A stretch of DNA of 64,000 bases from Eledone cirrhosa (lineage: Eukaryota): contig OZ024741.1 in the NCBI GenBank assembly GCA_964016885.1, positions 226,114,001-226,178,000 of the forward strand, read 5' to 3'. A program made the position numbers and the translations under genes. Positions 1 through 64,000 of this stretch are shown in pieces. Positions within the stretch are counted from its first letter, which is position 1; each line of letters starts with the position of its first letter. A model generated the notes under the pieces. It saw only the letters and a list, made by a program, of their open reading frames with translations, did not search any database and was not told the origin of the DNA.

Positions 1-2723
1 CCTTATGTTCTATTTTAGAATGTTGGTGGGGTACAGATGATTCTTTACTATCTTGAAGCTCTCGCCAGTGTTCATTTATCCGTTCTTTTATACTACGAGC
101 TGTCTAACCTATGTACACTATATTCTTATCTCTACATTGTCCTTCAGTACATCTTATGCTATATACTACATTTCTAGTTTTACAGTTAATATGGGGGCGT
201 AGTTTACAGATTATACATTTCTTATCTATACAGGTAAGTCTTTGAAAAGGGTATGTATTACTAATAAGTGTTTTTATGGTGGTACCTGGTCTTTCTCCTA
301 TCTTAATATTGAGTTTATGTTTATCTAGCGCCCTTCTAAATGTGTAAGCTAATTCACCTCCAGGGGTTGTATTGATGAACATTACACTCTGGTATTTATT
401 GCTATCATACCATCAGTTTATTCTATTTACCTTATTCCTAGTTCTTTCTATTCTATTCCAAAATTTGCTCCTATTCAAGCGGCAGGTCCCATTTGTATCA
501 TTATTTACCATTTTTTCCCATTTGGTTCTGGCACCTCTATATACTCTAATTTTATCTCTCTGATTGTAACCAGAGAACTGCATACGGTGGATGAAGTGTT
601 TTATGTGTCTCTCAAGTTCTTTGGGGTTGCACATGCGGGACACGTTTCTCATCACCCGTACCAAATCCGCAATCAGTATGTTGATTTTGGTATGGTCCGA
701 AACAGCTGAGTTTCGGTGGATCAGATATTTGGAAGTCATGGGTTTGGCATAATGGGAATGGAGGATTTGTTTTTTGTTATTAATTGTTTCTACTTTAGGC
801 ACAAGGCCAGCAATTATCTCAGTGCATTACTGGTACTTTATTTTATCGACCCTGTAAGGATGAAAGGCAAAGTCAACCTCGGCGGGATTTGAACTCAGAT
901 CGTAAAGGGACGTAACTTAATAGTATCTAACCAGATCTCTGTGTCTAGTACAGGTAATCGATGGTTGGGGTGTTTGCTTGGGTAGTCTATAGTAACTCTA
1001 ATACTCTGGTGGATGGAGTTAGCTATTTGCTGGATGCTTTCCATGGTGTGTTTCTCTAATTCCTGACTGTTCTCTAGTAGAGGTGTTTTTTCTACGATGT
1101 TTATATCATCAACGTAGCGGGAGTACATTATCAGGGTTAAGAGGTTGCTGTCTTCTAATTGTTCTTTAAGTTTAAATTTAAGTCTATTGTCCCACCATAC
1201 CATGAATAGGTTAGCTATGTCACCTGCAATGCTAACACCAATGGCTGTTCCCTCCTCTTGGGCATATGTTTTTCGTTTAAATTTGAACATATGTTCCTTA
1301 AGGGTTAATTTTATACTGGCCCCCACCGCATATCCAATAATTTTCTTTAGTTCATCGTGGTTTTCGGGGGTCCGTATGGCTCTGGACCACCCGTTCCATC
1401 TATCTGTGTGAGTTTTCTTGGCCATTGAGGTAATGGTAGGTGGTCTGCCTCTTGCTGGTCTTGTAGGGCACAGGTTGCTAAGGTCATATGTATCTAGATA
1501 ATCATTACTATTGGTAAGTTTAAGTAGGAGTCCCAGCTCACTGGTTTCAATCCCACGGAATTCAACATTGCTCTCACTGATCATTTCTACGCATTTCTCC
1601 ACGGCAAAATCCACGTCAATAGATGGATATAGGGACACAACATCCATACTACCTATTATGCAGTTTGTTAGGTCCCTAGATCGGTTACATTCGCTGATTC
1701 TGCTGAGGAGGCCCTCCGTGCTGTCACGTATATCTGGGGACATTTCAATGATGGGGAGAGGAAGTAGGAAAGTCTGTAGTTACTAGCAATGTTAGCTCTA
1801 CAGACTGGCCGTGTTGGTGGTCCTGTGACAGGGTCACTGCACGTTTCATGGTCTTTTCGAAGCCCATACAACGCTGGCCCGTTATTGTTCCAGGCCTGGA
1901 AGTTGTTAGCAGTCCTTTTGTTGGGCTGCATTATGTTTGTCCACATCATCATATGGGAATTGAGGGTTTTTTCCCTATCCTCATGCTCTTGTGGTGTTAC
2001 TTCTCTTGTGTTAGTGATGTGGGGTTGCATTGCCTGGATGTAGTTTGACAGACTGTCAACCGACATTCTGCCAGACTTGTCTGTTGGAAAGCATGCAATC
2101 TCTCCATTACGCGAGCGCTGCATGAGCTTACGCAAGCCATTTGCAGATTGTTCTCCTAGTTGCTGGGCCTCCATTCTATTTTGCTTCTTGCTATACTGTT
2201 CTATAATATTTCTATGTTTAGATCTAGATATACTAAATTGTGTTTCTGCTTGTTCATCGTCCTGCGACGGCAATAGCATGCGTTTGTTAAAAGCTAAAGT
2301 CGTGGCGTGGACTCGTCGCAAGTCGAACGACTTATCGGAGGGATTATAAGAAGTAGAGTTCCAGGCTGCTGCTTTATGTGTACTATTGCTATTGTTGTTG
2401 TTATTGTTAGTTGTGTTGTTTCTATTTCTATTTCCACCAACAGCCTCATGGTTGTTTCTATGTCTCTCAGTATTACTCCTATCACTTTCCTCTGGCTCAT
2501 TGTTATTATCTACTCTATTTTGTGTGTCTGTGTGTTCGTCTTGGTTATTTTCTCTGTCAGTATCGATAGTCCCCCTTCTCCGTTCAATCCTATTACCTTC
2601 CCTTATTTCTGTGTTACTGTCATTACCTGTTTACTGTGCCTGTGTGTTTGTTAAGGTTGTGGTGGTGAGAGGCATAGAATGTGTGTGTGTTGTTGTTGTT
2701 GTTGATGTGTGTTGTGGTTGTTG
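1..2723 (-). mobile_element. Penelope-like retroelement family A, decayed RT + thumb + GIY-YIG ORF (runs off window start)
   Basis: ORF pieces give DKSGR and LYGLRKDH..PTRPVC (1668-2321); MDVVSLYPSID, QEEGTAIG, RYVDD and LPVLD (895-1743); thumb HYAKP..SGY (413-802); CxxC linker and NVVY.I.C...VYIG (104-382). There are frameshifts, a TAG at 104 where the copy near 59130 has GAG, and a SINE at 781-917. C-terminal-EN PLE; Nematis/Neptune-type clade is only a guess. Confidence 0.9.
781..917 (-). mobile_element. 5'-truncated tRNA-derived SINE (family S1) inserted in the PLE ORF
   Basis: Reverse complement of S1 (B box GAGTTCAAATCC, GCCTTTCATCCTTAC.GGGTCGATAAAATAAAGTACCAG); TTAAT on both sides. 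Confidence 0.9.
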
Positions 2724-3192
2724 TGAATGGAATAGCAACATCACAACTTACAATTAAGGACAAAATGAAAACACACACATAGAACAAGCAACCAACCAGT
2801 AACATGTAAATAAACAAATATAAACACACACAGACACCCGGATGTAACACATGCGCAAACTAAGCACACAACACATACAAAAACAAGATGGCGTAGGACA
2901 GAACAAAGAAGAGGCACAAAAACAAAGAAAAGAATCCCCAGTCACTGAAGAGGTCACAGAATATGTGACGAAAGAAGTTTGACAATATATGAACAATCGT
3001 CCGGTTCTGTAACCAACCAACCAATCGGAAATTCATAAATTCCTACATTTATAAATTTAATTTATAATAAATTGAAGTGAAACAACTGGTGCGTGTGTTT
3101 CTTACTGGCAACATGACCCTCCCAAAACATAACAATATCGGTTTCAACACACGTTTTCAGATAAAGAATCCTGCTAAACAAATTCAGAAACG

Positions 3193-3193
<1 letters not shown>
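2724..3193 (+). mobile_element. Inverted 3' end (pseudo-LTR) of PLE family A joined to the 5' side of the minus-strand body
   Basis: Begins with the ORF end EWNSNITTYN*, matches 60405-60816, and ends in (TA)n. Confidence 0.9.
2941..2983 (+). ncRNA. Minimal type-I hammerhead-like motif, family A (also 21123-21165 +, 28651-28693 -, 28827-28869 +, 58631-58673 -, 60640-60682 +)
   Basis: GTCA-CTGAAGA-G-GTCACA/TGTGAC-GAAA-G.AA.(C/G)-TT-TGAC on the sense strand of the PLE 3' UTR. Confidence 0.7.
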
Positions 3194-3468
<275 letters not shown>

Positions 3469-4185
3469 GGAGAATGTTTTGAAAATCATTCATAACAATG
3501 CCCAATTATTCCTAAAAACACCGGGACCAAATTGAACGAGGGAAAATTTCTTTTTTGAATCTCAAAACCAAAAACCAAATATCATTTATTAAAATTAACT
3601 ATATCAGCTGCTTGGAATACAACATGTTCAATTATCGAAATATGTGACATACCATCTGATTATAAGTAATTTATTCCTTGATGATTTCTTTTTCATAGTT
3701 TTCAATATAATTAGAAACGTCAACTGCTTTTCTTAGAATAAAACTCAAGGTAATTATCTAGGACGGTATGAACTGCAACAGTTATGTTATTGGTGATATG
3801 CCTGGTCTAGTGTGCAAAATCTAATTGTTTAAAATTAACTTAACAGTGAGAAAAAGAAAAACATATGCACATTGACTAATTCTAATCAATGTTAGATACG
3901 ACAAAAACGGTAACGACTCCCAAATGTGTCCCTAGACGATTTTTGCGTGTAGGGATATATACTTTATTATTATTATCTCCTCTTGGTCGAGATAAAATTT
4001 GGTCGTTCTGGCTGCTGCTATTTATAGTGGTAGTAGACTGACCTCCCTGCCTCTGCTACTATCGTTACACACGGCACTGGACGGAATTGCTTCCACATCA
4101 TTCATTCTCATCTCGGGAACAATTTTGAATAGCGCCAGTTCGTAATTTGAACTCGGGAATTTTATATTCTCCGAGTGAAAAGAAC

Positions 4186-4263
4186 CTTCTGACGAGAGTT
4201 TATCTTTTCAATGGAAGGCGACAAGGACTGCCCATTTATTTTTGAGACTCGAAACCGATTCAG
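4186..4263 (+). ncRNA. Degenerate hammerhead-like motif with long stem II
   Basis: CTGACGA(4189) GAGTTT...AGACTC GAAAC(4251) CG ATT; (TA)n starts about 35 nt downstream. Confidence 0.55.
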
Positions 4264-4288
4264 TGAATTTTAAAAAATTTATTTTGAA

Positions 4289-4342
<54 letters not shown>

Positions 4343-4346
<4 letters not shown>

Positions 4347-4542
4347 GAACGATCGACTTTCGTCAAATAGGACCGAGGGAACAATGTTTCCGTTGGTCTT
4401 TCCAATTGCTAATACTATCTATCGGTCGCAACTCCAGGTAGAAGGAGCAACGTGAAATAATGTGTCTTGCTCAAGGACATAACGCATCACCTGGGCCAGG
4501 AATCGAACTCACAACCTTACGATTCTCTAACCACTCAGCCAC
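4343..4542 (-). mobile_element. tRNA-derived SINE family S2 (CORE/V-like domain)
   Basis: A box GTGGCTGAGTGG, B box GAGTTCGATTCC, TGTCCTTGAGCAAGACAC domain; near-identical to 20724-20935. Confidence 0.88.
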
Positions 4543-4576
4543 ACTCCTTCACATATATATATATATATGTATCTAT

Positions 4577-4907
4577 CTAAGGCGGGTAAAATTCCCGAGA
4601 TCCATGGACGAGTTCTCTCCAGCGGTCTCTGTCCCTCATTATCGCTGCCATGTCCTGCGTCTCCAACAGACCAGTGTCTGTCCTTAGGGCATCAACATAC
4701 GTTAACCTTGGTCTTCCTCTTCTAGTGTGTCCATGTAGGGGCTCCCAAAGGAGTACTGAGTGCAATGTCAACTCTGGATGTCGGTGAGCATGTCCAGCTA
4801 ACCTCAATCTCCTCTGTGTCACTTTTGAGCTGACTTTTGGGATGCTCCCATACAGCTCTGAGATGGTGGCTGGATGCTACGCGAGAATGCTGAGGATGGC
4901 TCTGAAC

Positions 4908-4910
<3 letters not shown>
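4577..4910 (-). mobile_element. RTE-like LINE 3' fragment with a short 5' inversion
   Basis: Minus strand: ELYGSIPKVSSKVTQRRLRLAGH..LLWEP.HG..RRGRP..TYVD. The upstream motif GCYARMLRMALNI is on the plus strand at 4871-4910. Confidence 0.8.
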
Positions 4911-4958
<48 letters not shown>

Positions 4959-6612
4959 TGCATACAAATACGTATATATATATGTTGGATTTTAGACTCC
5001 ACATTTATTATTATTACTATATATATATATATGTGTGTGTATGTATGAATCTATGTATGTATGTATGTATGTATGTATGCATACAGGTACTCATATCCAT
5101 TTATTCAGGTTTGTATGTAATTACGTACATATTATAACTTCCATTAAAATGTCTATTTACTCTAACTATATATTGGCATTCGCAATCAATATGGTTCTAG
5201 AAATGAAACATCCTGTTTTCATTTGGCAGTTTTAAGCAGTCCTTTTGTGCAGAGAGTCAGCCATAGGCATTTTTTCTTTTTGTTTCTTTTTACCGAACTA
5301 TGCCACTATGGCATCTATATTCAACTCCGTCTTCTGTTCACTAACAGACGGATATTTTGTTGCGATATTACTTCGAGACAAAATAATTGGATTCTTTTTG
5401 ATCATACAAAATTTCTTGGAACTTCTGAGATTACATTCTTATTTTGTGCAATCATTTTCCCCTTCAATCTTTCTTATTATTATTTATTTTTCATGACATC
5501 AATTATTTTTTCTTTAATGTTCTTGTTAGATTTCATATATTTTTCTATTTCCTCAATTTTCTATATTTTCTTTTTTTATCATCATTTCCTAGGAAAACTT
5601 ATTTTTCCTTCGTATATGAAATATATAATGTCAACGAAAATATCGCCATGATGTACTAAACAGGAATTCAAGAAATACATGTCTAAAAATTGAATTTCTG
5701 ACGATATCGCATTCTGAAATTTTCACAATAATAGATATAGCAATTCATTTCATGTATATTCCTGTTTTCTAGATTCTAAATAGTTTCACCTGTTGCCTCT
5801 TACAAGTATGATTCCTCATACTATTTGTAGAGACATATTACCGCATATGTATTTTGGGCTTTTTCTCATAAAAATATTTTTCATCATTAATAATACATTT
5901 GCGTCTTATTCTGAATCTTTACCATTTCGTCAGTTATATTGATACATGTTGATTCCTAAAGTTATATGTTATACATTTACGATTCTACAATAAAGAATAA
6001 TTATATGGACATATTTGCATGAATATAGGTAATTAAGCGTGTATGTCGCTAGTATGTTGTTTGTCATTGTGGTCTTAATAGTGCTCGCGGTAGTGGTAAC
6101 ATTTTCATCATTACTCTCAATGGCGACAGTGGTGGCAATGTTAAACACTGCCACACTAGTTTCTATGTTGTGCTGTTGGTGATTTCGCGTTTGTTTTTAT
6201 GATTGTAGGTTATTTTTGTTGTGTTTAGTGGTATTTTTGTTGATATTCTGGCTGTTTGCGAAATTCAGAGTAGAGTTTTTGTTGCTGCTGCTAATTACAT
6301 TTTATTTATTTAGCTGTGGGTATTCAGAATTATAATTATCAGAGAGGAATGCGTTTTAGCTGTTATTTCCACTAAAAGAAAACGTTTTGCTGCTCCGCAC
6401 TGCGTTTGCTGTGTGACCTCCGTCCGCCTCAATTGCAGCTTGTTTGTATTTTAAGTAGAGATTTTGACATTAAATTAATTCAATAAAATGCTATCAACCT
6501 GTGCGTTGTAAACAAGTGGAAGCAAAACGTAAATTAACAAAAGCGAACAGGTGTAAAGCCGCCACCAGCAACAACGGCCACCACCACCACAACAACAACA
6601 ACATACAACAAC

Positions 6613-6832
6613 AACTGATTTAGAACCAAGGTCAACAATTTTTGGGGACAGGGAAAGTCGATTAAACCGACCCCAGTGCATTACTGGTGCTTTATTTTAT
6701 CGACCCCGTAAGGATGAAAGCCAAAACTAACCATGGCAGAATTTGAACTCAGACCGTAAGACTACGCTGCGACCATGGTTCTGCCGATACTGCTGGAGCA
6801 GCGGACACCATACTTTGCAGCACAGAGTTACG
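6613..6832 (-). mobile_element. SINE S1, diverged copy
   Basis: Reverse complement of the S1 domain (ttttatcgaccccgtaaggatgaaag) and B box. Confidence 0.8.
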
Positions 6833-7232
6833 GTCCAATAATAATGATAATAATGTGTATATCTTGTAGCCATATCCATTACTATACACTATTCAATTTC
6901 CATTCTTCCACTTTATCAACAACCTTTATAATGCTATTTATTACGCAGTTTATATGTGTGTTAGAATTTCGTACTAACATAAATCCATATTGGATGTTCT
7001 TTTGAGATATTGTCATTGAGTGAGGGAAATTACCATGAAGATAGCATACTAAAATAATAATTAAAAAAATAAGGAAATAAGGAAACTGTGATGATACAAC
7101 AAAACAGTCGGATGACAAGCCTTCAACGATGCTTATCCACAATTTGTAAAATACCCCTGAGAGATTGGTGAAACGAAATAAAACATTTTCCTATAAAACC
7201 ATATTGATGTATGTAATCTATTTGCTGCTACA

Positions 7233-7316
<84 letters not shown>

Positions 7317-7337
7317 CAGCAGCAGCAGCAGTAGTAA

Positions 7338-7385
<48 letters not shown>

Positions 7386-7433
7386 GAGTAGAAGTAGTAG
7401 TAGTAGCAGCAGCAGCAGCAGCAGTATTAGTAA

Positions 7434-7486
<53 letters not shown>

Positions 7487-7488
7487 AC

Positions 7489-7523
<35 letters not shown>

Positions 7524-7530
7524 CAGCAGC
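7233..7530. repeat. (AGT)n/(AGC)n microsatellite
   Basis: Directly visible. Confidence 0.98.
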
Positions 7531-8088
7531 AATAACAGTCGGAATAAATGTTGAGTGTTTAACAGACGAAAGAACATACATCTCTTGTATAAGTGAATTT
7601 GAATTTGGACAAGTTTGAACATTATAAATGTCTCACTTGTTTCCTCTATTGGTATCCACGTAAACCAAAGGGGAGAGAGAGGGGGATGGAGAGAAATAGA
7701 GAGGGTGAGAAAGAGAGGGAGAGAAAGAGAGTGTTAAAGAGAGAGAGAAAAGTCAACAAGAAAATACACGACAGAAAAATCCATGTAGACTCCATTTCAG
7801 GGCGAAAATCTAATGTTAGGATCTAACAAAAAAGTGTGTTCCTGTAAGCGTTGATGTATATATATATATATATATATTTATATCTGTATATTTGACCGTT
7901 GGTCAATCAATGATAAACATTGAGGACCAAATGAATTAACTGTGGAGATATAAAAGATACAGGAGCGAAAACCAACCAAACAGTGTGTTCTGTTATTATT
8001 TCTGGCAATATTATTACAACAATATGATCCTCACCAAGTATAACAATATATATATATATATATATATGTGTGTATGTGTGCGCGCGCG

Positions 8089-8156
<68 letters not shown>

Positions 8157-8411
8157 GTGAGAGAGAAATCTCAACAACGAAAAATATTCCGGCATAACAA
8201 AACAGTTCAATGAAGATATATATTAGTTTAAGCTCAAGATGATGTCTATCGACGTATTGACTGTTTACTAACAGATATCCAGATATCGACTAGCCCATGT
8301 TTAGTTATGCTCACCCAACATACACATGCACTCAAAAATCCACACAAACATACACAAATATAAATTGACACACATACATACACACACACACATACATTCA
8401 CACACACACAT

Positions 8412-8442
<31 letters not shown>

Positions 8443-8476
8443 AAAGAATAGAGGTGTAATACACGAGTTATGATAC

Positions 8477-8868
8477 ATTGGTAAACGGAAAAGAAAATGC
8501 TGACAAATTGTTCCCAGTGAAAAATAGTTTAATTAGGAATAATTAAAATTAGTAATAGCATTGATTAGTATTCAGTTTTGGTTTCAAGGTTTACCGGTTG
8601 CGCATTTCTAATGCTTTTCAAAAATAATTTTGAGATAGAGCGCCCGTGATGTTTGCTCTAATCTGGATTAGAGCAAATCCGGATTAGAGCAAACATCACG
8701 GGCGCTCTATCTCAAAATTATTTTTGAAAAGCATTAGAAATGCGCAACCGGTAAACCTTAAAACCAAAACTGAATACTAATCAATGCTATTACTAATTTT
8801 AATTATTCCTAATTAAACTATTTTTCACTGGGAACAATTTGTCAGCATTTTCTTTTCCGTTTACTAAT
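8477..8868. repeat. Near-perfect ~390 bp palindrome between microsatellites
   Basis: Arms of ~185 bp with about 2 mismatches seen; GGATTAGAGCAAA is duplicated at the centre. Confidence 0.95.
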
Positions 8869-9474
8869 ATATATATATATATATATAAAAACTCTACTTC
8901 GGAGATTCGATTCTGACTTAGGGTTTTTTCTATTTAATTGTCAACCTGTAGATGTTGTTTTCCATACAGTAACGGCTAAACTCACATGTAATAATTATTT
9001 ACACACATCTCACTGTGTAACACACTTCTCTCTGTGTAATATATTTGTATTTGAGCTCAGTTGAAAATTCTCTGTTCTTCTTTGAGCTAATATTATTATT
9101 ACTATGAACTGCGGAAGACTGTAATTCCGATCCTTGTTTATATATATATAATACAAGGACGATTTGTTATGTCTTCATCACGTTTATTCATTGGTCACGC
9201 GCGTTTCGCTATTGATCAACTGAAGGTTCGATCTGTATCGTTCTCGCCAGACTCTGGAATCAAAAGCACGTTGGAGCTCTGGTGTTGTAATGACATTACT
9301 ACAGCAGAGGTCCGACGTAACATCTTTCAAAGCTAAAACAGCCAATTCACAGCAGCAACAGCAGAAACAGAAATTTCATGAGTCATTAAAAAATGAACCC
9401 CGTTAATTTCAACATAAATAAATCAGTTAGATGAAATAAAGACAAAAACAAACACATTATTACGTCCCTTTACG

Positions 9475-9782
9475 TGGCGGTGGATTGGCAGTATCGGTAG
9501 AGGGTCGGACGCCATGCTTTCCAGCATAGTTACGTCCCTTTACGATCTGAGTTCAAATCCCGCCGAGGTTGACTTTGCCTTTCATCCTTACGGGGTCGAT
9601 AAAATAAAGTACCAGTAATGCACTGGGTAATTTCTGGCCTTGTGCCTAAAGTAGAAACAATTATTACGTCCCTTTACGATCTGAGTTCAAATCCCGCCGA
9701 GGTTAACGGGGTCGATTAAATAAAGCACCAGTAATACACTGGAGTAATTGCTGGCCTTGTGCCAAAAGTAGAAACAATTATT
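9475..9782 (+). mobile_element. SINE S1 full copy plus tandem partial copy (tRNA head, Meta-domain-like body)
   Basis: A box TGGCAGTATCGG, B box GAGTTCAAATCC, GCCTTTCATCCTTACGGGGTCGATAAAATAAAGTACCAG, ATT tail. Confidence 0.92.
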
Positions 9783-10373
9783 AACTACAGTCATAAGATT
9801 GGCATCAACGACAATAAAAATATCAACGATATGAAAAACACCAACTGCAACAGTATATGTAGTTGATAAATTTTAAGTTGAAACTCTGACTAATGAAGAT
9901 GTTTACAATGCATGATACAAAGTCCTAACCACAGGGAATAAATTACCGATCAGAGTAGATATTCATCCATACATTACATCAAACATATCCACCTATCCAC
10001 CAGTCTTGCATCTGAATATCATATTAAAGCTAATGGAATAGGCACTGCTATTGCGATACGTGTTCATGTGTGTATAAAAATGTGTTGAGAGTGAGTGTGA
10101 AATAAAGTGCATGTGTGTCTAAGTTTTTATTTGCGTGTGAGTATTTGAAAGAAAGAGCATGTGTGTATAAGTTGTATGTGTGTGTGTGTGCGTGTGTGCG
10201 TGTGTGTGCAAGCACGCGACAACTAAATACGCAAGAATCTCACGAACTAAATCCTAATTCGTTTAAACGAAGCATTTATTCGGTGTAAGTATTCACATAA
10301 TTAGAAATTATTTGGAGCTATATACATACACACAGAGCAACAGTACACTATACATCATCAATAATTATCAATA

Positions 10374-10444
<71 letters not shown>

Positions 10445-11103
10445 TACATATACGTATATATATATATTATATTATATTTTGAGAATAAACTCTCAGTCGT
10501 TTACAATAATTAAGCTCCAGGAAGGGGCTCTTCCGAGCAGTTAAATACATTTAAAGTATATGATAAACACGAAATGTGTTCACATTGCAACAGACAGTCA
10601 GTCCTGCAAAATTTTTGATGTGTGATAGACTAATCTTACTGGATTCCTGTTGATATGCACAGATGATTTGGATATTTCACTCTTTTATTTCTATTCCATT
10701 TCGATTCTCTTTATTTTTCAATTCACATTCCACCATTGCGAAACTTATTTGGGTTTCGAGGTTCAAATTCGTCTACAGAACAGGTTTGAATTTTGAAATT
10801 TAAATATGTCCAGGAATCATGGCTGTTGCCAATATAAGCTTGTCTTTATTGACTTGTATCGAGACAGACAAATTGTATTCACTTTTATTAGTTTATTTCA
10901 TTAATAGCTAACTTTGTCTGTTGCAATGTGAACACATTTCGTGTTTATCATATACTTTAAATGTATATATATATATACATAGAGAAAAGGTGAAGTTGGA
11001 AATAGCTATTTCCATCTTCACCTTTTCCCTATATCCACTGTTTTGTATCGAATCCCTACTCCCCTTTTCCAATACACACACACACAGACACGCGCGCGCG
11101 CAC

Positions 11104-11205
<102 letters not shown>

Positions 11206-11373
11206 GCATGTATGTATATATATATTTGTATATATTTGAATTGATATATAGATATATATGTGTATATATAATATATATGTATATATAGTATGCAAATTAG
11301 TACGTCCATTTCAGAATAAAACTAAGAGCGAAGGAAATGGATACATAAGCCCACCAAACATATTACATTGTGG

Positions 11374-11414
11374 TTTTTGATGAGGGCCAAATTAGGTTCG
11401 AAAATCGATTAAAA
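11374..11414 (+). ncRNA. Minimal hammerhead-like motif (C3>U)
   Basis: TTGATGA GGGCC-AAATTA-GGTTC GAAA ATCGAT TA AAA; palindromic stem III AATCGATT. Confidence 0.55.
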
Positions 11415-11701
11415 GTCTTTATCATATTTTCCAATTTACAGGAGACGACATATTGTATTGCATGTTTACATTACACATATTAAATGTGTATATCTATATA
11501 CACATTGGTACAGTCTTGGTTACACACCCTCTATATATACAGATGTAAATATATATATACATACACGTATATGTATGGATATATATATTCGTTGGATTTT
11601 CAAATTGGATCTTCACCCTGAAACTGGATCTACAGCCGGAGTTTACCTGAACTTCAACCAGGAAATCTTTTCGTATCACTGATATTTCCTTTGCTTCTTG
11701 C

Positions 11702-11755
<54 letters not shown>

Positions 11756-11756
<1 letters not shown>

Positions 11757-11923
11757 GTAGGTCCCGGGTTGAGTCGGGGATAACCACAGTAAGTAAGGTA
11801 CTCAATACATGGCAGAGTAAAATTTTTTTATTTTATAGAAGGAGCTTCTACAGGACTAGTACCTGAAGATTTCATCTGAATGAAACAGTACTAGTCCTGT
11901 AGAAGCTCCTTCTATAAAATAAA

Positions 11924-11928
<5 letters not shown>
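11756..11928. mobile_element. Short (TA)n-flanked fold-back element with an HHR core in the loop
   Basis: Arms 11822-11862 and 11888-11928; spacer CTGAAGA TTTCATCTGAAT GAAAC A GTA. Confidence 0.75.
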
Positions 11929-11969
<41 letters not shown>

Positions 11970-11999
11970 TCAACCAAAAAAAAATCGAAATTGTCAATG

Positions 12000-12177
12000 A
12001 GGTGGATTGGCTGTATCGGTAGAGGGTCGGACGCCATGCTTTCCAGCAAAGAGTTACGGCCCTTTATGGTCGACGTTAACTTTGCCTTTCATCCTTACAT
12101 GGTTGATAAAATAAAGTACCCGTAATGTACTGGGTACTGGGTAATTGTTGGCCTTGTGCCAAAAGTAGAAACAGTTA
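12000..12177 (+). mobile_element. SINE S1 (internal deletion of B box)
   Basis: S1 head and tail both match. Confidence 0.88.
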
Positions 12178-12874
12178 TATTTAAGCTCTGTGTTTTTATG
12201 CCATTATAGAAATATAGGAGATATGTGGTTTAAGTAAAGAGTAAATGAGTGACATCTAATAACCCTGAGCATATACAACAAATTAAGATGATGGAATAGA
12301 TTTCTTAGATTATTTATTTCAGAACCTATTCTATCAACTTAATTTGTTATTTATATATACATACACATGTTAGAAAGTTTTAATTTAAGTAGGAATCTTT
12401 TAACATTGGTGGCTAAACGGAAAATAAACTCTTCCGGAATGGTAATATTTGTAATGTTGGTGGAACTGACGTTGGTGAGCTGAAGCAGTTGCACGTGCTC
12501 TACATTCACAAATAGCTGACAAGATAATCCAGAAATTTGTATAGTTGTGTATAATATAATGCGTGTGGTTGCAGTTTGGCATGTGGGTGTGTACGAAAAT
12601 CTATAACAACATAACTATCAATCTTAGTAACTATGAGATTTACACTGAGATTAAGGCCTGAAATACGTCTGTGATACAAGACATCTGAAATTACTATGAA
12701 ATGAAGCCTTAGTTTCGAATGAATGGATAAATAAACTTCACGCTTGTTTTGTTGAGCATCTTATACCACACGTATATGCATGCAAACACATATATAAAGT
12801 TAGTTTCATGTAAGAGTATACACTCACACATACACACACACAAACATACACACACAGAGAGACACAGACACAGA

Positions 12875-12944
<70 letters not shown>

Positions 12945-13078
12945 ACCCACATATGCGGATATATATATATATACATACAGACATATATATATATATATAT
13001 ATATATATAACGAAGGAGTTGTGGTAAGAACCAGATGGACCATAACGCACCAGAGTACTCAATGCTTACGGTAGTAGA

Positions 13079-13195
<117 letters not shown>

Positions 13196-13236
13196 TGTGT
13201 AAAGGGTAAACAGAAATAACAACACAATCGGTATAT

Positions 13237-13870
13237 ATAACTCTGATTTTGCGTTTCGTTTCGCTTTTTCTACCCGCCGAAATGCGATTCTTGCTGAATT
13301 TATATTTATTTGTATTAATCTCCCGAGACTTACAATTAACCTGTTAATAATTCTATTGACAGATTATTTGCATGATTTACACATACTGAATTCATTTGCC
13401 AAAATCTGTGCTTTGTCCCCTTGTGAGTTACGCATGTGCTTTTACAAAGCTCTGCGTTATTCACAAAGTTGGCGCAGGGCAAAATAACTGTTGATAACGT
13501 GATATTCCTTGTCCGATCATTATACCAAAAGTTTATAGGTTTAAGCAGACAGTATTATTGATTTAGTTATCATAGAAACCCTGCATTTGGATTTTACCAT
13601 CGATTCCAATGGGTCTAGGTCGGTTTATATATGCGTATCTGTGTGTATATATATATATATGATTTTATCATTTATTTTGTTTGACCTATTTAGCTTGACT
13701 TTTTTTTTGGCTTCGGTGGTTAATGCCTTCTTGACCACTTTTTCAGTTTGTATGGCGTTTCAACTTATATGTTTAGCTCTGGTTTTTTAACTATAGAGCG
13801 CTTGCCAGCATAACTCTGATTTTGCGTTTCGTTTCGGTTTTTCTACCCGCCGAAATGCGATTCTCGCTGA

Positions 13871-13875
<5 letters not shown>
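13237..13875. mobile_element. ~640 bp element with ~65 bp direct terminal repeats, between (TA)n tracts
   Basis: ATAACTCTGATTTTGCGTTTCGTTTCG.TTTTTCTACCCGCCGAAATGCGATTCT.GCTGAATTTA at 13237 and 13810. Confidence 0.7.
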
Positions 13876-13925
<50 letters not shown>

Positions 13926-13953
13926 CGTGTGTGTGTTTGTGTGTGTGTATATG

Positions 13954-13985
<32 letters not shown>

Positions 13986-14049
13986 TGTGTGCAGGCACAT
14001 ACATATGAGGCGTCTGTGTCTGGGGGGAAGCGCGAACACATAGACGTAG

Positions 14050-14375
14050 ACGCAGCAATGGCCAAATGTTTAAGAGGTTCGCTTTGCAATCATTAGGTCC
14101 ATTTTTCAGTCCTACTGCGTGACATCTTGGGAAGTTTCATTTACACACCTGTAGCATGTAAATGAAATTGGATAGCGATAAACTCTTTGGATTACCGTTA
14201 AATTGAATGCACCAGTAATTCAAACGACTAGACTTGGTTCACTCTCTGTCTCGCTGAATCTACTTGAGAATTACTTTAAGGGTTCACGTGTCTGTAGAAT
14301 GCTTAGCCATTTACACGTTATTTTCCTGAATAGGTTGTACCGTATTGAAGAACTTGAACACTCGTCATCGAAAAC
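14050..14375 (+). mobile_element. Old tRNA/CORE-like SINE (related pieces ~31745-32030 and ~33330-33520)
   Basis: Degenerate tRNA head and ATCTTGGGAAGT; shared 3' words CGCTGAATC, TTACACGTTA and GAACACTCGTC. Confidence 0.5.
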
Positions 14376-15159
14376 GATGGAGGTCGATCTATACACAAGA
14401 TTCAGGTATGAATAATACATGAAACGACTATAAACTTGTTTTGTTGAGCATATTATTAAAAAAAAAGAAAAACATTATTTTCACTAGATGTTAATAAATA
14501 CTTTGAATTAAATGTAATAGCATCCAATTACGTGAGGATCACATGTTCATACATTCGTTTTCATTTAGCCACAGGTAGGTATAACATCTACTGCTGTCTT
14601 ACACAGCTAAGTATCACGCTTAAATTTGATGCTTACAACACAAGTATAACTCAAACACAGCTACAGTAAAAAGATATAATCTCAACAGTTATAACGATAT
14701 AAATCATTTATGACTACAAATACAAGACATACAAAAAGACTAGATTCGTAGCAGACATCTGTCGCAGATCGGGCGACTACCTTGCCGATTACAGTTAAGC
14801 AGCCCTGATAAATTATAGGAAGACTAACATTACCATCATACCTGTTGTGCAGATAATGACGTAGTTAACTTAACTTTGGCTTCTCTCATCTAGTTGTTAC
14901 GTGATTACGAAATTATTTGTGATTTCCTCATGATAGGCAACGAGATGCTACTATTATTTCATAAGAGGAAGCTCATTATATAGTGCTAATTTCACAGAGG
15001 GCGGCGTGTATGCCGTGCTGTTAGAACGTCATGTAGAATGCTTTGCGGTGTTCGTTTCGGCTTTATGCCTTTCAATCTTTCGACGCCGATAAAAAAATGT
15101 ACCAGTCCAGTTTCATGTCAATCGTAAATGTTAGAAAGAGTTATTTTACTAGTCTTAAG

Positions 15160-15812
15160 GGGGGTGAATTGGCAGTATCACTAGGGAGATGGACAAAATA
15201 ATTTGCATTGTCGATTGGGAGTATCGGTAGAGCACCAGACGCCATGCTTTTCAGCATAGAGTTATGGCCCTTTACGTTCTGAGTTCAAATCCCGCCAAGG
15301 TTAGCTTTGCCTTTCATCCTTACGGGGTCGATAAAATAAAGTACCAGTAATGCACTGGAGTCGATCTAATCGACTTTCACCTACTCCCAAGTTGCTTGCT
15401 TTGTGCCTATAGTAGAATCATTATTGTATTTCTAAGTGGATTGGCAGTATCGGTAGATTGGCAGTATCGGTGGATTGGCAGTATCGGTAGAGGGTCAGAC
15501 ACCATGCTTTCCAGCATAGTTACGTCCCTTTACGATCTGAGTTCAAATCCCGCCGAGGTTGACTTTGCCTTTCATCCTTACGAGGTCGATAAAATAAAGT
15601 ACCAGTAATGCACTGGGATAATTGATGGCCTTGTGCCAAAAGTAGAAACAATTATTGTATTTCTAAGTTCTGAGTTCAAATCCTTCCAAGTTCAACTTTG
15701 TCATTCGTCCTTTCGAGGTAGAAAAGATTATTACCAGTTAAGTACCGAGGCTGATATAATCGATTGATTTCTTTTAACTACCAAATTGCCCGCCATGTGC
15801 CAAAGGCTGCAC
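15160..15812 (+). mobile_element. Cluster of three head-to-tail S1-type SINEs
   Basis: Three B boxes and domains; the middle copy has a triplicated GATTGGCAGTATCGGT head. Confidence 0.88.
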
Positions 15813-16216
15813 AATATATTTTACTGTTTTCAGTTATCAGAATGCCTCAATAATATGGCCTCAGTGAAGTTCATATTTCACTTCTGTATTAGTCTTTATA
15901 GTAGTTACCTGAAACATCTAATTAATGATTAGTCCTCATTATACTAATCGCATTCCATATTCTGCACAATGGTTCTCATTAACAATATTCTAAATGTTTA
16001 TTCACTAATAATCAGTGCAACAAGTTGCGTTAATGCATTTTGTGCCATTATGATAATACTGTTTAAATTGGAGTTATAACAATTAGTTGTGATGTTGGAA
16101 CGTTGAATTTTCTATACACATCAATTACTATACAGAATATATATATCAGTATGTAGTTGGCATCCGAGAGAAAAGAGTAATTAATACTAAATTATTCAGA
16201 CTAAATAGTTAGTCTT

Positions 16217-16298
16217 GCTACTCTGGAGTTCCATCTGCTTCTCACAGGGTCATCAGACATCATGATCCTGTGAGAAGCAGGCGAAACTCCAGAGTAGC
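16217..16298. ncRNA. 82 bp palindrome made of two opposed copies of a hammerhead motif
   Basis: Minus arm CTGATGA CCCTG TGAGAAG CAGAT GGAAC TCCAGA GTA; plus arm CCTG TGAGAAG CAGGC GAAAC TCCAGA GTA. Confidence 0.75.
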
Positions 16299-16299
16299 C

Positions 16300-16340
<41 letters not shown>

Positions 16341-16342
<2 letters not shown>

Positions 16343-16686
16343 CGAAGGAAGTGTGGTAAGGAACCAGATGGACCATAACGCACTAGAGTACTCAATACTT
16401 AGGGCAGTAGGGTGGGTAATAGTAAAAATGTATGACCCCGACGTCAGAGCTCAAGCCGTTTCGACGGCTATTTCGGGATTCGGTCGCAACTCCAGGCAGA
16501 AGGAGCAACGTGAAATAAAGAGTTTTATTCAAGGACATAACGCGTCACCCGGTCCAGAAATCGAAATCACAACCTCACGATTGCAAATCCAATTCCCTTA
16601 CCACTCAGCCACACTCATTGACAAACTCAGAACGAAGAAATAGCTGTCGGAACGGCTTGAGTCTCCAGTCGGGGTCATAACATTTT
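16341..16686 (-). mobile_element. Family C short (TA)n-inserted element with fold-back; centre holds an S2 SINE fragment (16478-16612)
   Basis: Shared tail AACGAAGGA.GTGTGGTAAGGAACCAGATGGACCATAACGCAC.AGAGTACTCAAT, also at 13009, 31254 (reverse complement), 35378 and 52420; arms 16424-16474 and 16637-16686. Confidence 0.8.
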
Positions 16687-16699
16687 GAGATATATATCG

Positions 16700-16908
16700 G
16701 CAGTCAATCGACTTTCGTCAAATCAGACCGAGGAACAATGTTTCCATGGGTCTTTGCAATTGCTAATACTATCAATCGATCGCATCTCCAGGTAGAAGGG
16801 GCAACGTGAAATAAAGTGTCTTGCTCAAGAACACTACGCGTCACCCGCTCCGGTAATCGAAATCACAACCTCACGATTGCGAATCCAATTCTCTTCCCAC
16901 TCAGCCAC
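16700..16908 (-). mobile_element. SINE S2
   Basis: Matches 20724-20935. Confidence 0.85.
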
Positions 16909-16942
16909 AATCCTTCACGAACTCAGACACGCTCCTTCACAA

Positions 16943-18440
<1,498 letters not shown>

Positions 18441-18566
18441 TGGTTGCCTTAACACCGTACGGCACCAAAAATTCAGGCTGTTCAGTTTGTTTACAAACGA
18501 ACAAAGCGGCGTTATAATAAGCGTCCGCTAAACTGATACGTGCATATATGTATGTGTACCTGTATG

Positions 18567-18627
<61 letters not shown>

Positions 18628-18684
18628 GCATGCTACTGTACGTTTGTATACATATATGTATGTACGTATACACACATACTTACA

Positions 18685-18715
<31 letters not shown>

Positions 18716-18790
18716 GGTTGTGATATATATATAGTTTGTAATATATATATACATATATAGGTTGTGATATATATATATGTATGTATATGC

Positions 18791-18825
<35 letters not shown>

Positions 18826-18889
18826 TGTATGTGTGTATATATTTATATATATATTTATATAAATATATATATATATAATAATAATAATA

Positions 18890-19079
18890 ATAATTGTTTC
18901 CACTTTAGGCACAAGGCCAGCAATTACCCAGTGCATTACTGGTCCTTTATTCTATCGACCCCGTAAGGATGAAAGGCAAAGTCAACCTCGGCGGGATTTG
19001 AACTCAGATCGTAAAGGGACGTAACTATGCTTTAAAGCATGGCGTCCGACCCTCTACCGATACTGCCAATCCACCGCCC
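18890..19079 (-). mobile_element. SINE S1, full length
   Basis: Reverse complement of S1 with (ATT)n tail. Confidence 0.92.
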
Positions 19080-19080
19080 C

Positions 19081-19193
19081 AATAATAATAATAATAATAA
19101 TAATAAATTTGAAGACTAAATTCCAAAGAGGGCTCGATAAGGGTGAAAGCATTCATTCTTTGCTTAAACTTTAATGTGTTATTTTAATTTAAA

Positions 19194-19224
<31 letters not shown>

Positions 19225-19321
19225 TATAGTAATAATATTAAATTTGAAGACTAAAATCCAAAGAGGGCTCGTTAAGGGTGAAAGTAGCGATTCTTTGCTT
19301 AAACTTTAATCTGTTATTTTA

Positions 19322-19328
<7 letters not shown>
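19081..19328. mobile_element. Two rearranged mini-copies of the family H 3' tail
   Basis: Each is the reverse complement of ~58420-58467 joined to forward ~58323-58378. Confidence 0.85.
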
Positions 19329-19387
<59 letters not shown>

Positions 19388-19389
<2 letters not shown>

Positions 19390-19800
19390 TGGCAGTGGTA
19401 CCCGGCGTTGCGCGGGATAAGGTATTTTGGAATGCCAACAGACCTAATCGTGGAAAAACTGCATGCCAGGACAATATGTAACAAAAATAATTCACTGATG
19501 GCTGGATTATCTTTAAGATTTTCCTCGATGAAGCAGGAAAAATGCAGGTTTTAACCTAATGCGGGCCCTAGGGGATCAAGAAAAGGAATCTTTTTTATGT
19601 GCCTTGAAATTTCGGGAAAATCGGCTAGACGTAACGCCTCCAAAAAGCCCTAAGAAGCTGAAAAAATGACGTTTTTCACCTAATGCGGCCATAAGAAATT
19701 TGAAATTCCTTTGCTCACGGTATGAAGAAGAGACTAACTAATACATAGTTACAATTTCAAGGTAATCGGTCTGATGTAATGCCTCAAAAAAACCATAATA
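19388..19800 (+). mobile_element. Probable non-autonomous Helentron/DINE-1-like element
   Basis: ACTGG..ACCCGGCGTTGCGCGGG end after (TA)n; two ~125 bp imperfect units with AATTTC..AATCGG words typical of this group. Confidence 0.55.
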
Positions 19801-20162
19801 TATTATCTGTTGCATGTATTCAACTCTGTGCTTTAAATACGAAACTGTTGCTCGCAATGTCAATATATATGTATCTATATTATTGTTCAGCTGAATAGGA
19901 GGTTAATCACATGTACAAGCATTGATAATGCTCCGATGACTCCAAATCAGAGTTTGTAGGAAACGATTGTCAGCTATTAAATGATTTGAACACAACTTTG
20001 ATAATTGTATAATTTATTTCGTTTCCTGCTCTGTAAAACAACTGATGTTCATACAATGAGCTATTTCTTTTAATGGTAATAAGGTAGTAGGAAATTACTG
20101 ACCTTCCTGATTATAGTTGTTTATACTATATACAAAACTATAAATAGTATTATTATACACAC

Positions 20163-20225
<63 letters not shown>

Positions 20226-20231
20226 AACATA

Positions 20232-20552
20232 AAAATCCTAAGGCAAGATAAAATTCCAATCATTTCATCACGACACATGTTTCAATAAGAGATAGATCGG
20301 TTGTGAAGCCATGATAGATTATCATTGATCTCATCAGGTAAAAATGAATTGTCTTCAAATTCTTGATATGAGGGAGAAAAAATAACGATGTTCTCTCACA
20401 GAATTCATTCCCTCATATAAGGAATTTGAAGACAATTCATTTTCACCTGATGAAATCAGTGATAATCGATCATGGCTTCACAATCGATCTAGCTCTTATT
20501 GAAACATGTGTCGTGATTAAATGATTGGAATTTTACTTTGCCTTCGGATTTT
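20232..20552. mobile_element. ~320 bp imperfect palindrome with a hammerhead in each arm
   Basis: Arms 20232-20375 and 20408-20552. Confidence 0.9.
20443..20516 (+). ncRNA. Type-I hammerhead with expanded stem II (opposed copy 20268-20340 -)
   Basis: TCAC CTGATGA [47 nt, AAT..ATT] GAAAC ATGT GTC GTGA; intact core, GUC site, 4-bp stem I. Confidence 0.8.
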
Positions 20553-20674
20553 CATTTTGATACTTATACTCCGTTTTACAACATCTAACTGTTCCCTTGA
20601 ATGGAATTGGAGATATACAAAAGCGTGGAGAACTTAATATTTTCCACAATTTTCCACAACCAGCAATGAACCTT

Positions 20675-20723
<49 letters not shown>

Positions 20724-20727
<4 letters not shown>

Positions 20728-20935
20728 GAACGATCGACTTTCGTCGAATCGGACCGAGGGAACAATGTTTCCGTTGGTCTTTCCAATTGCTAATACTATC
20801 TATCGGTCGCAACTCCAGGTAGAGGGAGCAACGTGAAATAAAGTGTCTTGCTCAAGGACATAACGCATCGCCTGGTCCAGGAATCGAACTCACAACCTTA
20901 CGATTGCGAATCCAATTCTCTAACCACTCAGCCAC
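20724..20935 (-). mobile_element. SINE S2, full length
   Basis: A and B boxes plus TGTCCTTGAGCAAGACACTT; flanked by microsatellite. Confidence 0.92.
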
Positions 20936-21050
20936 ACACACACACATATATATATATATATGAATATATATATATATATATATATGCATATATATATGTA
21001 TATATTTATAAGTGAAATGATTACAAAGGAGAATATACCGTTAAAAAAGA

Positions 21051-21366
21051 ATATACAAAAAAAAACAAGATGTCGTAGGACAGAATAAAAGAGAGGCACA
21101 AAAACAAATAAAAGACTCCCCAGTCACTGAAGAGGTCACAGAATGTGTGACGAAAGAACTTTGATAATATATGAACAATCGTCTGGTTGTGAAGCCAACC
21201 AACCAACCGGAAATTTATAAATTCCTAAATTTATAAATTTAATTTATAATAAATTGAAGTGAAAGCAACTCGTGCGTGTGTTTATTATTGGCAACATGAC
21301 CCTCCCAATATTTGTTTCAACAGACGTTTTCAGATAAAGAATCTTGCTAAACAAATTCAGAAACGA
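21051..21366 (+). mobile_element. Solo 3' tail of PLE family A
   Basis: Matches 2875-3193 and ends in (TA)n at the same base. Confidence 0.92.
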
Positions 21367-21402
21367 TATATATATATATATATATATATAAACACACACA
21401 CA

Positions 21403-21525
<123 letters not shown>

Positions 21526-21769
21526 GATAGTACAAGCTGATTAAGACACTAAAATTAAACAACAACCAGACCGTGTTTATTTTAATTGGCAAAATGACCA
21601 TCTCAGAAAACAAATACTATCTAACATGTGTGTGTAAGTGGTGAGTGAGTGAATGCGTGTGTCGGTGTGTGTATGTCTGCGTGTTTGTATCTATGTGGAA
21701 TATCTGTAACAGCTCAGTTTCTCTCAATGATTAAGATATCACTAATATTTTAACAAGGTAATTTGAACG

Positions 21770-21844
<75 letters not shown>

Positions 21845-22203
21845 GCGCGCACACGCACACGTGCACACACAAACGTACGCACACTCGTACGCTAGCACAA
21901 ACTTTACAACAAACTCTCACATACAAAGAATGATACTTATTTTTCAATATTTCTTCTTAGTGTTTCTCTAATTAGTTAATTTCGATTCACTATTTATTAG
22001 AATGATTTCCTTTAGCACATCAAGAATTTTCTAAACCAACCTAAATATGTCCACTAAATATTTGCTTTTATTTTCTCTTACACTAATTTCAATTCTTTCT
22101 GTCCCTATATATGTATATATATATATATATACTAAGTGTCCCCCAAAATGTATACACACTTCAACGGCATTCTAATAAATATTGCCTGTACAGGTAATCA
22201 AAA

Positions 22204-22260
<57 letters not shown>

Positions 22261-23185
22261 AGAGAGAGAGAGGGGGGAGGGAGAGAGAGAAAGTTAAATC
22301 TACAACAATTACCAACCTGTACTTGAGATCAAGTGTTTCATCTTATAAGAATTTTAAATTCGTGTATGGTGTTAGTGTGAACGGGAGTATGCTTTAAATG
22401 GATAGATTTTGCGCAGAAGTCAGTTTCATAACGTAATAGGGGATGTAACTCCGAATAAACTGCTGTAGGCTGGTCCTTCCAGTTACGTAACAAACAATTC
22501 GAGACATAGGGACAATGGTTGAAAATATCAACTCTCGTATTAAGGCAAGTATTGCGGCCTGAACTCTGTAAGATATCTTACATCTATACACGATCTGCTT
22601 ATAGTTTCAACTTCTTGAGGACCTTCCTTTTGATGGACAAGTTCACGCCCGCCTCCCTGAGTGACTGTGCGTGGTATGTTAGTTTCATGGTCGATCGCTT
22701 TTCTGGGTGTCTAAAGGTCATCTCATGGTTAAGAAACCGTTTTTAAACAATCCTTCCGCCATACCCACATATGTTCTGACTTATTGCTGTTGATTTTGCC
22801 GGATGTATGTAACTTCAGCCTCATAAAGGACTACGGGTGTGTTACACTGTTGCTATAGAGGGCGCGATTCTGATTTTGTAGAAGAGAATCCGGAGGAGTG
22901 AGCGGTCTCTGGAGTTGATGGCGATGTGACTTTCGTATTTGTAACAGATACGCTTGTGCCTACTTCTATGCTCATAGCCACTGTCTCACCTACATCGTCC
23001 GCTGTCACATACACGCGCACCCATTCACCCCTGGGGCTACCTTACGGTCAGAAACAGACATTCTCACAACTTTGTACAGACCAACAAAAGACAAATGTAC
23101 AGACCTGCTTTTGTCGAAGAAATTTGTTTCCTACCCCTGCTCACACTCCTCTATCTTTCTATTTCTTCTTCCATATCTCATTCTA

Positions 23186-23221
23186 TTTTCTGATGAAGGA
23201 CAAGTGTCCGAAACGTTAAGA
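23186..23221 (+). ncRNA. Canonical minimal (dimer-type) hammerhead
   Basis: TTTT CTGATGA A GGACA AG TGTCC GAAAC GTT AAGA; palindromic AACGTT stem III. Confidence 0.8.
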
Positions 23222-23435
23222 CTTTCCGTACTATATTAGGCATCAAACTAATATATATCTTCATTGTATTTCATTGACTGTTATGTTTTTTCCGTTTACT
23301 TTTCACACACTCACACACACACACACAAACAAGCATATATATATGAATGTTTGCGTGCATGTTTAATATATATTCACATATGTATAATATGTATGTATGT
23401 ATATATATATATCTATGTATGTGTGTGCCTGTGTA

Positions 23436-23519
<84 letters not shown>

Positions 23520-23522
23520 CCC

Positions 23523-23556
<34 letters not shown>

Positions 23557-24551
23557 GTATATATAAAAATTTCAAAATCTTTCAAATTTTGATATTGGTT
23601 GTAACACAGACGCATTTTATTTTTTTTATTTGTCTGGAACCCCCCACCACGTGAAATGGTGGCAGGATAGATGCCAACACACACACAAATTTTTCTGAAC
23701 ATAGCAGCAGCAAACCAAAGCTGACACTTTAACACCACTACCACTACCAACACAATGGAGGAGGTCAGCTGTACTTAAACAAAAACAACTACAACAGATT
23801 GTCTTGCTCAGAAAAAATTTTGTATAGACTTTTGACTGAGGAATGTTCTCACAACTGACCAATGGGATGAGAGAGTGTCCTATGACGCCGAAATTCGTTT
23901 GTTCGAATTCATATGATTCCAGTTCCTCAGAGAAATAACAATGCAACCAGGAACTGGACATATTGGAGTATTGACGGAGTAGAACACACTTCAACAACAT
24001 GTGTACCTGTCTCTCCCACACCAATTCGGACTGCCTGAAGAGGTCACGGCCAATGATGGCTCTCACCGAAATATATAGAGCAGTATATCTATAATTTATA
24101 ATAAACGAAGCCAAATTTTACATATTTGACTTAATTAATTTATATACAAACATATATATATATATAGAGAGAGAGAAACGTATGTATGTCTGTGTATATT
24201 TACATATGTATGAATATACGAATCTATGTATATGTACACACATACATACATATAATGCACAGTAGTGGAAATCAGCTGCCCAGCAGATGTTCATATTGTG
24301 TTAAAGATTAGTAAAAAGGTGAATAGTTATGCGGAACTAATGATAAAACTGCAAATACTCCACCCTGTCTATACGTTTAGATTTGTAAATTTGATCATTG
24401 GGGCACTAGGAAGTGTTGCTTGAGAAGCTGAAGTTCACAGAAACAAAAAGAGCACAGCTAATTAGGAAATTGCAAGTGCAGTCCGTTTCGCGATCTCTAA
24501 GGATATGTTCATGATTCCAAAACGTTAGCAGGTAAAAACTGAATGTAGACA

Positions 24552-24748
24552 CGTGGTTAAGTGGTTAGAGAATTGAATTCGCAATCGTGACGTTGTGATT
24601 TCGATTCCTGGACCGGGCAAGGTGTTATGTCCTTGAGCAAGACACGTTATTTCACGTTGTTTCTTCTGCCTAAAGTTGCGACCGACAGATAGTATTAGCA
24701 ATTGGAAAGACCAATGCAAACATTGTTTCTTCGGTCCGATTTGACGAA
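24552..24748 (+). mobile_element. SINE S2
   Basis: GTGGTTAAGTGG..TTCGATTCC..TGTCCTTGAGCAAGACAC. Confidence 0.88.
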
Positions 24749-24835
24749 CTCCTCCCCAATCGTTAAGCGAATGAGGTCTGGGATCTTATCGATCGACTAT
24801 CGATAGATATAGAAACCTTTGGATATATAAACATA

Positions 24836-25023
24836 TAATTGTTTCTACTTTAGGCACAAGGCCAGCAATTACCAGTGCATTACTGGTACTTTATTTTATC
24901 GACCCCGTAAGGATGAAAGGCAAAGTCAACCTCGGCGGGATTTGAACTCAGATGGTAAAGGGACGTAACTATGCTGGAAAGCATGGCGTCCGACCCTCTA
25001 CCGATACTGCCAATCCACCGCCC
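24836..25023 (-). mobile_element. SINE S1 with ~24 bp target-site duplication
   Basis: CCTTTGGATATATAAACATATAAT at 24816-24839 and 25022-25045. Confidence 0.95.
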
Positions 25024-25653
25024 TTTGGATATATAAACATATAATACAAAACATACATCTCCTAACATGTAATGACATTCTTGTCTGTACACACACAAAC
25101 ACATAGACATACATATATAATTACGTATTTGATGTTGTCTAAATTCAAAAAAATCGTGTTCCAAACTAATTATTTATTGGTAAAATTGTATTAGAAAATA
25201 GAACCAATAAAACCACAACATACATACATACATACATACATACATACATACATACATACATACATACATACATACATACATACATACATAGTGGCTGCCA
25301 ACTCGTTTTCGAGTACGGCCACTACTTTATATCCATGCAGGAGAAGCCTTACCGATGCGCTGAACGAGTGTGACTGTTTAGTCCAGCAAGCGACTTGAAA
25401 ACTCTGGTACATACACTACACTTGTGAGAATTATTGACACATAGTGCTGGGCCCATGGTAACATGTGACGACAAGTGCAGAGAGATCTCCAGATATAAAG
25501 CAATACCTGTGCCGTGAAGCTTTTATAGTGAGCAAAGGCACTGCACAAAGCCAGTTCCACTCTCTTAACCAAGATGATATTTACCAAAAAGAAGAACAAG
25601 TCAACATCATTGGATACCATCAGAGTTGCAGGTGTTATATCAGAGTTTTCAAA

Positions 25654-25835
25654 GTGGTGGATTGGCAGTATCGGTAGAGGGTCGGACGCCATGCTTTCCA
25701 GCATAGTTACGTCCCTTTACGATCTGAGTTCAAATCCCGCCGAGGTTGACTTTGCCTTTCATCCTTACGTGGTCGATAAAATAAAGTACCAGTAATGCAC
25801 TGGGTAATTGCTGGCATTGTGCCTAAAGTAGAAAG
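25654..25835 (+). mobile_element. SINE S1 with ~16 bp target-site duplication
   Basis: TTATATCAGAGTTTTC on both sides. Confidence 0.93.
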
Positions 25836-26251
25836 AGTTTTATATCAGAGTTTTCCTTCTCCTATAATTCTGCCTTGACAAAGGCTAAGGGGTCATCTGT
25901 CCCGGTGATTTTGGATGGCCATTGACTCTTAAGAGCTCCTTTTCCCTTTGACAGATTTTGTTTTTAGTCCTGCAGGATGTCCAAAGTCACCCTCCTCACC
26001 AAGAAACCTTGGTCGGGTTGCCAGTTTAGTCGCCAACGACCCGACCATGAGACAGGTTGTACTGGGATACATGTTACCAGTAGCACCAACTGGTGACCAT
26101 ACATACACACATACATACATCACGTATCTGTGAACCTGAGGATATAATCTAAATCGATTTTAGTTTTTCTATATTTCTACAATTAACCAGTGAAAAGGAC
26201 ATATCTCATTACCTCATTACAAATTTAAGATATAAGGAGGTCAATTGAAGT

Positions 26252-27885
<1,634 letters not shown>

Positions 27886-27886
<1 letters not shown>

Positions 27887-28327
27887 TTCAATTACCTCTG
27901 TAATTTATTTACATTATTCTTAACTCTGAAGCCGAGAATCATTCGGTTTTCTAAATAGAATTATAGTCTACGACTTAGAGTTATACCATAAACGTGGTTT
28001 TGCCTTGCGTGGTTTTCACCGCTCCAAATAATGACGTATTAACTTCGTGTCTTTCCGTTCTTTGCCAGGGAACGTTTCAAAGAACCAAAATATCGTCTTC
28101 CTGTCTCCCTTCGGTTGCACGTTTTTCGAAATATTTACTTCTGCGTTGACAGATTGATTTTTTTAGTTTCAGAAGATCCCGTTAAGGGTGAAAGCAGCGA
28201 TTCTTTGCTTAAACTTTAATCTCTTATTTTGATAAATATTTGTTCTACGGTTCTTATATATTTGATATATATTTATCCTTATCGAGCCCTCTTTGTATTT
28301 TAGTCTTTAAATTTATTATTATTACTA
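27886..28327 (+). mobile_element. Family H 3' tail in forward orientation (HHR-like motif 28165-28215)
   Basis: Matches ~57902-58467. Confidence 0.92.
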
Positions 28328-28441
28328 TAAATATATATATATATAGATATATATATATACATATGTATATGTGTGTATATATATATATGTATATATACAC
28401 ACACACACACACACACAGACACACACATATATATATATATA

Positions 28442-29010
28442 TCGTTTCTGAATTTGTTTAGCAAGATTCTTTATCTGAAATCGTGTGTTGAAACCGATAT
28501 TGTTATACTTTGGGAGGGTCATGTTGCCAATAAGAAACACACGCACCAGTTGCTTTCACTTCAATTTATTATAATAAATTTATAAATTTAGGAATTTATA
28601 AATTTCTGGTTGGTTGGTTGGTTCCACAACCAGATAGTTGTTTATATATTGTCAAAGTTCTTTCGTCACACATTCTGTGACCTCTTCAGTGACTGGGGAT
28701 TCTTTTCTTTGTTTTTGTGCCTCTCCTTTGTTCTGTCCTACGCCTTTTTGTTTCTGTGTGTGTCAGAAACAAAATGGCGTAGGACAGAACAAAGGAGAGG
28801 CACAAAAACAAAGAAAAGAATCCCCAGTCACTGAAGAGGTCACAGAATGTGTGACGAAAGAACTTTGACAATATATAAACAATTACCTGGTTGTGGAACC
28901 AACCAATCAGAAATTTATAAATTCCTAAATTTATAAATTTATTATAATAAATTGAAGTGAAACAACTGGTGCGTGTATTTCTTATTGGCAACATGACCCT
29001 CCCAAAGTAT

Positions 29011-29015
<5 letters not shown>
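28442..29015. mobile_element. Head-to-head palindrome of two family A 3' tails
   Basis: Minus arm 28442-28762, plus arm 28765-29015; both outer ends lie in (TA)n. Confidence 0.93.
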
Positions 29016-29073
<58 letters not shown>

Positions 29074-29761
29074 GTGTGAATGTGGGTGTGATATGATATC
29101 CACACACTATCTAGCTCCATATAATGATTTTATTCTTTGAAAAATGAAATTTCTTTGTGCGCTTTTTTATTTTCTCAGATTTTAATTAAGATATATGATC
29201 GTGATTGTTGTGATATTATCTGAGATGTTTCTAAAGAACGAAACAAATCGTAAATTGAATACAAACTATATTTGTTTGTGAATAGCAAAAACAACCTGTC
29301 TGCGGGGAATATGATACTGAAGTATTTATTAAATATAGTTTATCTGATTTCTGATGAAATTGTATACTGATATTTATATAGAATATATTAAAATTGATAT
29401 TTAGCTATTTGATGGACTCCTCTAATGGAGTATTCTTGAAAAGGCCATCTTTGAAAAGATATCTATAAAATATTTTTTCATTGAAGAAATCTTTGTATCA
29501 TGCAGACATGAAATAACCGAGTGCTCAAAGTAGTCGTATACTAGGATTTAATTTCTCACTAGCTTTCAGCGAAAGATATTAAATGCGCACGAGAATACAA
29601 TTACGATAAACTAGCATATTATAAAAGAAAAGAAAAGTATCATCTCTCACCAGTGTAATGTCATGAATTGTAGCTATTAATCAGTCATTATGGGTCTTTT
29701 GCGCTTTTATTGGCAGATATTTTCTCTAAAGTATTCGTTTTAATAAAATCAAAGATTAGAT

Positions 29762-30248
29762 TGGCCGAAAAATGCGATCGAGAATACAGGCGGCGAAAAT
29801 GGGGTTCCTCCGAAACGTCTTTCGATAGAGTGCATAGCTCGAAGATCAGATAGTCACTCCGGGTAGATCGGCTACTTCTCCGAATTGAGACATCACAACT
29901 CTGATACTTTGGGCATGTGGTTAGAATGTCTCAGGAAAGAGTCACTGGATAGATTTTACGGATAAAACCAACGGACCGGAAACCCTGGCTTAGACCACGA
30001 GCATAATGGTTGGATTACATCCAAGAGATTGGCTGGTCCCACTTGGGGATCCAGTCGGATCAGTTGGAGATGGTTGCTTCTGGCAAGCCCCGCTGGAGGC
30101 AGTGTTTGAAAACTCTTCTCCAACGACCCTTCCAAGAAGAAGAAGAAGAAGAAGAAGAAGAAGAAGAAGAAGAAGAAGAAGAAGAAGAAGAAGAAGAAGA
30201 AGAAGAAGAAGAAGAAGAAGAAGAAGAAGAAGAAGAAGAAGAAGAAGA
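29762..30248 (+). mobile_element. RTE (Expander/Rex3-like) LINE 3' fragment with (GAA)n tail
   Basis: MRSRIQAAKMGFLR..LLLRIETSQL.YFGHVVRM..RPR..WLDYI..GWSHLGI, with stops. Confidence 0.85.
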
Positions 30249-30840
30249 TATATGTATATAGTAGTGGAGTTAATACGAAGGATTGTGAAGTATCTAATAA
30301 AAGACAGAGTTTTCAAGAAGACGGTACAATACTGTAGAAAAATACAAAGGGAAATACCCTCGTTTCAAATGTGGAGCTGAAAAAGTTCAAAACAAATCGA
30401 ATGATCGATGCTTTCATCCTTAATTGGGTATTTTTATCGACAAAAAAAAAACAGAAATAAATATTAGATTGGAAATACACGTGGCAGATTGGTTACAATA
30501 AAGAATGCAGGCCATTTAAGAACACATCGATCATTCGTTTTATTTTGAAATGTTTTAGCTCCACATCAGAAAAAGGGATATTATTCCTGAAATATCATGT
30601 TGAAATACATGAGCTAAAACATTAAATTCTTTTGTTTCATTTGTCATCATTTTCCCTTCATAGATTTTACCTCATTTTACCGGCTTGTTGAAAATTATGG
30701 GTTTTTTTACGTTATATATGCAGAAAAATACGAAGTAAAAATGATGCCAAATGTAATAAAACAAATTAATGTCTTATCCAGGGTATTTCAACAGTATAAA
30801 TATATATATATATATATCTGTGTGTATGTGTATATATATA

Positions 30841-30895
<55 letters not shown>

Positions 30896-31055
30896 GTATA
30901 TATAGAGATAGAACACTGGAAGGTAATATCCGTAGTGGTAGAGAACTCAGTCCATGGGATGAGTTTGGTAGATCCGCTAAGGTGAAACAATTGTTCTCGG
31001 TATGGTGAACTAACTGTTGTGTTATTACTTCTATATGTATATATATATATAGCAC

Positions 31056-31252
31056 AATGTTTAACCCCGACGGCAGAGCTCAAGCCGTTTAGGTGGCTAT
31101 TTCTGGACTATTTCAGTCCAGAAATAGCCGTCGAAACGGCTTGAGCTCTGCCGTCGGGGTTAAACATTTTCCTATTACCCACTATACTACCCTAAGTATT
31201 GAGTATTCTGGTGCGTTATGGTCCATCTGGTTCCTTGTCACACTTCCTTCGT

Positions 31253-31254
<2 letters not shown>
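31056..31254 (+). mobile_element. Family C element with 5' fold-back (palindrome 31056-31168)
   Basis: Family C tail; arms flank the loop ATTTC. Confidence 0.85.
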
Positions 31255-31286
<32 letters not shown>

Positions 31287-32147
31287 GTAATAATAATAAT
31301 AATAATAATAATCTACCTATGTGAGAACTAATTATTGATTTCCTATATAGAACAAATATCTATCATCTATATAAGATGTATATATGATTAAGGCGGCGAA
31401 TTAGCAGAGTGGTTTGAACGTCGGATAGAATACCTTGCGGCATTCGTTTCGGCTTTCTGCTCTCGGATTTCTAATCCCACCAAGATCAACTTTCCCGTTC
31501 ATCCTTTTCCGGTGAATAAAAAAAGTACTAGTCAAGTACTGAGGTCGATTCCCCCTCTATATCTCTTTCTCACTTCCATTCTCTCAGTCTCTATCCTTCA
31601 GTGGAATCTGCTGTATTCAGAGCTGGTGAGGAGACGGGCTCCGCCAGGTATATCAAATGTGCTAGAAACTCCGTCTGTCAATACGGTGCCCCTATAATTC
31701 TCTCAGGTGTTACAGGACCATACATGCATATATGAATATGAGTGACGATGCGATGCTTAACGCTTAGGGTGTTCTACTCACAGTGATAAGCTTTTGAATT
31801 TGATGGCATTCTATTTCTCACTGTTTCATTCAACTCAGCTGGAAAAATTGAGTTGTGACTTTAATTCAAAGGCTCAGCCATGTAACACAGCGTGTCACGC
31901 TGAATCACTCTGAAAAACCACATTAAGTTTCCTCGAGTCTGTTGAACGCAGAACCAGTTACACGTTAATCTCACTAGCAAGCCGTTCCGTTGTCCGAACA
32001 TCAAGAACACTGGAACACTCGTCGTCTATCAGTATGCATGAACCTGTAATACCTGGTCTGACTATGGCCGATTTCTTTTTCTTCTTCTTCTTCAAGAGAG
32101 AGAGGGGGGAGAAGAGAGAGGGAGAGAGAGTGAGAGCTACAGACGGC

Positions 32148-32193
<46 letters not shown>

Positions 32194-32210
32194 GGAGAGA
32201 GAGAGAGAGC

Positions 32211-32279
<69 letters not shown>

Positions 32280-34542
32280 GAAGAATCTACCTAAGTACTA
32301 GACGGCTAATTTTTTATTGAACTCAAAAGGTTAAAAGGCTAAGTTGACCTCTGTGAGCCGTGAAATTAGAGCGGACAGAGCCGGAATAAATACGGAGAAG
32401 CATTCTATTTAGCGTTCTAACGAATCCTCCAACTCATCATAAATTATACCAATATTTAATGAATTCCGGTATTTGACTATACTCATCATTTCTACATTCT
32501 TCTATTAAATTCAATGGCAATTGGCAATCTGTTCGAACTTTGCATAATCTGTTTAGACCAGAGTGGAATGTGACATTTTACAATTTAATATGCTGGCTAA
32601 ATTTAACATAGTTATGTTTCTGGTGCTGGAATGCTAAGAGATAATACATTCTGAATGCCTAAAAGTTCGATACTTAATCGAAACAAGCTCACTTTATTTA
32701 CACTAGAGAATGATTATGAAAAAATTAAAAATATAATAAACGTATGAAGGACATACATTCTCATTCATTCCTATCCACTATAATGTTTCCGGTATTGTGT
32801 CGTGAGAAATCAATAATTGACACTATGATCTCGTGGCAATACTGGGATATATCATTTTGTATTAATAGTTTCACTTGCTGCAATGCTATTCAATCGTGAA
32901 ACAATTTCTCTTAAATTCGCTTTGATAGTCAGTTCTCATTAAGTTCACAGCTGATAGTGTAATATCATTAAAGGTGAATATGTTAGCCTTTTATTGCATC
33001 AAGACATATGTCAATTAAATAACACTGATAGTCGTTTACACCACCACATTCCAGGACGTGATTTAAAAACTTTAAAAGTATTCTACACTTAGGGACGTGT
33101 CACATCAGTCCTCTTCACTAGATAGTTTTTCCGATATGAATGAATCAAGAGCAAATATATTCGTTCGTGTTTCATATTCAAACACCGCAAGTTAAGAAAT
33201 GTATCAGATTCAGTTTACTGAGAATTTAACATCACAGTTGTATCATCCTTTCTACAACATTTCTTTCTTCTCCAACACTAAGACATACACATAAACACAT
33301 ATTGATTACTTGATATTTTGTTCAGGAGACGGTATCGGTATATATGTATTGTAAGTTAAATTGAGTAGAAGGAAAATGTTGGGAAGACTGTCTCTGTAAT
33401 TTAAAGGGCCAGCCTTATTACTTTGCGTCCCGCTGGATCTGGCTGATAATGGTGATCCGGGTGTGTGTATATATGCAATACTTAGTCACTTCACATTAAT
33501 TTAATGATAATCAATTGATAAAAATATATACGCCGAGCCAAATCGGGAGTCGTTACATAGCCGTTTAACCGACAAGAAATAGTAGCTAAATGCAACTCAA
33601 ATGAAACTCTACTATCTTAGTCTCGAAGAATACATTGAATAATGTTATCCATAATATAATATACTCTAGGAAAAATCCGAAATTGTCTAGTTTAGTATGC
33701 TTTCATCAGCTCATATACACAAGCAATTAGAAGTCTAAATCTCCATCTAGGGAGTTTAGAGTCTGCAAACAATGAACAAAAGAGATAACTGCAATGATAT
33801 CAGCTAATACAGTTTGGGGAAGATGGTAAATAAATAGAATAGTTAGGAGTGGATATTGTCTTAAACGCTATAATGCTTTTTATACCAAGTGGGCACTCCA
33901 TTCACTAACGTCAATGAACCACCCTCTCTTCTCACCCTCTCACTAATATTCTGTTATATATTCCTTAATACTTTCTTTACATCTTCCCATTTCGCTCTGT
34001 CACATACAATCGGATTCCCTTTTACTCCGATCTTCTTCACACTCATGTTTATTTGTTTCATTTTACTTTACTTTGCCTTTTTTGTTATATTTGTTCTCTG
34101 TTTCTCCTTCTCTTTCCCTTTCTCCCAGCTTATTTTTCTTCTTTTTCTATTTAAAGTATCAGCTGACCTTCAACTATTTACCAGACCATCGTCTTTCCCC
34201 GACCATTTTCCAAATTCTATTGGTTTTAGTTATAGTCTCCTGCAACACTTGTCATTTCTTAATCGACCAAGAAACCTTCTTCAGACGTTTGTCTTTTCTA
34301 CTCCATCTCTACCTAACACACCACACACACACACAACCCCCCCCCCCCCCACACACACACTCATGTAGACATATTCCCTCTCTCATACACGCACACACTC
34401 TCTCACACAAACACTCACATACGCCTACATACACCTATCTAATACCGGATATATTGGTTTCTTATCTGACTTGGCACCAAAAAGCTTAATATTTCAAAGA
34501 AAAAAGCACTTGTAAAATTTTGGTAGTTTTAACCTTTATGCT

Positions 34543-34612
34543 TTTCTGAAGATTATTTGCAGTGTCAATGAAGTATACTGGCAGTAAACGAGAATCGAAA
34601 CCACGTGTACCG
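34543..34612 (+). ncRNA. Degenerate hammerhead-like motif with expanded stem II
   Basis: CTGAAGA(34546) TT..AATC GAAAC(34597) CACGT GTA; stem I not evident. Confidence 0.35.
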
Positions 34613-35377
34613 ATTTAAGACTCCCGCAGCCTTCCACCTATTTCAAAGTATTTTTCCCTTTTGTATAATGTTATATCAAATGGGTTTAATGAAGCTGAAG
34701 AATTTAACTTAAAAACAACAAAACCTGAACAGACATGTACATAAAAAAGTTCCAGTTTACTTGATTATATGCAATATATTCTATCAGACAATTCAATAAA
34801 GAATCTTTCAGAATTATTTCCATTCCACTTCCATTCGAAGGGGGGAAAAATTCAATATGTATTTCTATATATTATATATTTATTTATTTATTGAAGATTT
34901 CAATTCATTTGTCGATGTTGTAGCTGTCTTGTTTTATGATCGATTTGGTATCTAATTTTGGTCACTAGTTGTTGAACAATTTCTCTTGTAACTGCTAGTC
35001 TGGTACTGAGAATAATAGTTATAGATCTCTTCACAGATTGTATCGGTTGCAAAAGGCGAGAGAGGCAACAGAAATGGAAAATTTATTTTAGTTTTCCTAT
35101 CGTTATAATTAGGATTATTAGAATTCAGCAAAGATATAGACAGAATTGTAAGCTGATTATAGTTGATATGGAACTAGAGTAACAATCAAAAGGGGGATGC
35201 ATTGTGTGCCGTCCATCTAATTGATTATACAGTTTATGCGATGCAGAGACACTTAGCTTCCAATGGCGCAGAATAGGCAGCTGTAAGTATGTAAAATATA
35301 GTGATATAGTTCATCATTGTCTGCAGAAGCAGCTGAGTTAACAATGTGGGATCACGTTTATATATACTTATATATAA

Positions 35378-35580
35378 CAAAGAAGGTGTGGTAAGATACC
35401 AGGTGAACCATAATGCACCAGAGTAATCGATACTTGGGGTAGTAGAGTGGTTAATATGAAAAGAGTCAGGACCCCAACGGCTGAGCTACGACAGCTACAT
35501 CCAAGTTCCGATCTAATTAGATCCGATCTTACTGTCGAAACGACCGGGCTCATCCGCCGGGGTCCTGACTCTTTTCATAT
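35378..35580 (-). mobile_element. Diverged family C relative with fold-back
   Basis: Tail similarity; arms ~35454-35490 and ~35545-35580; GTCGAAAC near the centre. Confidence 0.7.
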
Positions 35581-35629
35581 ATGTATATTTTCATATATTG
35601 TTATATTTCAGGGCGAGGGGTCACGCAGT

Positions 35630-35830
35630 CGATAGAAATACACGCGCCTGTTGGTTTTCATATCAATTTATTACAAATGTCCAGTTGGTTGGTTTAATGT
35701 TTGTTTATTGTCAAAGATCTTTCGTCACACATTCTATGACCTCCTCAGTCGTTAATTTGTTATTTTCTATCTCTCCTTTTTTCTGTTCGTACACCATCTT
35801 GTTTTGTGTGCTGTGGCAACAGACGAAAAC
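35630..35830 (-). mobile_element. Diverged relative of the family A tail with HHR-like motif at 35710-35752
   Basis: CTGAGGA G GTCATA GAATG TGTGAC GAAAG AT CTT TGAC, plus AAACACGC and TTGGTTGGTT words shared with family A. Confidence 0.8.
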
Positions 35831-35834
35831 AGAT

Positions 35835-35903
<69 letters not shown>

Positions 35904-35929
35904 AAAATTCGCTCTACATGGCTGAATAC

Positions 35930-36488
35930 AATAAATGTAATCTGAGATTTTCGAATATTAATAATAACATTCGATTCATTTGCAATTATGCAAACAACCC
36001 TCAATTTTATAGCCATGTCAGTAGAATGAACACTTCATTCTTGCTCTTTTGTTGGCATGCGAATAGAACTGCAGACACTAATGTTCCTGGGTTTCATCAG
36101 TACAGCTCACTGTTCACCTGCCAAACTGTCAGAGCTAGTGAAAATATATGCTATTAAACAGTGACTGGTTGATCAGTGGATCTGCTAATATGCAGATCTG
36201 ACTAATCAGCCAGTCAGCTAATATGCAAATCAGGCCTATCAGTCACTGTGTATTATTGAAAATAGCATATATTTTCACTACCTCTGACAGTTTGGCAGGT
36301 GAACAGTGAGCTGTACTGATGAAGGGTGATACCCAGAAACATTAATGTCTGCAGTTATGTTCGCATACCAACACAAGAGCAAGAATGAAGTGTTCATTCT
36401 ACTGATATGGCTATACAATTGAGGCTTGTTTGCATAATTGCAAACGAATCGAATGTTATTATTAATATTCGAAAACTCAAATTACATT

Positions 36489-36492
<4 letters not shown>
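35930..36492. mobile_element. ~560 bp imperfect palindrome in (TA)n with a hammerhead in each arm
   Basis: Arms 35930-36155 and 36260-36492; the spacer has its own hairpin. Confidence 0.92.
36311..36354 (+). ncRNA. Type-I hammerhead ribozyme (opposed damaged copy 36069-36105 -)
   Basis: CTGTA CTGATGA A GGGT GAT ACCC A GAAAC ATTAAT GTC TGCAG. Confidence 0.85.
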
Positions 36493-36554
<62 letters not shown>

Positions 36555-36602
36555 AATAAAAATGACCAGGTTTTAAATTACATTAAATTATTTAATTGAT
36601 TT

Positions 36603-36666
36603 ACGAACGTTTCAATCAATAGAACAGGAAAATACATTTCTGATGTATTGATTTCTTCAGAATGTG
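36603..36666 (-). ncRNA. Hammerhead-like motif with 8-bp branched stem II
   Basis: CTGAAGA AATCAATA...TATTGATT GAAAC GTT; stem I poor. Confidence 0.6.
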
Positions 36667-36879
36667 TTAAACAACACAAACAACAAATTTTAAACAAACC
36701 ACGGGTCCGAAAATCTCATTTCCGAAAACGTAAACAAATTTGAAATACTGTTGGAAAAACTTTGAAACATTACGGAAGACTAAGCATGCAAGTAAAAATT
36801 TATTAGTAACAAAGATATAACGTGCAAGGACTAAATATATATTTGTCTGAATATCGAAACCTTTAAAGGGCCTGTGGAA

Positions 36880-37975
36880 TTGGAAATATTAGGAATAATT
36901 ACAATACTCAAGAAAGTTAACCTTATCATGTTCACCAACTATACAAGCATCAGTCTTACGCAAATTGCAGCAAAGACTTACAATAGGATGATCATGAACA
37001 GAATAAGATGGATTTCTACTACATCATACATGTTGGCTTTAAGAAGGATTTTGAGGAGGGATGGAATCACAAGAAGGAGGCAGCAATTGCAGTCATATAT
37101 TTTGTAGTTAAAGTTGTGTATGAGAATATTTCAGTGTTTGTGATGACACTCGAAGGAAACTCACACCTATTCTCCATTGATACTGGAATCCTCCAGGGAG
37201 ATCCTGGCCCCTTTCCTTTTAGTGATATATCTTGATAATGCATTGCGTAATGACATTGTACCATCAGGCAGGATAACGCTGAAAAGTCAAAAGACAAAAT
37301 ACCCGACATCCCGAGGAAGATCTACTTGAATTCGTTTACACCACTGACATAGCCCTACTGGGAAACTCCTGAAAAGAAGCTGAGGGCGTGTTACAGAGAT
37401 TAGAGGCTACAACACAGTCCATTGGACTCTTCTTGAATGCTGATAGAGCAAAATTCATGCATCTCAATGCAACATCAAATAAACAAATGTAAGCTCTACA
37501 CGGTTCAGAGGTTGAGGAAGTGGATGACTTCTTATACCTTGTCAGTTTCCTGAATACAGAGCACAATGTGGACACCAGAATAGGCAAGGTATGGCAGGAA
37601 ACTCCCTCTCAAAGGTGTATATATCACCGATCACGATATCAATGAAAATGGGGCTATTCAAAGCAACGGTTCTCCTCTCCTCATGAAGAATAATAAAAAT
37701 AATCACAAAGAGGATTAATGGCATATTTACGTGAAAGCTGAGTAAATTCAGTGTGCAATTGATTCTGAAATCTTCAACTGTATATATATCTTTGTCGAGC
37801 CTTGAACTACAATATCAACAATTCACTGTAGTTATGTCCCCACTAGTGCTTTGGAAATCACAAGCAGTCACTAATAACGAGGGGCGCAAGCTCTCCTATC
37901 CAGATATCATCTCCAGAGATTCTGGTATTGAAATCTAGGACTTAGAAACGACAATGAACGACAGAGCCACGACTG
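36880..37975 (+). mobile_element. Highly decayed RTE-like LINE RT fragment
   Basis: NYTSISLTQIAAKTYNRMIMNRI, TGILQGD and VEEVDDFLYL, with many lesions. Confidence 0.8.
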
Positions 37976-39528
37976 AGGCTGCCGGATGCTGATAATAACA
38001 TTGCAATACTATACTAGATAAAATACTCTGGGATGACATACTTTACTATATTCTACAGGCGGCCATGAAAGCTTACCAAGTTTATATGACGGCTAAATGA
38101 GGACGGTACGATCAAATCTCGTTCAAAAATATTTGCTGCATAACTTTCACCAATTAGAATTCAAAACGAGACTAGGATATTTCTCGAAAGAATTCTATTT
38201 CTATTTACTGCTGCAAAAAAGCTATGAAAATATTTTTTTCTGCGTTCGTACGCAAGTCAAAGAATCATACAGAAGTTAGAATAAGATCTGTGAAAATGTA
38301 TAAATCTATTCGAAGTTTGGGTGAGATGAAAATGCATTGATCTGAGACTTGACATTTCGTCGAAGGCCCTTCTTACCGAGATATTACTCTTGCTATATAG
38401 TTCTCACGTGGCACTTGCAATATACCGTAAAAATATTGGTTTACTTTATGGCTGCTCAAAAAGATTCTTTCTCAATAAAATGCTTATATATCTCAGGCTC
38501 AGGCTCAGGCCAGTAGGAAAATATGAGACCATGTACCAATGTTGCTGTTTAACCCCAGGTTAGCCGTGATTGAACAGATATTTCATCAAGACATTTCAGT
38601 CGAAATTATCGCATCTATTCTGGGATATTCAAGAAGGGAGTATCAAATGTGTATTTCCCTTATTAAAAACAGTAGTGTAGGATTTAATGGTGATGGGTTG
38701 CTACTACTTTTAGATGGAGAAAACAGATTGAAAGGAGCTCACTTGTCATTATAAGTTCTGAGGGACATGAAATAGGGGTGAATCAGACATCCGAATTAAA
38801 TTTAAATCTTGCTGAGATCACCTTTCCCTTTCATCCTTTGGAGGTCAATAAAACTGTCCCAGTTCTATACTGGGGTCGATTCTTCTTACATATCACTTTC
38901 TTACATTCTCTCTAACACTAACTCTCTTTACTTCTCTACAAGAAATTGGCTGTTCAGACCTGGGAAGGAGATGGGCTCCATCCGGTTTACATGTAGTACC
39001 CAACACACGCCGCACGTCATCACAACGCTCCTATAATTTCATCAGGAGTTACGGGTTAAGAGAAAAAAAAAGAATAACACTATTAACGTGGAGTATATAC
39101 ACTAGGAATTAAACGTGGTCACAATCACTTTTCTATAAGAACATCCCTCCTGTTTTAGCGCAGCCTTCACCCACCAGTGTATTCAGTATAAATATTGATT
39201 AGGATGTATGAGTATTACATAGTTGGAGCGACCCAGTCTGGAGATAAGCGAGCTCTGAATAACTGTAGCTCGTTTGGGAATATTGATTATTTAAAGAGAG
39301 GAGAACTATGATTTACTACGAAATGTTAGCACACAGTAAATTTATTACAGATATCTAAAGGTTATGAAATAACGCAGTTGATATGACAGCCTTGACATTG
39401 CCTCATACACTGCAAACTTGAAGATTTCATATTAAACTTTATTATCAGTTGTTGCCTGTGGCCGCTTATGTGTGTATGTGCATGTGACTCTGTGTGTATG
39501 TCTCTCTCTCTCTCCCCCTCTCTCTCTC

Positions 39529-39634
<106 letters not shown>

Positions 39635-40037
39635 ATGTGTGAGTGTGTGTGTGCGCGTGTGTGTGTGTATGTGTGTATGTGTGTGTGTTTCTGTGTGCGT
39701 GTCTCTCTCTCTCTCTCTGTATGTATGTATGTATGTATATATATATATTCATATATATATATAAATTAATCGAAACATTGAGACATGCACTCACAAATAC
39801 CCATCGACACTGTAATATTATAACCAAATCACATGATACCGCACACACACTTATGTGTATGCATATATATGTATATGTGTGTGTGAGTGAGAGTGTGTGT
39901 GCGTGTGTATGTGTGTGTTTATGCTTGTATATATATAAGACCCTCTCGCTGTTATATCAAGCGTTAACCTAATATAACCCTTCCATATACTGTACCGATA
40001 CGGATTGTGTTGTTCTTTCTGTTTACCTTTTACATAC

Positions 40038-40075
<38 letters not shown>

Positions 40076-40669
40076 CGAGAGAGAGAGAGGGGGGAGTGAG
40101 AGAGTGAGAGAGTGAGAGAGAGAGAGAAAGAAAGAAAGATATATATATATATATATATATATATGAGGGAGTTATTAATATCATGTACATCTCAAAATAT
40201 ATTAGTTATTGTATAGCTTGTATAAATTATACTATATTTGTAAAATTTTGAATGTTTCTATTTTGGGAAAATAAGTGAAAGATCATCATCATAATCATTT
40301 TCATCACCATTGTCGTCATCATCGTCACTATGATCATTATTAAAATTCGGTTAATGGCAGAATTGGCCCAGTGCCGACAGTAATAGTAATGTCGATATAT
40401 ATACTTATATTATGTTTATGATATAAAACATTTTCAAAATAGGAGGGATGATTGGCAGAATCACTAATTTGCACCGAACTGAAGATTTCTGTGACATTTC
40501 ATAACGTCCTGTTTCGTTCTGAGTTCAAATCCGGCTCAGGTTGACTTTATTTTGTATCTTGGGCCTCAATGAAGCATAACAAACTATCATCATCAATAAT
40601 CGATAATGCTCAACGTTCAAATTTATGTCAATTTATGTTTGTTAGATATCGTTATTAATATTATCCAAA

Positions 40670-41910
40670 GGGCGGTGGGTGGATTGGCAGTATCGGTAGA
40701 GGATCGGACGCCATGCTTTGACGCATAGAGTTACGGCCCTTGCCATTCTGAGTTCAAATCCCGCCGAGGTTAACTTTGCCTTTCATCCTTACGGGGTCGA
40801 TAAAATAAATTACCAGTAATACACTGGGTAATTGCTGGCCTTGTGCCAAAAGTAGAAACAATTATTATTATTATCCAATGCGGTGGATTGGCAGTATCAG
40901 TAGACGGTCGGACGCCATGCTTTGTAGCATAGAATTATGTCCCTTTACGCTCTGAGTTCAAATCCCGCCGAGGTTAACTTTGCCTTTCATCATTACTGGG
41001 TCGATAAAATAAAGCGCCAGTAATGTACTGGGGTCGATTTAATCCACTTTCCCTTCTCCCAAATTACTGGCCTTGTGCCTATACTAGAAATCATTATAAA
41101 TATTATTAATATTATTATAAGGCGGTGGATTGGCAGTATCGGTAGAGGGTCGGACGCCATGCTTTGACGCATAGAGTTACGGCCCTTGCCATTCTGAGTT
41201 CAAATCCCGCCGAGGTTAACTTTGCCTTTCTTCGTTACGGGGTCGATAAAATAAAGTACCAGTAATACACTGGGTAATTGCTGGCCTTGTGCCAAACGTA
41301 GAAACAATTATAAATATTATCCAAGGTGGTGGATTGGAAGTATCAGTAGAGGGTCGGATGCCAATGCTTTGCAGCATAGAGTGATTTCTCTTTACGTTCT
41401 CAGTTCAAATCCCGTCGATGTTAGCTTTGTCTTTCATCTTTCCGTGGTCGATAAAATAAAATACCAGAAACGCACTGGGGTCGATTTAATCGATTTTTCC
41501 TTTCCCCAAATTATTGACTTTGTGGCTAAATCAGAAACCATTGCAGTATCGGTAGAGGGTCGGACGTCATGCTTTCCAGCATAGTTACGTCCCTTTACGA
41601 TCTGAGTTCAAATCCAGCCGAGGTTAACTTTGCCTTTCATCCTTACGGGGTCGATAAAATAAAGTACCAGTAATGCACTGGGTAATTTCTGGCATTGTGC
41701 TAATAGTAGAAACAATTATTAATATTATTATTACTGTTTAATTTTAGTTGTCGTTTCAGCTTCGTGACTTCTGAGTTCAAATTCCGCCGAGATTAACTTT
41801 GCGTTTCATTATTCTGGTGTCGAGAAAATCAAGCGCTAGTTAAATTCTGGAGTCGATAAAGTCGACGTTTCTCTTTATTTAAATTGCTGGCCATATGCCA
41901 ATGTTAGAAG
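40670..41910 (+). mobile_element. Head-to-tail array of ~6 S1 SINEs
   Basis: Units start at ~40670, 40879, 41120, 41324, 41543 and 41770, most separated by ATT-rich tails. Confidence 0.93.
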
Positions 41911-42415
41911 GAATTAGTAATTATTAGTAATTTCAGTTGTCGTCCGGGCTCTCTTGGCTCTGTTTTCTATCCAACCGATGACAACATTAACTTTCATCAT
42001 GTTCTCTCTCTCTCTCTCACTTTCTCTTTTTCTGTCTGTCTGTCTGTATCTCTCTCTCTCTCTCTGTCTCTATCTTTCATTCTGTATGTCTCTCTCTCCC
42101 TCTTCCTTTCTCTTTTTTCTGCCTCTCTCTCTCTATCTCACTCTCTCTCTCTCTCTATCTCACTCTCTCTCTATATATATATATCTCTCTCTCTCTCTCT
42201 TTCCTTTTACATCTGGGATGTACTTGTAATTAGATGCTATGGCAAATGTGTTAAGAGTACATGTATGTGTGTTGGCGACGAATTGGTAGAGTCGATAGGA
42301 CGGTGGCTAGAATGCTTTGCAGTATTCTCCATGGTTCTCCACGCTCTTTGTCTTTTATCCTTTTGAGGTCGACAAACAAATTACCAGTCCAGTACTCGTG
42401 TCGATCCTCCTTCCC

Positions 42416-42521
<106 letters not shown>

Positions 42522-42850
42522 GAAATCGATTGTGTTTAAATATGCAAGGTTTAAATGACTTTAAAATGGCACCGAAACGATTCTATGGGCTGACGAATTG
42601 ACAAGTATACAACATCCTCATTGCCCTTATCATAATCAACGTCGTTGTCATCAGCATAATACTTTTCACATTGGCAAAGCTGCCATGCACTCGCTGAGTG
42701 GAATGTGTGCCCCCCTATAGAGAATTGTTGTTGTTGTTGTTGTTGTTGTTTTTATTATTATCATTATTGGATTGGCAGTATCGGTAGAGGGTCGGACGCA
42801 TGTTTTGTAGCATCAAGATACGCCCCTTTACGGCCTCAGTTCAAATCCAT

Positions 42851-44361
42851 CCAATCACAATTTGTACTACTATTGCTTTTATATTCCACATTCTCTCGAC
42901 ATCTATTCTAAAGTCTGCATACTTTACGATTTTTTCTTTCTCTTTACCATTAATGTAATGGTCTCCTGGGCAAGCTACATCGATCAACAAACACCTTTCA
43001 CTACCTTTCTGCACCAAAGTTATGCCCGGCCTTGTATTTTCAAGAACTCTGTATGCCTGGATTGTAAAGTCCCACAAGTGTTTCACAGTCTGATTTTCTC
43101 TGACCTTTTCTGGTTTGTGCTGGTACCATTTCTCAGCGGTTGCAAACCAATATTTCTTGCACAAAGACTAATGAAGGTGTAAGAACACCTTATCGTGACG
43201 CTTTTTATATTCCTTCTGCGCAAGCATGCTACAGGCATTGATGATGTGTGTCACAATTTCCACCTTCTTCCTACATAACCTACTCTAAGAAATGCAAAGA
43301 GATCTCTACTCCACCCTCACCCCACGAAAATAGGAGACAAGAGAGACCACCGCTACTACAAATATTGTGGCTTCAACAAAAGCTACAACAACGACAGTAT
43401 TACACACTGAGTAAGCCTCTGCCTCCTTAAATTCTGAGAATGAAAAGTCAATCCACATCTGTATTTGGGTGGTGCATCTTATTACAAATCAGTATCTTTC
43501 ACTGATATTCTAGTTCAACACATTGAGTCTATACCTAACAACTGGAACAGCTAAGGGTTTTATGGCTAGCACTATGTTACGCGCATTTAGCTCAGATTTC
43601 AGAGCTGCTCGGATTCCCCTATAACATTCTTTCCTTATCTTCGCTTTCATGTTTGCATGCTGAATGTCAGAGCCTTCATGTATACCTAATTTTGTTCCTG
43701 CTCAAATTCTTTAATAACTGCTTCACTAAACAGTTCGACTGAATTTGAGTTTATCAAAGTGGCCTTAACACACTTATCAAGCCCAAACTGAATGCTTTCA
43801 CAGTACGCAAAAGACCTTCAAGCTCATCATTGTCTTTGCCATATAGTTTTAGGTCATGCATATGAAATAGATGGTTTAATTTCCTGTTGTCAATTTTATA
43901 TCAGTCTCTTGTTCTGTTAAGTTTAATTCTATGCAACATATCATAGGTAAAAGTGAGTCACCTTGGAAAATGCCATGGTCGGTGTTAATATTGTTTTAAC
44001 TTAGTACTCCATTCGAATGATATATTTGGAGAGTCGTGTTACACGATGACATATGTTTCAGAAAGTTTGAAATTACATGAGAAATTTTGAATATGTCCAG
44101 CCATTTCAGAATCTATGAATGTGATATCCTGCCAAAAACCTTTTTGTAATCAATGCATGCTGAACGTAGATTTCTGCGCTTGTTATGACAGTTCTCAAAG
44201 ATCATATGATTAATTAAGAGTTGATCTTTACATCCATATAAACCTCGCCGGCACCCTTTTTGTTCAATAGGAAAAGATTGTTCTCTCCATAGTTGCATAT
44301 GTTTTCTCCGTGAGAATAGATGTTAAAACATTATAAGTAATGGAGAAATAGGTTATAGGTC
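42851..44361 (-). mobile_element. R4/Dong-clade LINE fragment (RT, CCHC remnant, RLE endonuclease) next to (AAT)n/(AAC)n
   Basis: EQKGCRRGLYGCKDQLLI, HIINACS..YKKRHDKV, WY.HKPEKV.EN....LWDF.IQ, LIDVACP, EKI.KY. Confidence 0.88.
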
Positions 44362-44362
44362 G

Positions 44363-44395
<33 letters not shown>

Positions 44396-44414
44396 GTTAT
44401 TATTATTATTATCG

Positions 44415-44458
<44 letters not shown>

Positions 44459-46717
44459 CAAACCAATAAATGTGATGGAATGTCAGAAGTGGTAGAGCCT
44501 CAGATAAAATGCTATTTCAATATTTGTTCTGGTTCTTTACTATTTGAATTCAAAACCCGAGGAGGTCAACTTCGAATTTCATTCTTCTGAGATCGATAAA
44601 ATATTGTACCAGTCAAGTTCTAGGGTGGATGTTATCAACTTTCCCCTCCTTTCAAATTTCTGGCCATTTGCCAATAGTAGAAAGATTTATTATGCAAAAC
44701 AATAATATATCTCGTATTTTCCCCATTATTTGCTCGCCCCTTCTGAGATCTATTAATATCTTTCCTCATAATGGCTGTTAAATATCCATCAAATATCCTA
44801 TACAGATAATTATACTTGACTTCATATCATGTTTATTATAATCAACGTTAATTAGATTTGGCAGATATGTTGTATGTTTCTTTTTCGTTGCCTATGCATT
44901 ATTTCAGTTTCTATGACTTCTAATTAAGTTTAACTTTGCATCACATATGTTGTAGTTTGTCCTAGGGAAATTTCCTGACATTAGGCCAACTAAATGTTTT
45001 GCCATTAGTTAGGCTTGTGCATTTGTGAGAGTATGTGTAAATATGCGTGTGTGCCTGTGAGTGTTTAATATATATTTTCCTGAGTGCATGTCTACATATC
45101 TACGATTTTATAAGCCTGTTTGTGCGTGCTTCAGTTATAAGGTATTCAGAAGACTAATTGAAAAGTACTGTTATAACTTGATCGTACTCAAATCATTTCG
45201 GTTTCAAACCCTGGCAATTCCATCTGTAACGCAGAGAAGAAGAAGATAGACATATACAGGCACTTCATCGACCGTCGAGACATCTGGTGTTCCCGGGCCC
45301 CAAAATATCATTTTCCTTCGCACTATTGGGAAGAGTGCATTCCACCTGAGTCAGGCGCCTGTGAGATGAAATGCCTGATGCTGCGAGTGTCGCTAACTTT
45401 TCTCTGCGGCAATACTTTCGCAATTTTGGTCGCGTGATGCAGCTGATGTAAACCCTTAAATTGGAGGGTAGAGTCTGACGTTTTCTCTTCTTTACTCTTA
45501 CTCAACATACCGTTACTACAACATGAACCTAACGGCATATTCTGACTACACGATATATACTGTTCTTAAAGAACACGCAAATTGAATGCCATATTCTTAA
45601 AGGAATCTAACGAGAATGATGAATTTCTACCCGGCCGCTACATCTCATAAAAATTACTGCTAAATCACCCACTAATAACATTACCTTAGAAAAGAAAGAC
45701 ACATTGGATAACGGAGTTGAGTACACTCTACATTGAAAAGATTCTGGATGGTTAGGGTCGGAATGCCTTCGATTATAACTCTGTTCAATAGAGCCAAAAT
45801 GAAAGTACAGTAGTACTATAACAGCCCACATTATTCATACGACATTGTTTACTTCATAATGTGTTCTGAGCTTAAATCTTTGCTCAGCATAGGTGGACAG
45901 AAGTCTATGAACGTGCAGTAAATTGTTCAAGACAAGAGTAAATCATAGTTTGCTGGTGATTTGATCTCTTGACAACATACTGTATATCTACCTAAACAAT
46001 GATGTTCTAATATCTGAAGACAATACATTTAACACTATTTTATTTGTTTCAGTCAGTAGACTGCGGAATCGCCTTGAAAATGTGAATATCGAACTCATGA
46101 CCTTTAGATTGCTTAATTATAATATGGATAATGAAATGCACTACTTTCATGTTGTCATTCTGAAACTGCAGAGTTGTGAATTGACATTAGCAAAATTATA
46201 TTCACACTAGCAGAAAAACCACACTTCGGGTTAAAAAATATATTCTGAACGCTGTCCCGCACTCCTCCCTTTATTATAGTTTAGATTGTGTATATAAAAC
46301 GTAATATAAATCTAATTTTCTGTTAAAGGGAAATGAAGCATACAGATTAACAGACATATTCAAACTATAAATAGGAATTCACAATGTTCGTTACAAGTAT
46401 GAAAATACACGTCTGGGGTCAAGCCAGCGATGCCATGCATATTAGGTTGACTATATTTGCAATATACGCGTGAGGTCAGGATAGTACGAAGTTCAGCATC
46501 TACACGAGGGAGTTCATGTCAGATTGTATTGGGTGTTTTCGTGAAGTTAAAGCATAGTGAGTGTGAATGCTAAATAAGATCAGTGATTTCATGCCTCGGT
46601 CATACATTGCGTTTACAGACGTCGCGAGCGAGCAAAAGTACAATATTCTTTGACGAGTCAACACAAAGCCTTATATGTAAAATTATAACAGTTGGTGTAA
46701 ATGGTTCGACAAAATAT

Positions 46718-46908
46718 AATAATTGTTTCTACTTTTGGCACATTCCAGCAATTACCCCAGTGCGTTACTGGTGCTTTATTTCATCGACCCTGTAAGGATG
46801 AAAGGCAAAATTAACCTTGGCGTATTTGATCTCAGAACGTAAAGGACCGGAACTCTATGCTGCAACGCATGGCGCCTGACCCTCTACCGATACTGCCAAT
46901 CCACCGCC
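46718..46908 (-). mobile_element. SINE S1
   Basis: Reverse complement of the S1 head to tail. Confidence 0.9.
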
Positions 46909-49271
46909 CATATATGATAATAGTAATAAAACAGAAAACAAAACGAAACGGAAATAACCGCGTTAACATAAAACAATAAATATCACCGCTGTATTCAAAG
47001 TATCAACAATGACAAAAAATATCATACACAACACAACGTGACTAGAATGATATATTTCAACAATAAGAATTTTGAGCCAAAATATGTTCTAACGTCATAG
47101 TAAGACTGCTTTATATGATGCTCATTTGAATACAATTCATGAAATTTGAATTGCAAATATTATTTAAACAAATATGTATTAGTATGAATGTAAATAACGA
47201 AAACGACCGATTCTGTCTACATGTGTATTTACGGATGTATATGTGTATGTATGGATTGATGAATTCGGGTATTTATGGATGGATACATGTATGCATATAT
47301 TTGTATAGACCCGTAACTCCTGGTTGAGACGTAGGGGAATCTTAGTGATATATAGTGTTTCTTGGGCCATTCAAAACCTGGCGGAGACTATCCCTCTCCA
47401 GGTTTAAACACAGCCGATTTTTTTCATGAGGAAAGAAAATGATAGGGAGAAACTGAAAATGGATATTGTGGAAGAATCAACAACAGTATTGAACGGGCAC
47501 TTTTTTATCGATTTTGAAAGGGTGAAAAGCAAAGTTGACCTCGGCGGGATTAGAACTCAGAGCGAAGAGAACCGGAACAAATACCGCGAAGCATTTTCAC
47601 CGACGTTCTAATGACTCTGCAAATTTGCTGCCTATATATGTATATAACAGTATGTTGACATAGGGGATGCAACTAGCCCAGTAGCTGGTAAAATTCTCAT
47701 GTTTGTTGCAATTGAATAGCCTACATAGCAACCTAGATTGCAGCCAAGTGTTAGAATCTTCTTGTCAAGACTAAGCTGAGCTTCTCCTTCACCAACATTC
47801 TTAACAGACTTTTAGTAGATCTGGAAGCAACAGTAAGCCTCTCAAATAAAGAGTGTGTGCCTAATCTTGTGAAAATATCTTGGCAAATATCAATCACTTC
47901 TTTGCTAGTTTCTGGATAGTTACAGAAAATAAGGATTAACGTTTTGAAGAGTTATACGTATTTACGTTTAGGAAATCGCTAGTAATAGAAATATATTAAA
48001 GTGTTAATACACATTCAAGCATATACGCACAAACTAACAAACACAAATGCATATATATATATATATATATATATATACAAGACAGTATATAGAGGAAAAT
48101 ACACAAAGATGTATGTGTTCAATTATAGGGGATAGAATGCCACCAGAGGGAAAAACATATTGACTACAAAAGGAATGGAGAATACAATTAAAAGAATAAA
48201 TTAAAATGTCCGAAGCATCCGTTTGTGACTATATTACATGGACAAGCTCTAAAGCATGTTTCGCCATAAATAAAGTGTAGATTCATATCATGGAAGGCGT
48301 ATCAACAGGTGAACCAACAATATGATCTAGACTTCTCAAAATATATCAGATAACTAGTAAACACACGTGGTGGAAAGAGAAAATATGCGCGTTATATAGC
48401 CCATGGGGGTGTGACTGGACCAAAAGACCGCTAAAAACACCAGCTGAGAAACATTCAACCTAAGAAGCTCTACTTACATATAGAAATGAACGCAGTTTTC
48501 TTTATGTATTTTTCTCTCTATACTCTCTTATAAAGAGCCCAGAATCTATCTCTTGAGCTCATTAAATTATAGATTAACGTCAGCCTTTAACCCCGGTTTT
48601 GAATTTGATATATTGGCTCCTAATTCATTGGGAGGAGGAGGAGGAGAAGGAGGGAGGAGGATGGGAGGATGAGGGGGAGGGGCGAGGAAGAGGAGGACGA
48701 GGGGGAATAGTGATGAAAGCTGAGTGAACGGTAGTAGTAGTAGTCGCTGTAGAAGTGATAGGATGCGATCGGCTGTGTTGATCATGTTGGCTGATTGAAA
48801 TACTGAGATGCTTAATGTAACCTGTTGTTGATTTGGTTGTTTCGGGTGGTTATGGTGATACTTTACGTGCATGAACGCATACTCGCTCATATACACCCAT
48901 ACACACACAAACACACACACACACACACACACAAACACACATCCACCCACACACAATCACATCCACAGATATGTATATATGTATGTGCAAATGTTTGTGT
49001 TAATGTGTGTATTTTGTGTTTTTGTGTGTAGTGCATTCTGTTTATAGCCGGTGGCAATATGTGCTCCGTGAATTACTTGGCATTTTAAAGAATTAGAGTC
49101 ATATTTGTTCTAATGTCAATGTTTCTGGTCTCTGCAATGTGTCTGTCGTTAGATATGTTATAATATTTCCAGTTATATAGACGGTGTCACGTTTGTAAAT
49201 CTACACATGCATAGCAACTATATGTACTTCGTAGTTTGTTGGCGATCCTGTCACTATCTAGAGGCCATTAT

Positions 49272-49480
49272 GTGGGCAGTATCGGTAGAGGGTCGGACGC
49301 CATACTTTGCAGCACAGAGTTACGGCCCTTTATGATCTGAGTTCAAATCCCGCTGAGGTTAAATTTGCCTTTCTTCCTTACGGGGTCGATAAAATAAAGT
49401 ACCAGTCACGCACTGGGGTCGATTTAATCGGTTTTCCCTTCCCCTAAAATTGCTGGCCTTGTGCCTATATAAGAAACCAT
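49272..49480 (+). mobile_element. SINE S1, long-tail subfamily
   Basis: S1 head, B box, and GGGGTCGATTTAATCG insert in the tail. Confidence 0.9.
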
Positions 49481-49579
49481 TATGTTATATCTTTGTTCGT
49501 TTGTATAAGTGTATATCTATAAGTGAAGTTCATGAATTCGATTCTCGGCAGCGCGTTATATTCTTGAGTATAAGAATGA

Positions 49580-51430
49580 GGCTAAGAATGTGGACGTAGC
49601 TTTATGGAGGCAACTAGAGAATAATCAAAAGAGATGAATTTAAAATACTCCATTCTTTGGACAAACTTCGGAACTGTGGAGTTTACCGCAACTCTAGTAT
49701 ATCAAATAACTGCGCGCTCTGTACAATGGAGACCCTGTTGATTATTAATAACTATGAGACCCTAATTAACAAAAAAAGTGAATTATTCTCTAGTTGCCTC
49801 CATAAAGCTACGTTCACATTCTTAGCCGCCCACAAAACGAGAAAAAAGAGAGAGAAACACTAAACCATTAAAAACTTGGTTGTCAGATGTATATAATCAA
49901 CAGGGAAAAACATTAATGGCATTTAATATAATCCCGCCGAGGTTGACTTTGCCTTTCATCCTTACGGGGTCGATAAAATAAAGTACCAGTAATGCACTGG
50001 GTAATTGCTGGCCTTGTGCCTAAAGTAGAAACAATTATCTTATAACTATCTATAGAAGAAATAACGCTCGAATGAAAGACACTTGCTCAATAACATGACG
50101 GAACATTGATATACATAACATAATATTATTAACTTTGATCCATACCATTATTTCTTTATTTCTCTATCTTTATCTTCCTATCTAAGTTTTAAATTTTAGT
50201 TTAATATCCAACCCATACATTTTTACGGAACTTATTTCTAACTGTGAATCTTTCATGTGTTTTGGATCTCTTATTTATAATATGTATGTAATTATATTTT
50301 CTACGTTTTTAAATATACCTACTACATTTTTATATCAATGATTCAAATATAGAGCAAATATACAAACTATAAATTATTATAGACCTTATTTTGAACTCTG
50401 AATTATCCATGCATTTATTATTGTTTTTCTTATATATATGTATTTAACTATAACACTTTCGAACTTTATTATATAAGATTATAATCGTTATCATTTACCT
50501 AAAGTATACTGTATCAATAATACCTAATTTATATCTATATATACCTCCCTGTATCTTTCTATACATAATTTTTAGTTAACTTCTAAATTTCTTGATTATT
50601 ATTTATTTTGAACTATGAATAATTAATGCATTTACACCCTGTTATATATAGGTATATATTTAACTTTAGCATGCCTCAATCTATTATTTTATGTTTATTT
50701 TCGTTATCATTTACCTAAAATATACTGACTCATTAATATATATCTATATACATAATCGTTATTTAAATATTTCTAACAATAAGTACTTCATAAGCTTTAC
50801 ATACCAAATATGTTGACAATGATTATCTTCGGTAAAGTTTACATTTAGGAAAATATTCAACAGTGTAAACTTTCCTTTCCGCTGGCCAGCTAAATCCTTT
50901 AAATGTTATCCTCATAAAATTAAGAAGTTTAGAAATGTTAACACACTTATAGAATTTACAAAACTAATAAATATAAATAACCAGCAATTTAAAAAAAAAC
51001 CTAAAATCTTGATTCTTCACCCTAAAATAGCATAAATTAAATATTTTCAAACTTAACCGTTTAACTTTCGGAAAAAATCTCCTTCTACATATATTACCCC
51101 TTATCTTTCCCTCTCTATATATCCTTTTCCAGTGGCTCTCATTGACTGTTTTCCTAGATAAACATAAATTGTAGTATCATACATTTTAAAATCTCTATAA
51201 CTGTTACATTAAGCAACGTTTTTCTTACTCACACATTCTCTATTGTATTTATTACGTTTTCGCATTTTCTCATTATTAGGGTATAAATGTTAAACTTTCT
51301 CTTAGGTTCATCACTACCTTGATTAAATCTTAACCATTTAACATCTCAGGATATGTCATGTATCATTATATTTTGTCTGCTGAGGACGTACTGTTGTACA
51401 TCTGAAATATGTATAATAAAATGTAATTGA
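49580..51430 (+). mobile_element. Remnant of a second Hydra-like PLE: GIY-YIG C-terminus plus long AT-rich 3' region; S1 half-copy at 49931-50037
   Basis: CALCTMETLLII....LINKKSELFSSCLHK resembles the family H C-terminus; degenerate CTGAGGA..GTAC/GTAC..GAAA at 51380-51415; 3' limit inferred. Confidence 0.6.
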
Positions 51431-51600
51431 TCAAAAGAACATCTATTTTATTAATATTTGTATTTTAATATATATATATATATATTTAGTGAAAACTGGA
51501 ACGGACAGAGAGGCAGTACAAACAAAGGTTTATTAGTTTCACGTTCTTTTTCAAATCCATATTTAATAAAAAAAAAAAAAAAAAAACACCATGTTATTTA

Positions 51601-51661
51601 TTCATTCTGACGACTGAAGACAGACATAACATCTGCCTTCAAGAAACTACTGGTAAATGAA
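51601..51661 (+). ncRNA. Type-I hammerhead ribozyme
   Basis: TTCATT CTGACGA C TGAAG A CAGA-loop-TCTG C CTTCA A GAAAC TACTG GTA AATGAA; 6-bp stem I. Confidence 0.8.
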
Positions 51662-52189
51662 ATAATTATCTGATGTTGTTTATTACATTATATATGTATA
51701 TATATATATATATATACCTGCGTGTATATTATTTTATTTTTTACGATGACCTCCCCTTCCCATTTGGGGACAATGTGACATTTGTTTTGTAGAACTGCTG
51801 GACTTTCAAACTAAGCGGCTCTATCTAACACTGACGGTGATTATCGCTAAATATTAATATCGATTAGGTTATTAATATTGATGTTACTTGGCCATCCCAC
51901 TGAAGAGTTATTACAGCCCACTTGCATGGGAATCCATTGGTCTTATGCAAGCTTCTATATAACTAGGACGCTTTTCTCCCACTTTGTAGAAATCTTATAA
52001 TGAAACGATCGTTTGGGGAATGAGATTTATTTAATTATGTCTCATATAAAATAATACAGCCGATTATCCACACAATACAATATAGTTAACACCCCAAACG
52101 TATAATTGGGAATATACTTAGGTATATTCCTATTGTTTGTTGAGTGAGTTGGAAATTGGTCGGAGTATCGCTAATGGCTTTCTCTGTTA

Positions 52190-52557
<368 letters not shown>

Positions 52558-52833
52558 GTGTATGTATGTCATCTGCCTATAATAATAATTTAATTCTAAT
52601 GGATTTTATTTGAATTTTCCTCAAAGATTGATTACGTTACTTATTTCAGTATTTAACCTGTCAAAAATATCCTCTATTTATTGAAGTTGATGCTTCGAAT
52701 GTACAATATTTGCAGTGTTATCACCATTATTCAATTATCTTCATTGTCTCTGTAGTTGTCAAAAGACTTAAACTCGTAATTGGCCTCGTCTGCCTAGTTG
52801 TGAAAGTGTAACGCAGCGTAGAACCTGCTCATA

Positions 52834-53038
<205 letters not shown>

Positions 53039-54436
53039 AACAGATGTTTTACATATTAGTTATACCTTCGCTATCCCACTGATCCACGCCCAAACAGTGT
53101 GATAGAATGTTCTCTGGCATGTAGAACCCAAGGCGCAAGCCGCCTGAGGGGCCCAATGGACACAATGGAAAAGAAAATGTTAGTTTGGAGCATATTGGAC
53201 GCGTTGGAATGAATAATCATTCCAACTTGCACAGTTCACTCCTGATGGTGGTAAACTCTGCTTCGATAGCAGTCTGTTTCGAGGTTGTTCGGAGACCAAG
53301 AACGCTAGGCGACTCCGTCGCTATAGGTTCAACGACAAGCCTACTGGAAAACGACCGATACTTCAACAAACTTTTAATAGATTAGCATCTCACCTAAGGT
53401 GTAGATGTATCTTTATCTGCTTGATAGCACTGAAATCAAAGATAAAAACATTTCCATCTTATTCGTAAAGAAGTACGTCAAAGGATGATAGAGAACTTAT
53501 AACATGCCAAGATGCATCTGCCGCACCCAAACATATACAAAAGACACATCAAAGACGCATAGCCTGGTGAACATCAACACGTGATAAACAATTTTTACTC
53601 ATCAGAAGTCAATTAAAGTGGACCTATGTGTAATCTTCTGGCCCGCTAGAAATAGCAGGCAAATCTCTCCGAAAACAACAATCCCTCTAGAAAAGTACGC
53701 ATTGGTTGATGTGAGCTTAGGGAAATGGCGTGTTCTTACTCGGAACGCATTTGATCATAGATATAATTGATCTTGTTTGATCTGGGATTATACAACAACC
53801 TTTACTCACCAGAAATTTATAGAGTTGGACTTTTCTTCTGTCTATTTCTGCCGTCACAATGTGTTTCACTTCAGACTTTCCCACAGGAGAAAAGTTATTG
53901 GAACAAATTAACCTTCTATTCCGATGCAGATAATTAATCTACTGTTAGGCACCAGCCGTGAAAAGGGTCCCAAATGGATTAAAATCCATTTATTATTTAA
54001 TTCAGCGAAGCTGAATGTTTTTAATCGCATTTATAATGTTTTGTAGAGTGTTTTGCTGGTATCAACTTACTATAATTTGATATCCATTAATTGTCTGGTT
54101 TGAATAGTGGCGGTCGACCTTATATTGGGTGGGGGGTGAGTGTGGTAGTGAAATTGTTAAACAATTCACCAAGGTGTTTCAATTTCTATTATGGATTTGA
54201 TCTTTCAAACCAGGGATCTTTGAATAATAAACACATCAAATTAACCTTTCAGTGACATTAGAATACTTAATGCTTTGTACGTTAGTGTGGTGAAATATTA
54301 AATTATATCACCGTTAAGTTATCTTCAAAATTTAAGAAAATATGTCATCAAATGCTAACATTTCGGTTGCCTGTTGATAGATAATTACATTGATGCTAAT
54401 AAATGTATAAACGTTTCTATATCTATTATATATATC

Positions 54437-54510
<74 letters not shown>

Positions 54511-54626
54511 TATATACGGTTCTTATATATCTGATATATATGTATCCTTATCGAGCCCTCTTTGGATTTTTGTCTTCAAATTTATTATTATTACTATTTG
54601 GCTCCCTCGGTTGAGCACTCTATTGA

Positions 54627-56753
54627 GTTATATTCATCATACAGAAACAACATCTGAATATTTCTACAAAGAACATACCCGTACCAAGCAGGAAAACATA
54701 CCTAAAACTCCAGAAAACAGGCGCGTTCATTAAAAGGTTGCGTTGGCGTTCCTTTTATTTCGATAATCAGGGAAAAGCAGACAGCAAACAGGATAAATTT
54801 GGGTTTAAAACCTATAATAACCCTCCTAGTAACCCAGCATTGCTACCCTTCGAAAATTATGTCTTGGAACTCATACGGAGTATCAAATTTCGGAATAGGA
54901 ACAATTCCTTCCAGCAGGACCTGAAGAATAGAATTCGTTCTATTAAGGATTCTAATGCCGTGTACGTCCATTCCGACAAAACTGGCAATCTATATCAAGT
55001 GGAGCGCAGTACTTACCATCAACTGCTACATAATGCTGTAACTAAGGATTACCGCAAAACTAATTGGAGCGTCATTAATGAAATCAACGATGCTGGGTTT
55101 AAAATCACCTCTGATCTCAACATCCTGGACCGGGCTAAACCTCTGGGCCCTATTTCTCTCCACTTTACCCTGAAGGATCACAAATCCAATTTCCCGAACA
55201 ACCCCTCTATTCGGCTTATTAACCCGACGAAGTCCGATATAGGTAGACTTATTAAAAGGATTTTAGATAGAATTATACCTGACATTAGAAGTTTGGCCTC
55301 TCTTGCACTGTGGAACAATTCTTCCGCGGTGATTGATTGGTTCAACGGCATATGCAACAAGGAACATTGCCGTTTTATCCAATTCGACATCAATAATTAC
55401 TACTCCTCCATCACTTTACCACTTCTTCTTAGAGCTATCAATTTCGCTAAAACACTCACAGTGGTTAAGGATTTCGAAGTTGATGTCATCCTCAATGCCC
55501 GTAAGTCGGTGATTAATTTCGACGACTCTATTTCGATGAAAAAATCTAATAGTAACCCATTCGACGTGAGTATGGGCGCCAGCGATTCTGCGGAGGTTAC
55601 TGATCTTATCGGCCTTTTCCTTCTTTTCTCTATCAAGGAAGAATTCCCCAACGTGGGCGGTGGTTTGTACCGTGATGACGGTCTTTTGACCATGACAAAG
55701 TGCAGCCCACGTGCATACGACAGGTTCAGAAAGGAACTCACAGCCTTCTTTAACCTCTCCATACAGGTCGAGGCGAATCTCTCGGTCGTTAATTACCTCG
55801 ACGTTACCCTCAATTTGTCGAATGGCTTGCACTACCCGTATAGAAAGCCGAATGATACGCTTAATTAGATAAGTAAGCATTCTAACCATCCTACCAGCAT
55901 AACCAAGAACCTAGTAAGAAACGTTTCTTTGAGGCTTTCCCGTCTATCAACTAACGAGCATATTTTTAACGACCATTCCACATATTACAATGAAGCTCTT
56001 GTTCAGGGTGGATTTGTCGATAAGGTAGCTTATACAGAGTATGAGAATAGACCTAGGGAAAATAGATCCCGACGCATTATATGGTATAACCCACCATATA
56101 ATATGGAGGTGGCCACACCATTAGCTAAGATCTTTCTCTCCCTTATTATGAAGCATTTCCCCCCATGACATAAATATAGTAACATTTTTAATAGAAATAC
56201 CATTAAAATTTCTTACTCTACTACTCCTAACCTTGCTCATAACATCACAGCTTCAAATGTAGCTAAATTAACTAGCCGTAGGAACACGTGCAACCCTGTA
56301 ACTAGTACTAATTGTAATTGTAGGAATCGGGTTGACTGCCCTCTATCCGGGAAATGCCTCTCTAGTAACATTGTCTACAAATGTAAGGTCGAAACACCCA
56401 CGTCCCATAGGGCCTACATAGGGTTAACCGCCAATAGATTGAAGCAGCGTCTCTACATGCATACCTCATTCTTTTCTTAAACCTTTAAGAAGGAATATGA
56501 CGTCACTTTCAGCTTTTATCTGGAGTCTAAAAGACAACCACACCCAATATAAGTTACACTGCGAGATCCTAGCTAGGCTAGATCGTATAACAGAAATAAA
56601 AGACCATGTGACCTCTGCGGCGTCGAGGCCCTGAAATACTCTACGACAAAGACCACATCTTGAACAAAAAATCTCAGGCGATTTCGGCTTGTAAACATAA
56701 ATTACACAAAACTTTCCTGTATTACAACCCCACATTATACCCTAATGGATAGT
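54627..56753 (+). pseudogene. PLE RT + GIY-YIG ORF, disrupted
   Basis: STKNIP, DKTGN, LKDHK, RLINP, FDI..YY.SI, FDVSMGA.D.AE, YRDD, WYNPP, IVY..YIG, CDLC; stops at 55866 and 56166 and frameshifts in the EN domain. Confidence 0.92.
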
Positions 56754-57086
56754 ACGAACTATACGCGGATATTTTACGTCTTGATGTGGTAGCTAAGTAT
56801 ATGTTATGTTTTTACCATTACTTATTTGTATAGGTAAGTATATATTATCTGTATGATTTGTGAAGGTACGTATACTTTCTCGTACGTATATTTGCTTGTA
56901 TATGTTATGGCGTATATATTATATATACTGGTACATGTGCATTTGGTTATGTGTATACGGGAGTTTTTGCGTCTGTGTGAGTATGCGGGTTCGTACGTAT
57001 GTAGGGTGTGTGTATACGTGTACTTTGTGTTTTGGTTGACGTACGTCCGGGAACATATGTGTATTTACATGTAGGTATGTGTGTGC

Positions 57087-57544
57087 AACAACAGCAACGT
57101 GCTGTCCAAATTCTTGTACGGAAGTGAATGAAACATTGCACCTTAAGACCAGCCAAGAGAAGAAGTTGACGCATTAGATTCCAGGTGTCTGCGAAAGATC
57201 CTGGGGATTAAATGTAGTGACCATGTAACAAACCAGGAAGTCAGGAACCGCACCAATCAGCAGCTAGTCTCTTCTACCATCTTCAAGCGACGCCTGGGCT
57301 GGTTTGGGCACGCTTTGAGACATCCCCCGGAGAGACTGGCGAACCAAGTACTTAAATGGAGCCCGCAGGGAAGCAGGCGGAGAGGGCGACCCAATATGAA
57401 CTGGCGCCAGACAGTTGAGAGGGACCTGCGAGCGACAAACAGACAATGGCAGGACGCTGTGCTACTGGCTGCTGACCGAACGCGATGGAACACTATGATT
57501 GCCTCATGCCTCGCAAGACGCGGGAGCTTCTGAGTCTGAGTCAG
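57087..57544 (+). mobile_element. RTE LINE 3' fragment nested in the family H 3' UTR
   Basis: RCLRKILGIK.SD.VTN.EV..RRL.WFGH..RRRGRP; (TCTGAG)n tail; 10-bp TSD ATGTGTGTGC (57077, 57545); absent from the family H copy at ~26430. Confidence 0.93.
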
Positions 57545-58305
57545 ATGTGTGTGCGCGCGTTATATACGTATTTACGTGTATATTTATATACGTTTATTTA
57601 ATTATGTATACACACACACATATATATATATATTTTATATATATTTTTATGTGTATTTGGTGTATACGTTCGTATGTGTGCGGATACAGGCGTAGTATGG
57701 GTTTTGTATGTGCGTGCTGTTTTGGGGTTTTTTGGGGGTTTTTGTATACGTGCTTGTATTTGCATACCCAAGGCGTGTGCTTTCGCGTATGCTTGTGTAT
57801 GTACGTATTTGGATGCGTATATGTATATATTTAATTTCAATTACCTCTGTATTTTGTGTCTATTTAATTTCAATTGCCTCTGCGTGTATGTGTCTATTTA
57901 ATTTCAATAACCTCTGTATTTTATTTACTATATTCTTAACTCTGAAGCCGAGAATCATTCGGTTTCCTAAATAGAATTTTAGTCTACGACTTCAGTTATA
58001 CCATTTACGTGGTTTAGTTCTCTCCGATCCACATAATGACGTCTTATCTTCGTTTTTTCCGTTCATTGCCAGAGAACGTCTCTATGAACCACCTAATAGA
58101 ATATTAGTCTACGATAATCGTGGTTTTGTCTTTGCGTGGTTTTGTCTTTTGTTTTCACCGCACCAAATAATGACGTAATATTTTCGTTTTTTTTTCGTTC
58201 TTTGCAAGGGAACGTTTCCAAGAATCAAAGTATCGCCTTCCTGTCTTCTTTCGGTTGCAACGTCTTTTAAAATATTTACTTCTGCGTTCACAGATTGACT
58301 ATTTT

Positions 58306-58356
58306 AGTTTCAGAAGATCCCTTTAAGGGTGAAAGCAGCGATTCTTTGCTAAAACT
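58306..58356 (+). ncRNA. Hammerhead-like motif of family H with CAGAAGA core
   Basis: AGTTT CAGAAGA T CCCTT T AAGGG T GAAA GCA-loop-TGC TA AAACT; same core at 28170. Confidence 0.6.
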
Positions 58357-58477
58357 TTAGTCTGTTATTTTAATAAATATTTGCTCTACGGTTCTTATAT
58401 ATCTGATATATATTTATCATTATCGAGCCCTCTTTGGATTTTAGTCTTCAATTTATTATTATTACTACATATATATA

Positions 58478-60816
58478 TTGTTATGCTTTGGGAGGGTCAT
58501 GTTGCCTATAAGAAACACACGCACCAGTTGCTTTCACTCCAATTTATTATAAATTAAATTTATAAATTTAAGAATTTATAAATTTCTGGTTGGTTGGTTG
58601 GTTCCACAACCAGACGATTGTTCATATATTGTCAAAGTTCTTTCGTCACACATTATGTGACGTCTTCAGTGGCTGGGGATTCTTTTCTTTGTTTTTGTGC
58701 CTCTCCTTTGTTCTGTCCTACGCCATCTTGTTTTTTTGTTTGCTGTGTGCTTAGTTTGCGCATGTGTTACATCCGGGTGTCTGTGTGTGTTTATATTTGT
58801 TTATTTATTTGTTTATGTACATGTTACTGGTTGGTTGTTTGTTCTATATGTGTGTTTGTTTTCATTTTGTCCTTAATTGTAAGTTGTGATGTTGCTATTC
58901 CATTCATGTTTTCTATTTAATTTTGGTTGGAGTTCATTTATGTTTATTGCCTCTGTGATTCGTCTAAACATTGCGTCTTTTCTGTGTGTAGATTCTATTT
59001 TTATTTCTATGTTCTCTAATTTACCCTCATGTTCTATTTTAGCATGTTGGTGGAGTACAGATGATTCTTTACTATCTTGAAGCTCTCGCCAGTGTTCATG
59101 TATCCGTTCTCCTATACTACGAGCTGTCTCACCTATGTACACTATATTCTTATCTCTACATTGTCCTTCAGTACATCTTAAGCTATATACTACATTTCTA
59201 GTTTTACAGTTAATATGGGACTTAATTTACAGATTATACATTTCTTATCTATACAGGGAGGTCTTTGAAAAGGGTATGTATTGCTAATAAGTGTTTTTAT
59301 GGAGGCACCTGGTCTTTCTACTATCTTAATATTGAGTTTATGTTCATCTAGCGCCCTTCTAAATTTGTAAGCTAGTTCACCTCTAGGGGTTGTATTGAAG
59401 AACATTACACTCTGGTATTTATTGCTATTATACCATGAGTTTATTCTATTAACCTTATTCCTAGATCTTTCTATTCTATTCCAAAATGTGCTTCTCTACA
59501 AGGGGCAGGTCCCATTTGTATCATTATTTACCATTTTTTCCCATTTGGTTCTGGCTCCTCTATATACTCTGATGATATCTCTCTGATTGTAACCAGAGAA
59601 CTGCATACGGTGGATGAAGTGTTGTATGTGTCTCTCTAGTTCTCTGGGGCTGCACATGCGGGACACGTTTCTCATCACCCGTACCAAATCCGCAATCAGT
59701 ATATTGATTTTGGTGTGGTTACAATCAGAGAGATAAAATCAAAGTATATAGAAAAGCCAGAACCAAGTGGGAGAAAATGGTAAATAATGATACAAATGGG
59801 ACCTGCCCCTTGTATAGGAGCAAATTTTGAAATAGAATAGAAGGAACTAGGAATAATATTAATAGAATAAACTCATGGTATGATAGCAAAGAATACCAGA
59901 GTGTAATGTTCATCAATACACCCCCTAGAGGTGAATTAGCTTACAAATTTAGAAGGGCCCTAGATAAACATAAACTCAATATTAGATAGTAGAAAGACCA
60001 GGTACCTCCATAAAAACACTTATTAGCAATACATACCCTTTTCAAAGACCTCCCTGTATAGATAAGAAATGTATAATCTGTAAATTAAGCCCCATATTAA
60101 CTGTAAAACTAGAATTGTAGTATATATCATAACATGTACTGAAGGACAATGTAGAGATAAGAATATAGTGTACATAGGTGAGACAGCACGTAGTATAGGA
60201 GAACGGATACATGAACACTGGCGAGAGCTTCAAGATAGTAAAAAATCATCTGTACTCCACCAACATGCTAAAATAGAACATAAGGGTAAATTAGAGAACA
60301 TAGAAATAAAAATAGAATCTACACATAGAAAAGACGCAATGTTTCGACAAATCACAGAGGCAATAAACATAAATGAACTCCAACCAAAATTAAATAGAAA
60401 ATATGAGTGGAACAGCAACATCACAACTTACAATTAAGGACAAAATGAAAACACACACACACACATAGAACAAACAACCAACCAGTAACATGTAAATAAA
60501 CAAATAAATAAATAAATATAAACACACACAGACACCCGGATGTAACACATGCGCAAACTAAGCACACAGCAAACAAAAAAAACAAGATGGCGTAGGACAG
60601 AACAAAGGAGAGGCACAAAAACAAAGAAAAGAATCCCCAGTCACTGAAGAGGTCACAGAATGTGTAACGAAAGAACTTTGACAATATATGAACAATCGTC
60701 TGGTTGTGGAACCAACCAACAAACCAGAAATTTATAAATTCTTAAATTTATAAATTTAATTTATAATAAATTGGAGTGAAAGCAACTGGTGCGTGTGTTT
60801 CTTATTGGCAACATGA
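58478..60816. mobile_element. Head-to-head inverted pair of 5'-truncated family A PLEs
   Basis: Minus arm 58478-59720 and plus arm 59717-60816, each encoding YIGETARS..ER..EH..LN.K.EWN. Confidence 0.95.
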
Positions 60817-60935
60817 GTCCGATGTTCTTTTGAGTCCAGAGTCGGGCCCGATCGAATGAGATCAAACCTTGATCTGATCAATAGCGAAACGTGCGTCACA
60901 CGTGAATAAACTTAGCGAAGATACTTTGATATCTC
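60816..60935 (+). mobile_element. Family D short tail (homologue at 9165-9290 -) carrying an HHR 3' half
   Basis: TGATCAATAGCGAAACG(T/C)GCGT..TGAATAAAC shared by both copies. Confidence 0.65.
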
Positions 60936-60936
60936 G

Positions 60937-61038
<102 letters not shown>

Positions 61039-61181
61039 GATAGAGAGTAGATAAAATTTATTCATTGCAAAATTCTCACCAGAAATGGTTTAAGTTACAA
61101 AGCTGTTCTTTAAAGAAATGTAGTTATTATAGGAACCAGAAAACTTTCGAATCAGCATTTTACGCTGTCAGCGATAACATT

Positions 61182-61261
<80 letters not shown>

Positions 61262-61524
61262 CTAGTTGTCGTGATAGTAGTGGGATTAGTGGTGGAGGTA
61301 GTAGTGGTCTTTGTGACAGTGGCATAGTTGTGATAGGAGTCGTGGTACTAGTGGTGGTGGACGTGGTGGTGATGGTGCCAACAATGAGGTGTACTGTGAA
61401 ATATTCATATGTCCTTCTTTAGTAAAAAGAGCAAGTGTTTTTGTTCATTATGTAATACTAGAAGGAAATATTTTCTAAGCTGAGTTCTGTGAAATTTAAC
61501 CGTTCAAGGCAAACAAGAAGAATA

Positions 61525-62900
61525 AGTACAACAACAACAATAATAATAATAATTTCTCTATTGGCCACTAAGGCCGAAACACAAAGGACAATAAAAATGT
61601 ACAGGGGCACTGGGGATTTACATAAAACGTAAAAAAAGGAAAACAGAACATATTTAACAATAAATAAATAGCAACAGTATTCCCCAGTATGAGAAGCATC
61701 TCTCCGGGGTAGTTTGAGAACCCTACTGATACGAAACCACCCTAACAGCCAAGAGTTCTCTAGGATGGTGTCACTCTCTTCTCTGAACTTTCCAGCCTAC
61801 AGGCTCATACTCAGAGTAATCAGGATCATCCTTGCTAAATTCACCCACTTTTGAACAAATGTACCGGATGGACACTTCCCTCTAACCATACACCTTCCTT
61901 TCCAAGTTGAATATGAAAAAGTTGATGAGGGCTTGGCCGAAGAGGAAAGTTTCTGTCTTCTATTAATTCAGTCGCTTCCACCACACACTCTCTTTCGCTA
62001 CAACCACGAGGCAGAAGAACATTGCCTATGCTTCTTCTCGGCTATAAGAAGATGGTGGGGAAATCTTTGTGATAGAATCGGCTAATAGCCGGATCCCTTC
62101 CACACCTGACAATAGTTGTTCGACAAGTTTCACAAGTCAGCAATGCCCGGACTCTGGAAGAGTGCATGCGGGAATGTTTCGTCACTTTGCGCGCATCTCT
62201 GACAGATCTGTCTGATTGCACTTCTCTGTCTGTAGAATTTATCTCGAAAAGAGATTGCCCCCGGTAACACTGCCAGGTAAGGACTAGTGGAAATTATCCA
62301 AAGACCCAAGACCGTAAGTCCTCTGGAACAGACTGGCCAATTCATTCTCTTCGACTCCTAGAGTCTTCTAAAAAACGTCATCGCACTTGTCCAACACTAG
62401 CCTTCTAAAGAATGCTAATATGGAATTTCCACTGGATGCATTGTCCGATTAGTAGAGGACTGTGACTGTCTGACACCATTCCAGCTACCAGGAGCATAGT
62501 CACGATTTTCGCTTGAGCCAAGCCTCCATTTTTACTCAGGCTTAGTCAAAGAGACGAGCTTCAGCAAGACGTACCTCACAAACGGCGCCCACATCTGTTT
62601 AAGAATACCTACAATTGCCGTGGCCTCAGCCCATGTTTGTGCCACGGCATACACAGGCCTCCCTGCAAAGGATGGTGGTAGCTGATGGATTCCTAGGTCA
62701 ATGAAACCTGTCACTTCAAAACAAATAGTGAAATAGTATTCGCTCCAATCTAGTGAGAAGTGGACTGGGCCATTGTACGACTGTCAGGCGGTAATAGATG
62801 ACGGAAGTGATGTACGCGAACCAGACCGAAAATAAAAATGATCGGTTCGTCCGTCCAGCGTTCTACGACGTTGTTGATTGGCACGGATTTATTTACCTCA
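61525..62900 (-). mobile_element. Decayed L1/Tx1-like LINE 3' fragment
   Basis: CQRCAQSDETFPHALFQ zinc-knuckle-like motif; (TTA/TTG) tail near 61530; 5' limit uncertain. Confidence 0.65.
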
Positions 62901-64000
62901 CCTGGGGCCGGACTGCAAATGCATCGACTTATCTGTGAAAATTAATCTCATAGTTTTTATGCGTAGAGTTTTTGTTGTTGTTATGGTTTTCTGAAGTTTG
63001 GCTCTTCCATCCTGTGGACAGCTGTCTGTTCTGTCTTGTGGAAGAAAATTCGTTATCCGACATCTTTTCTTTTTCACCTCAAAAATGTATAGGTAGACAC
63101 CCACTGGTTTATCCCCTAAGTGCTAGAAGTAGAGAAAAACTAGCCAGCTCAGAAAGATACTAAGTAGGTTAAGTATAAAACAATAACCAATGTCCGATAT
63201 AAACCGTTGTATAAAAATATGAATAACAAGACACTTACAGGAGCGATTTATAACATATGTCGATACGACAAACAGATATAAATCAATAATTATAATAATA
63301 ATATTAATATTAATGATAATAATAGCAACAGTAATAATAGTTCAGTTCTAAGTATGATGCTAAAATCTATTATAACAATAATACCCACGAAATAAACAAC
63401 ACAACATGTATGTATCCTAAGGTTAATTACAATTCTTTAAAAGTCCAATAGAATATTCTGGAAATGTAAATATTGATTTCTAAATATACCAAGAAAAAAT
63501 TTCAGCTTTCAATATCCATTCCAAATTTAAAATATATATATTCCGCTCACCGTGTTACATTTTCATTCTTATTGTTCCCATGATAGACAGTGTTTATATT
63601 ATATATTCCAGAAACGAGAGAAGTAACTAGAATGTTGAAATAAAGCTGAATGGAAGTGTTATTTAAGTAAGGATATTTTTGACGTCATTTTTCATTTATC
63701 TCTTTTGCACTTTTTTTGTAATTTTTAACAATAAAAATTAAAATATAAAAATTCTATTAAATATAATATATATTTAAATAGGTTTCATCTTCAATAGCTT
63801 GAAAAATCTAGTAATGTAGGAGTGTTTTATAATCATGATAGAGATAACATTCATAATTTCATTAAAAAGAATAATTTTTTTACCTTTCTTCATTCTGACT
63901 TGTTATCTATACTCTTTGCATTCATCCGTGGTTTCTGCTAACCGGCTCTTGTTAATTTATTTACAATTATTTTCATGATTCATTCATCAGAATGTCAGTT

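What the first reader, a model, noticed from the sequence alone, without database searches (positions are those of the whole stretch)
2941..2983. Non-canonical family A hammerhead: G-C flipped stem III and CUU site, conserved in a diverged relative
Seen: six copies read GTCA CTGAAGA G [GTCACA/TGTGAC] GAAA G AA C TT TGAC, with occasional single changes. This has one extra nucleotide after the core, G15.2-C16.2 instead of the usual C-G, and a predicted CUU site. The diverged relative at 35710-35752 changes the variable N7 (CTGAGGA), keeps stem II by a G-U wobble, and has a perfectly palindromic AAAGATCTTT. Established: minimal PLE HHRs cleave as dimers through palindromic stem III. Inference: a functional dimer-type variant that searches requiring GAAAC..GUH would miss.
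Basis: partly seen in the sequence, partly recalled or inferred. Interest (0 to 1): 0.7.

Follow-up and report, generated by a model that had tools for sequence, protein, structure and literature searches.

The report
Penelope hammerhead with non-palindromic third helix
This is one damaged copy of a predicted self-cutting RNA carried by a very abundant Penelope-type jumping gene; the features flagged as unusual are already published, and the only oddity left is that its shortest helix is not the mirror-image sequence that pairwise cutting is thought to need.

Summary
The motif is real. It is a minimal type I hammerhead in the terminal repeat of a Neptune-like Penelope element, with 28,045 genome matches against 32 for the control and compensatory stem changes between sister families. 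The three 'non-canonical' traits are in print. In Cervera and de la Peña 2014, Fig. S3, G15.2-C16.2 occurs in 7 of 56 motifs, CUU in 3 of 56, the extra nucleotide is the consensus, and Oikopleura has the same GAAA-GAUC-UU. The named copy reads GAAG, so it lacks the G-C pair. The 'conserved palindromic relative' is a decayed copy with a broken stem I; 21 of its 27 nearest relatives read GAGC. What remains is that helix III is not palindromic: GAAC in 22,189 matches, GATC in 169. AA is the least stable of 16 predicted dimer centres, so the palindromic-dimer inference does not fit this family. Cleavage is untested. The scan's notes cover other hammerheads in this genome, none like this one.

The parts
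2941..2983 (+). Named hammerhead copy: stem I 2941-2944/2980-2983, core 2945-2951, extra G 2952, stem II 2953-2958/2964-2969, GAAA 2970-2973, helix III insert GAAG 2974-2977 (mutant; family GAAC), predicted cut after 2979
2724..3138 (+). Inverted copy of the element's 3' end (pseudo-LTR) at the 5' side of the ORF; the hammerhead here is antisense to the adjacent ORF
1..2630 (-). Broken Neptune-like Penelope ORF: RT (895-1779, 1668-2630), CxxxxCxxC linker and GIY-YIG-type endonuclease (1-780); its sense 3' hammerhead lies about 350 bases before the window (L031:9649, minus)
28827..28869 (+). Intact consensus-type copy (GAAC, CUU; predicted cut after 28865), back to back with the copy at 28651-28693
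28651..28693 (-). Intact consensus-type copy
21123..21165 (+). Family copy, outer stem I pair G-U
58631..58673 (-). Family copy about 350 bases downstream of and sense to the endonuclease C-terminus; stem I mismatch
60640..60682 (+). Family copy in the mirror arm of the inverted pair 58475-60816; stem II mismatch
35710..35752 (-). Decayed copy of the older GAGC subfamily; GATC centre and broken stem I are particular to this copy or a few copies

Best explanation
This is a minimal type I hammerhead motif in the terminal repeat of a Neptune-like Penelope retrotransposon, which likely cuts the element's RNA slowly after CUU, probably as a protein-assisted double hammerhead whose shared helix III would hold two A·A mismatches rather than a palindrome. 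Shown: the place in the 3' repeat, sense to the ORF; tens of thousands of copies; full-length units of about 4.2 kb with a same-strand motif at both ends; an unchanged core and compensatory stems between families. Inferred: cleavage, dimer formation and help from the element's protein. The copy at 2941 is an inserted, mutated, antisense copy with no expected activity of its own.
For: Location and orientation. In L347 a motif lies at 4538, an 881-aa reading frame follows, and a second motif lies at 8737. The 11 core positions and G15.2/C16.2 are the same in families whose EN DNA is only 70-72% identical. Three pairs show changes on both sides, one in stem I and two in stem II; 92.9% of cells pair against 18.5-43.5% for slid controls (14 hand-picked rows, related by descent). 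Between lineages N7, the extra base and position 17 (U, A, C) change, and no lineage has G17 in the rows seen. The monomer fold with helix III costs 5.7 kcal/mol over the open junction (-3.4 against -9.1), as for other minimal motifs. A G-C flipped minimal motif from Schistosoma cut weakly as dimer or trimer and not as monomer (PMC4209133). The Anolis Penelope hammerhead cut only when protein was added (PMC11167929). The three lineage-level changes of the centre (AA to GA, AG, AU) all lower the predicted dimer energy.
Against: No cleavage or expression data. The AA centre is the least stable of all 16 centres (+2.4 kcal/mol), and the predicted double hammerhead (-15.6) is no better than two isolated stem II hairpins (-16.0). 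Close neighbours are mostly inverted, which cannot form a double hammerhead in cis: 17 of 21 pairs within 5 kb among the first 100 rows (hand count). A same-strand upstream repeat was seen in 5 of 20 long copies, with the motif pattern matched in 2. Two of the three centre changes are A>G, the commonest change among copies (8 of 17 variable places in run X1), so they may reflect mutation bias rather than selection. AA shared by families A and B is not significant alone (about 0.36 at the flank rate; my estimate). Hammerhead mutants did not impair Anolis insertion in vitro.
Confidence: 0.5

Rival explanations
1. The motif would cut as a monomer: helix III is the single A15.1-U16.1 pair capped by a structured GANC-type tetraloop (GAAC, GAGC, GAUC), so no palindrome is needed.
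For: The GAAC, GAGC and GATC lineages all fit GANC, a fold described in group IIC introns (PMC3616724 passages). G and C are fixed while the centre drifts. Most copies have no same-strand neighbour.
Against: A successful young lineage has GGAC, which is not GANC (16 of the first 100 rows). The monomer fold is unfavourable by 5.7 kcal/mol. An axolotl motif with one pair plus a tetraloop cut poorly as monomer and well as dimer (PMC7229834).
Confidence: 0.17
2. The fold is kept mainly as a binding or boundary structure for the element's protein and cuts rarely or never; the loss of the palindrome marks relaxed selection on catalysis.
For: AA is the weakest centre and is ancestral by parsimony in both families. 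In Anolis, hammerhead mutants did not affect insertion and no RNA reads began at the cut site. Naiad elements thrive without a canonical hammerhead (PMC8557442). U17 is a slow site in engineered hammerheads (recalled, no call).
Against: All 11 catalytic positions are unchanged between families whose flanks are 35-47% different, and no lineage has G17 in the rows seen. That is the pattern expected of selection on catalysis.
Confidence: 0.22
3. One reading: a non-canonical, conserved variant that dimerises through a palindromic, G-C flipped stem III.
For: True for one small lineage nested in sister family B (GATC with A17; 8 of the first 100 rows) and for another family in this genome with GTAC-UU (5 copies).
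Against: The palindromic centre makes up 169 of 28,045 matches (0.6%), about the per-base decay rate at a control position (435 of 28,045 over three bases), and is scattered over all subfamilies. The same GAUC-UU is published for Oikopleura.
Confidence: 0.06

Closest known systems
Minimal and near-minimal hammerheads of metazoan Penelope-like elements (Cervera and de la Peña 2014, PMC4209133; parts 1-2 of 4 of the main text and the whole supplement PDF text read)
   Same: Type I order, short stem I (4 bp), long stem II (6 bp), extra base between 9 and 10.1, G10.1-C11.1, place in the pLTR. G15.2-C16.2 in 7 of 56, CUU in 3 of 56, U17 in 24 of 56 rows of Fig. S3 (my hand counts).
   Different: Helix III is non-palindromic GAAC, which is in none of the 56 rows; 2 rows are non-palindromic in other ways (Hydra, Latimeria 3). 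The extra base is G in family A, as in 1 of 56 rows (consensus H).
Oikopleura dioica and Marsupenaeus japonicus PLE hammerheads (same Fig. S3)
   Same: G-NN-C insert with G15.2-C16.2. Oikopleura has exactly GAAA-GAUC-UU, the reading of the copy at 35710-35752.
   Different: Their centres (AU, CG) are palindromic. Here 79% of matches have AA.
Axolotl HHR_Amex1 (PMC7229834; abstract and passages read)
   Same: Helix III of one pair plus a tetraloop; weak as monomer, better as dimer.
   Different: Its tetraloop is palindromic, it has loop 1-loop 2 contacts, and it sits in non-coding tandem repeats.
Anolis Poseidon PAc hammerhead (PMC11167929; abstract and passages read)
   Same: Hammerhead at the pLTR-ORF junction of an endonuclease-bearing Penelope element.
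   Different: Poseidon clade. Cleavage was tested there (protein-dependent) and is untested here.
Small PLE hammerhead variants of Lünse, Weinberg and Breaker 2017
   Same: By its title and the review's account: short stem III, PLE-linked, cut as dimers.
   Different: Cannot say: the paper is not held and may already list non-palindromic inserts.

Membership tests
Type I hammerhead ribozyme | Core CUGANGA ... GAAA ... UH in type I order | tested here: met
   core unchanged between families
Type I hammerhead ribozyme | Stems I and II with covariation | tested here: met
   3 pairs with changes on both sides; 3 of 6 window copies keep all pairs
Type I hammerhead ribozyme | Site-specific self-cleavage | not testable with these tools
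   needs a bench assay or RNA-end reads
PLE minimal hammerhead (Cervera and de la Peña 2014) | Located in the pLTR of a Penelope-like element, sense to the ORF | tested here: met
PLE minimal hammerhead (Cervera and de la Peña 2014) | Extra nucleotide between 9 and 10.1; G10.1-C11.1; long stem II, short stem I | tested here: met
PLE minimal hammerhead (Cervera and de la Peña 2014) | Palindromic positions 15.2-16.2 and loop 3 | tested here: not met
   GAAC 22,189 and GATC 169 of 28,045
PLE minimal hammerhead (Cervera and de la Peña 2014) | Cleaves as a dimer | not testable with these tools
   only nearest-neighbour energies and copy arrangement
Neptune/Nematis-type EN+ Penelope-like element | [quoted passage not shown] | tested here: met
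   translations; definition in PMC8557442; Pfam RVT_1 at E 4e-4, below its cut-off
Neptune/Nematis-type EN+ Penelope-like element | Placement in the Neptune clade on an RT tree | not tested
   no reference sequences fetched; 'Neptune-like' rests on the linker motif
GANC tetraloop (group IIC intron domain V) | Loop sequence GANC in all lineages | tested here: not met
   GAAC, GAGC and GATC fit; the GGAC lineage does not
GANC tetraloop (group IIC intron domain V) | GANC fold on a stable hairpin | not testable with these tools
   only one closing pair here

The most novel reading that the evidence does not exclude
A clade of Penelope elements with over 20,000 copies has dropped the palindrome from helix III and cuts with a helix III of one base pair capped by a GANC-type loop, as a monomer or clamped by its own reverse transcriptase. 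It would be a 43-nt natural hammerhead that needs neither a partner nor loop-loop contacts.
Probability: 0.12. Interest if true: 0.55.

Novelty: new variant of a known kind. Interest (0 to 1): 0.24.

Why it matters
Penelope hammerheads are well known, and the flagged traits add nothing. The non-palindromic helix III has modest value. It is a natural series (AA ancestral; GA, AG and AU derived; U17 to A17 twice) in one amplifying clade, and it allows a direct test of whether palindromic dimer pairing, or cleavage at all, matters for Penelope replication. The papers read here leave that question open. It also shows that descriptors limited to a 2-nt insert, and Rfam, miss about 28,000 motifs in this genome.

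Tried and rejected
Rfam: no hammerhead among the 150 listed of 159 window matches and none at E<=10 on 28790-28910. RNA evidence: no RNA holder listed; contigs of 4 runs were laid and cannot show RNA ends. Heterodimer with a complementary GTTC partner family: 3 genome matches, rejected. Selection on inserted copies: core load 3.4% against 6.9% and 6.8% in the flanks (27 copies of the older subfamily), and 1.2% against 4.0% and 2.1% (30 copies of the main one); this is weak and confounded by sub-lineages, so I did not use it. An alternative cleavage register (second U as 16.1) breaks stem I, rejected by inspection. Lünse et al. 2017 is not held. Searches for a published non-palindromic case: 'hammerhead' + 'non-palindromic', four-term searches and GANC/GAAC tetraloop listed none by title or abstract. 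A paper giving NUH rates for CUU was not found. Supplements of PMC3088659 (Fig. S8C, palindromes of stem III) were not opened and may hold non-palindromic cases.

Full report
Observation. Two details are wrong. The copy named in the finding reads GAAG at 2974-2977, so it has no G15.2-C16.2 pair. The diverged copy at 35710-35752 keeps only 1 of 4 stem I pairs. Three of the six copies keep all pairs.

What it is. The motif lies about 350 bases downstream of, and sense to, the end of an ORF with a reverse transcriptase, a CxxxxCxxC linker and a GIY-YIG-type endonuclease. That is the Neptune/Nematis layout described in PMC8557442 (passages); I built no tree with reference elements. The stretch 2724-3138 is an inverted copy of the element's 3' end in front of the ORF, a usual Penelope arrangement, so the named motif is antisense to its neighbour. 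The element's sense motif lies just before the window (L031). Among 20 long copies, 5 have a same-strand 3'-end repeat upstream, and in 2 the motif pattern matched there. L347 shows motif, 881-aa frame and motif in a unit of about 4.2 kb.

Conservation. A sister family B (EN DNA 70-72% identical; protein pieces 33-71%) has stem II GTTGCA/TGCAAC for GTCACA/TGTGAC and the same core and GAAAGAACTT. Majority sequences of families A and B are 0.79 identical in the motif against 0.65 upstream and 0.53 downstream. On 14 hand-picked rows, 3 pairs change on both sides and 92.9% of cells pair, against 18.5-43.5% for slid partners. The rows are related by descent, so these are about three events. The motif is under selection between families.

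The flagged traits are published. I read parts 1-2 of 4 of PMC4209133 and all the text of its supplement PDF. The paper names the extra nucleotide between 9 and 10.1 as a conserved trait and gives the consensus GAAAN-palindrome-NUH. In the 56 rows of Fig. S3 I count G15.2-C16.2 in 7, U17 in 24 and CUU in 3. The Schistosoma motif tested in vitro has the G-C flip and cut weakly as dimer or trimer, not as monomer. The published descriptor is gaaannuh, not GAAAC..GUH. Applied to the window it finds only the motif at 23190; with a 4-nt insert it finds 4 family copies; 50 shuffles give 0. So the miss is due to length. Within this genome another family has GTAC-UU with a perfect palindrome (5 copies), and an old one has GCAC/GTGC-UC, which I read as CpG-decayed GCGC.

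The palindrome is not conserved. GATC makes up 169 and GAAC 22,189 of the 28,045 matches. The first 100 rows give AA 79, GA 16, AG 4, AC 1, AT 0 (hand count). A control position shows 435 changes over three bases, about 0.5% per base, close to the 0.6% for GATC, and GATC is scattered over all subfamilies. Of the 27 nearest relatives of the 35710 copy with a readable motif (29 loci), 21 read GAGC, 3 GATC, 2 GAGT and 1 GAAC, and none has its ACGA. Against this reading, one small palindromic lineage is real: GATC with A17, nested inside family B (8 of the first 100 rows).

What is left. Helix III of the family is A-GAAC-U, found in none of the 56 published rows. On a tree of 78 EN segments (midpoint root, bootstrap not settled) AA is ancestral by parsimony in A and B, with GA, AG and AT derived and U17 changed to A twice. 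Nearest-neighbour energies rank AA last of 16 dimer centres (+2.4; AG -0.4, GA -1.7, AU -5.0 kcal/mol), and the double hammerhead is no better than two stem II hairpins. No complementary partner family exists (3 matches). Most other hammerhead families seen in the fetched DNA have palindromes (TATATA, CTAG, TGCA, CG, GTAC), although one has CATTG (3 copies). The derived centres are all more stable, which fits pairing across a dimer.

Mechanism. Most likely (0.5) the motif cuts slowly after U17 as a mismatched double hammerhead between the two repeats of a tandem transcript, helped by the element's protein, as the Anolis motif needs protein (PMC11167929 passages). Cleavage, dimer formation and protein help are all inferred.

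Novelty. It is a type I hammerhead of a Penelope-like element that fails one defining trait of the published minimal class, the palindrome, so I file it as a variant. My literature searches listed no non-palindromic case by title or abstract. The largest survey (Lünse et al. 2017) could not be read and may already hold it. Interest 0.24.

Noticed in passing
window 23186-23225 (+): A textbook minimal hammerhead with a CG palindrome and GUU site, of another family; similar copies in L048 and L100.
   Followed up: partly
window about 11377 (+), 36660 (-), 4189 (+): Further degenerate hammerhead-like motifs (ATCGAT insert with U3; long stem II; CCGA insert).
   Followed up: no
window 778-917: Part of a roughly 190-base repeat with more than a dozen copies in the window sits inside the Penelope ORF and interrupts it.
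   Followed up: no
window 54627-55868 (+): A 413-aa frame with RT-like motifs (RLINPTKSDIG, YRDDGL) and no Pfam match; it looks like a Naiad-type Penelope RT (resemblance recalled, not tested).
   Followed up: no
L013:1238(-), L048:1318(+), L048:8735(-), L063:169(+), L079:602(+): A separate very small hammerhead family with G-C flip, palindromic GTAC, CUU site and a GAAA-capped stem II.
   Followed up: partly
L336-L340: An old family with GCAC or GTGC inserts and CUC site, read as CpG decay of palindromic GCGC.
   Followed up: partly
L092:2206(+), L092:4176(-), L328:414(+): Hammerheads with a 5-nt CATTG insert, a near-palindrome with a central mismatch.
   Followed up: no
L134:4040-4115, L127:2920-2995 (family B): Family B has a C·A or C·U mismatch in stem I and a possible distal helix (ATAGT/ACTAT) beyond an internal loop, which could give a loop 1-loop 2 contact that family A lacks (by eye).
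   Followed up: no
window 28767-29010: Differences among copies in run contigs are mostly A>G on the sense strand (8 of 17 variable places in X1, 11 of 21 in X5, 10 of 21 in X6).
   Followed up: no

What the first reader, a model, noticed from the sequence alone, without database searches (positions are those of the whole stretch)
11822..11928. Fold-back whose turn is exactly the ribozyme core: HHR helices as snap-back points
Seen: two ~41 bp inverted arms enclose only CTGAAGA-TTCA/TGAA-GAAAC-A. The right arm starts at the predicted GUA cleavage triplet (11888), so stem I is extended into a long hairpin. Other inversions also turn at or beside HHR elements (16217-16298, 31056-31168, 19270, 52375). 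Inference: during PLE-type integration the cDNA stalls or snaps back on ribozyme helices and copies itself, which would give a structural origin for inverted pseudo-LTRs. I am not aware of a description of this bias.
Basis: partly seen in the sequence, partly recalled or inferred. Interest (0 to 1): 0.75.

Follow-up and report, generated by a model that had tools for sequence, protein, structure and literature searches.

The report
Cap-ended Penelope stubs joined head-to-head
This hairpin is one of over a thousand stub insertions of a Penelope-like jumping gene whose turning points vary from copy to copy and pile up at one sharp edge in front of a hammerhead-ribozyme motif, an edge that is likely the capped start of the element's RNA, where two separately made DNA copies were likely joined head to head, rather than a fold-back on ribozyme helices.

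Summary
The hairpin is real: 37-bp perfect arms around a 25-nt hammerhead (HHR) core. It is a 174-bp stub of a Neptune-type Penelope-like element (1,654 exact tail matches) in (TA)n.

It is not a fixed palindrome. The outer ends are fixed and the junction varies. In 98 unbiased copies, 57 of the 100 arms reaching +2 stop within -1..+2, the 5' edge of stem I. None of the other 43 stop in the next 13 nt, and 2 of 156 stop at the cut site.

That edge lies 29 nt behind a TATAAATA conserved in sister families, and arm ends there often carry an extra cap-like G. In two other families the edge lies inside loop II or about 70 nt upstream of the HHR. So it likely marks the capped transcription start, not HHR helices.

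The two arms share source variants and length class, yet differ at +1 in 5 of 11 copies. This favours two cDNAs primed from both target strands and joined head to head. The cut triplet is 11899-11901, not 11888.

The architecture is known. The cap-run-off reading was not found in print, but this scan found it before on other DNA. No RNA 5' end was seen.

The parts
11704..11755 (.). (TA)n target microsatellite, left flank
   Evidence: sequence; the tail end abuts a TA repeat in most family copies printed
11755..11862 (-). Arm 1: element positions +139 to +32 (tail plus 3' half of the HHR); inferred cDNA 1 primed at the fixed tail end E1
   Evidence: L001: a = 32; outer end starts ACG in 94 of 99 copies
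11755..11822 (-). One-sided tail (about +74 to +139), present on arm 1 only; part of the 5' UTR in tandem copies, about 45 nt before the ORF's ATG
11826..11862 (+). Left arm of the perfect 37-bp inverted repeat
11862..11862 (.). Inversion junction, 1-nt overlap (C); joins element +32 (arm 1) to +6 (arm 2)
11862..11928 (+). Arm 2: element +6 to about +72; inferred cDNA 2 primed at the AT-rich site E2 (CTTC-TATAAAATAAAA)
   Evidence: b = 6, c = 73; c = 60-73 in all 68 second arms aligned
11863..11887 (+). Spacer: HHR core CTGAAGA, stem II (TTC/GAA), GAAAC; belongs to arm 2 and is absent from arm 1
11884..11900 (+). HHR stem III (ACAG/CTGT) with an 8-nt loop holding short palindromes
11899..11901 (+). 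Predicted cleavage triplet GUA (cut after 11901); predicted non-functional in this copy
   Evidence: hairpin fold
11902..11907 (+). 3' arm of stem I (GAAGCT); its partner AGCTTC (+1..+6) is lost in this copy except the last C
11888..11924 (+). Right arm of the perfect inverted repeat
11929..11965 (.). (TA)n target microsatellite, right flank

Best explanation
This is a stub insertion of a Neptune-type Penelope-like retrotransposon, likely made when both nicked strands of a (TA)n target primed reverse transcription near the likely capped 5' end of the element's RNA and the two short cDNAs were then likely joined head to head. Steps: (1) Shown: the element reads TATA box (-29), +1, HHR (+1..+51), site E2 (+57..+73), tail to E1 (+139), ATG (about +184), RT/GIY-YIG ORF, 3' UTR of about 2 kb, next TATA. 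(2) Inferred: Pol II starts at +1 or +2, so the HHR sits at the very 5' end of a capped RNA. (3) Shown: the outer ends are fixed at E1 and E2. Inferred, by analogy with the two internal RT start sites of PAc: these are priming sites for the two target strands. (4) Inferred: priming at the 5' copy of E1/E2 gives cDNAs of at most 140 nt that run off the cap, often miscopy +1 and add a C; priming at the 3' copy gives long arms. (5) Inferred: the two 3' ends are trimmed and joined by microhomology or short fill-ins, for which HHR palindromes are handy but not required. This copy was trimmed to +32 and +6, which by chance leaves the core as the spacer.
For: Wall: 57 of 100 arms reaching +2 end in -1..+2, and 0 of 43 end in -2..-14 (98 copies). 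Genome-wide, 931 arms leave the native sequence at +1/+2 (262 + 669, undercounted by a last-letter filter) against 658 that read through. TATAAATACC and CCC|AG are kept in 4 of 4 aligned family and sister copies while the 20 nt between them drift. Family B has its wall 30 nt behind TATTTATT, inside loop II (45 of 117 arms). Family C has 12 inner ends 56-75 nt upstream of its core and none in the next 33 nt (read by hand). Cap-like letter: after GGAAGC plus a non-native base the next letter is C in 68 of the first 100 rows (hand tally); in the A-first class 30 of 52, p = 5e-7 against 25%. G-N-GCTTCC ends also occur at direct tandem junctions (L297, L301, L302). Pairing: 56 short-short, 12 long-long, 1 mixed (Fisher p = 1.5e-12). 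The +61 C variant is on both arms in 7 of 7 copies and +50 T in 3 of 3. The +1 base differs between arms in 5 of 11 copies, and 15 of those 22 arm ends have C second. Precedents: two internal RT starts bracketing the tail and uncut RNA as main template (PMC11167929); extra G from the cap and twin priming in L1 (PMC11702581 passages).
Against: No RNA 5' end was observed, so the start site is inferred from DNA alone. The C excess is unclear in family B (T then C 10, G 13, A 9, T 2). Many C's in family A could come from the partner arm: 26 of 40 are C[C]TGAAG joins. 18 of 56 short-short copies, like the window copy, have neither end at the wall. Family C shows a second cluster of 10 ends at -5..+21 around its HHR, three at the same GTCAC edge. 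How two RTs copy the same 60 nt of one RNA is unexplained. Left-right asymmetry (21 against 13, p = 0.23) does not exclude later centre-break deletion. 29 of 98 copies had no second arm in the fetched DNA. All 98 copies come from the first 234 Mb of one contig.
Confidence: 0.72

Rival explanations
1. One cDNA runs to the RNA 5' end, folds back or is hairpin-capped and copies itself; the palindrome centre is later eroded by centre-break deletion.
For: Arms share variants and length class. Zero-spacer AGCT palindromes are common: 5 of 56 short-short copies and 47 of the first 100 rows, where most such copies give two rows. Self-priming was proposed in PMC3846280. Erosion is roughly symmetric (21 against 13).
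Against: In 21 of 56 copies arm 2 holds more than 3 nt that arm 1 lacks. The +1 base differs between arms in 5 of 11 copies, and each arm carries its own N-C end. A zero-loop fold-back primer is sterically unlikely (inference). A separate event is needed to stop arm 2 at E2.
Confidence: 0.12
2. One reading: RT stalls or the cDNA snaps back on HHR helices, so the ribozyme structure sets the turn.
For: The wall coincides with the 5' edge of stem I in this family. Joins often use HHR palindromes or helices. One of 100 rows and L300 match a stem-I fold-back. Family C has 10 ends around its HHR.
Against: End density falls steadily away from the wall with no helix peak. RT would meet stem I from its 3' side, where 1 of 156 arms end. 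The wall is in loop II in family B and about 70 nt upstream in family C. The HHR region folds no better than shuffles (z = -0.9). Naiads make inverted copies without canonical HHRs (PMC8557442).
Confidence: 0.07
3. The wall is a 3' splice site (AG at +1/+2) and the extra letters are the end of a tiny upstream exon.
For: CAG in family A and TAG in family B lie at the wall. In D. virilis Penelope the intron end maps to the 5' end of helix I (PMC4209133 passage).
Against: The AG is kept in most stubs. No shared exon sequence follows the wall, and the middle letter varies. There is no pyrimidine tract, and the branch-like word is not kept in sisters while the TATA box is.
Confidence: 0.05
4. A fixed palindromic MITE-like or SINE-like unit, or a junction set by ribozyme cleavage.
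For: The 40 best genomic matches all contain a hairpin, but that sample was chosen by likeness to the query.
Against: Junctions differ between copies, and the tail is one-sided. Only 2 of 156 arms end at +44..+47.
Confidence: 0.02

Closest known systems
Endonuclease-positive PLE insertions with an inverted 5'-truncated pLTR and a one-sided tail (PMC8557442 passages; PMC3846280 passages)
   Same: Head-to-head inverted copy, tail on one side, partial tandems, HHR in the pLTR, microsatellite target; putative TATA and Inr in the pLTR were noted for A. vaga.
   Different: Here more than half of the copies are stubs under 200 bp with no ORF; the tail is about 65-80 nt rather than 30-40; inner ends hit a base-sharp wall with a cap-like letter. 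PMC3846280 favours self-priming on an antisense template, whereas these data favour two cDNAs from sense capped RNA.
PAc (Poseidon of Anolis) in vitro (PMC11167929, parts 1-2 of 4 read)
   Same: Two internal RT start sites bracketing the tail, both target strands cut and extended, AT-rich target, HHR cleavage not needed.
   Different: The parts read do not address the inversion junction, cap run-off or stub formation; different clade; there the HHR overlaps the ORF start.
L1 twin priming and 5' extra G (PMC11702581 passages)
   Same: Second primer from the other target strand, microhomology join, extra G at full-length 5' ends.
   Different: In L1 the two cDNAs cover adjacent, nearly non-overlapping parts and priming is at poly(A). 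Here both cover the same 5'-proximal bases and give a true palindrome.
Retroviral minus-strand strong-stop DNA (recalled, no call)
   Same: Short cDNA primed near the 5' end that runs off the cap; jumps to another RNA position are seen (L286, L296, L301).
   Different: Target-primed, no tRNA primer, integrated as it is; an obligatory strand transfer is not shown.
Non-LTR retrozymes (bioRxiv 10.64898/2026.07.22.740005 passages)
   Same: Short HHR-bearing PLE-derived sequence.
   Different: Not a tandem monomer family; each stub has its own junction and lacks the promoter.

Membership tests
EN+ Penelope-like element | Single ORF with RT and C-terminal GIY-YIG | tested here: met
   L305 holds an unbroken ORF with a YRDD-type motif and a YIG motif (motif names recalled). 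1,454 homologues, best ones about 40% identical over the full length, 2 of the 120 listed with PF01541. Direct Pfam and PDB searches gave nothing useful.
EN+ Penelope-like element | pLTR by partial tandem, inverted 5'-truncated copy, one-sided tail | tested here: met
Neptune clade | CX2-5CxxC-like linker between RT and EN; TA-repeat target | tested here: met
   CxCNCPDKTTCPLNNNC linker; clade description in PMC8557442. Nematis shares the linker.
Neptune clade | RT phylogeny with reference PLEs | not tested
   no named reference set at hand
Type I hammerhead ribozyme | CUGANGA / GAAA / UH core with three helices | tested here: met
   13 of 13 pairs formed in 4 of 4 sequences, one double change, N7 varies. 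The covariation is not significant (126 of 500 shuffles). Stem II lacks the usual G-C closing pair; no Rfam match among the rows shown.
Type I hammerhead ribozyme | Self-cleavage | not testable with these tools
   needs an assay; the minimum-energy fold keeps stem I but not stems II and III
MITE | Fixed consensus with terminal inverted repeats | tested here: not met
   junction varies, tail one-sided
Pol II TATA/Inr promoter | TATA about 30 nt before an Inr-like +1 | tested here: met
   TATAAATA at -29 kept in sisters; TATTTATT at -30 in family B
Pol II TATA/Inr promoter | Capped RNA 5' ends at +1 | not testable with these tools
   only assembled contigs were served
Non-LTR retrozyme | Tandem HHR monomers | tested here: not met
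   the one tandem among the listed places (L082) repeats a whole insertion with its flank; L294/L295 is a short two-unit direct repeat

The most novel reading that the evidence does not exclude
Penelope-like elements have a strong-stop step: RT starts within 140 nt of the cap, two cDNAs are made from one capped RNA on the two target strands, and they either join head to head (inverted pLTR stubs) or jump to another RNA (tandem pLTRs). Thousands of genomic stubs would then record start site, cap and a miscopied first nucleotide at base resolution, and would explain both kinds of pseudo-LTR.
Probability: 0.45. Interest if true: 0.75.

Novelty: new variant of a known kind. Interest (0 to 1): 0.5.

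Why it matters
How Penelope-like elements make inverted and tandem pseudo-LTRs is called open in PMC8557442 and PMC11167929. These stubs give base-exact predictions for the existing in vitro system: two primed strands, run-off at the cap, an extra C, and no need for ribozyme helices or cleavage. They also offer a way to map PLE promoters from DNA alone, and they put a hammerhead at the very 5' end of a likely capped RNA, where cutting would remove the cap. The single copy in the window is ordinary; the value lies in the population pattern.

Tried and rejected
Rfam scan: only microsatellite and hairpin miRNA noise among the rows shown.

Best-hit search: set aside for statistics because it selects junctions like the query's; tail-only patterns were used instead.

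All-against-all BLAST timed out on microsatellites.

Pfam and PDB gave no meaningful hit for the ORF; the protein atlas gave no result.

RNA evidence: the run search returned contigs only, with small shares in runs guessed to be RNA. Depth rises near +1 in X12 but also in X18, and X15 and X16 laid nothing, so one search is uninformative.

Cleavage-defined junction rejected: 2 of 156. Fixed palindrome rejected. GUA at 11888 rejected.

The families at 16217 and at 19270/52375 were not sampled.

Rows dropped or corrected: L082 counted once of three; the window copy left out of the 98; two second-arm starts set by hand in family A (L079, L098) and seven copies in family B; family C read by hand because the aligner slips in AT-rich repeats. 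Tallies are by hand, cover the first 100 of 262 and of 669 rows, and count both arms of some insertions.

Literature: 8 searches found no description of cap-ended PLE stubs or of HHR-biased junctions. Schostak 2008, Arkhipova 2006 and Evgen'ev and Arkhipova 2005 were not read. No supplements were read; Fig. S2 of PMC11167929 and file S1 of PMC8557442 may bear on start sites and on whether this family is already catalogued.

Full report
Observation. The arms are 11826-11862 and 11888-11924, 37 bp with no mismatch, around CTGAAGA-TTTCATCTGAAT-GAAAC-A. The fold is far beyond chance: z = -14.8, 0 of 200 shuffles. The unit runs from 11755 to 11928 between two (TA)n tracts, with about 70 bp of unpaired tail on the left.

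Family. The genome is 3.0 Gb. A tail 27-mer has 1,654 exact matches and its reversed control has 0. I took the first 100 listed places, all on contig C1 and chosen without regard to the junction. Counting one triple tandem once left 98 copies, which I mapped on a real long copy, L085. Position +1 is the A of AGCTTCC. Long copies run through a 3' UTR of about 2 kb into a GIY-YIG-type coding region. Twenty-two places continue past the tail. Several of them show the partial-tandem order 3' UTR, TATA, HHR, tail, ATG, and L305 holds an unbroken ORF with RT motifs, a Cys linker and a YIG motif. Its best homologues are about 700 aa and 40% identical, and 2 of the 120 listed carry PF01541. By the linker and the TA target it is Neptune-type (clade description); no tree was built.

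The ribozyme. Read-through copies give stem I AGCTTC/GAAGCT, core CUGAAGA, a 3-bp stem II, GAAA, stem III ACAG/CUGU and the triplet GUA, which is window 11899-11901. Three sister copies keep all 13 pairs, with one double change and N7 varying. With four sequences this is not significant (126 of 500 shuffles). The window copy lacks most of the 5' arm of stem I and is predicted to be inactive.

Junctions. Outer ends are fixed: +139 on arm 1, +60 to +73 on arm 2. Inner ends vary. Of 167 arms (98 first arms, 69 second arms found), 57 of the 100 that reach +2 end in -1..+2 and 0 of the remaining 43 end in -2..-14. End density falls steadily on the 3' side: +3..+6 has 16 ends, the core 16, stem II 14, stem III with its loop 7, and the cut-site zone 2. 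Genome-wide, 262 and 669 arms leave the native sequence at +2 and +1, both undercounts, against 658 that read on. The window copy (+32 joined to +6) is one of the trimmed kind, like 18 of 56 short-short copies. Among the 26 of the 30 best matches that one search printed, only L002 has a nearly identical junction. That its spacer is exactly the core looks like chance near the wall.

What the wall is. TATAAATA lies at -29 and is kept, with CCC|AG, in three sister copies whose intervening bases drift. In family B (window 31056; 1,520 matches) 45 of 117 arms end in -1..+2 of AGTCCAG and 10 go beyond. That point lies 30 nt behind TATTTATT and inside loop II of an HHR whose 5' core is degenerate. 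In family C (window 28400-29018; 7,918 matches) most of 70 copies are long. Twelve inner ends lie 56-75 nt upstream of the core and none in the next 33 nt, though 10 ends also lie around the HHR (by hand). So the wall follows a promoter-like position rather than a helix.

The extra letter. After GGAAGC plus a non-native base, the next letter is C in 68 of the first 100 rows. In the A-first class, which is least open to join artefacts, it is 30 of 52 (p = 5e-7). After the native T, 13 of 26 rows left after removing the common joins have C (p = 0.005). On the RNA strand this reads G-N-GCUUCC, like the cap-derived G of full-length L1 (PMC11702581). The same ends appear at direct tandem junctions, so they belong to the template end and not to fold-back. 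The signal is unclear in family B. A splice site remains a minor rival, since D. virilis Penelope has an intron ending at helix I.

One cDNA or two. Arms are paired by class (56 short-short, 12 long-long, 1 mixed; p = 1.5e-12) and share source variants (+61 C in 7 of 7 copies, +50 T in 3 of 3). They therefore come from one RNA or one locus. But arm 2 holds bases that arm 1 lacks in 21 of 56 copies. Where both arms reach +2 and are not AGCT palindromes, the +1 base differs in 5 of 11 and 15 of 22 ends have C second. This fits two run-off events better than self-copying, and agrees with the two internal starts and two extended strands of PAc. Later centre-break erosion is not excluded. Junctions in short-short copies are 27 overlaps of 1-6 nt, 5 blunt and 22 with inserts (two hand-set copies not reclassed). 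Helix and palindrome microhomologies are used, and a stem-I fold-back product is seen rarely.

Known and new. The inverted copy, tail, tandems and TA bias are described, and self-priming was proposed in 2013. Eight searches found no account of cap-ended stubs; key older papers and all supplements were unseen. I stated this reading before opening earlier scan notes. Several of them reach it on other DNA, which is not independent evidence, and two report junctions at the cut site in other genomes, which does not hold here.

Verdict. A real feature, an ordinary single copy, and an informative population.

Noticed in passing
L305:351 onward (G000:C1, about 164.618 Mb): Unbroken Neptune-type ORF directly behind a TATA-HHR-tail junction, followed by a second, diverged Neptune-type element with a broken frame.
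   Followed up: partly
L286, L296, L301 (also L287, L297, L300, L302): A cDNA that reached +1/+2 continues from about +170 to +330 of another unit; three do so near the same TATAACC. These look like template jumps from the RNA 5' end.
   Followed up: partly
window 31056-31168, 16400-16500, 35370-35580, 52390-52490: Family B and relatives: GAAAC-stem III-GUC intact but the 5' core reads TTGAAAA or TTAAAAA in read-through copies, and the wall cuts the motif in loop II, so stubs carry only half a hammerhead.
   Followed up: partly
window 28400-29018, 58497-60816; cores at 2945, 21127: Family C, Penelope/Poseidon-like, 7,918 tail matches; AAAATGGCG just inside and GCGCATGCGC just outside its wall (YY1-like and NRF1-like by recall).
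   Followed up: partly
window 19090-19330 and 52290-52375; L185: A further stub family whose core appears to read CAGAAGA rather than CTGANGA.
   Followed up: no
window 16217-16298; flank of L163: Stub family turning at the 5' end of a CTGATGA core; wall not sampled.
   Followed up: no
window 8481-8864, 20232-20552, 35948-36475, 10545-10966: More inverted insertions in TA tracts, most with a one-sided tail; only 35948-36475 has a canonical core, 100-200 nt from its turn.
   Followed up: no
L082: A whole insertion with its microsatellite flank is repeated three times at a period of about 1,060 bp.
   Followed up: no
L145, L146: Family C copies with dense T-to-C changes on the strand shown (A-to-G on the RNA strand) across the HHR region, like hyper-edited RNA copied into DNA.
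   Followed up: no
many loci, e.g. L002, L090, L184, L190, L283: Stubs of different PLE families nest in each other's TA tracts and form clusters.
   Followed up: no
L048, L040, L057: One arm has a short internal deletion in the HHR that the other arm lacks.
   Followed up: no
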